Position numbers and translations under genes: made by a program. A model generated the notes under the pieces. That model saw nothing but the letters and a program-made list of their open reading frames with translations. It did no database searches and was not told the DNA's origin. This document shows, piece after piece, positions 1 through 55,258 of a stretch of 55,258 nt of DNA. Origin of the DNA: an uncultured Alphaproteobacteria bacterium (lineage in GTDB: Bacteria > Pseudomonadota > Alphaproteobacteria > UBA2966 > CAIVPW01). The stretch lies in the NCBI GenBank assembly GCA_903907895.1, contig CAIVPW010000075.1, forward strand, positions 1-55,258, written 5' to 3'. Numbering within the stretch: the stretch's first letter is position 1; every line of letters begins with the position of its first letter.

Positions 1-1
1 C

Positions 2-682
2 GTTCTGCAGGATGCCGGCATTGCAGCGGACATCGCTGACGCGGCCGACCTTGAATCGCGTGACGGTGCATTGTGGCACGACGGAAACCGCGTCGACCTC
101 GTCTACAACCGGCTTGTCGATTTCACGCTTGCCGATCCGCGGCACGCTGCGTTGCGGGAGGCCTACGAGCGCCGGACGGTCGTGCTGACGCCGAGCCCGC
201 ATGTGCACGCGGAGCTTGCGGACAAGCGCAACCTCACGTTCCTCTCCGACCCGGACCGCGTGCGGGGCGCCGGACTGAGCGCAGAGCACGTCGCCACGCT
301 GCAGCTCCATGTCCCAGCGACAGTGGAGGTCACGGCGGAGCGCGCGGATGCCCTGTGGGCTGCGCGCAACAAGCTGTTCTTCAAGCCGGCCTCCGGCTAC
401 GGCAGCAAGGCCGTCTATCGCGGTGACAAGCTCACCCGCGCGGCCTGGGCCGGCATTCTCGCCGGTGATTACGTTGCGCAGCAGTTCGTTCCGCCCAGCG
501 AGCGCACGGTTACCGCGGACGGAGCGCTCCACGCGCGCAAGACGGATGTCCGGCTGTACACCTACGATGGTCAGGTGTTGCTGGCGGCAGCGCGCATCTA
601 TCAGGGGCAAACCACCAACTTCCGCACGGTAGGCGGCGGGTTTGCTCCCGTGGTGGTCGTAGGGGAGCCGGTGCCGGCCTGA
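2..682 (+). CDS. ATP-grasp-fold protein, C-terminal part (5' end outside the window)
   Basis: The frame of ORF 71..682 stays open back to base 2, and the listed first codon is an internal TTG. The pattern KPASGYGSKAVY ... YVAQQFV ... DVRLYTY ... TTNFRTVGGGFAPV resembles the C-terminal half of ATP-grasp ligases (glutathionylspermidine-synthase-like or circularly permuted ATP-grasp). The family call is from memory only. Confidence 0.45.
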   Translation, partial: VLQDAGIAADIADAADLESRDGALWHDGNRVDLVYNRLVDFTLADPRHAALREAYERRTVVLTPSPHVHAELADKRNLTFLSDPDRVRGAGLSAEHVATLQLHVPATVEVTAERADALWAARNKLFFKPASGYGSKAVYRGDKLTRAAWAGILAGDYVAQQFVPPSERTVTADGALHARKTDVRLYTYDGQVLLAAARIYQGQTTNFRTVGGGFAPVVVVGEPVPA

Positions 683-689
683 CCGGCAG

Positions 690-1511
690 CTACGCCACCC
701 CTTCGGGATTCGGCTGCCAGCGGAACCGCCACGCGGCAATCACTGCGGCGATGACGCCCCACGCCGCCATGACGGCCAGGTGGTGCAGCATCGCGTACTC
801 CCCCGGCGCGCCGCTCCACGCGAATCCGCTGCCACTCAGGGATGGATTGAACGCGTCGCCGAGCGCATGGGTGAAGTGGCGCAACGGGAACCAGTCGGCG
901 ATCAGCTCGGCCCAGCGTGGCATCTGTACGGTCGGCGGAATAAACACGTCGGAGATGAACGCCAGCGGCAGCAAGGTGGCTGAGGCCACTGCCGGCGCGC
1001 CGGCGCCGTCGCGCAAGAAGGTGGACAGCAGCAACCCAAGCGCGGCCCAGCAGGCCACTCCCACCAGCAACACCAGGATCGCGGCCGGCAGCGTGTGCGC
1101 GAACAGGCGCACGCCGTAGGCGGCCACGCCGATGCCGACCATGATCGCGGTGGCGAAGAAGGCGATGGTCGCGGTGAACAGGAGTCGCCCGGCCAGGTAC
1201 ACCCACGGCGGCATCGGTGTGCCGCGGATGCGCTTCAAGATCCCCTGCTCGCGGCGCGTCACGGTAGAGGCCGACAGATTCACGTACGCTGCATTCACCG
1301 CGCCGTACACGGCGAGAGACGGCGCATAGAATTGCGCCGTGGTGACGCCCAGCGCCGGAATGAGCTCATTGCCGAAGAGGGCGGTGAACACCACCAGCAT
1401 GATGAGCGGGAACACCAGCACGAAGAACGCCGGCGCCACGCTGCGCCAAAAGATGCGGTGGTCGTACACCGTTTGATGCAGGAGCAACGCGAGCGGCGAG
1501 GGGAGCGTCAT
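690..1511 (-). CDS. ABC-2 type transporter permease
   Basis: 273-aa ORF with multiple hydrophobic segments and a DrrB/ABC-2-like layout. Its ATG (1509-1511) overlaps the stop of the upstream ATPase gene (ATGA), indicating translational coupling. Confidence 0.85.
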   Translation of the reverse strand: MTLPSPLALLLHQTVYDHRIFWRSVAPAFFVLVFPLIMLVVFTALFGNELIPALGVTTAQFYAPSLAVYGAVNAAYVNLSASTVTRREQGILKRIRGTPMPPWVYLAGRLLFTATIAFFATAIMVGIGVAAYGVRLFAHTLPAAILVLLVGVACWAALGLLLSTFLRDGAGAPAVASATLLPLAFISDVFIPPTVQMPRWAELIADWFPLRHFTHALGDAFNPSLSGSGFAWSGAPGEYAMLHHLAVMAAWGVIAAVIAAWRFRWQPNPEGVA

Positions 1512-2407
1512 TCGCGCGTCAGCTCCAGGTAGACATCCTCGAGCGTCGGCCGGTCCACCGACAGCTCATCGAGGTCGAGATTGCGCGCCGTCGCCCACGT
1601 CGTGAGATCGCGCAGCAGGGGCACCGGGTCGGCCGTGCGCAGCTCGCACCGCCCGTTTGGGGTGCTGCCCGCGTGCTGCAGCGACGGTGGCAGATCGGCA
1701 AACGCAACGCCCGCCGGCAGGCGGAATCGGATGCGCGCATCCAGCCGGTGGCGATCTCCGAGGGTGTCCGGCGTGCCCTCCGCGACGATGCGCCCCTTGG
1801 CGATCACCGCAATTCGGTCCGCCAGCGCTTGCGCCTCGTCCATGTAATGCGTGGTGAGCAGGATGGTTTTGCCGCCGGCCCGCAACGCGCGCACCAGGTC
1901 CCAAGCCTGACGCCGCGCGCTCGGATCGAAGCCGGTGGTGGGTTCGTCGAGGAACAACAGGTCCGGCTCGCCGACGATCCCAAGGGCGAGCTCCAGCCGG
2001 CGGCGTTGCCCGCCCGACAATGTCTTTACGCGGGTGTGCGCCTTGGACTGGAGGCCCACCAGCGCGATGACGTCCTCGGCGCGGCGCGGCCGAGCGTACA
2101 GCGAGCGATAGTACCTGGTGGTCTCGGCGACCGTCAGCTCATCGTCGAGCCCGCCGTGCTGCAGCACGATGCCGATGCGATCCCGGAACGCCCGCCCGCC
2201 CTGCGCCGGGTCGAAACCAAGCACGCGCACGTCGCCGCCCGCCCGCCCGCGGTGGCCTTCGAGGATTTCGACCAGCGTCGTCTTGCCGGCGCCGTTCGGT
2301 CCCAGAAGGCAGAACACTTCGCCTTCCTCGATCCGCAGCGACACGCCGGCAAGCGCTGTCAGCGCCCCATACTGCTTGGTGACGTTCTCAACGACGACGG
2401 CGGCCAC
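1508..2407 (-). CDS. ABC transporter ATP-binding protein (DrrA-like)
   Basis: Walker A GPNGAGKTT, signature LSGGQRRRL, Walker B LLFLDEPTTGFD. GTG start with GGGGGAG 5 nt upstream. Confidence 0.9.
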   Translation of the reverse strand: MAAVVVENVTKQYGALTALAGVSLRIEEGEVFCLLGPNGAGKTTLVEILEGHRGRAGGDVRVLGFDPAQGGRAFRDRIGIVLQHGGLDDELTVAETTRYYRSLYARPRRAEDVIALVGLQSKAHTRVKTLSGGQRRRLELALGIVGEPDLLFLDEPTTGFDPSARRQAWDLVRALRAGGKTILLTTHYMDEAQALADRIAVIAKGRIVAEGTPDTLGDRHRLDARIRFRLPAGVAFADLPPSLQHAGSTPNGRCELRTADPVPLLRDLTTWATARNLDLDELSVDRPTLEDVYLELTRE

Positions 2408-2482
2408 GATGCTCCCCCGCGGCCGATCCTACCGCGTCATGGCCCGGCTTGCCCCAACCCTCTCGAGCGAGCGCATGCGTAC

Positions 2483-2515
2483 AAAAAAAGGGGAGGGCGA
2501 TTGCTCGCCCCCCCC
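2483..2515 (-). terminator. Intrinsic terminator after the dienelactone hydrolase gene
   Basis: On the minus strand GGGGGGGGCGA-gcaa-TCGCCCTCCCC is followed by TTTTTTT, about 25 nt after the stop at 2540. Confidence 0.7.
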
Positions 2516-2539
2516 GTTGTCGTCGCTCTGATAGCGCGC

Positions 2540-3433
2540 TTAGGCCTTCAGGTTCTCTTTGAAGAACGCCATCGTGCGGTCCCACGCCTGCTTGGCGGAC
2601 GCCTCGTGGAAGCGGGCGGCGTTGGTGTCGTTGTTGAAGGCGTGGTTGGCGCCCTCGTAGATGAACACCTGGACGTTCTTGCCCGCTGCCTTGGCCGCAT
2701 CGGCGTACGCGACGTTGCCGGCGTTGGTGCCGGTGTCGAGCGAGCCGAGTTGGATCATGTGCGGCACCTTCACGTTGGCGGCGTTCGCGTTCCAGCCGTT
2801 GCCGCCGCCGTAGTACGTGACGCCCGCTGCGATGTTGGGCGGGTTTGCCGTCGACGTGATGATGTCGTTTACGCGGCCACCGCCCCAGCAGAAGCCAACG
2901 ACGCCGATCTTGCCGTTCGAATCCGGACGTGCCGCTGCGATCTTGGCGATGTTCTGCACCTCGGCAACCGCCTTTGGCGCCTGCACCTGGCCGAAGATCT
3001 GCGCGGCCGCTTCATCGGTGCCCGGATAGCCGCCGGCCATGCTGAGCAGGTCGACGCCGAGCGCCAAAAAGCCCTCGGTCGCGAAGCGGCGGGTGACGTC
3101 CTCGATGTGCGGGTTCAGGCCGCGATTCTCGTGGATGACGATCACGGTCGGCAGGCGGCCGGTCGCGGCGCGCGGCTTGGCGACCAGGGTCTTCACCTTC
3201 ACGCCGTCGCCGCCGTCGAGTTCGACCTTCTCGGTCGAGATGCGCGGGTCATTGGGCTCGACGATCGCGGCCTTGGCGTAGTTGTTCTCGAGCAGCGGTA
3301 GCAGGGCCGAGGCGGCGACCGTTCCGCCCGCAATCAGCGCCAGGCGATCCAGAAACACGCGGCGCGGCAGCGGGGTGTGCGTGTACTCCTCAAAGAGGTC
3401 GATGTACTTCTGATCCACTTTCACCGGTGCCAT
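2540..3433 (-). CDS. Dienelactone hydrolase family protein with Tat-type signal
   Basis: ATG at 3433 is preceded by GGGAGGAG. The N-terminus RRVFLDRLALIAGGTVAASA looks like a twin-arginine signal. The body has VIVIHENRGLNPHIEDVTRR and the nucleophile elbow GFCWGG. The ORF-track start at 3607 is an in-frame upstream extension. Confidence 0.85.
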   Translation of the reverse strand: MAPVKVDQKYIDLFEEYTHTPLPRRVFLDRLALIAGGTVAASALLPLLENNYAKAAIVEPNDPRISTEKVELDGGDGVKVKTLVAKPRAATGRLPTVIVIHENRGLNPHIEDVTRRFATEGFLALGVDLLSMAGGYPGTDEAAAQIFGQVQAPKAVAEVQNIAKIAAARPDSNGKIGVVGFCWGGGRVNDIITSTANPPNIAAGVTYYGGGNGWNANAANVKVPHMIQLGSLDTGTNAGNVAYADAAKAAGKNVQVFIYEGANHAFNNDTNAARFHEASAKQAWDRTMAFFKENLKA

Positions 3434-3666
3434 AGGTTCTCCTCCCGACAGGCATAGGGCCGCGCGCGGATGCGCGGCCTGCCTTGGAACCCGGAACGGT
3501 AGCCGGACGGGCCTAGCCAAGCGATCACAAGTTTGCCAACACTGGAGCGATTCAACAGTTCTTTCGGCGGTGATTATTGGCCGGACGAAAGACGCTTCGG
3601 TCTGCACTTGCCGGTTCGGTCCGGCGGGCGGACCATGAGACCAACCCCAGAGGGAGGGGGTATGTG

Positions 3667-4971
3667 ATGAGCAAAAAGAGTGAGGTGGCGCATCCTCTGG
3701 ATGGCGCCGAGCCGGTGGCGGGAAACGGCTTGCTGCATCGGCGGCTTTTCCTGCGCGGTGGTGCGCTGTTCACCGGCGCGACCGCGTTGACGGGCATCGC
3801 GGGCGTTGGGGCTGCTCAGGCCGCCGACTATCCGGCGTGGCGCAAGGAGCCAGGCCGGCCGTTCGTCGCCTATGGCACACCGTCCAAGTTCGAGTCTGAC
3901 ACCCAGCGCATCGTGACGGTGCGCGCACCGGGCTACCCCACAGCGGGCGCCGGCTCTTCGCGCACGCCGCTGCAACTCCTGGAAGGCATCATCACACCGA
4001 GCGGCCTGCACTTCGAGCGCAGCCACAACGGCGTTCCTGACATCGATCCGGCGCAGCACAAGCTGCTGGTGCACGGGCTGGTCAAGCAACCGCTGGTGTT
4101 CACGCTCGAAGCCCTGGATCGTTATCCGCGCAAGTCGGCGATCCACTTCGTCGAATGCTCCGGCAACTCGGGCGGCGGCTGGGGTTTGAACCCGCCGGTT
4201 GGTCCGGTTGGCACCATGCACGGCTTGGTGTCGTGCTCCGAGTGGTCGGGCGTGCCGCTCGCTTACCTATTGGATGAAGCGGGCATCGATCCAAAGGCAA
4301 AGTGGATTTTGGCCGAGGGCGCCGATGCCGCGGGTATGAGTCGCAGCGTTCCCCTGTCCAAGTGCCTCGATGACGCGATGGTCGCACTCTTCCAGAACGG
4401 CGAGCGCGTCCGGCCCGAGCAGGGCTATCCGATGCGTCTGTTGCTGCCGGGCTGGGAAGGCAACATGAACGTCAAATGGTTGACGCGCATCAAGGTCACC
4501 GAGGGCCCGACGCACACCAAGGACGAGACCTCGAAGTACACCGAGCTGATGCCGGACGGCAAAGCGCTACAGTTCACATTCCCGATGGGCGTGAAGTCCA
4601 CCATTACGCGCCCGTCGGAAGGCGTGAACATGCAAGGACCCGGCTACTACGAGATCGCCGGCTTTGCCTGGTCTGGCAACGGCAAGATCGCGCGTGTCGA
4701 CGTCTCGGCCGACGGCGGCCAGTCCTGGGCGCCCGCCGCGCTGCAGGATCCGGTGTTCCCCAAGGCGCTCACGCGCTTCCGCATCCCTTGGGAGTGGAAG
4801 GGCGGGCCCGGCATCGTGCTGCAGAGCCGCGCGGTGGATGAAACCGGTGCGGTGCAGCCGACGCGCGACAAGCTCATTGAAGAGCGCGGCATCAAGAACG
4901 CGTACCACTACAACGGCATCACCAGTTGGGAGGTCCGCGAAAGCGGGCTGGTCAAGAATGTTTGGGCGTAA
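3667..4971 (+). CDS. sorA: Sulfite dehydrogenase, molybdopterin-binding subunit (SorA-type)
   Basis: ATG 3667 follows GAGGGAGGGGG. Tat signal HRRLFLRGGALFTGATALTGIAGVGAAQA. Sulfite-oxidase-family Mo domain with the FVECSGNSG cysteine, plus a C-terminal dimerisation domain. Confidence 0.85.
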   Translation: MSKKSEVAHPLDGAEPVAGNGLLHRRLFLRGGALFTGATALTGIAGVGAAQAADYPAWRKEPGRPFVAYGTPSKFESDTQRIVTVRAPGYPTAGAGSSRTPLQLLEGIITPSGLHFERSHNGVPDIDPAQHKLLVHGLVKQPLVFTLEALDRYPRKSAIHFVECSGNSGGGWGLNPPVGPVGTMHGLVSCSEWSGVPLAYLLDEAGIDPKAKWILAEGADAAGMSRSVPLSKCLDDAMVALFQNGERVRPEQGYPMRLLLPGWEGNMNVKWLTRIKVTEGPTHTKDETSKYTELMPDGKALQFTFPMGVKSTITRPSEGVNMQGPGYYEIAGFAWSGNGKIARVDVSADGGQSWAPAALQDPVFPKALTRFRIPWEWKGGPGIVLQSRAVDETGAVQPTRDKLIEERGIKNAYHYNGITSWEVRESGLVKNVWA

Positions 4972-5512
4972 GCGCGTAGCTGCTGCAGCCGCCGTGGCGC
5001 TGGCCTGTGTCGCGGGCACGGCACTCGCCGTCGATCCACCCAAGCTTGGCCAGCGCGCGCCGGCCGACCTGCTTGCGCTGATGGACAAGAGCATCCCGCC
5101 GGACGGCACCGGCCTGCCGCCCGGGCAGGGAACGCCGGTACAGGGTCAGGCGGTGTTCCTGGAGAAGTGCGCCGTTTGCCACGGTCCGCGCGGCGAAGGC
5201 TTGACGAACGACCGCCTGGTCGGCGGCGAGGGCACCCTCACCCAGGAGATCACGGCCAAGACGGTCGGCAGCTTCTGGCCCTATGCCACAACGCTGTTCG
5301 ACTACATCCGCCGCGCCATGCCGTACGACGCGCCGACGTCGCTGAAGGACGATGAGGTGTACGCGACGGCCGCCTACATCCTGGCCCTCAACGGCATCAT
5401 CAAGGAAACGGATACCTTGAATGCCGAGACGTTGATGAAGGTGAAAATGCCGAACGCCGACGGCTTCATCAATCAGTGGGTGGAGCCGGCCCCAAAGGCA
5501 GCGGCACGCTAA
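4958..5512 (+). CDS. sorB: Sulfite dehydrogenase cytochrome c subunit (SorB-type)
   Basis: ATG 4958 overlaps the sorA 3' end by 14 nt. Signal peptide AAAAVALACVAGTALA and a single haem-c motif CAVCH. Confidence 0.8.
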   Translation: MFGRKRVAAAAAVALACVAGTALAVDPPKLGQRAPADLLALMDKSIPPDGTGLPPGQGTPVQGQAVFLEKCAVCHGPRGEGLTNDRLVGGEGTLTQEITAKTVGSFWPYATTLFDYIRRAMPYDAPTSLKDDEVYATAAYILALNGIIKETDTLNAETLMKVKMPNADGFINQWVEPAPKAAAR

Positions 5513-5526
5513 CCAACAGAAAAGAA

Positions 5527-5562
5527 GGGGCGCGCCGAGGCTTCGAAGGCACGGCGCGCCCC
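5527..5562. terminator. GC-rich hairpin, possible bidirectional terminator between sorB and nrdJ
   Basis: GGGGCGCGCCG (5527-5537) pairs with CGGCGCGCCCC (5552-5562). On the minus strand it is followed by TTCTTTTCTGTT. The run on the plus strand is weak. Confidence 0.55.
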
Positions 5563-5803
5563 AGTTGGTCAGGGAGGATCTACCACAGGGACCACACAAC
5601 GCGCGGGCGGGAGCACACCTCTGCCGTGAAGAGGGTGCAGCGTCCGTCCGCATCCGCCGCTGGCTGGGCGGCGGAGGGGGATTCTGTTTGGCGCGCCGAA
5701 CGGGCGGGCAATCGTCTCGGTGCGCCGTCCCTCCGCCGGCCCGATCTTGGCGGCGAGCGCCGCGCCCATCGGAAACCGGGGAGGAACGGACTGCATCAGG
5801 TCC

Positions 5804-8800
5804 TCAGGAGCAACCGGTGGTGCCGCCGCAGGTAACGCACTTCAAGCACGTGCCGTTGCGCACCAGCGTGAAGTTGCCGCACTCGCCGCACGCGTCGCCC
5901 TCGTAGCCCTTCACTTTGGCTTCGATGCGCCGCATCGTGACGCCGACGGCTTCTGCTTCCGCACCGCCGCCTGCCGCGATCGCGACCGCTGCGGTGGAGG
6001 AGGCGTAGGCCGCAGCACCGCCCGCCGCTGCCATCGCAACCGGCTCGCGCGCGAGCGCGCGGGCCTCGGTCGCCGGCATCTTGGCGGTCGAGATCAGGTG
6101 CAGCTTGGCGCCGCGCACGTAGCCGTTGCTCGCCAAGTCGATACGCGGCGTCTCGCCGACGGCCTGTGCGCGCTGCTCGTTCTCGCCGCCGCCCACTGCA
6201 TCGGGACGCAGCGTTTCCGGATTCACGTGCGCGAGGTCGGTGCGGTTGAGGTACGACACCGCGAGCTCGCGGAACACGTAGTCGATCAGCGACGTCGCCA
6301 TCTTGATGGCGTCATTGCCCTCGACCATGCCGGACGGCTCGAAGCGCACGAAGGTGAACGCATCGACGAACTCTTCGAGCGGCACGCCGTATTGCAGGCC
6401 GATCGACACCGCGATGGCGAAGTTGTTCATCAAGCTGCGGAAGGCGGCGCCTTCCTTGTGCATATCGATGAACATCTCACCGAGCGTGCCGTCGTCGTAC
6501 TCGCCGGTGCGCAGGTACACCTTATGGCCGCCCACCGTGGCCTTCTGGGTGTAGCCCTTGCGACGCGCGGGGAGGCGCTTGCGGCGGGCGACGTACACCT
6601 CGGCCATCTTCTCGGCGGCAGCGCGCACGCGCTCCGCCATGGCGGGCGCCTGGGGCGCAGCAGTCGCCGCGACGGGTGGGGTGGCTTCCTCCTCGTCGTC
6701 GGCGACATCGGCCCCAGCGATGGAGGCCGCTAGCGGCTGGCTCAGCTTCGAGCCATCGCGATAGAGCGCGTTGGCCTTCAGCGCCAGCTTCCACGACATC
6801 ATGTACGCGTCGTGGCAATCCTGAACGGTTGCCGAATTCGGCATGTTGATGGTCTTCGAGATCGCGCCCGAGACGAACGGCTGGGCAGCGGCCATCGCCA
6901 GGATGTGGCTCTCCCAGCTCAGAGCGCGCGTGCCGCGCGTGCCGCACGGCGTGGCGCAGTCGAACACCGGCAGGTGCTCCGGCTTCAGCAGCGGCGCGCC
7001 CTCGAGGGTCATGGTGCCGCAGCAGTACAGGTTCGCAGCATCGATTTCCTTCGCCGTGAAGCCCATGTGGGTCAGCACATCGAAGGTGGGATCGGCAAGG
7101 CGGGCCGGATCGACGCCAAGCGTCTTGGTGAGGAACGCTTCGCCGAGCGTGTACTTGTTGAAGGCGAAGCGGATGTCGAACGCGTTGGACAGGACCTGCT
7201 CGACCGCATCGATCGAGTCGTGCAGGAAGCCGCGCGACATCAACACCTGGTGGTTGATGTGCGGCGCCCCATCGAGGGTGCCGTGACCGACCGCATAGGT
7301 GACGATGGCGTCGGCGGTCTTCTTGTCGTAGCCGAGCGTCTGCAATGCGAGGGGCACGCAGCGGTTGATGATGCGGAAATAGCCGCCGCCGGCGAGCTTC
7401 TTGAACTTCACCAGGGCGAAGTCGGGCTCGATGCCGGTGGTGTCGCAGTCCATGACCAGGCCGATCGTGCCGGTCGGCGCGATGCAGGTGGTCTGGGCGT
7501 TGCGGAAGCCGTTCTTGGTGCCGAGCGTGAGCGCGCGCTTCCACGATTCGCGCGCGGCATCGACCAGTGGTTTGTCCTTGCAGTTGTCGGCGTCCATCGC
7601 CACCGGATCGACGTGCAGCGTTTCGTACGCGCCATGCAGGGCGCCGGCGGCGCGCGCGTGGTTGCGGATGACGCGCAGCATGTGGTGGCGGTTGTCCTCG
7701 AAGCCCGCAAAGGCGCCGCGCTCGCCAGCCATCTCGGCCGACGTCGCATAGGACATGCCCGTCATGAGCGAGGTGATGGCGCCGCAAATGGCGCGGCCTT
7801 CGGCCGAGTCATACGGAATGCCGGAGGCCATCAGGTACCCGCCGAGGTTGGCGTAGCCCAGGCCGAGCGTGCGGTAATAGAAGGAGAGCTCGGCGATCCG
7901 GCGCGACGGGAATTGCGCCATCATCACCGAGATTTCCAGCACCAGGGTCCACAGGCGCACCGCATGGGCGAACGCCGCGGCATCGAGCGTGCTGTCGTCG
8001 CGGCGGAACGTCATCAGGTTCAGCGACGCGAGGTTGCACGCCGTGTCGTCGAGGAACATGTACTCGGAGCACGGGTTCGACGCGCGAATCTCGCCGCCGG
8101 CAGGACAGGTGTGCCAGTCGTTGATGGTGGTGTGGAACTGCACGCCGGGATCGGCCGACTGCCATGCAGCCTCGGCCACCTTCTCCCACAGCTCGCGTGC
8201 CTTCAGCGTCTTGTGCACCTTGCCGTTGGTGCGGCGGGTGAGATTCCAGTCCTTGTCGCCGAGGACGGCGTTCAAGAACTCGTCGGAAACGCGCACGGTG
8301 TTGTTGGCGTTCTGGCCGGAGACAGTGAAGTACGCCTCGCCGTCCCAGTCGGTGTCGTAGGTCGGGAACTCGATCGTGTCGTAGCCCTGCTTGGCGAAGT
8401 CGATGGTGCGCTGGACGTAGTTCTCGGGAACCATTGCCTGGCGCGCGGCGCGGATCGCCTTCTTGAGCTCGGGGTTATCGCTCGGCTTGAAGCGACCATC
8501 GCCTTCAACCGCCTTGCACGCCTTCAGAATGGCGTTCAGGTGCTTGTTGTTGACGCGGGAACCGGTAACGAGGTTCGCGACCTTCTGCTCCTCGACCACC
8601 TTCCAGTCGATGAATTCCTCGATATCGGGATGGTCCATGTCGACCACGACCATCTTGGCGGCGCGGCGCGTGGTGCCGCCCGACTTGATGGCGCCCGCCG
8701 CGCGGTCGCCGATCTTGAGGAAGCTCATCAGGCCCGACGACTTGCCGCCGCCGGAAAGCTTTTCGTTGCCGCCGCGCAGGCGCGAGAAATTGGAGCCGGT

Positions 8801-9490
8801 GCCGGAGCCGTACTTGAACAGCCGCGCTTCGCGCAGCCACAGGTCCATGATGCCGCCGTCCTCGACCAGGTTGTCGTCGATGCCCTGGATGAAGCAGGCG
8901 TGCGGCTGCGGGTGCTCGTAGGCGTTGGAGGAGCGGCACATCTCACCGGTGCGCCAGTCGACGTAGTAGTGACCCTGGGCCGGGCCCTCGATGCCATAGG
9001 CCCAATGGATGCCGGTGTTGAACCACTGCGGCGAATTCGGCGCGGCCATTTGGGCGGCGAGCATGTAGCGCTGCTCGTCGAAGAACGCGCGCGCGTCTTC
9101 TTCGGAGTCGAAGTAGCCGCCCTTCCAGCCCCAATACGTCCACGTACCGGCGAGGCGCTCGAACACCTGGCGAGCATCGGACTCACCGGTGGTGCGCTCT
9201 TTCTCGGGGAATTGGGCGAGGGCGGCGGTGTCGGCGGTCTTGCGCCACAGCCACGACGGCACGTCGTTCTCTTCGACGGCCTTCAGCAGAACGGGAAGGC
9301 CGGCGCGGCGGAAGTACTTCTGCGCCAGCACGTCGGCGGCAACCTGGCTCCACTGCTCGGGCACCGCGAAGGCGTCGAGCTTGAAGACCGTGGAACCGTC
9401 GGGGTTACGAATCTCGCTGTTGGCGGATCGGAAGGGAATCCGGGCATAGGGGTCCTGGCCGGATTCCGTGAAGTGACGCTGGATACGCAT
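5804..9490 (-). CDS. nrdJ: Vitamin B12-dependent (class II) ribonucleotide reductase
   Basis: ATG 9490 ([20 protein letters not shown]), 1228 aa. Radical-cysteine motif SNPCSEY. C-terminal Cys-rich tail [28 protein letters not shown]. The length is typical of alphaproteobacterial NrdJ. Confidence 0.95.
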
Positions 9491-9624
9491 GGTTCGAAGT
9501 CCCCCAGAGACTAAATATGGTGCGCAATAACACACCGCTCGCTAGGGGTAGGATCAACCAAGGCCTAGTAGGGAGTCAATCCGCTACAACAACATACTGT
9601 GTTTGCGCACCACAGAAGCGGTGA

Positions 9625-9966
9625 CTAGGCGGTTTCCGGCCGCAGGGTCAGGCGAACGGTTCCGAACGCCGTCGTGGCGTCGACGGGGGTGCCGAGCTCC
9701 TCGCCCCGCATCCGCGCTTCGTAGCGGACCAACTCGAAGCCGGCGCGCGCGCGCGGGTCGGTGACCAACGTCTTGCCGGGCCGTACGAGGATTTCGCCGC
9801 AGAAGGTGTTGATCCCGGTGGCCGGATCGTATTCGTGCGTGCCGTCGTAGGTGTTGCCGTTGGCGTCGCGCGCCACCATCCGGCCGTTGTGCAGGGTGAC
9901 CCATAGGATCCCGGTGCCAAACTCGCCTTCGAACACTCCGCCGTATTTTCCGTCCGGCACGCGCAT
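9625..9966 (-). CDS. Small hypothetical protein, possibly GrlR-like lipocalin-fold
   Basis: 113-aa ORF with an ATG start and GC-rich third positions. The pattern GKYGGVFEGEFGTGILWVTLHNGRMVARDANGNTYDGT resembles the GrlR-like beta-barrel family. The assignment is weak. Confidence 0.5.
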   Translation of the reverse strand: MRVPDGKYGGVFEGEFGTGILWVTLHNGRMVARDANGNTYDGTHEYDPATGINTFCGEILVRPGKTLVTDPRARAGFELVRYEARMRGEELGTPVDATTAFGTVRLTLRPETA

Positions 9967-10214
9967 TGGATTTGCTCTCTGCAGGCAGCGTTCGCTGCCG
10001 GGCGACCAGGCGGAAGGACAGGATCAAGAACCGACCGCGCTGCTAGTGCGGCTTGCGCAGGCGAAATTCTTAACTGGCCTGCGGTGAGGAGACGCTCACG
10101 GCCGGTTGTCGTCCCGTGCCTTCCGCTCGGTGCCGGCTCCATCCACAGCGTGTGCTTGGGGCCGCGAGAGGCACGAACTCTAGTGTGGGCCGGAAAAAAC
10201 GGTCAACCATATTT

Positions 10215-10241
10215 TGTGTGGCATTTGTGATTATCCACACA
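10215..10241. promoter_or_regulatory. Inverted repeat TGTGTGG-N13-CCACACA containing a perfect DnaA-box 9-mer (TTATCCACA, 10231-10239)
   Basis: Read directly in an AT-rich island inside the 367-bp divergent intergenic region between the small hypothetical gene and the NDUFA12-like gene. Confidence 0.35.
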
Positions 10242-10333
10242 ATCTTGTTTGTGCGCGCCTCAGGCGCGCGGCTGGACGTTTCCCCAACGCGGGTGCCATA
10301 GTCCGACCCGAATTTGGGAGCAGAGTCAGGCGG

Positions 10334-10762
10334 ATGGGACTGGTAGCGCGCCTCTTCAGCTGGTGGGCCAATGAGCCCCTGGGCACATCGCTGTTCACCC
10401 GGTGGAAGGGCGAACTGGTCGGCACCGACGCCGCCGGCAATCGCTATTTTCAGGAACGCAACGGCTCGCGCGACGACGCGCGCGGCCGGCCGACCCGGCG
10501 CTGGGTTCTGTACAACGGCGAGGTCGAGGCTTCGAAGGTGCCCTCCGAGTGGCACGGCTGGCTGCACGGCACGATGGCCGAGGTGCCCAAGGCCGACCGC
10601 AAGAAGCACGCCTGGGAACAGCCGCATGTGCCCAACCTGACCGGTACGGCCGATGCTTGGCGTCCGCCGGGCAGCCTGGCACGCGGCGGCCGACGTCCCA
10701 AGGCGACCGGCGACTATGAAGCGTGGCGCCCGTCCGGCGACGAGCCCCGGCGCCCGAGTTGA
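10334..10762 (+). CDS. NADH:ubiquinone oxidoreductase subunit NDUFA12 family protein
   Basis: ATG 10334. MGLVARLFSWW ... GTDAAGNRYFQ ... RRWVLYNGEVEASKVPSEWHGWLH is the typical NDUFA12/B17.2-like pattern. Confidence 0.85.
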   Translation: MGLVARLFSWWANEPLGTSLFTRWKGELVGTDAAGNRYFQERNGSRDDARGRPTRRWVLYNGEVEASKVPSEWHGWLHGTMAEVPKADRKKHAWEQPHVPNLTGTADAWRPPGSLARGGRRPKATGDYEAWRPSGDEPRRPS

Positions 10763-10779
10763 GCGCGCGGTTGGCCTAA

Positions 10780-11307
10780 ATGCAGAATTCGCTGATCGAG
10801 ACGCTGCTCGGCGCCGTGGTCATTGCGGTGGGCGTCGCGTTCCTGGCATTCGCCGTGCGCGTCGCCAACAACGGCACCGTCGCAGGCTACGAACTGGCGG
10901 CGCGGTTTGATCGCGTCGATGGTCTCGATATCGGCTCCGACGTGCGCATGGGCGGCATCAAGATCGGCTCGGTCGTGCGCCAGTCGCTCGACCCGATCAC
11001 CTACCGCGCCATCGTCACCTTCACGGTGCAGCCGGACATCAAGGTCCCGGCCGATACGTCGGCGACCATTGAGTCCGAAAGCCTGCTCGGCGGCCGGTAC
11101 CTGTCGCTGGTGCCGGGCGGTGATGACCGCATGCTGAACCCCGGACAAGAGATCCGCTACACCCAGGCCTCGGTCAGCCTCGAGCAGTTGCTGGGCAAGT
11201 TCCTGGGCGGTGGCATGGTTGCGCCCACGGGCGGGACGCCCGCGCCGGCCACGCCGCCCGCCGCGCCTGCAAACACGGGCCTGCCTCCCGGCCTCGCCAC
11301 TCCGTAG
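10780..11307 (+). CDS. mlaD: MlaD-family (MCE domain) protein
   Basis: N-terminal TM helix ETLLGAVVIAVGVAFLAFAV followed by an MCE domain (GLDIGSDVRMGGIKIGSV). Confidence 0.85.
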   Translation: MQNSLIETLLGAVVIAVGVAFLAFAVRVANNGTVAGYELAARFDRVDGLDIGSDVRMGGIKIGSVVRQSLDPITYRAIVTFTVQPDIKVPADTSATIESESLLGGRYLSLVPGGDDRMLNPGQEIRYTQASVSLEQLLGKFLGGGMVAPTGGTPAPATPPAAPANTGLPPGLATP

Positions 11308-11309
11308 GC

Positions 11310-11699
11310 ATGAATCGGCGGTTGCTCGCGGCGCTGTTGGCGCTCCCGTCTCTTTTCTTTGCACACAGCGCGGCAGGGCAGGCAGCGGTCGGCAATCGCA
11401 TCGCCGTGCTGCAGGGCTTGGACAAAGTCACCGGCCGCATCTCGACCATCCGCTCGCCGATCAATGAGCCGGTGCGCTTCGGGACGCTTCTGATAACCGC
11501 ACGGACCTGCACCAAGCGCTCGCCCGAAGAGCCCCCGGAAACGACGGTGTTCCTGGAAGTCTACGACCTAGGCACCGGTGGCACGCCAAAGCTCGCGTAC
11601 TCCGGCTGGATGTTCGCCTCCAGCCCCGCGCTCGCGGCGATGGAGCATCCGGTTTACGACCTGTCGGTCATCGGCTGCGAGATACCGGGTACGCGATAG
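11310..11699 (+). CDS. DUF2155 domain-containing secreted protein
   Basis: Signal peptide followed by VLQGLDKVTGRISTI ... FGTLLITARTC. It is the usual neighbour of NDUFA12-like and mlaD genes in alphaproteobacteria. Confidence 0.8.
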   Translation: MNRRLLAALLALPSLFFAHSAAGQAAVGNRIAVLQGLDKVTGRISTIRSPINEPVRFGTLLITARTCTKRSPEEPPETTVFLEVYDLGTGGTPKLAYSGWMFASSPALAAMEHPVYDLSVIGCEIPGTR

Positions 11700-11705
11700 C
11701 GCGAC

Positions 11706-12368
11706 CTAGCTAGCGGCGATCTCGTCGATCTTCGCGAGCTTCAACACGTCATCCGGCGGCGCGTTCGCCGGCAGGCGGTGAAAGTCGGCGTCCTTGGTGA
11801 CGGCGACCTTCAGTCGCTTCAGATATTCCGCGCGAGAAATCTCCAGGGCGCCGAAGCGCTGCAGGTGACTCGTGACGAACTGCGTGTCGAGAAGCGTGTA
11901 GCCGCCGGCGCGCAGGCGGGCGACCAAGTATACGAGGGCCACCTTGCTGGCGTCCTGGTGCACCGAGAACATGCTTTCGCCGAAGAACGCGGCGCCGAGC
12001 GAAACGCCGTACAGGCCGCCGACGAGTTCGCTGCCTTCCCAGCATTCGACGCTGTGCGCGTGCCCGATGCCGTAGAGGCCCGTGAACATGTCGATGATCG
12101 AGTCGTTGATCCAGGTGGTCCAGCGGCCGGGGCGGGGCGAGGCGCAGCCCTCGACGACGCGCTGGAACGCGGTGTCGGTCTTCACCTGGAACGGCTGCTG
12201 CCGGACGGTGCGCGCAAGGCGCTTCGGCACGTGGAAGTCTTCGAGCGGCAGGATGCCGCGCTTGTGTGGGTCAAACCAACTGATGTGAGGGTCGTGACGG
12301 CTCTCGGACATTGGGAAGATGCCCTGGGCATACGCCCGCAGCAGCATGTCGAGAGTCACGCGGGCCAT
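11706..12368 (-). CDS. aat: Leucyl/phenylalanyl-tRNA--protein transferase
   Basis: [12 protein letters not shown] ... [12 protein letters not shown] ... GESMFS motifs. ATG 12368 is preferred, and an in-frame ATG at 12386 is an alternative. Confidence 0.9.
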
Positions 12369-12405
12369 GAGGATCCCGCTGCGCATCTTGAAGCTGGCTT
12401 GGCGC

Positions 12406-13749
<1,344 letters not shown>

Positions 13750-13750
13750 G

Positions 13751-14209
13751 TTATTCGATGATCATCAGCAACTGGCCGAACTCGACCGGGGCCGCGTCCT
13801 TCACGACGATGCGGCGCACGGTGCCGCCACGCGGGGAGGGGATCGGATTCATCGTCTTCATTGCTTCGACAATGAGCAGCGTCTGGCCCTGCCTCACTTC
13901 TTGGCCCTCGGCGATGAACGGCTTGGCGCCAGGCTCGGGCGAGAAATACACGGTGCCGACCATCGGCGACGTCACCGCCCCCGGATGGTCCTTGGTATAT
14001 TCGGCCGCGGCGGCCGGAGCGCCACCGGCGGGTGCCGCGATGCTGGCGGGCGCCTGCATGATCGGCGCGCCCATGGCGACCATCGGCGCAGGCGTCCGCA
14101 CGACGCGCAGGCGGCGGTCGCCTTCGCTCCACTCGATCTCGGTAAGATTGTTCTCGGTGAGCAGGGCAGCGAGGGCGCTGATCAGCTCGCGGTCGACCTT
14201 AGCGGCCAT
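13751..14209 (-). CDS. accB: Acetyl-CoA carboxylase biotin carboxyl carrier protein
   Basis: Ala/Pro-rich linker plus the biotinylation motif EAMKTMN. It lies 1 nt upstream of accC. Confidence 0.95.
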
Positions 14210-14212
14210 CGG

Positions 14213-14695
14213 CTATTTCGCCTTTCTTAGTGGGGACGCGCCCGTGGCGGCCAGCCGGCGGGCGAGTATCGAGGCCATCGCGTCCACGCCCATCAGGTAG
14301 CTGTCGCTGCCAAAACCGCAGATAACGCCTTCGGCCACGCGGCTGATGTGCGAATGGTGCCGGAACGGCTCCCGCTTATAGATGTTCGACAGGTGAACCT
14401 CCACGACCGGCAGCGCCACGCCCGAGAGGGCATCGGCGATGGCGATCGAGGTGTGCGTGAAGGCACCCGCGTTCAGGATGATGCCGTCCGCGCTGCCCTT
14501 CGCCGCATGAATCCATTCGATCAACTCGTGCTCGGCATTGCTCTGGCGGAAGTTCACCGCCAGGCCGCGCTCCCGTCCCCGGCGTTCGACTTTGGCCTGA
14601 ATGTCCGCCAGCGTCTCGCTGCCATAGATGTCGGGCTCGCGCGTGCCCAGCAGGTTCAGATTGGGGCCGTTCAGGACTAGGACGGATGAGTCCAT
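14213..14695 (-). CDS. aroQ: Type II 3-dehydroquinate dehydratase
   Basis: VLNGPNLNLLGTREPDIYG ... FRQSNAEHELIEWIH ... NAGAFTHTSIAI. Classical aroQ-accB-accC order. Confidence 0.95.
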   Translation of the reverse strand: MDSSVLVLNGPNLNLLGTREPDIYGSETLADIQAKVERRGRERGLAVNFRQSNAEHELIEWIHAAKGSADGIILNAGAFTHTSIAIADALSGVALPVVEVHLSNIYKREPFRHHSHISRVAEGVICGFGSDSYLMGVDAMASILARRLAATGASPLRKAK

Positions 14696-14999
14696 GGGGC
14701 AGAGCCAAAGAGTCGATCGCTACGTACCGGATCGCGGCTTAGCCCGCCTGGGGCCGGGCCGGTTATAGCACGAGGCCTCTCCGGCGCAACGAACCACTAG
14801 GGGTTGGGCCGGGGCGGTCGCGCCTCGCTCCGCGCATGCAGGCGCCAGCCTTGTCGCCGTGCCCGCGCCCGCCGGGCTCGCGACCGCGTGGCGATGGCGC
14901 GATTTTGTCTGCCACCTCGGGGGGTGGCCGGTTGATCGGGCGGGGGCGGGCCACCATACTCCGCCGAGATCACCCCGTTTCCCCACACGCAGTAAGAGC

Positions 15000-15998
15000 A
15001 TGCGCCTGACGATCAACGGTGAGGCCCGGGACTTTCCGGCTCCCCTCAACATCGATTCGTTGCTGACGAATCTCGGCCTCGACCCGCGCCGAATCGCGTT
15101 CGAGCGCAACCTGGAGATCGTGCCGCGCTCCGAGTACCCGCGCGTGACGTTGAACGACGGCGACCGCGTCGAGATCGTGCATTTCATCGGCGGCGGAGCC
15201 GGGCCGGCCGCGGCACTGGATGCCGCCGACGGCGATCCCTTGGTGGTTGCCGGGCGGCGGTTCGCGTCGCGCCTGATCGTCGGCACCGGTAAATATCAGG
15301 ACTTCGAGCAGACGCGTGCCGCGGTGGAAGCGTCGGGCGCCGACATGGTCACGGTCGCCGTGCGCCGCGTGAACATTGCGGAACCGGGCAAGCCGATGCT
15401 GGCAGATTACCTGGACCCGAAGACGTACACGTACCTGCCGAACACGGCCGGCTGCTACAACGCCGACGAGGCCGTGCGCACATTGCGCCTGGCACGCGAG
15501 GCAGGCGGCTGGTCGCTGGTGAAGCTCGAAGTGCTGGGCGACAAGAAGACGCTGTACCCCGACATGATCGAGACGCTGAAGGCGGCGGAGGTGCTGATCA
15601 AGGACGGCTTCGACGTCATGGTCTACTGCACCGATGATCCGCTCTTCGCGCGCAAGCTCGAGGACGTGGGCTGTGCGGCGATCATGCCGCTGGCGGCGCC
15701 GATCGGGTCGGGCCTCGGCATCCAGAATCCGATCAACATCCGGCTGATCGTCGAGCAGGCGAACGTTCCGGTGATCGTGGACGCCGGCGTTGGCACTGCA
15801 TCGGACGCGGCGATCGCCATGGAGCTTGGCTGTGACGGCGTGCTGATGAACACCGCCATCGCCGAAGCGCGCGACCCTGTACGCATGGCGAGCGCGATGC
15901 GCCTTGCCGTGGAAGCCGGCCGACAGGCCTACCTTGCCGGCCGCATGCCGAAGAAACGCTACGCCGATCCTTCCTCGCCGCTCGCCGGCCTCATCTAA
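15000..15998 (+). CDS. thiG: Fused sulfur-carrier ThiS / thiazole synthase ThiG
   Basis: ATG 15000. Residues 1-66 (MRLTINGE ... [10 protein letters not shown]) are a complete ThiS. A 14-aa Ala/Asp linker follows. A full ThiG starts at [19 protein letters not shown], with KLEVLGD and [11 protein letters not shown]. No stop lies between the two modules. Confidence 0.85.
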
Positions 15999-16014
15999 CG
16001 AAAGAAGCGCACCG

Positions 16015-17874
16015 ATGGGCAGGGGGGTGTGGTCCTGCGCGGGGATGCTCGCGGCTGCGCTGACGTGCGCCGGCGTCACCGCCAGCGTGGCGCAGACGGC
16101 AGGGCCCGCCGCCGAGCAAGTCGCGGCATGGACCGACGCGCATGTCGCGCGACGCGTCGCCGCCGGGGAAGCGCCGGGCGCCGTGGTCGCCGTTGTCTAC
16201 AACGGCGCGGTCATCCTGCAAAAAGGCTACGGCTTCGCCGACGGCGCCCGGACGGTGCCGATGGATCCCGAGCGCACGCGCGTGCGCGTTGGGGCCGTGT
16301 CGCATCTCGCCACCGCCGCAACCGCTCTCGCCGCCGCCGAGGCGGGAACCGTGCGGCTGCAGCAGGACATCCATCCGTTGTGGGAGCGCAACGGCTTCAG
16401 CATTCCGAGTCCGTCCACGCTGACACTCACCGACCTGCTGACCCACAGCGCCGGATACGCCGACCGTCTGCTGGGTCAGTTCGTTGCCGGAGAAAGTCAG
16501 CTGCAGCCGCTGCGGGAATACTTGATGGCGGCCATGCCGCCTCTGGTTCTGCAGGCGGGGCAGGCAGTGTTGCCGTCCGTGCACGGTCTCGCGGTGGCAG
16601 GGCTCACGCTGGAATTTGCCGCCGGCCAGCCGTTCCCGGAGTTGGCGCAGCGTGTGCTGCTGACGCCCGCCGGAATGACCAACAGCACGTTCGATCCCAA
16701 GCCGCCAGCGGCGATCCGCAGCACGATCGCATCCGGGCACCACTGGGGCGCGACGCTCGAGCCGGTACCGCTCGACTTCCCCTCGCTGCCGCCCGCCAGC
16801 GGGCTGATCACGACGGCTGCCGACATCGCGAAGCTGCTGCAAGTCGTTACGAATGGCGGCTCCAAGCCAGATGGCACTCGTCTGTGGAGCGAGGAGGCCA
16901 ACGGCCAGCTGCTGATGCGCCGCGCCACGAACCATCCAAGCATGCCGGGCCGCTCGCTGGCGCTGGAACAGACGCCGCTCGGCGCTCGCACGGTTTGGAC
17001 GCAGACGGGCCTGGTGCGCGGCTACACCGCCCAGGTGTCGGTGGTGCCCGAGCTCGGGCTTGCCGTGTTCATCGCCGCGAATGGCGGCGCGTACGAAGGA
17101 CTGCAGCAGCTGAGCCGCACCGGCGTACTGGTGCACGATCTCGCCACCGAGATGGTGGGCGCCTTGTGGCCGGAGACCAGCGCACCTACGGTTCCCGTGC
17201 GCAACATCGCGCCCGACGACCGCGCCGACTACGCCGGGCAGTACCGCGTTGCTGCCATCGACAAGGACACGCCGCTCAAAGCGATCCGCCTGCTGCAATC
17301 GGTGCGTGTCGATGCCGAAAGCGATGTGCGCATCGTGATCGAGGGCAAGCAGTTCCAGAAGATCGGTCTCGACCTGTTCCAGAGCGGGCCCGAGTTCGTG
17401 CGTTTCCTGCGCAGCGGGGAGGGTGACGTAACCTACCTTCTGCGCGGCCACGAGGTATGGGAGCGCGCGCCCGTCTTCGAGACCGACACCGTACAGCGCG
17501 CCTTCATCGGCATTGCAGTGGGACTGCTCGCGCTGGGCGCGCTCGTGTCACTGGCGGGCCTGATCGTCGGTTGGAAGCGGCGCCTGGCCAACGCGATCGG
17601 CCTGGTCGGCGCGCTCGGCGGTCTGGCGCTGGTGGGATGGGTCGCTTGGCAGCTGACGCACCTCACGCTCGGTCTCGCCATGGCCCAGGGTATGGCGGGA
17701 GTGCCGTTCGGCCTGCTGTTGTGGACGGTGCCCGCCGGGGCGGCGGCGTTCAGCTTCTTCTACGCGCTGTTCGGAATCGGCATCCCGAATTTCAACCGCG
17801 CCACGTTGATCGGCACAACGCTCGGGTGGGTACTGCTGTATCCGGTGCTGACCACCTGGAATCTGCTGGCCTAG
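16015..17874 (+). CDS. Beta-lactamase/PBP-fold (serine-hydrolase-like) protein with C-terminal multi-TM domain; catalytic motifs degenerate
   Basis: ATG 16015 and a signal peptide. AmpC/esterase-like fold markers are present (VVYNGAVILQKGYGFAD, LLTHSAGY). About four hydrophobic helices occupy the last ~130 aa. See the finding on the lost motifs. Confidence 0.75.
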   Translation: MGRGVWSCAGMLAAALTCAGVTASVAQTAGPAAEQVAAWTDAHVARRVAAGEAPGAVVAVVYNGAVILQKGYGFADGARTVPMDPERTRVRVGAVSHLATAATALAAAEAGTVRLQQDIHPLWERNGFSIPSPSTLTLTDLLTHSAGYADRLLGQFVAGESQLQPLREYLMAAMPPLVLQAGQAVLPSVHGLAVAGLTLEFAAGQPFPELAQRVLLTPAGMTNSTFDPKPPAAIRSTIASGHHWGATLEPVPLDFPSLPPASGLITTAADIAKLLQVVTNGGSKPDGTRLWSEEANGQLLMRRATNHPSMPGRSLALEQTPLGARTVWTQTGLVRGYTAQVSVVPELGLAVFIAANGGAYEGLQQLSRTGVLVHDLATEMVGALWPETSAPTVPVRNIAPDDRADYAGQYRVAAIDKDTPLKAIRLLQSVRVDAESDVRIVIEGKQFQKIGLDLFQSGPEFVRFLRSGEGDVTYLLRGHEVWERAPVFETDTVQRAFIGIAVGLLALGALVSLAGLIVGWKRRLANAIGLVGALGGLALVGWVAWQLTHLTLGLAMAQGMAGVPFGLLLWTVPAGAAAFSFFYALFGIGIPNFNRATLIGTTLGWVLLYPVLTTWNLLA

Positions 17875-17911
17875 TCGCCGCGCAATTCGCTCCTCGCGCT
17901 GAGGCACGGAC

Positions 17912-18298
17912 TCACCAGAGCCAAGTAGCCGGATTTGCGATCGGCTGGTGCTTGCCCAGGCGGTTGAGGCCGAGGATGCAGCGCACGGCGACCCAGAGCA
18001 GCACGGCCACGGCCAGCACGATGCCGATGCCGATGATCGTCAGCAACGCGGAGATGCAGGCATACAGCAGGCCGACCCAGAAGGTGCGGATCTGATAGCG
18101 GTAATGCGTGGCGAGGTACGAGCCTTCGACCTTGCGCCGCTGCACGTAGGCGATGATGACGCCGACCAGCGACGCCAGCCCGCCGGTGAACAGTCCGACC
18201 AGGAAGAGCGCGTACACGACGACGGGTAGCGTTGTCTCATGACCCAGCGCGCGGTCGAAGGCGCTTGGGCCGCGCTGGTTGTCGTCGGTGAACGTCAT
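17912..18298 (-). CDS. Small integral membrane protein (DUF4870-like)
   Basis: 128 aa with three or four TM segments. It lies 12 nt downstream of the thioredoxin-like gene on the same strand. Confidence 0.6.
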   Translation of the reverse strand: MTFTDDNQRGPSAFDRALGHETTLPVVVYALFLVGLFTGGLASLVGVIIAYVQRRKVEGSYLATHYRYQIRTFWVGLLYACISALLTIIGIGIVLAVAVLLWVAVRCILGLNRLGKHQPIANPATWLW

Positions 18299-18310
18299 GG
18301 CACGACCCTC

Positions 18311-18775
18311 CTACAGGCCCTGCTCGAACAGGGCACGAATACGGGCTTCGCTGGTGTCGGCGACGGAGCGCGCAACTTCGACACCGTCCTTGAACACGAG
18401 CAGCGTCGATTGCTGGCGCACCTTATGTGCGCTCAGGAACTTGCGTTCCCGGTCGAAGTTCACGACGTACGCGGCGACTTCATCGAATTTCGGCTCCTGC
18501 AGCAGACGCGCCATGATCGGCGCCTGCGCGGCGCAGTCGGTGCACCAGCTCGCGTGCACCGCGACCAGCACGGTCTTGTGGCTGGCAAGGTCCTGGGTGA
18601 AGGCGGGGGCTAAGTAGTCGTGCCATTCGCCGCCGGCACCGCCGACCTGGGCCGTGACCGGCGCGGCCGCCGTAGGGCCGGCGCGATGGGCATCGAACCC
18701 CTCGGACGCGGCGACCAGTGCCACCACGAGCGCGGCGGCGGCGACGCTGACCACAATGCCGGTACGGACCTGCAT
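18311..18775 (-). CDS. Membrane-anchored thioredoxin-family protein
   Basis: N-terminal anchor VVSVAAAALVVALVAA and redox motif WCTDC in a thioredoxin-like context (VLVAVHASWCTDCAAQAP). Confidence 0.8.
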   Translation of the reverse strand: MQVRTGIVVSVAAAALVVALVAASEGFDAHRAGPTAAAPVTAQVGGAGGEWHDYLAPAFTQDLASHKTVLVAVHASWCTDCAAQAPIMARLLQEPKFDEVAAYVVNFDRERKFLSAHKVRQQSTLLVFKDGVEVARSVADTSEARIRALFEQGL

Positions 18776-18784
18776 GAAGGCTTC

Positions 18785-19522
18785 CTACGAGGGAAGGAGC
18801 TTCCCACCCCGTAGATGGTACACCCGCTTCAGTCTTGCAAGGAAAGCGGGGTCATGGGTGACCACCAAAAGGGTGGCGCCGGTCGCCTGAGCCTGGGAAA
18901 GCAAGAGGTCGATGACAATGCGGCCGGCGTCGGCGTCGAGGCTGGCGGTCGGTTCGTCGGCCGCGATGATGCGGGGCCGGTTGATGAGGGCGCGGGCGAT
19001 GCCGACCCGCTGCTGCTCGCCGCGCGACATGGTGGCCACCGTCGCACGGGCGGCAGGCGCCTTGACGGTTTCCAGCAGGTCGAGGGCGCGCTTGCGCATG
19101 GCGGCGCCGATGCGGAACCCCTCGAAGGTGCGGGGCAGCAGCACGTTCATCAGCGGCGACATCATCGGTATCAGGTGGAAATCCTGGAAGACGAAGCCGA
19201 CATCGCGTCGCCGCCAGCGGTCGCGCGCCCGTTCCGACAACTTGGTGATGTCTGTGTCGGCCCAGCGGATCATGCCTCGCTCGGGCTTCTCGATGCCGGT
19301 GAGCGTGTAGAGGAGGGACGTCTTGCCCGAGCCGCTCGGACCGGTGATGCCGACGATGGCACCGGGCTCGATCTCCATGCGGTCGATGTCGAGCACGGTG
19401 AACCGCTCGCCCCCACTGCGCTTGGTGGCGCCGTAGGTGAGCTTTAACCCTTCGACGCGGAGTGCGCCGGTGCGCTGGGCGACCTGGGTGTCCACCGTTC
19501 CTCCCTGTGCAACAGGTAGCAC
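18785..19522 (-). CDS. ABC transporter ATP-binding protein (MacB/LolD/FtsE-type)
   Basis: Walker A GPSGSGKTS, signature MSRGEQQRVGIARAL, Walker B IIAADEPTASLD. The track start at 19522 is GTG. An internal GTG at 19495 with GGAGGA upstream is an alternative start. Confidence 0.9.
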   Translation of the reverse strand: MLPVAQGGTVDTQVAQRTGALRVEGLKLTYGATKRSGGERFTVLDIDRMEIEPGAIVGITGPSGSGKTSLLYTLTGIEKPERGMIRWADTDITKLSERARDRWRRRDVGFVFQDFHLIPMMSPLMNVLLPRTFEGFRIGAAMRKRALDLLETVKAPAARATVATMSRGEQQRVGIARALINRPRIIAADEPTASLDADAGRIVIDLLLSQAQATGATLLVVTHDPAFLARLKRVYHLRGGKLLPS

Positions 19523-19575
19523 AACCCTATTCTACGTAGCCACCGGCGGGCCGCGCCGCTAAGGTTTTGCGCACC

Positions 19576-20865
19576 ATGGCGAACCCGCTCCCGATCATCG
19601 CCGCCGACGTCAAGCAGGCCAAGGGCGGCGTGTTGGTCATCATCGTGCTGATCGCGCTCGCCGTCGGATTGGGGGTCGGCATCTCGGCCCAGGAACGCGC
19701 ACTGCGCGAGGGCACGACGCAGGCGGCCGCCGCCTTCGACCTGCTGATCGGCGCCCGCGGCAGCGAAACGCAACTGGTGCTCAGCACGATCTACCTGCAG
19801 CCCTCGCCGATCGACCTGATCGACGGCAACATCTTGCAGGACTTGATCGACAATCCGCGGGTGAAGTTCGCCGCGCCAATCGGCTTCGGTGACAATTACC
19901 AAGGCTACCCGATCATCGGCAGCACGAAGGAGTTCCTCACCCAGGGCGGCGGCGCGCTAGAAGAAGGGCGCGCCTTTCATGCCATCAACGAGGTCGTCGT
20001 TGGCCGCGACGTACGCTTGAAGCTTGGCGATAGGTTCGTGCCGTCACACGGCCGCATGGCCGAGGAAGGCCACTCGCACCTGCAGTACAGGGTGGTCGGC
20101 CGCATGCCGCGCCTCGGCAATCCGTGGGACCGAGCGATCATTGCGCCGATCGAGGCCGTGTGGTGGGTGCACGGCCTGCCGGCGGGACATCCCGAGTACG
20201 CCAACATCTACAGCCTCGCGGCCGAGGAAGGCCACGAAGGGCACGCAGGCGAACATGACGAAGACGGTCCGACCCAGGACGAGCTGAACGCGCTGCCGCT
20301 CGGCGCGCCGTTCGATCGCGCGTACGTGCCGGGCGTGCCGGCCATTGTGGTGAAGCCGGCGACCGTCGCCGCGGCCTACACTTTGCGCCAGCAGTACCGC
20401 ACCGACGAACGCACCATGGCGCTGTTTCCGGCGGAGGTTCTGCTGCAGCTGTATTCCATGCTGGGCGACGTGCGCGACTTGCTCGCGGTCGTGTCCGTCA
20501 TCACGCAAATTCTCGTGGTGGGGGCCGTGCTGCTCGCGGTACTCGCGGCGCTCGCGCTGCGGCGCAAGACCATCGCCGTGCTGCGCGCCATGGGCGCGTC
20601 GCAGGGCTATATCTTCTTCACCGTCTGGCTCAACGTGACGTTGATGATCGCAGTGGGAGCCGTGCTTGGTCTCGGTGTGGGGTGGGGAACGGCGCGCCTG
20701 CTGTCGGCAGTGTTCGCCGGTCAGACTGGCTTGACCCTGCCGGTGTCACTCGGTGCGCAGGAGTACGGCCTCGTGGCCGTCATCATCGCGATCAGCGTGC
20801 TGCTGGCAGCGATTCCGTCGCTCCTGACGTACCGCGCTCCTGTTTCCTCCGCCTTGCGCCAGTAG
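19576..20865 (+). CDS. FtsX/MacB-type ABC transporter permease with large periplasmic domain
   Basis: ATG 19576. One N-terminal TM, a periplasmic domain of ~250 aa, then three C-terminal TMs (FtsX fold). It is divergent from the ATPase gene. Confidence 0.85.
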   Translation: MANPLPIIAADVKQAKGGVLVIIVLIALAVGLGVGISAQERALREGTTQAAAAFDLLIGARGSETQLVLSTIYLQPSPIDLIDGNILQDLIDNPRVKFAAPIGFGDNYQGYPIIGSTKEFLTQGGGALEEGRAFHAINEVVVGRDVRLKLGDRFVPSHGRMAEEGHSHLQYRVVGRMPRLGNPWDRAIIAPIEAVWWVHGLPAGHPEYANIYSLAAEEGHEGHAGEHDEDGPTQDELNALPLGAPFDRAYVPGVPAIVVKPATVAAAYTLRQQYRTDERTMALFPAEVLLQLYSMLGDVRDLLAVVSVITQILVVGAVLLAVLAALALRRKTIAVLRAMGASQGYIFFTVWLNVTLMIAVGAVLGLGVGWGTARLLSAVFAGQTGLTLPVSLGAQEYGLVAVIIAISVLLAAIPSLLTYRAPVSSALRQ

Positions 20866-21011
20866 CTATAAAGCCTTCGCCACCGCGGGCGAGACGCTGG
20901 GCAACTGCGACCGCTGGCGGGGATGAGCCAGTCTGCCTTCCACGTACGCGTTGCCCTAGCACTCGGCATTGGTCCCCCTTCCGCCGATGTACGGGCCGAA
21001 GGCCTCAGCTC

Positions 21012-21770
21012 TCAGCCGCCCGGCGAGCCGCAGGTTGTGCACTTTTCGCGGGCCTGCAGCACAAGCTGTTCGGCCTGCGTGCCGTCGATGTAGCCCGGCA
21101 CCATCACATCGCCGATGAGGAACGCGGGCGTGCCGCTGATACCCACGGTAACACCGAGGGCACGGATTTCGGCCAGGCGGCGGTCGATCCTGGGATCCTG
21201 CATGTCCAGCATCAGGGCGTCTTTGTCGATGCCGGCGTCGGCGGCGATGCGCAGGACGGCATTTTCATCGAAGCGGCCGGGGTAGCGCATCATGGCGTCG
21301 TGGAACTTGGCGAAATGCGGCCTGTCGTGCTCCCACACGGCAAGTGCAGCGCGCGCCGCCAGCACGGACTCCGGCCCCAGAATGGCGAGGTCCTGCAACA
21401 CGAAGCGGACGTTCGGGTTGCGCTCCAGGAAGCCGGCGAGCTGCGGATGGAACTGGCGGCAAAAGGGGCACTTGTAGTCGAAGAACTCGACCACGGTGAT
21501 CTCTCCCGCCGGATTGCCGAGCACCGGCAGGCGCGGGTCGTAGCGCAGCTCCTGCGCCTTGGAGGCGAGCATCGCGAGCTTGCGGTCGCCGATGGCGGCC
21601 TCTTCGCGCTGCTGCACGCGTTCCAGGGCTTCGGCAACGATCTCGGGGTGGTCGTTCAGATAGCTGTGCAGCATGCGCTCGAACGCAACGGGTGCGTACC
21701 ACACGGCCGCGCCTGCCACCGCCGCTGTAAGTACGGCGGCCGCACCAAATGCTGCGAGCGCGCTTCTCAT
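21012..21770 (-). CDS. DsbA-family thiol:disulfide oxidoreductase
   Basis: ATG 21770 overlaps the stop of the upstream M48 gene (ATGA). N-terminal anchor and active site FFDYKCPFCRQF. There is an extra C-terminal CTTC. Confidence 0.85.
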   Translation of the reverse strand: MRSALAAFGAAAVLTAAVAGAAVWYAPVAFERMLHSYLNDHPEIVAEALERVQQREEAAIGDRKLAMLASKAQELRYDPRLPVLGNPAGEITVVEFFDYKCPFCRQFHPQLAGFLERNPNVRFVLQDLAILGPESVLAARAALAVWEHDRPHFAKFHDAMMRYPGRFDENAVLRIAADAGIDKDALMLDMQDPRIDRRLAEIRALGVTVGISGTPAFLIGDVMVPGYIDGTQAEQLVLQAREKCTTCGSPGG

Positions 21771-23131
21771 TGCTGCTGCTTCAGGCGTTCCTCGGACACG
21801 CGTTTGATGTCCTGCGCGCGCAGCCAGCCCGGCGATCCGGAGTCGATGCGGCGGATGGCCATTTCCGCAAAGCGCAAGGCCTCGCGCGAGTTGCCAACGA
21901 GAACATTCTGCTCGGCGCTGGCGAGCGACGCCTGACCCACTTCGCCCGCGCGGCCAAACGCGACCGCGAGGACGCGCCACCCATCGGCGTTGCGCGGCTC
22001 CTGGTTGACGGCGGTACGCAGCTGGTCGATCGCGGTCGCCGTGCGGGTCGGATCCTCGGTGGCGACCAACGCGGAACCCAGGCCGATGCGGATCAGGGGT
22101 TCCATCGGCGCCAGCGCCACGGCGCGCGTGTAGTACTCGATGGCGTCGGCGACGCGTCCGTGCTCCAGCAGAATCTGCCCGCGCAATTCCTGCACGTATG
22201 CGTCGTTCGGTTGCGCCGCTAGCAGGGCGTCGAGCTCGGCCAACGATTCGTCGATGCGGCCGGCGCGGTGATACGCAATCGACCGCGCATACCGTGCGGC
22301 GAACCCGGTGTCCGCCAGGGGATACTTGCGCAACGTGGCGCCGAGCGGCTGCGTGAAGCCAAAGATCTTGGCCTGCGTGCGCGCAAACGCCTCCACCGTT
22401 CCCGCCGGTAGCGGGCGTTCCGGTCCCGCGGCGGCGGCGCGCTCCCGCAGCGCAGCGAGGCGTTCGGGGAACACCGGGTGCGAGCGCACATACGGGTCCT
22501 GGCGGCTTTCCAGCAAGCCGTCCTGCTGCGCCATCAGCTCCATGAACGAGATGAGGCCCCGCGGTGAGTAGCCGGCCTTGATCAGGAGTGAGAGGCCCGC
22601 CTGGTCGGCGGCCGATTCTTGCGTGCGCGAGTAGCGCAGCAGCGAGCGTTCCGCCGCCTCGCGGCCGCCCAGCACAATCGCGGCGCCGGCATCGGCGGCA
22701 CCACCGGCGATGGCTGCCGCGCCCAGAATGAAGGCCACGATGCTCTGCGCCGTCGCGCCCGCCAGGGCCTGCTGGGTGCGCGCCAGATGGCCGCCCGAGA
22801 TGTGGCCGGTCTCGTGTGCGATGACGCCCGCAACTTCGAGCGGGTCGCGCGCGGCAAGGATCAATCCGGTGTTGAGGAACACGCGCTGGCCGCCGGCGAC
22901 GAACGCATTGATGCGCGAGTCGTCCACCAAGTTGATTTCCACCACCGTCGGGTCGAGGTTGGCGGCGGCGAAAATTGGTGCGGCCAGGACGCGGGTGTTA
23001 TGTTCGATCTCGGCGTCGCGGATGAGCCCGCCGCCGTCGGCGGCGAGCGCCTGCAACGGCAGCGCAAGCACGAGCGCCGCGGCAACGATGGCTCGCATCT
23101 GCGTCCGCACCTCTGATCGCTGCAACCGCAT
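21767..23131 (-). CDS. M48-family metalloprotease with TPR domain (BepA-like)
   Basis: ATG 23131 with GGAGAA upstream. Signal peptide, zinc motif HETGHISGGH, and a TPR-like C-terminal half. Confidence 0.85.
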   Translation of the reverse strand: MRLQRSEVRTQMRAIVAAALVLALPLQALAADGGGLIRDAEIEHNTRVLAAPIFAAANLDPTVVEINLVDDSRINAFVAGGQRVFLNTGLILAARDPLEVAGVIAHETGHISGGHLARTQQALAGATAQSIVAFILGAAAIAGGAADAGAAIVLGGREAAERSLLRYSRTQESAADQAGLSLLIKAGYSPRGLISFMELMAQQDGLLESRQDPYVRSHPVFPERLAALRERAAAAGPERPLPAGTVEAFARTQAKIFGFTQPLGATLRKYPLADTGFAARYARSIAYHRAGRIDESLAELDALLAAQPNDAYVQELRGQILLEHGRVADAIEYYTRAVALAPMEPLIRIGLGSALVATEDPTRTATAIDQLRTAVNQEPRNADGWRVLAVAFGRAGEVGQASLASAEQNVLVGNSREALRFAEMAIRRIDSGSPGWLRAQDIKRVSEERLKQQQ

Positions 23132-23145
23132 CGTTCGTTCTCCGT

Positions 23146-24312
23146 ATGAAACCTGGTTCGTCGCGCGCAACAAGTACTCCCGAGGCACGCGGGGCACGGA
23201 TCGCCCCATTCTATGCCATGGAGGTGCTGAAAGCTGCCAACCGCCGCCAAGCGGCCGGCGCCGACGTCCTGCACCTCGAACTGGGCGAGCCCGGGGGCGG
23301 CGCACCCCCCAAGGCACTGGCCGCGGCGCAGACGGCTCTCGCCGGCCGGCTTGGGTATACCGAGGCCCTGGGTCTGCCGTCGTTGCGGGCGCGCATTGGG
23401 CGCCACTATCGCGACGCTTACGGCATTTCTGTGGAGGCGGAGCGGATCGCGATCACGACCGGGTCGTCGGCCGGGTTCCTGCTGGCGTTCCTGGCTGCGT
23501 TCGGGGATGGCGCCCGGGTGGGCATCGCCGAGCCCGGCTATCCTGCATACCGAAACATCCTGGCGGCGCTCGGCATGACTCCTGTCGGCATCCCGACCGG
23601 GCCCGAGACACGCTTTCAGCCGACGCCCGAGCTACTGGGCCGCGCCGGCCGGCTCGACGGCCTCATCGTCGCGAGCCCGGCCAACCCGACCGGCACGATG
23701 CTCGATGCGCCCGCGATGCGGGCGATCGCCGAGTGGTGCGCCGCAAATGGCGTGCGACTGGTGTCCGATGAGGTCTATCACGGCATCACCTTCGGCACGC
23801 GTGCGGTTTGCGCGCTCGAGGTCACGCCTGACGCGATCGCCGTGAACAGTTTCTCGAAGTACTTTTCGCTCACCGGTTGGCGCGTCGGGTGGGCGGTGCT
23901 GCCACCCGACCTCGTCGACTACGTCGAGCGGCTGGCGCAGAACCTGTACATCTCGCCGCCGACCATTTCGCAGATCGCGGCCGAGGCGGCCTTCGATGAC
24001 GCGACGTTTCTAGATGCCAAGGTGGCGGGCTATGCGCGCACCCGCGCGCTGTTGCTGGAGGAGTTGCCGCGGGCAGGGTTCGCGCGACTCGCGCCGGCCG
24101 ATGGCGCGTTCTACCTGTTTGCGGACGTCAGCGAACTGACCGGCGACAGCACCGCGTTCTGTGAGCGCATGCTGGCGGAGACCGGTGTCGCCGCTACGCC
24201 CGGCATCGACTTCGATCCGGTGCGCGGCAAGCGCTTCCTGCGCTTTGCGATCGCCGGTCCGGGCGAACAAATGGCCGAAGCGGCCCGGCGGCTCCGAGCC
24301 TGGAAGCGATAG
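23146..24312 (+). CDS. Pyridoxal-phosphate-dependent aminotransferase (class I/II)
   Basis: 388 aa. APFYAMEVLKAA ... HLELGEP ... NPTGT ... SFSKYFSLTGWRVGW (PLP lysine context). Confidence 0.85.
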   Translation: MKPGSSRATSTPEARGARIAPFYAMEVLKAANRRQAAGADVLHLELGEPGGGAPPKALAAAQTALAGRLGYTEALGLPSLRARIGRHYRDAYGISVEAERIAITTGSSAGFLLAFLAAFGDGARVGIAEPGYPAYRNILAALGMTPVGIPTGPETRFQPTPELLGRAGRLDGLIVASPANPTGTMLDAPAMRAIAEWCAANGVRLVSDEVYHGITFGTRAVCALEVTPDAIAVNSFSKYFSLTGWRVGWAVLPPDLVDYVERLAQNLYISPPTISQIAAEAAFDDATFLDAKVAGYARTRALLLEELPRAGFARLAPADGAFYLFADVSELTGDSTAFCERMLAETGVAATPGIDFDPVRGKRFLRFAIAGPGEQMAEAARRLRAWKR

Positions 24313-24322
24313 GCGAAACGAA

Positions 24323-24355
24323 AATGGCCGGGTGTTACCCCGGCCATTCTGTTTG
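24323..24355. terminator. Bidirectional terminator hairpin between the aminotransferase gene and rne
   Basis: AATGGCCGGG-tgtta-CCCGGCCATT is followed by CTGTTTGAT on the plus strand and preceded by an A-rich run (CGAAAA) that reads as a short U-rich run (UUUUCG) on the minus strand. Confidence 0.6.
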
Positions 24356-24356
24356 A

Positions 24357-27065
24357 TCAGCCTCTTCCGAAGCTCCACCAGCCTTTGCGGCGTGGCTTGT
24401 TCGGGTCTTCCGGCTCGGGTGCGGGCGCCAATTCCATCACCGGTTGCTGCACGGGGGCAGGGGCGGGTGGGGCTGGCGGGGCTGCCGGTTCCGGTGCGCG
24501 TTCGTAGCGGGTTTCTTGCTGCGGAGCCGGTGCATAGCTTGGCTCCGGCGCATAGGTCGGGGGCGAATACGGCGCGGGCTCGGCGTGAGATTCAAACGGG
24601 GCGTGAGTGCCCTCACCGTTGCCGTTGCCGTTGCCGTTCCCATTGAGTGCGGGTGTGCCCTGGCCTTCACCGGTACCGCGGCGGCGACCACGGCGGCGGC
24701 GGCGGCGGCGGCCCGTGCGTTCGCCCTGTTGCCCTTCGCGCGGCGGCTGATCGCCGACGTTACCGTTCACGGCATCGTCGACCGCATCGTCGGCGGCTTC
24801 CATGTCGCTGTCGTCGCCGGGGGCGCCATCGAGTTCGCGGCCGATCTCCAGGTGCAGCGGGCGGAAGCCGCTGTCGCCTGCCGGTTCGCCAGCGTTGTCG
24901 CCCTGAACGTCGCCACGGTTGTTGTCAGTCTGGCCTTCACCAGCCTGCACGCCGTCCTCGCGACGGCGACGGCGGCGTCCACCGCGCTTGCCGCGGCGGC
25001 GGCGCTTGCCTCCGCGTTCATCGCCTTCGCCACGCGGCTCGCGATTCTCGGGGCGGCCGGATGGCTGTTCGCCATCGTCGTCCGCCGCAACCACCTCGGC
25101 ACGCTCCTCGGAGGGCTCCGACTCGGACTCGATCGTCTCTTCGACGACCTCCTCGTCCTCGTCCTCGTCGTCGTCATCCAGCGAGGCAAGTGTGCTCGGC
25201 GCCGCCAGGGCGGGCAGGGGCACGATCGGCTCCACCGGGATCGCGCGCGCCTCGCGCAGGACGCGGTGGGCCGGCGGAATCAGGGTGTGATCGTGCAGGA
25301 TCTGGATGAGCAGCCCAAAGCGGCGTTCCAGATCGACCAGCGCATTGCGCTTCTGGTTGAGCAGGTACATGCCGACTTGCGGCGGCACATGCACGATCAA
25401 CTGGGCGCTGCCCTTGATGCCTTCGTCTTCGATGACGCGCAGGACGTGCAATGCGGCCGATTCGGTCGAGCGCACGAGGCCGGTGCCGCCGCAGGCGGCG
25501 CAAGTCTCGGTGCTGGTCTCGAGCAGCGACGGACGCAGGCGTTGACGCGACAGTTCGAGCAATCCGAACGCGCTGATGCGGCCGACCTGGATGCGGGCGC
25601 GGTCGCCCTTCAGGCAGTCCTTGAGCTTGCGTTCGACGGCGCGATTGTTGCGCCCTTCCTCCATGTCGATGAAGTCGATGACGATGAGGCCGGCCAGGTC
25701 GCGCAGGCGAAGCTGCCGCGCGACTTCTTCTGCCGCCTCGAGATTCGTCTTGGTCGCAGTCTCCTCGATGTTGCGCTCGCGCGTGGCGCGGCCCGAGTTG
25801 ACGTCGATGGCGACCAGCGCCTCGGTCGAGTTGATGACGATGTAGCCGCCCGAGCGCAGTTGCACGCGCGGGCTGTGCATCAGGTCGAGCTGCTGTTCCA
25901 CCTGATGGCGATGGAAGAGCGGGATGCGTTCTTCGTAGCGCTGCACCCGCTTGGCGTGGCTCGGCATGAGCATCTTCATGATGCTCTTTGCCTGCTTGTA
26001 GCCTTCCTCACCCTCGACAAAGACGTCGTCGACGTCCGAGCGGTAGAGGTCGCGGATGGCGCGCTTGATCAGCGAGGCTTCTTCGTACACGAGCGCGGGC
26101 GCCGACGATTGCAGCGTTAGCTCGCGCACGTTGTCCCACATGCGCAGCAGGTATTCGTAGTCGCGGCGGATGTCGGCCTTGGTGCGCTGCTGTCCGGCGG
26201 TGCGCACGATCAGGCCCATGCCGTCCGGCACCTCGAGCCCCTCGATGATCTCGCGCAGCCGCTTGCGGTCGGTGGCTGTGGTGATCTTGCGCGAAACGCC
26301 GCCGCCACGGGCGGTGTTCGGCATCAGCACGCAGTAGCGGCCGGCGAGGGAGAGGTACGTGGTGAGTGCCGCACCCTTGGTGCCGCGCTCTTCCTTCACG
26401 ACCTGCACCAGCATCACCTGCCGGCGCTTGATGACTTCCTGGATCTTGTAGCGGCGCGAATGGCGGCGCGGCTGGAACTCGGTCGCCTCGTCCCCGCCGA
26501 TCGTCTCGGGCTCGGCGTGACGGTGATCGTTACCATGGTCGTGCCGATCGTCGTCGGCGTTGCCATGATCGCCATTGCGATCCCCGTTGTGCTGATCATC
26601 CCCGTACGCAGCCGATGATCCTTCGCCTTCGGGCATCGGCGCCGAATGCTCGTCGCCGAGTGATTCCGGTGCAGCGCCTTCCAGCACTTCGGGGGCAGGC
26701 GGAGGCGTGTCGTGGTGGAGTTCCGTGACCCCACCGTCGTGCCCGCCATCGTCGTCGCGGTGGTGGCGCTCCGCATCCTCTGCCGCGCGCTCGGCCAGCA
26801 ACGCCTGCCGGTCCTCGTACGGGATTTGGTAGTAGTCGGGGTGGATGTCGCCGAAGGCCAGGAAGCCGTGGCGATTGCCGCCGTAATCCACGAAGGCCGC
26901 CTGCAGGGACGGCTCAACGCGCGTCACCTTGGCCAGGTAGATGTTGCCCTTGAGTTGCCGTCGGGCGGCGGATTCGAAGTCGAATTCTTCGAGACGGGTT
27001 CCGTTAACGACTACAACCCGTGTCTCTTCGGGGTGAGCGGCGTCGATAAGCAAGCGCGTTGCCAT
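24357..27065 (-). CDS. rne: Ribonuclease E
   Basis: 902 aa. S1 domain (GNIYLAKVTRVEPSLQAAFVDYG), catalytic core (AIDVNSGR ... IVIDFIDM), Zn-link CAACGGTG. Long Arg-rich, acidic and NG-repeat C-terminal scaffold. Confidence 0.95.
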   Translation of the reverse strand: MATRLLIDAAHPEETRVVVVNGTRLEEFDFESAARRQLKGNIYLAKVTRVEPSLQAAFVDYGGNRHGFLAFGDIHPDYYQIPYEDRQALLAERAAEDAERHHRDDDGGHDGGVTELHHDTPPPAPEVLEGAAPESLGDEHSAPMPEGEGSSAAYGDDQHNGDRNGDHGNADDDRHDHGNDHRHAEPETIGGDEATEFQPRRHSRRYKIQEVIKRRQVMLVQVVKEERGTKGAALTTYLSLAGRYCVLMPNTARGGGVSRKITTATDRKRLREIIEGLEVPDGMGLIVRTAGQQRTKADIRRDYEYLLRMWDNVRELTLQSSAPALVYEEASLIKRAIRDLYRSDVDDVFVEGEEGYKQAKSIMKMLMPSHAKRVQRYEERIPLFHRHQVEQQLDLMHSPRVQLRSGGYIVINSTEALVAIDVNSGRATRERNIEETATKTNLEAAEEVARQLRLRDLAGLIVIDFIDMEEGRNNRAVERKLKDCLKGDRARIQVGRISAFGLLELSRQRLRPSLLETSTETCAACGGTGLVRSTESAALHVLRVIEDEGIKGSAQLIVHVPPQVGMYLLNQKRNALVDLERRFGLLIQILHDHTLIPPAHRVLREARAIPVEPIVPLPALAAPSTLASLDDDDEDEDEEVVEETIESESEPSEERAEVVAADDDGEQPSGRPENREPRGEGDERGGKRRRRGKRGGRRRRRREDGVQAGEGQTDNNRGDVQGDNAGEPAGDSGFRPLHLEIGRELDGAPGDDSDMEAADDAVDDAVNGNVGDQPPREGQQGERTGRRRRRRRGRRRGTGEGQGTPALNGNGNGNGNGEGTHAPFESHAEPAPYSPPTYAPEPSYAPAPQQETRYERAPEPAAPPAPPAPAPVQQPVMELAPAPEPEDPNKPRRKGWWSFGRG

Positions 27066-27400
27066 GTGTTGGCAGCTGCCTCCATAGCAGGCGGGACCGC
27101 CGGCGAACTACGGCATCCCACCCGCCTTGGTCTGTGCGAAGCCGTGAGCGCCACACCCGGCCGCCGTGGCGGTGGAGTAGGCAGCCCCTCCCGGAACATT
27201 CCGGTCCGGCTTCGGGTCCAAAGGGTCTCCGCGCTGTCATAGCGCGGCCGCGAAAGCGGAAAATCCCTGTTAGAACAAGAACTTAGCTATCGCGTCGCGC
27301 CGCTCGCTGCACCCAATACAAAGCTTGGCGCGCGTGAGCCGACTGCGGAGGTTCGCAGAAGCATCTTACTGTTACCGCTGACCCATCAACAATGGGTTAG
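27066..27400 (-). promoter_or_regulatory. Probable long structured 5' leader of rne
   Basis: More than 300 nt of non-coding sequence lie upstream of the rne ATG, with several hairpins (e.g. ACCCAT-tgttg-ATGGGT and CGCGCT-atgac-AGCGCG on the minus strand). Long autoregulatory rne leaders are known in other bacteria. The boundaries here are not determined. Confidence 0.35.
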
Positions 27401-27595
27401 CACACTAGATGCGCCTGAATTTGGTGTCGGCGTTGCCGGATAACAAGAATTTCGTGTATATGTTGGGGGTCCGATACGTAACGGACACTACAGGCAGGCT
27501 CTCCCATCGTCGGTCGCAGTCGACTTCTGACCGTTCTACGACGATTCGCACTGGTTGCGTGGCGCCGTTGGCCTTTTGCCATCCTGGGTCTGGCG

Positions 27596-28732
27596 TTGCT
27601 GGGGTTTTCGGCAGCGCAGGCCGCGCCGATTGCGGCGGGCGTGCGCATGGGCGACCAGAACGGGGCGACCCGCTTCGTCATCGACCTCAGCGAGAACGTC
27701 AAATACACGGTCTCGGTCATCGATGACCCCTACCGGGTGGTCATCGACCTACCCGTTGTCACCTGGCAACTGAGCGACGCCGACGAAAAGCGCCGCCTCG
27801 GCGTGATCGAGCGCTTCCGCTTTGGCCGCTTCGACGCCGACACTTCCCGACTCGTTCTCGACCTCGGCGGGCCGGTCGAGGTGGCGCGCACCTTCGTGCT
27901 GCCGCCCGAAGGCACCTACAGATACCGCCTCGTGGTGGACCTGAAGCCGGTCTCCAAAGAGGCCTTTGTCCCCAACCGGCCGGCCGTCCAGGCCGCACCC
28001 CCGCCGCAGGTGGCGGCCCGCCCGCCGATCACGGAGCGGCCGCGCAATACCAAGCCGGTGGTCGTGCTGGACCCCGGCCACGGAGGTGTCGATCCGGGCG
28101 CCCTCGGCACCACCGGTACGCGTGAAAAGGACATCACGCTGGCGATGGCCAAGGAACTCAAACAGACGCTCGAAGCCTCCGGCCGCTTCACGGTGGTGCT
28201 GACCCGCGACACCGACGTCTTCATTCCGCTGCAGCAGCGCGTGCGCCTGGCGCGGGATGCGGGCGCATCCCTGTTCATGTCGTTGCATGCAGACTCGGTG
28301 AACGTCGCCAGCATCTCGGGCGCCAGCATCTACACGCTGTCCGAGCAGGCCTCGGATAAAGAGGCGGAGGCGCTGGCGGCGAAGGAGAACCGTGCCGATC
28401 TGATCGGCGGCCTGGACCTTGGCGACCAGGGCAACAACGTTGCCGCCATTCTGATCAGCCTGGCGCAGCGCGAAACCATGAACCTGTCGGCGCGGTTTGC
28501 CAGTTACCTGGTGCCGGAGTTCTCCAAGGACTGGCACCTCTTGCGCAACACCCACCGTTTCGCGGGCTTCGCCGTACTGAAGGCACCCGATGTGCCGTCG
28601 GTGCTGGTGGAGCTCGGGTACCTATCCAACCCGAACGACGAGCGCGCGCTGTCACGCCCCGCTGGGCGCAAGCCGGTGGTGGACGCCGTGGCGCGCGCCG
28701 TTAACCGTTATTTCGACCAACATCCGACATAA
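27596..28732 (+). CDS. amiC: N-acetylmuramoyl-L-alanine amidase (AMIN domain + Amidase_3, AmiC-type)
   Basis: AMIN-like N-domain (ATRFVIDLSENVKYTVSVIDDPYRVVIDLP) and amidase_3 core (VVVLDPGHGGVDPGA ... SLHADS). 27596 is a TTG that cuts the signal peptide, so the true start is probably upstream (see finding). Confidence 0.85.
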   Translation: MLGFSAAQAAPIAAGVRMGDQNGATRFVIDLSENVKYTVSVIDDPYRVVIDLPVVTWQLSDADEKRRLGVIERFRFGRFDADTSRLVLDLGGPVEVARTFVLPPEGTYRYRLVVDLKPVSKEAFVPNRPAVQAAPPPQVAARPPITERPRNTKPVVVLDPGHGGVDPGALGTTGTREKDITLAMAKELKQTLEASGRFTVVLTRDTDVFIPLQQRVRLARDAGASLFMSLHADSVNVASISGASIYTLSEQASDKEAEALAAKENRADLIGGLDLGDQGNNVAAILISLAQRETMNLSARFASYLVPEFSKDWHLLRNTHRFAGFAVLKAPDVPSVLVELGYLSNPNDERALSRPAGRKPVVDAVARAVNRYFDQHPT

Positions 28733-28843
28733 ACCCGGACGGCCTAAGCCCAGGAATCGAGGCCATATTTCGGTCACGAAGTTCCGCGAGGTTGCAACGC
28801 CTCGGGCCCCTGGGCACATAACGAAGCGAGAACCCTACCGGGA

Positions 28844-31246
28844 ATGGTCCGTCTCCTAGCTGCTTTCGTCACTCTGCTGTTCGTCGGCCTCATCGCGGCC
28901 GCGGGCGCAGGCCTGTGGGTGTTCTACCACTACGGTCGCGACCTGCCGTCGTACGCCCACCTCGCCAGCTGGGAGCCGATGACGACGACCCGCGTCTACG
29001 CGGGCGACGGCCGTCTCATGAGCGAGTATGCGCGCGAGCCGCGTGTGTTCGTGCCGTACTCGGCGATCCCGCAGAAGCTCAAGGAAGCGTTCATAGCAAC
29101 CGAGGATCAGAACTTCTTCAACCACTTCGGTGTCGATCCGCTCGCCTTGGCGCGCGCGATGGTCACCAACCTGAGGAACCTCGGCGAGGATCGCCGCATG
29201 ATCGGCGCCTCCACGATCACCCAGCAGGTGGCGCGCATGCCGGGCCTGTCGCTGCTGGACAACGACTACGGCCCCGAACGCAAAGTGAAGGAGTGGATCC
29301 TGTCGCTGCGCATCGAGCGCGCGCTGTCGAAGGAACGCATCTTCGAGATCTATCTGAACGAAACGTATTTCGGCTACGGCGCCTACGGCGTCGCGGCCGC
29401 GGCGCTGAACTATTTCAACAAGCCGCTCGACGAGCTGACCGTTGCCGAGATCGCCTACATCGCGGCGTTGGCGCGCGCGCCAACCAACTATCACCCGGTG
29501 CGGTACGCCCAGCGCGCCAAGGATCGCCGCGACCTCGTCATCGGCCGCATGCTCGAAGAGAAGTTCATCACGCAGGCCGAAGCCGACTCTGCGTGGGCGA
29601 CTCCGTTCGCCATCAATCCGCGCACCGAGACGGAAATCTTCACCGCCGACTACTTCGCCGAAGAAGTGCGGCGCGAACTGGCGCAGCGCTACGGCTTCGA
29701 CGAGCTGTACGGCGGCGGTCTGTCGGTGCGCACGACCCTCGACCCAAAGCTGCAGGACATTGCGTTGCATGTGCTGCGCGATGGTCTCGAAGACTACGAC
29801 CGTCGGCACGGCTGGCGTGGCCCGATCGCCCGCATCGACTATCCCGAGATGCAGTGGTCGGAGCGTCTGGCGCGCGTGAAGGTGCCGGCCGAACTCGGCT
29901 CCGATCGCCAGCTCGCCGTCGTCCTGGCGCTGCGCGACGATGCAGCCGAAGTCGGCTTCACCAACGGCGGCAAAGGGCTGATCCCGATGCGCGCCATGGC
30001 GTGGGCACGCCCGTGGCGCTCGGACCAACGCGTCGGGCCAGTGCCGCGCAAGCCATCGGACGTGCTCGCGGTCGGCGACGTCGTCGCCGTGCAGGCGTTC
30101 GAGGCGCAGGGCCAGTGGGCGCTGCACCAGATTCCCGACATCGAAGGCTCGCTGGTGGCGCTCGATCCGCACACGGGCCGCGTGCTTGCCATGGTCGGCG
30201 GCTACAGCTTCCAGAAGAGCCAATTCAACCGCGTCACCCAGGCGATGCGGCAGCCGGGTTCGGCCTTCAAGCCGTTCGTGTACGTGGCGGCGCTGGAGAA
30301 CGGCTTCACGCCGGCGAGCCTCGTGCTCGACGCGCCGTTCGTCGTGGACCAGGGCCCCGGCCTCGGCAAATGGAAGCCCGCCAACTACAGCCAGACGTTC
30401 TATGGACCCTCGACGCTGCGCCTCGGCATTGAGAAGTCGCGCAACCTCATGACCGTGCGTCTTGCGCAGCACATCGGCATGGACAAGGTGGCGCAGGTCG
30501 CCGAAGGCACCGGCGTCGTCGACAAGCTGCCGGAGTACTTGTCGATGTCGCTTGGCGCCAGTGAGACCACGTTGATGCGCCTGACGAACGCCTACGCCAT
30601 GCTGGTCAACGGCGGCAAGAAGGTCACGCCGACCTTGATCGACCGTGTGCAGGACCGCCGCGGCAAGACCATCTTCCAGCACGACACCCGTCCGTGCATT
30701 GGCTGCAAGAACGTCGCCTGGTCGGGCCAGCCCGAGCCCGCAGTGCCCGACGTACGCCCGCAGGTCATGGACCCGGTGGCGTCGTACCAGATGGTCTCGA
30801 TGCTCGAAGGCGTGGTGCAGCGCGGTACCGGCGTCGTCATCAATTCGGTGAAGAAGCCGCTGGCAGGCAAGACCGGCACGACCAACGATGAGAACGACAC
30901 CTGGTGGGTCGGCTTCTCGCCCGACCTCGCGGTCGGCGTATGGGTCGGGTTCGATAGGCCGAAGTCGCTCGGCCCGCAGGAGCAGGGTGCCTCGGCCGCC
31001 GCGCCGATCTTCCGCGACTTCATGGCCGCGGCGCTCAAGGACAAGCCGGGGATCCCATTCCGTATTCCGAGCGGTGTGCGGATGGTGCGCGTGAACTCCG
31101 AGACCGGCCAGCCGGCGCAGCCGGCTGACAAGAGCGTGATCCTGGAGGCGTTCCGCCCGGGCACCGAGCCCAACACCGCCACGGCCCTGGTGCTCGATCA
31201 GGGCTTTGTGCCGCGGGACACGGGCCTCAATCGTGGGCTTTACTAG
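28844..31246 (+). CDS. mrcA: Penicillin-binding protein 1A (bifunctional glycosyltransferase/transpeptidase)
   Basis: N-terminal TM. GT51 motifs EDQNFFNHFGVD and RKVKEW. Transpeptidase motifs SAFKP, SxN and KTGTTND. Confidence 0.93.
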   Translation: MVRLLAAFVTLLFVGLIAAAGAGLWVFYHYGRDLPSYAHLASWEPMTTTRVYAGDGRLMSEYAREPRVFVPYSAIPQKLKEAFIATEDQNFFNHFGVDPLALARAMVTNLRNLGEDRRMIGASTITQQVARMPGLSLLDNDYGPERKVKEWILSLRIERALSKERIFEIYLNETYFGYGAYGVAAAALNYFNKPLDELTVAEIAYIAALARAPTNYHPVRYAQRAKDRRDLVIGRMLEEKFITQAEADSAWATPFAINPRTETEIFTADYFAEEVRRELAQRYGFDELYGGGLSVRTTLDPKLQDIALHVLRDGLEDYDRRHGWRGPIARIDYPEMQWSERLARVKVPAELGSDRQLAVVLALRDDAAEVGFTNGGKGLIPMRAMAWARPWRSDQRVGPVPRKPSDVLAVGDVVAVQAFEAQGQWALHQIPDIEGSLVALDPHTGRVLAMVGGYSFQKSQFNRVTQAMRQPGSAFKPFVYVAALENGFTPASLVLDAPFVVDQGPGLGKWKPANYSQTFYGPSTLRLGIEKSRNLMTVRLAQHIGMDKVAQVAEGTGVVDKLPEYLSMSLGASETTLMRLTNAYAMLVNGGKKVTPTLIDRVQDRRGKTIFQHDTRPCIGCKNVAWSGQPEPAVPDVRPQVMDPVASYQMVSMLEGVVQRGTGVVINSVKKPLAGKTGTTNDENDTWWVGFSPDLAVGVWVGFDRPKSLGPQEQGASAAAPIFRDFMAAALKDKPGIPFRIPSGVRMVRVNSETGQPAQPADKSVILEAFRPGTEPNTATALVLDQGFVPRDTGLNRGLY

Positions 31247-31254
31247 GACACACC

Positions 31255-32392
31255 ATGCGCGCGGAAGCAGAGCAGATCGCGGCCGAAATTCGGGAGTCGC
31301 TCGCACTCCTGAGGAGGCATCTTTGACTCCGATGGCGCCGAGCAGCGCCTTAAGGATCTGAACGCCCAGGCCGAAGACCCTGGCCTTTGGAACGATCCGC
31401 AACGCGCACAGCAGATCATGAAGGACCGCACGCGCACCGAGCAGGCCGTGCAGCGGGTGCTCCAGTTGGAGCACTCCTTCAAAGACACGGCTGAACTGGT
31501 CGAGCTCGCCGAGGCCGAGGGCGACGAGGGTGTCGTCCAAGACACCATGGCGGAGCTCAAGCGCATGCGCGACCTCGCCGCCAAGCGGCGCCTGGAAAGC
31601 CTGCTGTCGGGGGAGGCCGACGGCAACGACGCGTACCTCGAGGTACACGCCGGCGCGGGCGGCACCGAGTCGCAGGATTGGGCGCAGATGCTCGTGCGCA
31701 TGTACTCGCGCTGGGCCGAAGACAACGGCTTCAAGGTCACGTGGGAGCAGGAGACGCCCGGCGAAGAAGCGGGCGTGAAGTCGGCGACCGTGCGGGTGTC
31801 CGGCGAGAACGCCTATGGCTGGCTGAAGACGGAATCCGGCGTGCACCGCCTGGTGCGCATCTCGCCCTACGACTCGGCTGCGCGCCGCCACACCAGCTTT
31901 GCCAGCGTGTGGATCTACCCGGTCGTGGACGAGGACATTCAGGTCGATATCCAGGAAAAAGACCTGCGCATCGATACCTATCGCGCGTCGGGCGCCGGCG
32001 GCCAGCACGTCAACCGCACCGACTCGGCGGTTCGCATCACGCACATTCCGACCAACATCGTTGTGCAGTGCCAGTCCGACCGCTCGCAGCACAAGAACCG
32101 CGCCGAGGCCATGCGCATGCTGAAGGCGCGCATGTACCAGCGCGAGCTCGAGATTCGCGAAGCCGAGAAGGCCGCGGTGAACGCTGCCAAGACTGACATC
32201 GGCTGGGGCCACCAGATTCGCAGCTATGTGCTGCACCCGTACCAGATGGTCAAAGACCTGCGCACCGGGGTCGAGAAGGGCAACGCCCAGGGCGTGCTCG
32301 ACGGCGACCTCGGCGACTTCATGAACGCGTCCCTCGCGGCGCGCTTCGAGCCGGGCGGCGGCCAGAACAAGGCCGTCCGGGACGATGCGTAG
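31255..32392 (+). CDS. prfB: Peptide chain release factor 2, requires programmed +1 frameshift: join(31255..31323,31325..32392)
   Basis: Frame 0 runs from ATG 31255 for 23 codons and ends in CTT TGA C. The +1 frame continues [30 protein letters not shown] into ORF 31418..32392, which carries GGQ ([11 protein letters not shown]). Confidence 0.95.
31312..31327 (+). promoter_or_regulatory. prfB +1 frameshift site with internal Shine-Dalgarno-like stimulator
   Basis: AGGAGG (31312-31317), then CAT, then CTT TGA C (31321-31327). This is the canonical RF2 autoregulatory cassette. Confidence 0.9.
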
Positions 32393-32933
32393 CGCGCTTG
32401 CGGCAACGGTGTTCGTTGCCGCAGCGGCAAGTGCCCTGGCGCAGGGGGCGATTCCCGGCCTTCAGGAACGTGCTGCGGCCGCGGCCGCTATGCGCGCCAA
32501 GGTCGCGGCGGGCGAGGTGCGGGTGGCCACGCAGGACTTCGCCGATTGGTGGGGCGACTGCAGCCAGGCGCCGCTCGATCCCGCGCCGGTGTGCCGCGTC
32601 TTCTCGCGCATGCTGGTGGAAGACGAGAACCGGCAGCTCGGAGTGGTCGCGGTCACCGTGTTTACGAGGCCAGCCCTGACGGTGCGCGTTGCCTCCGACT
32701 GGCAATTCCCGGCGCTGGCTCGCTTGCAGATCGACACGCTGCCGCCGCTCGACGTGCGCGCGTGTACGACCAACTCCTGCACCTACACGGGCGAAGCGGC
32801 GCAGCAGGTGGTTGATGAACTGCTGACCGGTGCCACCGTGTTGGCGCGCTACGAGGCGCGCGCGGCGATGTTCAAGGGCCGGCTGTCGCTGGATGCGTTT
32901 GCGGCGAAGTACGCCGAGATCGCGCAGCGCTAG
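32385..32933 (+). CDS. Secreted IalB-family (invasion-associated locus B-like) protein
   Basis: Signal peptide AATVFVAAAASALAQG. The W..C..(8)..C pattern and later IDTLPPLDVRACTTNSCTY fit IalB-family architecture. It overlaps the prfB end by 8 nt. Confidence 0.6.
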   Translation: MRSALAATVFVAAAASALAQGAIPGLQERAAAAAAMRAKVAAGEVRVATQDFADWWGDCSQAPLDPAPVCRVFSRMLVEDENRQLGVVAVTVFTRPALTVRVASDWQFPALARLQIDTLPPLDVRACTTNSCTYTGEAAQQVVDELLTGATVLARYEARAAMFKGRLSLDAFAAKYAEIAQR

Positions 32934-32938
32934 CCGCG

Positions 32939-33448
32939 CTACTTCACCACGATGCGGCCGACAAGGCCGGCCTGGCGATAGCCGGGCAGGGGATCGGCGA
33001 TCTCGAACTCGCCTCCCTGCGGGAAGCGCCACAGCAATTCGGCGCGTTCGGCGGAACCGACCCGCACGCTGGCCGGGTCATCGCCGGGGCCGGTGTCGCG
33101 CTTGCGCAACTCGACGCGGGCGAGGTTGTCGCGCGTCGTGCCGATGACCATCTCGTGCGCGAACTCGCCGTTGTTGGCGACGACAAAGCGGATCTGCTCG
33201 CCTGCCTTCACGGTGATGACGTCGGGGTAGAAGTACATGCGGCCGTCGTGCAGTTCGCGGATGCCGATCTCAATGGTACGCGAAGCGCGCGAGGCGGCGC
33301 CCGGCTCCCCGTAGGCGCGCGGCGCCGACTGCAAACTCGTGAGGGCGCTGTCGGCCTGCCGCGCTCCGTCTCCCCGCATGGCGAAATACGCGCCGCCGGC
33401 GACGACGAGCGCGGCAACGGCCACGGCAGCGATGATAGTGGAACGCAC
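32939..33448 (-). CDS. Membrane-anchored cupredoxin-fold protein, copper ligands degenerate (paralog 1)
   Basis: GTG 33448 with GAGGA 7 nt upstream (the track start at 33526 is an extension). TM anchor. MYFYPDVITVKAGEQIRFVVANNGEFAHEMVIGT ... EFEIADPLPGYRQAGLVGRIVV aligns with the plastocyanin/azurin-like COG4454-type family. Confidence 0.7.
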   Translation of the reverse strand: MRSTIIAAVAVAALVVAGGAYFAMRGDGARQADSALTSLQSAPRAYGEPGAASRASRTIEIGIRELHDGRMYFYPDVITVKAGEQIRFVVANNGEFAHEMVIGTTRDNLARVELRKRDTGPGDDPASVRVGSAERAELLWRFPQGGEFEIADPLPGYRQAGLVGRIVVK

Positions 33449-33589
33449 AGGTCGGTCCTCGGAAGTAGGTTGCCCGCGGGCCGCGGGGGCTTGGCTGGTG
33501 TACTTGCCGCCGATTTTCGCCGCCACCGTCAGTATGCGGGCCTGTCTTGAAGTGTCAAATCACGCGGCGAGCTTCCCGTCGCGGAAGGT

Positions 33590-34063
33590 TCAACGCACCA
33601 CGAGGCGACCGTACAGGCCGGCCTCGCGGTCGCCCGGCAGCACGCTCGAGAACTCCAGTTCCCCGGCTCGCGTGAAGTGCCAGAACACTTCCCCGCTTTC
33701 GCTAGGCCCGACGCGGACGCTGTTGGGGGCGGGCAGTGTGCCACGCGGGTTGCCGCGCAGTTGTGCCATGGCACGCGTGATGTCGGTGGTCGGCGCCACC
33801 AGCAGGTAGTGGGGCTTCTCGCTCTCGTTCTTGACGGAGAAACGCACCTGCTCGCCGCGGCGCAACTCGATGGCGTCGGGGAGGAAGTACATGCGGCCAT
33901 CAGGCCGCTCGCGGATCAGGATTTCGATCCCGCGCGCCGGCTGCGCCGCGTCGCCGAACGCGCCGAAGGCGCCATTGTCCACTTCGGGGGGCAAGAATAA
34001 ATACGCCCCCGCGCCGATGAGCGCGGCAGCGACGACACCGGCGGCGATGCGGCTCGCGCGCAT
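33590..34063 (-). CDS. Membrane-anchored cupredoxin-fold protein, copper ligands degenerate (paralog 2)
   Basis: ATG 34063, TM anchor. MYFLPDAIELRRGEQVRFSVKNESEKPHYLLVAP ... ELEFSSVLPGDREAGLYGRLVV is clearly paralogous to 32939..33448. Confidence 0.7.
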   Translation of the reverse strand: MRASRIAAGVVAAALIGAGAYLFLPPEVDNGAFGAFGDAAQPARGIEILIRERPDGRMYFLPDAIELRRGEQVRFSVKNESEKPHYLLVAPTTDITRAMAQLRGNPRGTLPAPNSVRVGPSESGEVFWHFTRAGELEFSSVLPGDREAGLYGRLVVR

Positions 34064-34076
34064 GATGGCGAACGAA

Positions 34077-34104
34077 GTCCCTCTCCTGCAGGCAGGAGAG
34101 GGAC
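34077..34104 (-). terminator. Perfect 13-bp inverted repeat between bacA and the cupredoxin-like gene (terminator/attenuator candidate)
   Basis: GTCCCTCTCCTGC-ag-GCAGGAGAGGGAC. On the minus strand it is followed by TTCGTTCGCC. It contains the only SD-like sequence (GGAGAGGGA) upstream of ATG 34063. Confidence 0.45.
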
Positions 34105-34110
34105 GTCAGA

Positions 34111-34554
34111 TCAGCCCGCGGCCTTCTCGGCGACGGGCAGCTTGGTGACGGCCTCGGGCTTGCGGCGCGGCTCCTCGTCGAGGCGGCGCAACTGGCCCTC
34201 GATGTGGGCGCCGGCTTCGATCGCCAGCACTTCGTGGACGATGTCGCCGACGACCTTGGCGGTCTTGGCAAGGCGCACCTGGCGCGCCGAAATCTTGCCC
34301 GAGATTTGGCCGTGCACGACGATGTCGTCGGCCACCAACTCGCCCGCGATGCGCGCGTGCGATCCGACCGTGAGCGCCTGCGCGGTGACGTCGCCGTCGA
34401 TGACGCCGTCCACCTGGATCTCGCCCTCGGTCTTCAGGTTACCGACGATGTGCAGATTGGCGCTGATGATCGACGGCGTACCCCTCGGACCGCTCGCCGC
34501 GGCGGGTACCGGTCTCGGGGATTCGGCCATCTTAGTCTCCGTTTTTGAAAACAT
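34111..34554 (-). CDS. bacA: Bactofilin
   Basis: The N-terminal MFSK motif is typical of alphaproteobacterial bactofilins. The right-handed beta-helix repeat region runs IVGNLKTEGEIQVDGVIDGDV ... IVVHGQISGKI. Pro-rich tails. Confidence 0.9.
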   Translation of the reverse strand: MFSKTETKMAESPRPVPAAASGPRGTPSIISANLHIVGNLKTEGEIQVDGVIDGDVTAQALTVGSHARIAGELVADDIVVHGQISGKISARQVRLAKTAKVVGDIVHEVLAIEAGAHIEGQLRRLDEEPRRKPEAVTKLPVAEKAAG

Positions 34555-36166
34555 TGCGTCCTGCCTTCAAGAAGTTCGCGGGGTCGAGTGGGTCGCCGTC
34601 GAACAACACTTCGTAGTGCAGGTGGGGTCCCGTGGTTCGCCCACTTCGGCCCATCGTTCCCAACCCCTGCTGAAATTCCACCATCTGGCCTTTCTTGACC
34701 GTGGCCTTGGCGAGGTGGCCGTAGCGCGTCGTGATGCCGAAGCCGTGGTCGACCTCGACCATCAGCCCGTACGAACCCCAGTAACCGACGCGCGTCACAA
34801 CCCCTGGGGCTGGTGACTTGATCGGGCTGTTCAAAGGACCGACGAAGTCTAGTCCCTCATGAAATGCCTTCGTCTTGGTGAACGGATCTATCCGCGTACC
34901 GAAACCGCTGGAAAGCGAGAAGTTGTCGGTTGGTGCCGCCAGAGGGAGGGCAGCCAGAAGCTGTTCCATAGCGCCCCAGCGTTCCATCTGCTGCTCGACG
35001 GCGATCACGGTCTGGAAGAACGGATCGCGCGAGTCGCCCAGCGTCTGGCCGTTATAGGCAAGCGGGATGTAGGGCCCGCCCATCGCGATGCCGCCCACCA
35101 CGTTGGGCGCATTGCTGAGAAGGCGGTCCATGTCGAGGCCGGTCTGGCGGATCACGTTCTCGGCCAGGGCGACGTTGGCGTCCGCCCGGTCCTTGAGACG
35201 CGTGACGAGGTCGATCTGCGAGCCCTTGAGGTTGGTGAGGCGCAGCTGTAGCTCGTCGACCAGCTTGGCCATGAAGTCGCGGGACTGCAGGGCTTCGTCG
35301 CGTTCGGTCGACAGGCGCGCCGTCTGCGTCTCGGCCTGGCCGAGATTCTGCAGCAGCTGGTTGGCTTGGCCGGACGTATTCACGTTGCGCGTAGTCAGCT
35401 CAGCGATCTGCCGCTCGAGGTCGGTGCCCCGTGTCCGCGCAGCATCGCGCTGACGCTCGGACTCGGCGAGGCGGCTGTTCGCTTCGCCCAGAGCGGCATT
35501 CACGCGTTCCTCAGCGGTCATCGCGCCCGTCAGCAGGCGGCGCAGGTCCGTCACCGCCGTAAGCAGAGAGCGGTTCTCGGAGAGAGCGGTGTCGCGGGCG
35601 GCGGCCAGCATTTGCGTGCTGCGCTGCGCCTCGTTGAGCGAGCGAGTCAGCGCTTCGGCGTTGATGGCGGCCGCTGCAAGCTGCGTCTCCGCCGTACTGA
35701 TCCGGCCCTGAAGGTCGAGAAGAGTCGCGCGGGCGTGGTCCCGTTCCCCGGCCGTGCGCTCCAGCGCGTTGCGCACTTCTTGGATTTCGCGCTCAAGGCG
35801 GGCGCGGTAGTCGACCAGCGCCAGCAACTGCCGGTGCTGCGCCTCGACCTCGCCGGTGATCGAAAGGAAATGGCGCTCGGCGTCCACGCTGCGCTGGGCG
35901 AGTTGCTCGTACGCCGCGGAAATCTCGCGGATGCGATCGTCCTTCGCGTCGATGATCTCGTTGCGGAAGACGAGGTGCGCGGTGGTGAACGTCAGCCACG
36001 CGAACACGACCGCGACGCCACCGACGACAGCGATCTGCGTGTGCTTCTTCAGCGTGAAGAAGCGAACGACGCCGTCGCTGCGGAAGTAGAACTGTCGCTC
36101 GGGAAAGAGGCGATCCAGCGTTTCGCGCATACGTACCGCGCTGAGGAAGCTGTTGCCCTCGGCCAT
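34532..36166 (-). CDS. Bitopic M23 (LytM-type) peptidase with long coiled coil, LmdC-like
   Basis: Cytoplasmic tail, one TM (IAVVGGVAVVFAWLTFTTAHLVF) and a coiled coil of ~300 aa. C-terminal M23 domain (FHEGLDFVG ... YGHL ... GRSGRTTGPHLHYEV). Its 3' end overlaps bacA by 23 nt. Confidence 0.85.
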   Translation of the reverse strand: MAEGNSFLSAVRMRETLDRLFPERQFYFRSDGVVRFFTLKKHTQIAVVGGVAVVFAWLTFTTAHLVFRNEIIDAKDDRIREISAAYEQLAQRSVDAERHFLSITGEVEAQHRQLLALVDYRARLEREIQEVRNALERTAGERDHARATLLDLQGRISTAETQLAAAAINAEALTRSLNEAQRSTQMLAAARDTALSENRSLLTAVTDLRRLLTGAMTAEERVNAALGEANSRLAESERQRDAARTRGTDLERQIAELTTRNVNTSGQANQLLQNLGQAETQTARLSTERDEALQSRDFMAKLVDELQLRLTNLKGSQIDLVTRLKDRADANVALAENVIRQTGLDMDRLLSNAPNVVGGIAMGGPYIPLAYNGQTLGDSRDPFFQTVIAVEQQMERWGAMEQLLAALPLAAPTDNFSLSSGFGTRIDPFTKTKAFHEGLDFVGPLNSPIKSPAPGVVTRVGYWGSYGLMVEVDHGFGITTRYGHLAKATVKKGQMVEFQQGLGTMGRSGRTTGPHLHYEVLFDGDPLDPANFLKAGRNVFKNGD

Positions 36167-36335
36167 GCCGACCCCCGGATGCCTAAGGCCCAGCCGTCCC
36201 CACGGCAGAAAAGCCCCTTAAACCTTTGGTACCGATTCCCGTCCGCGTTGGCAACGGAAACGGCGTGCCCGTGTCAGGCTGACCGGCAAAATTTTCCCAG
36301 TTGCGCGCGCCGAACCCGAGAAAACGGAAAGATTG

Positions 36336-36815
36336 TTACAGAGCGCGGGCGGCCTCGAGGACGGCCTCAGCGTGGCCGTCAACGCTGACCTTGCGCCAAA
36401 CCTTTTGCACAACGCCCTTCTCATCGATGAGGAAGGTGGCGCGTTCGATGCCCATCGATTTCTTTCCGTACATATTCTTCTCGACCCACACGCCGTAGGC
36501 GTTGACGACCTTGCCGTCCTCATCGGCGCCCAGCGTGTGCTTCAGCGCGTACTTCTCGCGGAACTTTGCGTGCGACGCGCACGAGTCCTTCGAGATGCCG
36601 ACCACCGTGGTGCCGGCCTTCTCGAATTCCTTGAGCTTGCCGGTGAAGGCGATGGATTCCTTAGTGCAGCCTGGCGTGTCGTCCTTCGGATAGAAATAGA
36701 CGACGACCTTCTTTCCCTTGAGGTCGGACAGCTTCACCTTTTCGCCCGCATCGGTTTCGAGGGTGAATGCAGGTGCCTTGTCGCCTTCGTGCGGACCGCC
36801 GCTTTCTGCCGCCAT
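36336..36815 (-). CDS. bcp: Thioredoxin-dependent peroxiredoxin Bcp
   Basis: ATG 36815 with GAGGAAG upstream. GKKVVVYFYPKDDTPGCTKE is the peroxidatic cysteine motif. Confidence 0.9.
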   Translation of the reverse strand: MAAESGGPHEGDKAPAFTLETDAGEKVKLSDLKGKKVVVYFYPKDDTPGCTKESIAFTGKLKEFEKAGTTVVGISKDSCASHAKFREKYALKHTLGADEDGKVVNAYGVWVEKNMYGKKSMGIERATFLIDEKGVVQKVWRKVSVDGHAEAVLEAARAL

Positions 36816-36822
36816 TGCTTCC

Positions 36823-39780
36823 TCAACGAGTGTGCGTTTCGGGGGGCGGCACATTGGCCGCCGGAGCCTCGATCATCTCCTGAAATCGTTCGTAGACCCA
36901 GGCCTCGGTTTTCTCAAGTTCAGCCTTGAGCTGGGCTGTGGATAACGTTCCCGATGCTTTGGCAACGCCGCGCAGCAGCGCCTCAGGCGTGTCGGCGGTG
37001 GCGGTTTCGCCCTCGATGGTTGCGCGCAGAACCGATTGCACGTTGCGCAAGAACAGGGTTGCCCGTGCCAGCCTGCCGGCAAGATCGGGAGCGATGGTGC
37101 CCGCCGCCGCGATCGCCTGGAACGCGGCCGCGGTGTCGCCGTTCAAGATGCCGGGATGGGCCGCAGCCGATGCCAACTGCAAGTACTGCGCGAGAAACTC
37201 GAGATCGAGCGTCCCGCCGCGCACGTATTTGATGTCGAGCGGATTGCGCGTGCCGCGCTGCGCCGTGACCTTGGCGCGCAGATCCGCCACATCGAACAGC
37301 AGGCCGTTGCGATCCACCGCACGCGCAAGCAGCGCGCGGATGCCGTCGCCTGCGCGCGCGAGAAGCGCGGTTGCGCCGGCGATGCCCCGCGCTCGGGTGA
37401 GCGCCATGCGCTCGAAGGTCCACGCCTCCTCGCGCTCGTACTTCAAGAATCCGTCGATACTCACCGCCAGCTGGCCCTGGATGCCTGATGGCCGCAGGCG
37501 CGCGTCCACCTCGTAGAGGCGGCCGCGCGCGGTCGGTGCGCTGAGCGCAGTGATCAGGCGCTGGCTGAGGCGCACGTAGTAGGCGGCCGCCGGCAACTTG
37601 CTGCGGCCATCCGAAATTGCATCTGCGGGCGCGTCGTACAGGAAGATGACGTCAAGATCGGATGCAGCGGTCATCTCGCGGGCGCCGAATTTCCCCATGC
37701 CCAGAATGCCGAACGAGCCGCCCTGCACCTTGCCGTGCTGGCGCGCGAACTCGCCCTCGGTGCGCTCCAGCAACGCCTGCACCAGCACCTCCGCGAGGTC
37801 GGTGAACATCCAGCCGGCGCGGCGGGCGTCGGCACCGCCGCGCATCACCTGTACGCCGACCTGGAACTTGCGCTCGTTGGCGAAGGTGCGGGCAAGGTCG
37901 AGCACGTCTTCGTAGCTGTTGGCACTCTCGAGCAGGGTTTCGAACTCGGCGCGCAGAACTTCCCTGGCGGGCAGGGGACGGAAGAATTGCGGGTACAACA
38001 CTGCGTCGAGGATGCTGGGCCGTTGCGCCAGCATCTCGGCAAGACGCGGCGCGCCTCCCATGATCTCCGCCAGCAGGTCGAGCAACTCCGTGTGCGAGCG
38101 CAGCAGCGAGAACAACTGCACGCCCGCCGGCAGGCGCGACAGGAATGCATCGAAGCGCAGGAAGGCGTAGTCCGCGTTCGGCGTGCTGCCGAATGCCTTC
38201 AGCAGGTGCGGCATCAGCTCGGTCAACAGCTCGCGCGCCCGTTCGGTGCGGGTGGCACCGTATCGGCCGTGGTGCCAGATACGAATGATCTCGGCCGCCT
38301 TGGAAGGCTCCTGGAAGCCGAGCGAGGACAACGTCTTCAGCGTGTCGGGATCGTCCTCGACGCCCGTGAACACCAGGCTGCCACCCACCGACAGCTGCGG
38401 CGACTTCTCGAACAGGCGGGCCGAGTGCTTGGCGACGGTCTCGAGTTCCCTGCGCACCGCGGCCTCGAAGGTCGTCTCGTCGGCAAAGCCGCAAAAGAGG
38501 GCGGCGCGGCGGAATCCTGCGTCGTCATCGGGCAGGCTATGGGTCTGCGCGTCGTCGATCATCTGCATGCGATGTTCGAGGCGGCGCAGGAACCAGTACG
38601 AATGCGTCAGGTCGCGCGCTGCGCCAGCCGTGGTGCGTCCGGCTGCAGCCAGCGCCGCCAGCGCCTCCGTCGTCCGCCGTCCGCGTAGCGACGGGTCGCG
38701 CCCGCCTGCAATCAGCTGCAGGGTCTGGGCAAAGAACTCGATTTCCCGGATGCCGCCGGCGCCGAGCTTGAGGTTGTGTCCGCGTACGGCGATTTGCCCG
38801 TGGCCCTTCACTGCGTGGATTTGACGCTTGAGCGACTGGATGTCCTCGATGGCGGCAAAGTCGAGGTGCTTGCGCCACATGTACGGCGTCAGGTGCTTCA
38901 GGAACGTGGCTGCCGCAACCGGATCGCCGGCAACCGCGCGCCCCTTGATCCACGCAGCGCGCTCCCAGTTCTGGCCGACGCTTTCGTAGTACGCTTCTGC
39001 GGCTGCCATCGACATCGCCACCGGCGTTGCGCCCGGGTCGGGGCGCAGGCGCAAGTCCGTGCGGAAGACGTAGCCGTCCTCCGTCCGCTCGGCGAGGATG
39101 CGCACAAGACTCCGGGTCATCCGCACGAAGGTGTCCTCGGCGGTGTATTCGCCGAGCGGGCGCACACGATCGCCATCCCACAGGACGATCAGGTCGACGT
39201 CGCTGGAATAGTTGAGCTCGCCGGCACCGAGCTTCCCCATCCCGAACACCATCAGCCCACTTTCCTCGGCCGGGCGTTCTTCGATCCGCCCGTCGTGTGC
39301 CGCCTGGCGCAACAGGAACCGCACGGCGGCCGAGATCGCCGCGTCCGCGAACTGCGATAGCGCCGCGGTCACCTCTGGCTCGGCCCATGTCTCAGCGACA
39401 TCGGCGAGGCCGATGGTCAGCGCCGCCGACCAGCGTTGCGCACGCAGGGCATGCATCAGGCTGGGCTGTGAGTCGCTATCGGCTGCCGCGGCGGTCGCCT
39501 GCTGAATGCGGTCGAGGCAGGCGCGGGGGCCCTCGCTCCAAAAGCTCTCGACGATCGCCGGGGCCCGCACCGCGGCGTGGCTCAGAAAAGGGCTATTGCC
39601 CCCAATCGCCCGCAGCAGCGTTCGGCCCGCGGGATCGTTGAGGACGGAGCGCAAGGCAGCGACCCCTCCGAGATCGTCGATCAGGCGGTCTGCCGCGGCC
39701 GCGTCGGCGGGCTGCGGCAACGTGTCGGGCGTGGGGACCGGTAGGGGCATCCGAAGGGGCAGGCTAGCGGCCCCAACCAT
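36823..39780 (-). CDS. glnE: Bifunctional glutamine synthetase adenylyltransferase/adenylyl-removing enzyme
   Basis: 985 aa with two nucleotidyltransferase modules (GKLGAGELNYSSDVDLIVL and GMGKFGAREMTAASDLDVIFLY). An alternative ATG lies at 39750. Confidence 0.95.
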   Translation of the reverse strand: MVGAASLPLRMPLPVPTPDTLPQPADAAAADRLIDDLGGVAALRSVLNDPAGRTLLRAIGGNSPFLSHAAVRAPAIVESFWSEGPRACLDRIQQATAAAADSDSQPSLMHALRAQRWSAALTIGLADVAETWAEPEVTAALSQFADAAISAAVRFLLRQAAHDGRIEERPAEESGLMVFGMGKLGAGELNYSSDVDLIVLWDGDRVRPLGEYTAEDTFVRMTRSLVRILAERTEDGYVFRTDLRLRPDPGATPVAMSMAAAEAYYESVGQNWERAAWIKGRAVAGDPVAAATFLKHLTPYMWRKHLDFAAIEDIQSLKRQIHAVKGHGQIAVRGHNLKLGAGGIREIEFFAQTLQLIAGGRDPSLRGRRTTEALAALAAAGRTTAGAARDLTHSYWFLRRLEHRMQMIDDAQTHSLPDDDAGFRRAALFCGFADETTFEAAVRRELETVAKHSARLFEKSPQLSVGGSLVFTGVEDDPDTLKTLSSLGFQEPSKAAEIIRIWHHGRYGATRTERARELLTELMPHLLKAFGSTPNADYAFLRFDAFLSRLPAGVQLFSLLRSHTELLDLLAEIMGGAPRLAEMLAQRPSILDAVLYPQFFRPLPAREVLRAEFETLLESANSYEDVLDLARTFANERKFQVGVQVMRGGADARRAGWMFTDLAEVLVQALLERTEGEFARQHGKVQGGSFGILGMGKFGAREMTAASDLDVIFLYDAPADAISDGRSKLPAAAYYVRLSQRLITALSAPTARGRLYEVDARLRPSGIQGQLAVSIDGFLKYEREEAWTFERMALTRARGIAGATALLARAGDGIRALLARAVDRNGLLFDVADLRAKVTAQRGTRNPLDIKYVRGGTLDLEFLAQYLQLASAAAHPGILNGDTAAAFQAIAAAGTIAPDLAGRLARATLFLRNVQSVLRATIEGETATADTPEALLRGVAKASGTLSTAQLKAELEKTEAWVYERFQEMIEAPAANVPPPETHTR

Positions 39781-39845
39781 TTGCGGCGAACCGTTTTTCT
39801 CCCTATCGGTGACCTCCGGCGCAGCAGGGCGCCTCTCGCCCCAGC

Positions 39846-42800
39846 ATGGTAAGAGAGGCGGATGATGGGGATTCCCGCTTGAAACGGACGCACCGGTTCA
39901 TCTTCCGGCTGCTCACGGCCCTAGGGGCCGGCGCCGTCGTGGTGGCGGCGGCGGCCCTGTGGCTGATTGCCAGCGGGCCTGTTTCGCTGACGTTCCTGAA
40001 ACCCTACTTCGAGGACGCCCTCGTGCTGGGCGGGAGCGGCTACCGCGTCGCCCTGGGCGACACCCAACTGGCGTGGGGTGGCTGGCAGCGCACCATCGAC
40101 CTGCGCGCGCTCGACGTACGCGTATTAGGCCCCGACGGCGAATTGGTCGCTCAGGCGCCCGAGATCTCCGTGACGCTGTCGGCCAAGGCGCTCCTAAGCG
40201 GCACGCTTGCGCCAACGGCCATCGATCTGATCCGGCCGGACCTGCACCTCGTGCGCAACGAGGACGGCCGCTTTGCCTTGGGCGCGGCGCGAGCGCAGGC
40301 CGCCCCCGGCGAGTCGATGCTGACCGTGTTGCTCGGCGGCCTGAATACGCCGCCGCGCGAAGGCAGCGCCCTGTCGTACCTCACCTCCATCGGCATCGCC
40401 GAAGGAACGGCATGGATCGAGGACCGCACTACCGGCGCGCAGTGGTTCGCGCCCATGCTCAACGCCAGCATGTCGCGCCGCGTCAACGGCGTCAGCGCCG
40501 ACCTCGACCTGGTTCTCGCGCTGGATACCGGTGCCGTGGTGTTCACGGCGACGGCAGACTACCTCGCGGTACCGGGCTTGCTGACCGTTGCCGCGTCGTT
40601 CGACGATCTGCCGCCCGGCACGCTGCTGACCATGGCCGGGAACATGCCGCCAGGGGTGATGGTGGATGGCCGCGTTGATGGCAACGTGGCGGCGCTCATC
40701 AACCGCGACGGCTCGCTTGCGCGCATCGATTTCGATTTCGCGGCGGGGCCAAGCGTGATCGACGCGCCCATGCTGTGGACGTCTCCCATCGGCTTCGACA
40801 GCCTTGCCATGCGCGGCACGGTGCTCGACGGCCTGCGCACCGTGCGGATCAGCGATTTCTTTGCGACGCAGTCGGGTGCGAGCGCTGAGGCGTCTGGCCT
40901 GTTCACCTTCGATCCTGCCGGATTGGGCTTCGTTGTGGACGTCGCGTGGACCAGCGTCCCGGCAGACCGCCTGGACGCCATGTGGCCGATCACCCTCGCG
41001 CCCAGCAGCCGGGAATGGGTCGTGAGCAACGTGCAGAGCGGCATGTCCGACACCGGCACGTTGCACATGCGGGTGCTGCCTGGCGAGTTGCACCAGATGC
41101 CGCACAAAGGCGAGGTGGACCTGCGCTTCGCCTTCAGCCGCGGGGTGTCAACGTACCTCCCGGGCCAGCCGCCACTTCAGGAAGTGAAGGGCGAAGGGCA
41201 CCTGACGCTGCGGGCGTTCGATCTCACCGTCGAGTCCGCCCGCGTCGGCACGCTCGCGCTGCGCGAGGGCGCTGTGCACATCGATGGCATCGATTCGCCC
41301 ATTCCGTCGATGGTCATCGAGTTTGTCGCCAGCGGTACGACGGCCGAGGGCCTCCGCATCCTGGCGCTGCCTCCGTTGCACGTTCCGGTTCCGCAGGGCT
41401 ACGGCGGCGCCATGGCCGCGCGCACCCAGATCGCCATGCCGATCAAGGACGGCCTGACGGCCCAAGACATCAAGTACGCCGCGGCGGTGAACCTGCGCGA
41501 TCTCAACATTCCTCTCGTCATGGACCGGCTGGCGCTGACCGGTGGCACCGTCTCGCTGCGCGCCGATGCCAACGGCGTCGAGGCCCAGGGAACAATGTCG
41601 GTGAACGGCGCGCCGATGCAGGTGGACTTCCGCTATCCGCTGCGCAACGCGGGTCCGGCGGTGGACCTGCCGGCCGTTGTTACCGCGCGTGGGGTGGTGG
41701 GCAACGACGTTCGCCGCCGGCTCGGCGTGGATGCGGGCGAACTGTTGCAGGGCCCGGTTGCCCTGACCGCGCGTGTCGAGTTCGACTGGCAGATGGCATT
41801 CCAGTCCGCCACGTTCGACGCCGATCTGCGCACAGCACGCATGGACCTGCCGGGTGCCGGCTGGGACAAGGCCGTGAATACCGCCGGGCAGGCGCATTTC
41901 GCTGTTCGCCCGGCCGCCGACGGCGCGGTTCAGATTGCCGACGTTGCGGTCCAGACCCCCGCCTGGAACGGCACCGGCAACGCCATCTACGCGCCTGCAT
42001 CGCGTCAGGCCACCGGCTCCCTGACTCTGAACGGCTACGACGTCGGGTTCCGCTGGCGCGGTGCAGCGGATGGAATGGGACTTCTTTCCGCCGTGGTGCA
42101 GGCCGACGACAAGATGTTGGCCGAGTTCGGCTATCCCGTCGCGCCCTGGGTTACGGGCCCGATGCCGATGGCGCTGGAGTTGCGCACGGACGGAGTGGTT
42201 GCCGCCGATCTGCAGGTCGCGGCAAACCTGCGCGACGCGGCGGTGCGGGCTCCGCTCTACACCAAGGAGCCCGGCGCCGAAGCGACGGCCAACCTCGGCT
42301 TCGGACAGAGCGGCGGTGCGTTCGCCCTGCGGACATTCGCCATCGCAGCGCCCGGCTTTTCGACACAAGGCACGTTCGTCGGCGCGGCCGACGGCGGCTG
42401 GCAACGCATCGACCTAGCGGCGTTCGTGTTGGGTGAAACCGACACAGCGGCATCGATTGAGCGCCGCCTGGGTGGCTTCGCCATCGAAGCGAATGGAAAG
42501 ACGCTCGACGTGCGCCCCTTCCTGACGGGTGCCTCCGTAAGTCCTGCCACGCAAGCGCTGCCGGCGATCGAATTCTCCGGGCACTTCGATCGCGTGCAGA
42601 TTGCCGATGGCCGCTGGATGAACGACATGACGGCGTCCGCGTTGTACGACAGCGGGGCGTGGCGCCGCGTCAACGCCGGCGCGCGGCTGCCCAACGGTTC
42701 CTCGGTGACGATGGAACTCGCCGATGCGCCCGAGGGGCAGGACGTCACCATCCGCTCCGCCGATGCCGGCGAGTTCTTCTCCGCCATGGGCCTGTTCCAA

Positions 42801-43313
42801 GGCGCGACCGGAGGTACGGCGGAAATCAACGGGAAGTTGCGCGACGAGGGCGGGCGCTCGTTGGCGGGCACTGTGCGCGCAGAAAATTTCCGCATCGCAC
42901 GTGCCCCGGCACTCGCACAGCTGCTCGCGGTTGCGTCCCTCACCGGGACGCTCGACACGCTGCAGGGGCAGGGGATTTCCTTCTCGACGTTTGAAGCTCC
43001 GTTCCGCATCAACGCCAACACCTTGACGCTGCACGGATCACGCGCCGTCGGGCAGGCGTTGTGCATCACGGTTGAGGGAGAGTGGAGCCGCGCCGCCGAC
43101 CAGTTGAATCTCGGCGGCGTAATCGTGCCGGTCTGCCCCGTCAACCGCCTGCTCGGCGACATTCCGCTGCTCGGCGATTTGATCGTCGGCGAAGGCTTCG
43201 GCGCAACCAACTACCGGGTGACGGGATCCGTGTCGGCGCCTTCCATCGTCGTCAACCCGCTGTCCACCATCACGCCGGGCTTCCTGCGCGGCCTGCTGTT
43301 CGGCAACCGCTAA
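39846..43313 (+). CDS. AsmA-family / YhdP-like (DUF3971-type) large envelope protein
   Basis: 1155 aa with an N-terminal anchor ([21 protein letters not shown]) and a long beta-rich Gly/Ala/Val/Thr body. The C-terminal segment [31 protein letters not shown] is typical of AsmA-like C-termini. Confidence 0.75.
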
Positions 43314-44563
43314 GTCGTCGGCACGCCGAGCGCGTGTCGCTTTTTGCCGAGCGACAGCTTGATGCGGCCATCGCCGTTGAGGTCGGCGGCGTTGATCGAG
43401 CGCCCTTCGTCGGACAGCACCTGATCGTTCAGCTTCACGCCGCCGCCGCGGATCAGCTTGCGCGCCTCGCCCTTGGAAGCGACGAGGCCTGAGTTGAACA
43501 CCAGCTCGAACGCCGGGATGCCGGCCGAGAGTGCGCCGCGTTCGATCGTGAAGGTCGGCAGGCCTTCGCCCGCCTCACCCTGCTCGAACGTGCGCTTTGC
43601 GGTCTGCTCGGCGGCCTGGGCCGCATCGGCGCCGTGATTCATGCGCGTCGCTTCGTTGGCGAGCACGACCTTGGCGTCGTTCAGTTCCTGGCCTTCGAGC
43701 TTCTCGAGGCGTTGGATTTCGTCCAGCGGCAGTTCGGTGAACAAGCGCAGGAAGCGGCCGACGTCGGCGTCGTGGGTGTTGCGCCAGTATTGCCAGTAAT
43801 CGTACGGCGGCAGCTTGTCCGCGCTCAGCCACACGGCGCCCGAAGCGGTCTTGCCCATCTTGGCGCCGCTTGCGGTGGTGATGAGCGGCGTCGTCAGGCC
43901 GTACACCTCGCGGCCGTCGACGCGGCGCGCGAGTTCGACGCCGGTGACGATGTTGCCCCACTGGTCCGAGCCGCCCATCTGCAGCGACACACTGTTGCGG
44001 CGCGCGAGCTCGAGGAAGTCGTAGGCCTGCAGCACCATGTAGTTGAATTCGAGGAACGACAGCGGCTGCTCGCGCTCCAGGCGCAGGCGGACGCTGTCCA
44101 TCGACAGCATGCGGTTGACCGAGAAATGCGTGCCGAATTCGCGCAGGAACGGGATGTACTGCAGCTTGTCGAGCCAGTCGGCGTTGTCGACCATCACGGC
44201 GTCGGTCGGGCCGTCACCGAATTTCAGGAACGGCAGGAAGTTCTTCCGGATGCCGGCCTTGTTGCGCTCGATGTCGGCGTCGGTGAGCAGCTTGCGCGCT
44301 TCGTCCTTGCCCGACGGGTCGCCGATCTTGGTGGTGCCGCCGCCGACCAGCACGATGGGCTTGTGCCCGGCCTGCTGCAGCCGGCGCAGCAGCATGATCG
44401 GTACCAGGCTGCCGACGTGGAGCGAGTCGGCCGTGCAGTCGAAGCCGATGTAGCCGTTGATGCGGCCTGCCGCGGCCTTCGCGTCGAGCGCGTCGCGGTC
44501 GGTGGCCTGGTGGATGTACTGCCGCTCCTCCAGCACCCGGAGGAGGTCGGAGCGCGCGGTCAT
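43310..44563 (-). CDS. tyrS: Tyrosine--tRNA ligase
   Basis: HIGH-type [13 protein letters not shown]-type KMGKTASG and a C-terminal S4-like domain. Confidence 0.97.
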
Positions 44564-44569
44564 CGCGGA

Positions 44570-45223
44570 CTAGCGCGCAGCGGCGGCTTTGACGCCCTGA
44601 TCGGCATAGCGCTCGATCATGGTCGTCAGGTCGTCGAGCTTGCCCTCGAAGAAATGGTCGGCGCCGCTCATGGTCTTGTATTCGACGCCGATTCCGCGCT
44701 GCGCCTTCAGGCGATTGGCGAGCTTCGCGACTTCCGGCTCCGGCACGACCTCATCCGCCGTGCCCTGGATGATCAGGCCCGAGGAAGGGCAGGGTGCCAG
44801 GAAGGTGAAGTCGTAAATGTTGGCGGGCGGCGCCACCGAGATGAACGCGTTGATCTCGGGCCGGCGCATCAGCAGCTGCATGGCAATCCAGGCACCGAAC
44901 GAAAAGCCGGCAACCCAGGTCTGCGACGCGCTCGGGTGATACATCTGCAACCAGTCGAGGGCCGCCGCTGCATCGGCAAGTTCGCCCTGGCCGTTGTCGA
45001 ACGTGCCCTGGCTTTTGCCCACGCCCCGGAAATTGAAGCGCATCACGGCAAAGCCGGAGCGGCCCAAAGCGTGGAAGATATTGTACACAACCTTATTGTT
45101 CATCGTGCCGCCGAACCGCGGATGCGGGTGCATCACCAGGGCGACCGGCGCGGTGGGCGTCGCGGCCTTCTGGTAGCGGGCCTCAATGCGGCCCTCGGGA
45201 CCGTTAATTACGACTTCCGGCAT
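44570..45223 (-). CDS. Alpha/beta hydrolase (COG2945-like)
   Basis: 217 aa with nucleophile elbow GFSFGA. N-terminal pattern GPEGRIEARY ... HPHPRFGGTMNNKVV. Confidence 0.8.
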   Translation of the reverse strand: MPEVVINGPEGRIEARYQKAATPTAPVALVMHPHPRFGGTMNNKVVYNIFHALGRSGFAVMRFNFRGVGKSQGTFDNGQGELADAAAALDWLQMYHPSASQTWVAGFSFGAWIAMQLLMRRPEINAFISVAPPANIYDFTFLAPCPSSGLIIQGTADEVVPEPEVAKLANRLKAQRGIGVEYKTMSGADHFFEGKLDDLTTMIERYADQGVKAAAAR

Positions 45224-45333
45224 GAACTAAACCCCGCGGCCCCTGATCGGGCCACAATCGATTAAACCGACTCTTTAGTTATGTTTGCGGCGCCGTTGCG
45301 GCCGAACTGCCAGCAATTGCGCTGGCCGCAAAC

Positions 45334-45361
45334 TTGACTAACCAAGTCGGAAACCTACAAT
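45334..45361 (+). promoter_or_regulatory. Near-consensus sigma70-type promoter for the cysE-isc operon, overlapping a GACT-N5-AGTC palindrome
   Basis: TTGACT (45334-45339), a 16-nt spacer, then TACAAT (45356-45361), read directly. The palindrome GACTAACCAAGTC sits in the -35/spacer region. Confidence 0.5.
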
Positions 45362-45531
45362 CTTGACGTGATGCTTCCGGCGTCCGGGCGGCGAAACGCT
45401 CTCGGGCCGGCCGGTAGCTGGGCGACACCAAGTGCAAATCCCGTCGCGGGCTGAAACACTTGGCGGCTTATATCATATCTGGGCCTCCGGCTATCAAGCG
45501 GAGGCCGGCAGGGCAGAGCAGGGCAGGCGCG

Positions 45532-46260
45532 GTGGCGTTTGAGACCATACGCAGCGACATCGCTGCGATCTTCGCGCGGGACCCAGCGGTCCGTTCGCTG
45601 GCCGAGGTATGGCTCACATACCCGGGCTTTCACGCCATTCTGTTCCATCGCGTGTCGCATCGGCTGTGGCGCCGCGGCTGGTTCCTGCTGGCCCGCGTCG
45701 TCTCGCACCTTGGCCGCTGGCTCACCGGCATCGAAATTCATCCGGGCGCGACCATCGGCGGCGGCTTCTTCATCGACCACGGCATGGGCGTCGTGATCGG
45801 CGAAACCGCCGAGATCGGCAACAATGTCACCCTCTATCACGGCGTCACCCTGGGCGGCACTTCGCCGGCGGTGAACTCGGCAGCCCAGATCGACACCAAG
45901 CGTCACCCCACGTTGAAGGATGGGGTCATCGTCGGCTCAGGGGCGCAGGTCCTTGGGCCGATTGTCGTTGGCGAGAACGCCCGCGTCGGCGCCAACTCGC
46001 TGGTGCTCAAAGACGTGGCGCCCGGCGCGACGGTGGTCGGCAATCCGGCCCGCGTGCTGAAGACTCGCCGCGACCGCGGCGACGGCCATTTCGAAGCCTA
46101 CGGCACCAGTCGTGACGAGGTGACCGATCCGGTGGCGCGCGTCATCGAAGGTCTTCTTGACCAGATCGACGCCCTCCAGGCACGCGTAACCGGCCTCGAG
46201 GGAAAGCCGGTCCGCCGCGAAGAGCGGGTAGGGGCGCCCAACCGCGCAGACCAAGAATGA
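45532..46260 (+). CDS. cysE: Serine O-acetyltransferase
   Basis: Hexapeptide-repeat core [48 protein letters not shown] at 45532 gives an N-terminus ([18 protein letters not shown]) typical of short CysE proteins. The track start TTG 45460 is the alternative. Confidence 0.85.
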
Positions 46261-46273
46261 CGGAGCCGAGCGC

Positions 46274-46768
46274 ATGAAACTCAGTTCTCGCGGCCGCTAC
46301 GCCGTCGTGGCGATGGCGGACCTGGCGATCCACAGCTCGGAACGCCCCGTGTCGCTGGCAGAGATCGCCGAGCGGCAGGAGATTTCGCTGTCGTACCTCG
46401 AGCAGCTGTTCGGCAAGCTGCGCCGCAACCACTTGGTCCGCAGCGTGCGCGGCCCCGGTGGGGGCTACAAGCTGGCGCGCCCCGGCGAGGAAGTCCGCGT
46501 GGCCGACATCGTCGTCGCTGTGGACGAGCCGCTGTCCGCCACGCGCTGCCGCCCCGGCTCGGCCACCGGCTGTCACTCGACGCGCGGCCGATGTCTCACC
46601 CACGACTTGTGGGAAGAACTCGGCAACCAGATTCACCTCTATCTCAGCTCCGTCTCGCTGGCCGACGTCGTAAACCGACGCGTTCTTGGCACCAGCGGGC
46701 TCCTAATGCGTGCCGGCCTCACCCGTGTTGAGCCGCGCAAGCTGCCCGAGCCGACGCCGGCCGAGTAG
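46274..46768 (+). CDS. iscR: Rrf2-family Fe-S cluster regulator IscR
   Basis: MKLSSRGRYAVVAMADLA wHTH and a cluster-ligand region CRPGSATGCHSTRGRCLTH. It lies 13 nt after cysE and 4 nt before the first desulfurase gene. Confidence 0.9.
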   Translation: MKLSSRGRYAVVAMADLAIHSSERPVSLAEIAERQEISLSYLEQLFGKLRRNHLVRSVRGPGGGYKLARPGEEVRVADIVVAVDEPLSATRCRPGSATGCHSTRGRCLTHDLWEELGNQIHLYLSSVSLADVVNRRVLGTSGLLMRAGLTRVEPRKLPEPTPAE

Positions 46769-46772
46769 CCCG

Positions 46773-47939
46773 ATGGACAACCGCCTCGCCTATCTCGACT
46801 ACAACGCGACCACTCCGGTGAAGCCGGATGTGCTGGCGCGCGTGGCCGAGGCGTTGGTGATTGGCGGCAACCCGTCGTCGGTACACCAGGCCGGTCGCCT
46901 TGCCCGCGCTGTCGTCGATCAGGCGCGCGACGCCGTTGCCGACCTCGTCGGTGCCAGCCCCGAGCAAGTCCTTTTCACCAGCGGCGCGACCGAGGCCAAC
47001 ACGCTGGCCATCCGCAGCCTCGCCGCCGGTGCGGCGCGCGCCCAGCGTGTCTGCGCCGCGACCCGCATCCTGATTTCGGCCGTCGAGCACGACTCGGTGG
47101 TCGGCGCCGCCTATGCCGCCGACCTGCCCGTCGAGGAAATCCCGGTCACGGCCGCCGGTGTTGTCGACCTCGCCGCGCTCGAGCGCATGCTCGGCGCCGG
47201 TGGTCCGGCGGTGGTCGTCCTGATGCTCGCCAACAACGAGACCGGCGTGATCCAGCCGGTGGCCGCCGCGGCGGCCCTGGTGCATTCCTTCGGCGGCTGG
47301 CTGCACTGCGATGCGGTGCAGGGCCCCGGCCGTGTGGCTGTCGATTTCGAAGCGCTCGCCGTCGATACGCTGACCCTTTCCAGCCACAAGATGGGCGGGC
47401 CGCAGGGCGTCGGTGCCCTGGTGGTGCGTCATCTGGCACTGGTGTCGCCGCAGTTCGTGGGCGGTGGCCAGGAGCGCGGCCTACGCGCCGGCACCGAGAA
47501 CGTGGCCGGCATCGCGGGTTTCGGTGTGGCGGCGCATCTGAGCGCGAACGATGTCGCGCGCTCTAATGAAATCAATGAGTTGCGGCGCGACCTGGAAGTT
47601 GAATTGCAGAAGATTGCGCCCGATGTCCGGATATTTGGCACATCGGCCGAACGACTGCCCAATACGAGCTGCTTTGCGGTTGCCGGCGTTGCCGCCGAAA
47701 CCCAGGTCATTGCTCTCGACCTCGCCGACGTTGCCGTGAGTGCCGGGGCCGCGTGCTCGTCGGGCAAGGTCCGCACTTCGCGTGCGCTGCGTGCGATGGG
47801 CGTACCCGAGGATACCGCAAGTTGCGCCATCCGGGTCAGCCTCGGCTGGAACACCCGTCGCGCTGATATCGAACGTTTCCTGGGCGCGTGGTCGGAACTG
47901 ATGGACCGCCGCCGCCGTCGCGAGCCCAAAGCCGCCTGA
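46773..47939 (+). CDS. Cysteine desulfurase, NifS-like (second desulfurase of the cluster)
   Basis: ATG 46773. [12 protein letters not shown] lysine [10 protein letters not shown], active-site cysteine SAGAACSSG. Confidence 0.88.
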
Positions 47940-47959
47940 CGCATAGCCGCCTGAGGATC

Positions 47960-49189
47960 ATGAGCAAGGCCAACATTCAGCTGCCCATCTACCTGGACTA
48001 CCAGGCCACCACGCCCACCGATCCGCGCGTCGTGGAGGAAATGCTGCCGTACTTCACGACCAAGTTCGGCAACCCGCACTCCCGCAGCCACTCGTTCGGC
48101 TGGGAGGCCGAGCAGGGGGTGGAGCATGCCCGCGAACAGGTGGCCGCCCTCATTGGCGCCAACGAGAAGGAAGTCATCTTCACGTCGGGCGCCACCGAAT
48201 CGAACAACCTCGCCATCAAGGGCGTGGCACGCTTCTACAAGGACAAGCGCAACGAGATCGTCACGGTGGTCACCGAGCACAAGTGCGTGCTCGACGCCTG
48301 CCGCCACCTGCAGGAGGAGGAGGGCTTCAAGGTCACCTACCTCGCGGTGCAGCAGAACGGCATCGTCGACCTCGAACACCTCCGCCAGGCAGTGACCGAC
48401 AAGACGGCGCTGGTCTCGGTCATGGCCGTGAACAACGAGATCGGCGTCATCCAGCCGCTCAAGGAGATCGCCGCCATCGCCCACGAAAAGGGGGCGTTCT
48501 TCCACACCGACGCCGCCCAGGCGGCGGGCAAGATCCCCCTCGACGTCGAGGACATGCACATCGACCTGATGAGCATCTCGGCCCACAAGATGTACGGCCC
48601 CAAGGGCGTCGGCGCCCTCTACGTGCGCCGCAAGCCGCGCGTGCGCCTGCATGCTCTGATCCACGGCGGCGGCCAGGAGCGCGGCATGCGCTCGGGCACG
48701 CTGCCCACCCCGCTGATCGTCGGTTTCGGCAAGGCGGCCGAAATCGCCCGCCTCGAGATGGCCAAGGACAACGAGCGCATCCGCATGCTGTCGGACCGCC
48801 TGTTCAATGGCATCAACAACGAACTGAAGGACGTGGTCCTGAACGGCGATCGCGCCCAGCGCATCCCGGGCAACCTCAACCTCTCGTTCTCCTACGTCGA
48901 AGGCGAGTCGCTCATGATGGGCATCCGCGACATCGCGGTGTCCTCCGGCTCGGCCTGCACCTCCGCTTCGCTGGAGCCGTCCTACGTGCTCCGGGCGCTG
49001 GGTGTTGAGGAGGAGATGGCGCACACCTCGATCCGCCTAGGCATCGGCCGGTTCACGACCGAAGCAGAGATCGATTACACGGTCGAGACCGTGGTGAAGC
49101 ACGTGAAGAAGCTGCGCGAGATGAGCCCTTTGTGGGAGCTCGTGCAGGAGGGCGTCGACCTAAAGTCGATCCAGTGGTCGGACCATTAA
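47960..49189 (+). CDS. iscS: Cysteine desulfurase IscS
   Basis: ATG 47960 after [46 protein letters not shown], and the C-terminal IQWSDH tail typical of IscS. Confidence 0.95.
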
Positions 49190-49252
49190 TGGCCTGCCGC
49201 CGCGCTTGACGGCAGCGGCGGCTGAGCCATCTTGACGGGTAGGGAGAGAGAC

Positions 49253-49681
49253 ATGGCATACGGCGAAAAGCTCATCGACCATTACGAGAACCCCCGCAAC
49301 ATCGGGTCTATGGACAAGAATGCCCAGGACGTCGGTACCGGGCTCGTAGGCGCGCCGGCGTGCGGCGACGTCATGAAGCTGCAGATCAAGGTGAGCCCCG
49401 AGGGCATCATCGAGGACGCCAAGTTCAAGACTTTTGGATGTGGCTCGGCCATTGCATCGTCCTCCCTCGTCACCGAGTGGGTGAAGGGCAAGACCGTCGA
49501 TCAGGCCGAAACCATCAAGAACACGGAAATCGCACAGTATCTGGCCCTGCCGCCGGTGAAGATTCACTGCTCGGTGCTGGCCGAAGACGCGATCAAGGCC
49601 GCCATCGCCGACTACCGCAAGAAGGCGGGCAAGGTTGCCCATGCCGCCGCGGACGAGCCGGCAAAGGTCGCCGCCGAGTAA
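49253..49681 (+). CDS. iscU: Fe-S cluster assembly scaffold IscU
   Basis: ATG 49253. YENPRNIGS, GAPACGDVMKL, FKTFGCGSAIASSS, LPPVKIHCSVLAEDAI. Confidence 0.95.
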   Translation: MAYGEKLIDHYENPRNIGSMDKNAQDVGTGLVGAPACGDVMKLQIKVSPEGIIEDAKFKTFGCGSAIASSSLVTEWVKGKTVDQAETIKNTEIAQYLALPPVKIHCSVLAEDAIKAAIADYRKKAGKVAHAAADEPAKVAAE

Positions 49682-49715
49682 CGATACGACCCCTACGACG
49701 AAGGAACCCGAGGCA

Positions 49716-50048
49716 ATGGCTTCCGTCATCACCATCACCGACGCCGCGGCACAGCGAGTGGCCGCCATGATTGCCGGCCGCGGCAAGCCGAGCGAAGGCG
49801 TGCGCATCGGCGTCCGCACCGCCGGCTGCTCCGGCCTGTCCTACACGCTCGAGTTCGCCGACCAGGTGCAGGCGGCCGACGAAGTGGTGCGCGACAAGGG
49901 CGTCACGGTGTTCGTGGACCCCAAGGCGACCGTGTACCTCGTCGGTACCGAGATGGATTTCGTCGAGAGCGACCTGCAGTCCGGGTTCGTCTTCAAGAAT
50001 CCCAACGAACGTGCGCGCTGCGGCTGCGGCGAGTCGTTTCACGTCTGA
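49716..50048 (+). CDS. iscA: Fe-S cluster insertion protein IscA (HesB family)
   Basis: ATG 49716. GVRTAGCSGLSY and C-terminal CGCGESF. Confidence 0.92.
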   Translation: MASVITITDAAAQRVAAMIAGRGKPSEGVRIGVRTAGCSGLSYTLEFADQVQAADEVVRDKGVTVFVDPKATVYLVGTEMDFVESDLQSGFVFKNPNERARCGCGESFHV

Positions 50049-50099
50049 TCCTGCTGCGGGCGGCGTTCTGCCGCCCGCACGATCTTCCGGTCCCTTTCC

Positions 50100-50693
50100 A
50101 TGACTGCGGCTACTCCATGCTGGTCGTGCGGCGGCACGACGGACGGACTGTTTTGCGCGCAGTGCAATGCGCTGCAGCCGCCCAAGCCCGGCAACCTGTT
50201 CGCCCGCTTCGGCGTTCCGGCGGCGTTCGACGTTGACGGCGCCGAGCTCGAACGCCGCTACTTCGAGCTCCAGCGCAAGCTGCACCCCGACAAGTTCGCC
50301 TCGCGCGGCGCCAAAGAGCGCGAATACTCGCTGCAACACACCGCCAACCTGAACGAGGCGCACAAGGTCCTGCGCTCGCCGCTGTTGCGCGCGGAGCACC
50401 TGCTGCGCGTCAAAGGTCACGCCATGCCGGACGGCGAGCACACGGTGGCCGACCCCGAGATTCTGATGCACGCCCTGGAGATGCGCGAAGCCCTGGCCGA
50501 AGCATCGACGCGGGCGGAGATCGAGGCCGTGGCCGCCGGCGCGCGCACCGAAGCGGCCGGCATCGTGCAGGAGCTTTCGGCAGCGTTCGCGGCGAACGAT
50601 CTGGCGGTGGCCGAGCGCCTGGCGCTGCGCCTGCGCTACCTCGAGAAATTCTCCGGCGAAGCGCGCGAGCGGCGCGTGCGGGCCAGCGCCTGA
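50100..50693 (+). CDS. hscB: Fe-S assembly co-chaperone HscB with N-terminal CxxC-x9-CxxC
   Basis: J-domain with LHPDKF, and a C-terminal helical domain. N-terminus CWSCGGTTDGLFCAQC. Confidence 0.88.
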   Translation: MTAATPCWSCGGTTDGLFCAQCNALQPPKPGNLFARFGVPAAFDVDGAELERRYFELQRKLHPDKFASRGAKEREYSLQHTANLNEAHKVLRSPLLRAEHLLRVKGHAMPDGEHTVADPEILMHALEMREALAEASTRAEIEAVAAGARTEAAGIVQELSAAFAANDLAVAERLALRLRYLEKFSGEARERRVRASA

Positions 50694-52618
50694 TGGCCAC
50701 GCTGCTGCAGATCCACGAGCCGGGCCAGACGCCCATGCCGCACGCCAAGCGTGCGCTCGCGGTCGGCATCGACCTTGGCACCACCAACAGCCTCGTCGCC
50801 GTTTCCGAGAACAACAAGCCGATGGTCCTGGAGGACGTGAACGGCCGCGCGCTCCTGCCGTCCGCCGTGCTGTACCAGGCCGGCCAGATCGTCGTCGGCG
50901 ATCAGGCCCGTGCGGCGTTGAAGGATCACCCCGAGCGCGTCGTCGTCTCGGTGAAGCGCCTGATGGGCCGTGGGGCCGAGGACGTCATGCGCGTCGCCAA
51001 CCAGCTCGCCTACGAGCTCGACAGCGCCCAGGCCGGCATGGTGCGCATCAAGGCCGGCGGCCGCGTGCTGACGCCGGTCGAAGTCTCCGGCCACATCCTG
51101 CAAGAGCTGCGGGCCCGCGCCGAACGTGTGACGGGGCGCGAGGTGCGTCAGGCCGTCATCACCGTGCCCGCCCATTTCGACGACGGCGCCCGCAATGCCA
51201 CCAAGGACGCGGCGAAGCTCGCCGGCCTGCAGGTGTTGCGCCTCGTCAACGAACCGACCGCCGCCGCGCTCGCCTACGGCCTGGATAAGGGCGCGGAAGG
51301 CGTGTTCGTGGTCTATGACCTCGGCGGCGGCACCTTCGACGTGTCGGTTCTGCGGCTGCAGATGGGCGTGTTCCAGGTGCTCGCCACCGGCGGCCACGCC
51401 CAGCTCGGCGGCGACGACTTCGACCGCGCCGTGGCCGAGTACTTCCTCGCCGACCGCGCCCGCATCCTCGGGCCCGAGAAGCTGTCGTCGGGCGACACCA
51501 AGCGGGCGCTCGCCGTCGCGCGCCAGGCGCGCGAGCACCTCACCACCCACGAAACCGGTTCGTGGCCGCTCGACATCAACCATCGCCTGTCGTGGCAGAG
51601 CCTCGACCAGGACACGCTGAACCAGCTCATCGCGTCCAAGGTCGACCAGACCATCGGGATTTGCCGCGGTGTGCTGGCCGACGCGAATCTGGAACCAGAA
51701 GAACTCAACGGCGTCGTGCTGGTTGGTGGCGCTACGCGCACGCCGCTCGTGCAGAAGCAGGTGGCGGCGTACTTCGGCAAGCCGCCGCTCGCCGACATCG
51801 ACCCCGACCAGGTCGTGGCCCTCGGCGCCGCCCTGCAGGCAGAGGCCCTCACCCAGGGCTCCGATGCATTGCTGCTCGATGTTACGCCCCTGTCGCTCGG
51901 CATCGAGACCATGGGCGGGCTCACCGAGAAGATCATTCCGCGCAACACGCCGATTCCCGCCGCTATCGCCCAGGAATTCACCACCTACCAGGACGGTCAG
52001 ACGGCGATGATGATTCATGTCGCCCAGGGCGAGCGCGAGCTCATCGCCGAGAACCGCAGCCTGGCGCGCTTCGTCCTCCAGGGCATTCCGCCGCTCACCG
52101 CCGGGGCTGCCCGCATTCGCGTGCTGTTCGCGGTCGATGCCGACGGCCTGCTCACGGTCAGCGCCGAGGAAACGACGACCGGCGTGCGCCAGGAAGTCGC
52201 GGTGAAGCCGAGCTACGGCCTGTCCGACGAAGAGCTCGCGGCCATGCTGCGGGCGAGTATCGAGCACGCCCGCGACGACATGGAGGAACGCACCTTGCGC
52301 GAGGCGCGGGTGGACGGCGAGCGCCTGCTGCATGCCATCGAGGCGGCGTTGCGCATCGACGCCGATCTCTTGGAGGCGGGCGAACGGCAGAGCATTGCCG
52401 GGGGTGTCGAACGCCTGCGCGCCGCCATCGCCGGCCGCGACCGCGGCGCGATCCTGGACGGAGTCGAGGCGCTCAACGCTGTCACCGAGCCGTTCGCGGC
52501 GCGGCGCATGGACCGCGGCATTCGGGCCGCCCTGCAGGGAGTGGCCGTCTCAGCCCTGGCCGAGCGGCTGGCCGAGCGCCCTGAGGGCGCGGACGGAGGC
52601 CATTCAACGCAAAAATAG
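50693..52618 (+). CDS. hscA: Fe-S assembly chaperone HscA (Hsp70 family)
   Basis: The ATG overlaps the hscB stop (TGATG). GIDLGTTNS, DLGGGTFDVS, VLVGGATRTP. Confidence 0.95.
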   Translation: MATLLQIHEPGQTPMPHAKRALAVGIDLGTTNSLVAVSENNKPMVLEDVNGRALLPSAVLYQAGQIVVGDQARAALKDHPERVVVSVKRLMGRGAEDVMRVANQLAYELDSAQAGMVRIKAGGRVLTPVEVSGHILQELRARAERVTGREVRQAVITVPAHFDDGARNATKDAAKLAGLQVLRLVNEPTAAALAYGLDKGAEGVFVVYDLGGGTFDVSVLRLQMGVFQVLATGGHAQLGGDDFDRAVAEYFLADRARILGPEKLSSGDTKRALAVARQAREHLTTHETGSWPLDINHRLSWQSLDQDTLNQLIASKVDQTIGICRGVLADANLEPEELNGVVLVGGATRTPLVQKQVAAYFGKPPLADIDPDQVVALGAALQAEALTQGSDALLLDVTPLSLGIETMGGLTEKIIPRNTPIPAAIAQEFTTYQDGQTAMMIHVAQGERELIAENRSLARFVLQGIPPLTAGAARIRVLFAVDADGLLTVSAEETTTGVRQEVAVKPSYGLSDEELAAMLRASIEHARDDMEERTLREARVDGERLLHAIEAALRIDADLLEAGERQSIAGGVERLRAAIAGRDRGAILDGVEALNAVTEPFAARRMDRGIRAALQGVAVSALAERLAERPEGADGGHSTQK

Positions 52619-52735
52619 GGTTCCGTTTGCCGCCCGGAACGGCCATGTTCTGCGCCGCTTGGCCGAAAGGCGAGGGGCGGGGGCCCCAACTGGCGTGGCG
52701 CCCGTGGGGGGAGCCGAGGGGAGTTCCGGTAACAG

Positions 52736-53074
52736 ATGCCAAAGATGACGTTCTTGCACCCAGACGGGAAGCGCCAGGAAGTGGACGCTCCGCTCGGCCT
52801 CTCGGTGCTGGAGATTGCGCACCGCAACAACATCGACCTCGAAGGCGCGTGCGAAGGCTCGCTCGCCTGCTCGACCTGCCACGTCATCGTAGATCCGAAG
52901 TTCTACGACAAGATTCCGGAGGCCAAGGACGAAGAGGAAGACATGCTCGACCTCGCCTTCGGCCTGACGCACACCTCGCGCCTCGGTTGCCAGATCATCA
53001 TCACGCCGCAGCTGGATGGCCTCGTCGTCTCGCTGCCGTCGGCGACGCGCAACATGCTCCTCGAAGGGGCGTGA
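52736..53074 (+). CDS. fdx: [2Fe-2S] ferredoxin, adrenodoxin/ISC type
   Basis: [11 protein letters not shown] ... LGC is the Cys4 pattern. 112 aa. Confidence 0.93.
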
Positions 53075-53081
53075 CAGCGCC

Positions 53082-53282
53082 GTGGCGCTGAAGTGGACCG
53101 ACGTGCAGGAACTGGCGATCCAGTTGGAGGATGCGCACCCCGACGCCGACGTGGTGAACCTGCGCTTCACCGACCTGCACAAATGGGTGCGCGCGCTGCC
53201 CGGCTTTTCCGACGATCCGAACAAGTCGAACGAGAAGATCCTCGAAGCCATCCAGATGGCCTGGCTGTCCGAGCGGGACTAG
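53082..53282 (+). CDS. iscX: Fe-S assembly protein IscX
   Basis: GTG 53082 lies 7 nt after the fdx stop. LKWTDVQELAIQLEDAHPD ... SNEKILEAIQMAWL. 66 aa, the same length as classical IscX. Confidence 0.8.
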   Translation: MALKWTDVQELAIQLEDAHPDADVVNLRFTDLHKWVRALPGFSDDPNKSNEKILEAIQMAWLSERD

Positions 53283-53301
53283 CCAACTCGTTCTTCCGCA
53301 C

Positions 53302-54186
53302 ATGACGCGAGGTTCGCTCACCGGGGCTGCGTTCGCGGTCACTGCAGCCTTGCTGTTTGGCTCGGCGATCCCGTCGTCCAAGGTGCTGCTCGGCGACCTC
53401 AATGTATTCCTGCTGACAGGCCTCCTCTATGGCGGCTCCGTCATCGGCCTCGTCATCGCCGGGCCGATCTTGCGCCACTTGCAGGTGATCACGGCGACGC
53501 CGCTGCGGCGCGGCGAGTGGCGTTGGCTGGCGGGCTCGGTCGTGGCGGGCGGTTTGGCTGCGCCGCTCTTGCTGTTGCTCGGCCTCGACTGGACCCCGGC
53601 TTCCACCGCGGGGCTGCTGATGAACTTCGAAGCACCGCTCACGGCAGTATTCGCGGCACTCGTGTTCGGCGAACACGTTGGCCGCCGCGTGATCTTTGGC
53701 ATCGCAGCGATCACCGTGGGCGCCGCGCTCATTTCCTGGCAGGGGTCGGCCGACACCAACGGCTGGCTCGGCCCGCTCGTGGTGGTCGGCTCCGCCGTGG
53801 CCTGGGCGCTCGACAACAACATCGTCCGGCGCATTGCGCACACCGATCCGGTACGGCTGGCAACCATCCGCGCCGGCGTTGCCACCGTGCTGTACTTGGC
53901 GATTGCCTTCGCCACCGGCCATTCGCTTCCGGCGCTGCCGGTGCTCGCCCAGTGCATGGTGCTAGGCCTGTTCGGCTACGGCCTCGCGCTGACGCTGTTC
54001 TTTCTCAGCCTGCGGTACATCGGTGCCGCCCGCGCCGCCGCGTTCTTTGCGGCCGGGCCGTTCGTCGGCGCCATGGGCGGCATCGCTGCGCTCGGCGAAC
54101 CGCTGACCCTGGCATTCGTGGCGGCCGCGGCGTGCATGCTGCTCGGCATCTGGCTGGTACTGAGCGCGGGCACGGCGCACAGCTAG
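53302..54186 (+). CDS. EamA/DMT-family transporter
   Basis: 294 aa with about ten TM segments in two repeats. Confidence 0.85.
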   Translation: MTRGSLTGAAFAVTAALLFGSAIPSSKVLLGDLNVFLLTGLLYGGSVIGLVIAGPILRHLQVITATPLRRGEWRWLAGSVVAGGLAAPLLLLLGLDWTPASTAGLLMNFEAPLTAVFAALVFGEHVGRRVIFGIAAITVGAALISWQGSADTNGWLGPLVVVGSAVAWALDNNIVRRIAHTDPVRLATIRAGVATVLYLAIAFATGHSLPALPVLAQCMVLGLFGYGLALTLFFLSLRYIGAARAAAFFAAGPFVGAMGGIAALGEPLTLAFVAAAACMLLGIWLVLSAGTAHS

Positions 54187-54252
54187 CCCTACGGCCGCCG
54201 GCATACTCCGCCCGTGTGATAGCGAAATTCTGCGGCCTCGTTATCTTTGAGT

Positions 54253-54361
54253 CATCCGAACGAACACAAGTTCAGTGCAGACTGGATGCAGTGATTGATC
54301 TCGGAGATGGAGCCGGCCGGGCTCTCGACTAACCTCGAGAAACCGACCGGCTCCGTGCCCT
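54253..54361 (+). repeat. Structured repeat element, copy A (candidate leader RNA/ncRNA)
   Basis: The conserved 5' half and a nested hairpin (outer 54310-54320/54343-54353, inner 54323-54328/54335-54340) are shared with copy B. Confidence 0.5.
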
Positions 54362-54413
54362 ATGGCGCGCGCGGGGCCGCCAGCGTCTGAGCGACTACCT
54401 GCCGCAACCGTCT

Positions 54414-54632
54414 ATGCCGGTGCAACTCGACGCCCGCACTCTGCTTCGTTCGCGGGGCAGGGTGGCGTCCGATGCGCATGCGGCGTCTCTTTCCGCTGTG
54501 CCGCCGCCCGCCGTTCCGTTCCCCCAATATCCCGCACCATTGCTCGCCAACCTGGATACCGCGTACGCGGCGTGGCGCCGGGCAGGTCGCGCGTTTATGG
54601 TTCCTGCATCCGATCGAACACAACGTCAGTGA
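54414..54632 (+). CDS. Doubtful 72-codon ORF between the two repeat copies (possible remnant of a duplicated Sel1-gene 5' end)
   Basis: It has an ATG start in the same ATGCCGG context seen after copy B. There is no clear SD, third-position GC is lower than in neighbouring genes, and the ORF ends inside copy B. Confidence 0.2.
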   Translation: MPVQLDARTLLRSRGRVASDAHAASLSAVPPPAVPFPQYPAPLLANLDTAYAAWRRAGRAFMVPASDRTQRQ

Positions 54633-54723
54633 AAGCTGATCGAGTGATTGAACGGAGAGAAGCCGGCCGGAGACTCTCAACTCTGTTGAGAATTCTTCGA
54701 CCGGCTTCGTGATTCTGCGCCCT
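54607..54723 (+). repeat. Structured repeat element, copy B (candidate 5' leader of the Sel1-repeat gene)
   Basis: Same architecture as copy A (outer stem 54659-54670/54698-54708, inner 54675-54681/54685-54691). It ends 38 nt before ATG 54762. Confidence 0.5.
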
Positions 54724-54761
54724 ACTTGACCAAAGCCGGCGAGAGGGTCTGCAATGCCGGA

Positions 54762-55258
54762 ATGCACGTTCGTCTACGAGCCTGGGTGATCGGCCTTGTT
54801 GCCCTTGCTGCCGCACAAGCCGCCAGTGCCGATGCCTTGGAGGACGGCTGGCGCGCCTACATTCGCAGCGATTTCGCGACGGCGCGGGAACTGCTGACCC
54901 CATTCGCCGAGCAAGGCAGCGCGCGCGCCCAGGCCATCCTGGCGACGATGTATCGCTTCGGCGAAGGCGTTGAGATCGACCCGGAGAAATCGGCGTTCCT
55001 GTTCCGGCAGGCGAGCCTGCAGGGCAGCGTGGGCGCCCAATACGACTTGGCGCAGCTCTACCTGACCGGATTTGGCGTCGAGCAGAGCATTGCGCACGCC
55101 ATCATGTGGCTCACGATCGCCCTCGACGAGATCGGCTATGAGGAATTCGTGCGCGACTCCGGCGCCAGCGTGCGCCAGCCCATCACCGAGTTCCGCCAAA
55201 ACGTGGTGTCGCAGGCCAACTTCCTGGAGCTGGCACGCGCGCTCGACATGGCCGCCAC
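54762..55258 (+). CDS. Secreted Sel1-repeat (SLR/TPR-like) protein, 3' end outside the window
   Basis: The open frame from ATG 54762 runs to the window edge, which is why it is absent from the ORF track. Signal peptide MHVRLRAWVIGLVALAAAQAASA. Sel1 repeats GSARAQAILATMYRFGEGVEIDPEKSAFLFRQASLQGSVGAQYDLAQLYLTGFGVEQS. Confidence 0.8.
   Translation, partial: MHVRLRAWVIGLVALAAAQAASADALEDGWRAYIRSDFATARELLTPFAEQGSARAQAILATMYRFGEGVEIDPEKSAFLFRQASLQGSVGAQYDLAQLYLTGFGVEQSIAHAIMWLTIALDEIGYEEFVRDSGASVRQPITEFRQNVVSQANFLELARALDMAA

Follow-up and report, generated by a model that had tools for sequence, protein, structure and literature searches.

Two diverged copies of an element of ~110 nt, which lie one behind the other upstream of a gene whose product is a small, secreted Sel1-repeat protein, represent a structured RNA that is under selection on the plus strand and whose two hairpins are both kept by compensatory changes. 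The copies belong to two old paralogous types (A-type and B-type), which surpass the adjacent coding sequence in conservation and are under purifying selection. We favour the reading in which A and B would each be an autonomous small RNA gene, siblings within a new and narrowly distributed family, and give it an even chance of being right.

Within the window (the whole stretch of 55,258 nt that was analysed), copies A and B are located on the plus strand, 354 nt apart (Table 1), where the initial annotation had placed them, and the stems quoted there are correct. The window contains the 5' core CATCCGAWCGAACACAANNTCAGTG exactly two times, as against 0 occurrences expected (100 shuffles). The outer stem of a nested hairpin reads GAGCCGG-C-CGG/CCG-A-CCGGCTC in copy A and GAAGCCGG-C-CGG/CG-A-CCGGCTTC in copy B, and its inner stem TCTCGA/TCGAGA in A versus TCTCAAC/GTTGAGA in B. 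Plus-strand folding with RNAfold yields -53.3 kcal/mol for copy A (z = -5.2) and -51.6 kcal/mol for copy B (z = -4.6), with 0 of 200 shuffles as stable in either case. The fold of each copy consists of two hairpins, an interrupted and conserved P1 and the GC-rich, nested P2, and the same architecture is obtained when every copy is folded singly. P1 corresponds to what had been described as the 5' half of the element, and that this half is itself a hairpin had been overlooked; it combines conserved sequence with conserved internal loops and carries a tip loop of GCAG in copy A and GAAA (GNRA) in copy B. P2, by comparison, has a variable tip and a stem of ~20 pairs, interrupted by a conserved C-A mismatch. 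The GC content, which had been called lower here than elsewhere, is indeed reduced in the element region, albeit only modestly (0.60-0.63 vs 0.62-0.72 across positions 48000-55258, the final 7 kb).

Table 1. Features of the element locus (positions in the window)
Feature	Position	Strand	Details
Promoter-like region upstream of A	54183..54253	+	-10-like TATCTT 54242-54247; GGCATAC block ~54200-54206
Copy A (A-type RNA)	54254..54360	+	predicted +1 = A 54254; P1, P2, short tail
P1 of copy A	54255..54305	+	
P2 of copy A	54307..54356	+	
GC-rich spacer	54361..54536	+	common to L017 lineage; contains part of 72-codon ORF
72-codon ORF	54414..54632	+	
Promoter-like region upstream of B	54537..54607	+	GGATAC 54554-54559; palindrome CCGCGTACGCGG 54559-54570; GTGGCG 54572-54577; -10-like TATGGT 54596-54601
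Copy B (B-type RNA)	54608..54715	+	predicted +1 = A 54608; P1, P2, tail GUGAUUC
P1 of copy B	54609..54656	+	
P2 of copy B	54659..54708	+	
Sel1 promoter	54726..54761	+	-35 TTGACC 54726-54731, 18-nt spacer, -10 TGCAAT 54750-54755, 6 nt to ATG
Sel1-repeat protein gene	54762..55258	+	Pfam Sel1, E 6.9e-17; leaves window at its end

A covariance model of the element scores copy A at 89-101 bits (E ~1e-20 to 1e-24) and copy B at 122-127 bits. Even with filters off it finds only these two copies in the 55 kb, the next match having 13.7 bits, and it detects no further copies in ~9 kb downstream (contig L001) or in element-free orthologous loci. In four related metagenomic lineages, the model recovered five further full copies and one 3' fragment, all of them on the strand of the orthologous Sel1 gene module and located immediately 5' of it. 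A-type orthologues are present in L017 (2174-2296) and L022 (792-909) and are 84-90% identical, while the B-type orthologues of L029 (22-141), L022 (987-1104) and L034 (120-237) are 78-92% identical; strain variants of the B-type occur in L001, L002 and L033. The tandem arrangement of A and B is shared by the window, L022 and, with A partial, L034. L017 possesses the A-type alone, with ~225 nt between it and the Sel1 promoter downstream, and the orthologous locus L021 has no element. B-type copies are followed by a further gene (gene X) before Sel1 in L022 and L034, but directly by Sel1 in the window and L029. Identity between A and B amounts to 63-75%, the pair in the window (75.5%) being the highest A-B value. 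As orthologues are thus more similar than paralogues, the duplication is older than the lineages, and both copies have been kept. For comparison, identity of the adjacent DNA is 74-82% in the Sel1 coding sequence and 70% in the spacer.

The initial annotation had seen the hairpin held by compensatory changes in two old, diverged copies, and this now extends to seven distinct full copies. Alignment with MAFFT and RNAalifold recovers P1 and outer P2, with seven pairs altered on both sides; in the model-fitted alignment 94.6% of the cells pair. The latter contains nine compensatory pairs, compared to 4.4 +/- 1.4 in shuffles (reached in 1 of 500) and at most two in slid controls, and has a covariation score of 0.24 (vs 0.15), which none of 500 shuffles attained; these statistics are inflated by phylogenetic inertia, the seven copies deriving from five closely related lineages. 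The basal helix P1a (UCCG/CGGA) is without double compensatory change. The strand is indicated by the G-U pairs, which make up 34 of the 371 paired cells and would read C-A on the opposite strand, and by the model itself, whose matches reach 79-127 bits on the plus strand and at most 28 bits on the minus strand.

Homology between the copies is not confined to the folded part, but reaches ~74 nt further upstream. The alignment of these 74 nt among six copies is nearly gapless (one single 1-nt indel, in copy A of the window) and lacks a conserved fold (consensus -1.4 kcal/mol). All copies have a -10-like TAYNTT at -12 to -7, precisely 7 nt ahead of the A in CATCCGA, with GGAATAC and GTGGC as blocks of fixed spacing farther upstream. 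The blocks before copy B recur at equal spacing before the B-type copies of L022 and L034, and more loosely before A-type copies. A scan for the sigma-70 consensus called no promoter at the element copies, and their -35 region is non-canonical; the conserved upstream region is a putative promoter, with transcription predicted to start at the A of CATCCGA. By eye, sigma-54 (TGGCAC-N5-TTGC) and EcfG-type promoters (GGAAC-N16-17-CGTT) were rejected as candidates, their spacing misfitting in every copy. The duplicated unit comprises ~74 nt of upstream DNA together with the RNA, and recurs with a period of 195 nt in L022. ATTCTGCGNCCT is repeated ahead of A (at 54227) and behind B (at 54712), a recurrence no more frequent than chance predicts for a 12-mer with one mismatch over 1.3 kb.

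The downstream gene encodes a Sel1-repeat protein of 176 aa in full (the part beyond the window is supplied from L001, 11461-11991) with the signal peptide MHVRLRAWVIGLVALAAAQAASA, and among its 16 homologues the full-length ones have 175-179 aa and a common N-terminus. Its promoter, TTGACC-18 nt-TGCAAT-6 nt-ATG, is conserved in 9 of 11 orthologous Sel1 loci. Motif and geometry persist where the upstream DNA differs entirely (tRNA-Thr, IS elements, other genes), and are likewise found in orthologues without the element. The two loci with a different upstream sequence are L022 and L034, where gene X, which has no Pfam or NCBIfam family, precedes Sel1. By this geometry the Sel1 mRNA is predicted to be leaderless, and because the conserved promoter is situated downstream of copy B, the element would not be the 5' leader of Sel1, contrary to the earlier proposal. 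The ATGCCGG after copy B (54754-54760), which had been regarded as a start context, overlaps the -10 box of this promoter and lies in a different frame from the Sel1 ORF (ATG at 54762).

If A and B are sibling small RNAs, each would be ~105-115 nt long and transcribed from a promoter of its own, with the A of CATCCGA as +1 (54254 and 54608, respectively), and P2 together with a U-containing tail would terminate the transcript or make it stable. The RNA pair, which is linked to the secreted Sel1-repeat gene module across lineages, would most likely act after transcription, via base pairing or protein binding; promoter and start site, 3' end, action in trans and target are the parts of this reading that we infer. 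At their 5' ends, neither the Sel1 mRNA nor that of gene X showed conserved complementarity to the element, and the duplexes were no better than those of shuffles (z from -1.8 to +1.5). P2 resembles intrinsic terminators in being stable, GC-rich and positioned at the 3' end of the unit; several copies continue past it into a U-containing tail, for example CCGGUUUCGUGUUUC. In the window the tails read GUGCCCUA and GUGAUUCU, and those of L022 and L034 read GUGUUUC. Although P2 has the GC-rich stem-loop of such terminators, no U-tract (at least 5 T in 8) adjoins the stem, and 0 terminator-like sites were called in 54100-54900, in agreement with the earlier view that this is no simple intrinsic terminator. 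Its stem is, moreover, far longer and more elaborate than a terminator requires (~20 pairs, with the C-A mismatch), and P1 is unrelated to termination. As P2 is without canonical U-tract, both termination and the 3' end are uncertain, and read-through into the downstream genes is possible.

Tandem sibling small RNAs are known from PrrF1/PrrF2 in Pseudomonas and OmrA/OmrB in E. coli. Another example is AbcR1/AbcR2 of Rhizobiales, which are encoded in tandem (PMC5461406, PMC8844928; for a review see PMC4211561). Like AbcR1/AbcR2, copies A and B would be two paralogous RNAs of ~100-120 nt in an alphaproteobacterial host, adjacent and on the same strand, with their own upstream regulatory regions, and kept paired across relatives. 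Unlike AbcR-type siblings, they have no canonical Rho-independent terminator with U-tract and no evident single-stranded seed, the conserved nucleotides being mostly within an interrupted helix, and neither sequence nor covariance model links them to these known pairs (such families should be covered by Rfam, and its scan was empty). Indeed, Rfam 15 gave 0 matches in the whole window at gathering thresholds and 0 for the copies of L017, L022, L029 and L034 at E<=1; in the element region, at E<=10, only spurious microRNA-hairpin matches on P2 were returned (17-25 bits vs thresholds of 48-83). The element thus matches no Rfam family, be it of riboswitches, small RNAs, ribozymes, leaders, ROSE elements or others, as had been suspected for riboswitches and small RNAs.

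Small secreted Sel1-repeat-type proteins in better-studied alphaproteobacteria include periplasmic signalling regulators, e.g. ExoR. If expressed, the element would constitute a new, covariation-supported family of small structured bacterial RNAs, known in uncultured alphaproteobacteria only, whose old A/B paralogues stay linked to the gene for such a small secreted Sel1-repeat protein. The locus forms a compact unit of promoter, 110-nt RNA and leaderless target-candidate gene, which would suit the study of sibling-RNA evolution and of RNA control of envelope proteins. Since the family is narrow, its general importance is modest for now.

It is possible, if doubtful, that the element acts in cis instead. 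It would then be a regulatory RNA transcribed from the upstream promoter-like region, with P2 as a conditional attenuator, riboswitch-like or under the control of a protein or ligand, and either read-through would drive gene X and Sel1, or transcription through B would occlude the Sel1 promoter, which starts 18 nt past P2 (54726 and 54708, respectively). All copies are co-oriented with, and directly 5' of, downstream genes, and the weak U-tract at P2 makes read-through plausible. GNRA tetraloops and conserved internal loops are commoner in cis-regulatory or protein-binding RNAs than in seed-pairing small RNAs, and thereby count against the sibling reading; so does the situation in L022 and L034, where copy B lies at most 64 nt from gene X with no clear promoter in between (by eye). 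Conversely, Sel1 is served by a conserved promoter of its own and has a predicted leaderless start whether the element is present or not, and in L017 an A-type copy is kept ~225 nt from any gene start. With tandem riboswitches or attenuating leaders the element shares repeated, structured and co-oriented units directly 5' of genes, GNRA and conserved internal loops, and, as a possible expression platform, a 3' hairpin rich in GC. It differs from tandem riboswitches on one transcript in that a conserved block of DNA, unstructured and equipped with a -10-like box, precedes each copy, and in that Sel1 has its promoter downstream and a putatively leaderless mRNA. Furthermore, it has neither multi-helix junction nor pseudoknot, no alternative antiterminator or Shine-Dalgarno-sequestering pairing was identified, and there is no riboswitch match in Rfam.

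A related proposal, which we consider unlikely, is that of a new folded RNA class, aptamer-like and sensing a ligand or protein, in which the internal loops of P1 and the GNRA tetraloop would form the binding surface. Two paralogous versions would then control the secreted Sel1-repeat/gene X envelope module in a Rhodospirillales-like uncultured lineage.

Alternatively, the copies could be neutral or structural DNA, i.e. an old local duplication that was kept by chance or gene conversion and whose hairpins are a mere transcription stop or insulator. Such an origin, which we regard as quite improbable, would agree with the narrow distribution and with loss at some orthologous loci (L021 without any copy, L017 without B), and the comparatively high identity of A and B in the window makes some gene conversion possible. 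Orthologous copies, however, are conserved at least as well as adjacent coding DNA and far above the spacer, and compensatory changes affect both hairpins. The sequence and internal loops of P1 are also conserved beyond the needs of a stop hairpin, and A and B types remain distinct across lineages.

There is very little to recommend a mobile or repeated DNA element acting as single- or double-stranded DNA (REP/BIME, RIME, MITE, integron attC or an IS200/IS605-type end). The size of the present element (~100 nt), the two large imperfect palindromes (with hairpins interrupted by the conserved C-A mismatch), the intergenic position and the variable presence between strains and among orthologous loci are reminiscent of RIME, REP/BIME and MITEs, and IS elements and tRNA fragments are found near several Sel1 orthologues. 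Dispersal of the REP/MITE kind is nonetheless not seen, with two copies in one orientation at a single locus in the 55-kb window and ~9 kb of flanking sequence. A and B have syntenic orthologues across lineages, which argues for vertical descent, and their G-U pairs are strand-specific. No terminal inverted repeats join the element ends, and neither a flanking target duplication nor attC cores (RYYYAAC ... GTTRRRY) at these ends were detected by eye; the element consists of two hairpins rather than one, and no transposase or integrase is encoded near it in the window. Searches with blastn against plasmids and phages, and with a degenerate consensus pattern in viral contigs, gave no match. The exact pattern CCGAWCGAACACAAN{10,30}AGTGATTGA had 0 matches in GTDB genomes, but is too strict and misses the L017 copy; a looser one, CATCCGAN{2,3}GAACACANNNTCAGN{5,8}CTG, produced three chance matches there, in coding DNA of Streptomyces, Coriobacteriia and a deltaproteobacterium. 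In JGI metagenomes the exact pattern matched once, in an AT-rich, plasmid-like contig (L008); nothing real was found by exact patterns in these metagenomes or in the GTDB species representatives.

Hardly any weight can be given to a protein-coding remnant, for although ORFs cross the region in GC-rich DNA (72 or 116 codons on the plus strand, 135 on the minus strand) and the L008 match lies inside a coding ORF, that match lacks P2 and is due to chance, indels of 1, 2 and 4 nt between the copies break every frame, A and B have the conserved core in different frames (by eye), and the ATG of the 72-codon ORF is GCG in L017, the nearest relative carrying the element.

This ORF does exist after copy A, but the doubts that the initial annotation attached to it were justified in that it is not conserved. 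The spacer that contains part of it is 70% identical to that of L017, with indels of 2, 3 and 9 nt, and is missing from L022, where A and B are ~80 nt apart. It does not appear to belong to a longer structured RNA or MITE, as it contains no inverted repeats and folds no better than shuffles (z = -0.3 and -0.1). The earlier idea of an old duplication comprising a leader and the 5' end of the gene has to be abandoned: aligned with the promoter and coding sequence after copy B, the spacer scores 19, while shuffles score 19.0 +/- 2.5, and a decayed Sel1 promoter with 5' coding sequence is likewise rejected for L017, where the score again equals the shuffle mean. Faint promoter-like echoes, not significant, can be discerned in the spacer by eye, namely CTGAGC-18-TCTATG in the window and CTTGGCC-18-TGCGAC in L017.

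At its 3' end the window carries, in this order, an EamA gene, copy A of the element, a spacer and copy B, and it closes within a Sel1-repeat gene, of which only the 5' part is included. That the element is present there in two copies, as the initial annotation had it, is borne out by its 25-nt 5' core, present exactly two times among the 55,258 nt (chance expectation none), and by a covariance-model search with filters off, in which the next match scored 13.7 bits; the repeats and stems described earlier also agree with the direct and inverted repeats from a repeat finder. The annotation had matched the element to no known RNA family, and indeed no Rfam family reached threshold anywhere in the window, while relaxing to E<=10 added nothing but spurious microRNA-hairpin matches, all falling on the GC-rich 3' hairpin (P2). 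The element could be assigned neither to Rfam families nor to intrinsic terminators, dispersed repeats, attC sites or a Sel1 leader. It is a genuine, conserved, strand-specific and structured element and, judged from sequence comparison, a credible new small-RNA family of narrow distribution.

RNA folding turned the conserved 5' half into an interrupted hairpin, P1, which the initial annotation had overlooked. It is built as UCCG-A-CGA-A-CAC-AA-(6-7 bp tip stem, 4-nt loop)-GUG-A-UUG-..-CGGA, and the nested P2 comes next. Each copy folded singly forms both hairpins; fold energies on the + strand are -53.3 kcal/mol for A (z -5.2) and -51.6 for B (z -4.6), and the - strand folds more weakly and loses P1. 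The proposed maintenance of the hairpin by compensatory changes found support in two alignments, with the proviso that all structure and selection statistics come from only 7 distinct full copies of closely related lineages. A structure-blind alignment of these (MAFFT plus RNAalifold) recovered P1 and outer P2, with both sides changed in 7 pairs. In the model-fitted alignment paired cells amount to 94.6%, compensatory changes occur in 9 pairs versus 4.4 +/- 1.4 in shuffles (1/500) and no more than 2 in slid controls, and the covariation score of 0.24 versus 0.15 was matched by 0/500 shuffles. Examples of such changes are the closing pair of the P1 tip (U-G, U-A or G-C), an outer P2 pair (G-C to A-U in 3 copies), the inner P2 stem (U-A to C-G) and, in locus L029, a P1b pair, which reads C-G to G-C directly and in MAFFT plus RNAalifold, and G-U in the model-fitted alignment. 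G-U pairs make up 34 of the 371 paired cells, which assigns the structure to the + strand. No double change supports the basal helix P1a in the aligned copies, and this helix is thus not proven. Tip loops are GNRA (GAAA or GCAA) in B-type and GCAG throughout in A-type copies.

Six copies are preceded by 74 nt that align nearly gap-free (one 1-nt indel, in window A), lack a conserved secondary structure (consensus -1.4 kcal/mol) and contain three blocks at fixed spacing, a geometry that would be that of a promoter with a predicted transcript start at the first or second base of the conserved RNA. The candidate -35 is non-canonical, and a consensus promoter scan of this DNA made no call. The tails 3' of P2, e.g. 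GUGAUUCUG and GUGUUUCG, contain U without forming canonical U-tracts, which upholds the view that the element is not a simple intrinsic terminator. The upstream block of copy B also holds a perfect 12-bp palindrome, whose counterpart CCGCGnnCGCGG is retained upstream of the B-type copies of L022 and L034; it could be a regulator binding site.

Coordinates of the element copies and associated features (L-numbers, homologous contigs fetched from related metagenomic lineages; CM, covariance model)
Feature	Location	Strand	Remark
EamA gene	window 53302-54186
-10-like box, A	window 54242-54247		TATCTT
Copy A	window 54254-54360	+	CM
Spacer insert	window 54358-54545; L017 2290-2470
Palindrome	window 54559-54570		CCGCGTACGCGG
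-10-like box, B	window 54596-54601		TATGGT
Copy B	window 54608-54715	+	CM
Sel1 -35	window 54726-54731		TTGACC
Sel1 -10	window 54750-54755		TGCAAT
Sel1 start	window 54762		ATG
Upstream block	about -57..-51 from A of CATCCGA		GGAATAC, fixed spacing
Upstream block	about -38..-34 from A of CATCCGA		GTGGC, fixed spacing
Upstream block	exactly -12..-7 from A of CATCCGA		TAYNTT, fixed spacing
A-type copy	L017 2174-2296	+	CM
A-type copy	L022 792-909	+	CM
B-type copy	L022 987-1104	+	CM
B-type copy	L029 22-141	+	CM
B-type copy	L034 120-237	+	CM
A-type copy	L034 contig start	+	CM, 3' end only
B strain variants	L001, L002, L033	+	CM
Gene X	L022 1168-1812; L034 287-946
tRNA-Thr(CGU) or its 3' fragment	L014 242-316; L024 98-168; L009 ~525-575; L026 ~183-228
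Cysteine-desulfurase-like gene	window 46710-47939; L001 3431-4638		first of isc cluster

When GTDB species representatives, JGI metagenomes and viral contigs were scanned for exact patterns, the outcome was chance matches within coding DNA or none, and blastn against plasmids and phages fared no better. Relatives were reached through Sel1 protein homologues (16 in a set of 5.8 billion proteins), whose contigs were fetched and searched throughout with a covariance model built from the initial copies and later rebuilt; the copies tabulated above lie on the + strand (79-127 bits). Homologues of HscA place the organism among uncultured Alphaproteobacteria, with the closest named relatives in Rhodospirillales. 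The element is missing from some close orthologous loci (L021 has neither A nor B, L017 lacks B) and is never present in a distant Sel1 clade adjoining tRNA-Thr. Among strains, copy B varies by A54656G (basal U-A to U-G; L001, L003, L004), by a 1-nt deletion in the 54680 region that shortens the inner P2 stem (L002, L006) and by G to A within CGGAGAG (L033, ~63); copy A shows zero variation among the contigs with these variants. Positions 1-14 of L034 are Illumina adapter sequence (GCTCTTCCGATCT) remaining in the public ENA assembly.

Identity among orthologous copies is 84-90% (A) and 78-92% (B), compared with 74-82% for the adjacent Sel1 coding sequence, 70% for the spacer and 63-75% between A and B. 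As orthologues are more alike than paralogues, the duplication predates these lineages, with both paralogues retained under constraint. An old duplication of leader plus gene 5' end, as first proposed, did not hold: the spacer after A aligns to the Sel1 5' region with a score of 19, versus 19.0 +/- 2.5 in shuffles, and the ATG of the 72-codon ORF following A reads GCG in L017. The spacer, a GC-rich insert of ~170-190 nt right after the P2 of A, is common only to the window and L017, where it holds no conserved ORF, excess structure or inverted repeats; it is absent from L022, which has an A-B gap of ~80 nt and a period of 195 nt.

With 11 orthologous loci aligned at the Sel1 start codon, 9 display a promoter-like motif of classical geometry (-35, 18 nt, -10, 6 nt, ATG), with TGAAAT, TGCTAT, TGTTAT or TCCAAT as -10 in other lineages, independently of whether tRNA-Thr(CGU), IS transposases or other genes lie upstream. 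Because the motif ends 6 nt before the ATG and no Shine-Dalgarno sequence is conserved in these loci, the Sel1 mRNA is predicted to be leaderless. Counted from ATG 54762, the protein comprises 176 aa (full length with the help of locus L001); gene callers start it at GTG 54786. ATGCCGG, formerly read as a start context, overlaps the -10 box at 54754 and is out of frame with Sel1, opening an ORF of only 11 codons; this places the element upstream of the predicted promoter, so that it is not the Sel1 leader it had been taken for. Its upstream neighbour differs by lineage (the window has EamA, L017 a pentapeptide-repeat gene and L022 an unrelated gene on the minus strand), and its downstream partner is in every case Sel1. 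In L022 and L034, gene X, encoding a secreted protein (214/219 aa) of no Pfam or NCBIfam family, lies between the B-type copy and Sel1; the mature protein begins with His-Lys-Pro in L022.

On the best-supported reading, which has about even odds, A and B are sibling genes for small RNAs of an uncatalogued family, autonomous yet linked to the Sel1 module, and each would be transcribed from its own promoter-like block. These blocks argue for it, as do the lone A-type copy of L017, persisting ~225 nt from any gene, the persistence of B-type copies with or without gene X, the independent, leaderless promoter of Sel1 and the strong conservation of both paralogues. No conserved antisense match to neighbouring mRNAs was found, so that target and mechanism can only be inferred. 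Closest in organisation are tandem sibling small RNAs such as AbcR1/AbcR2 of Rhizobiales (PMC5461406, PMC8844928; review PMC4211561), which share no sequence or model similarity with the element and have a canonical terminator, whereas the element has neither this nor an obvious single-stranded seed. The main rival, a cis-acting attenuator or promoter-occluding element, is a tentative but serious minority prospect. In its favour are the missing canonical terminator, an orientation shared with the downstream genes, an apparently promoter-free interval between B and gene X, the distance of 18 nt from P2 of B to the Sel1 -35, and the features of the GNRA and internal loops. An insulator hairpin or a neutral duplication seems unlikely; a mobile or repeat DNA element, given only two copies in the window and the failed dispersed-repeat test, is very improbable, and a coding remnant hardly credible.

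Distant Sel1 orthologues lie directly 3' of tRNA-Thr(CGU) or its 3' fragment, which suggests integration scars and a location of Sel1 in variable, island-like DNA. In two lineages the Sel1 promoter region borders on IS genes, the end of an IS5-like transposase gene and an IS6-like one (L010 1-240; L027 ~1-220, minus strand; L028 3-221), the IS replacing the -35 region in L027 and L028. Finally, the cysteine-desulfurase-like gene forms a single ORF in the window and L002 but two in L001 and L003, through either a strain-level frameshift or a misassembly.
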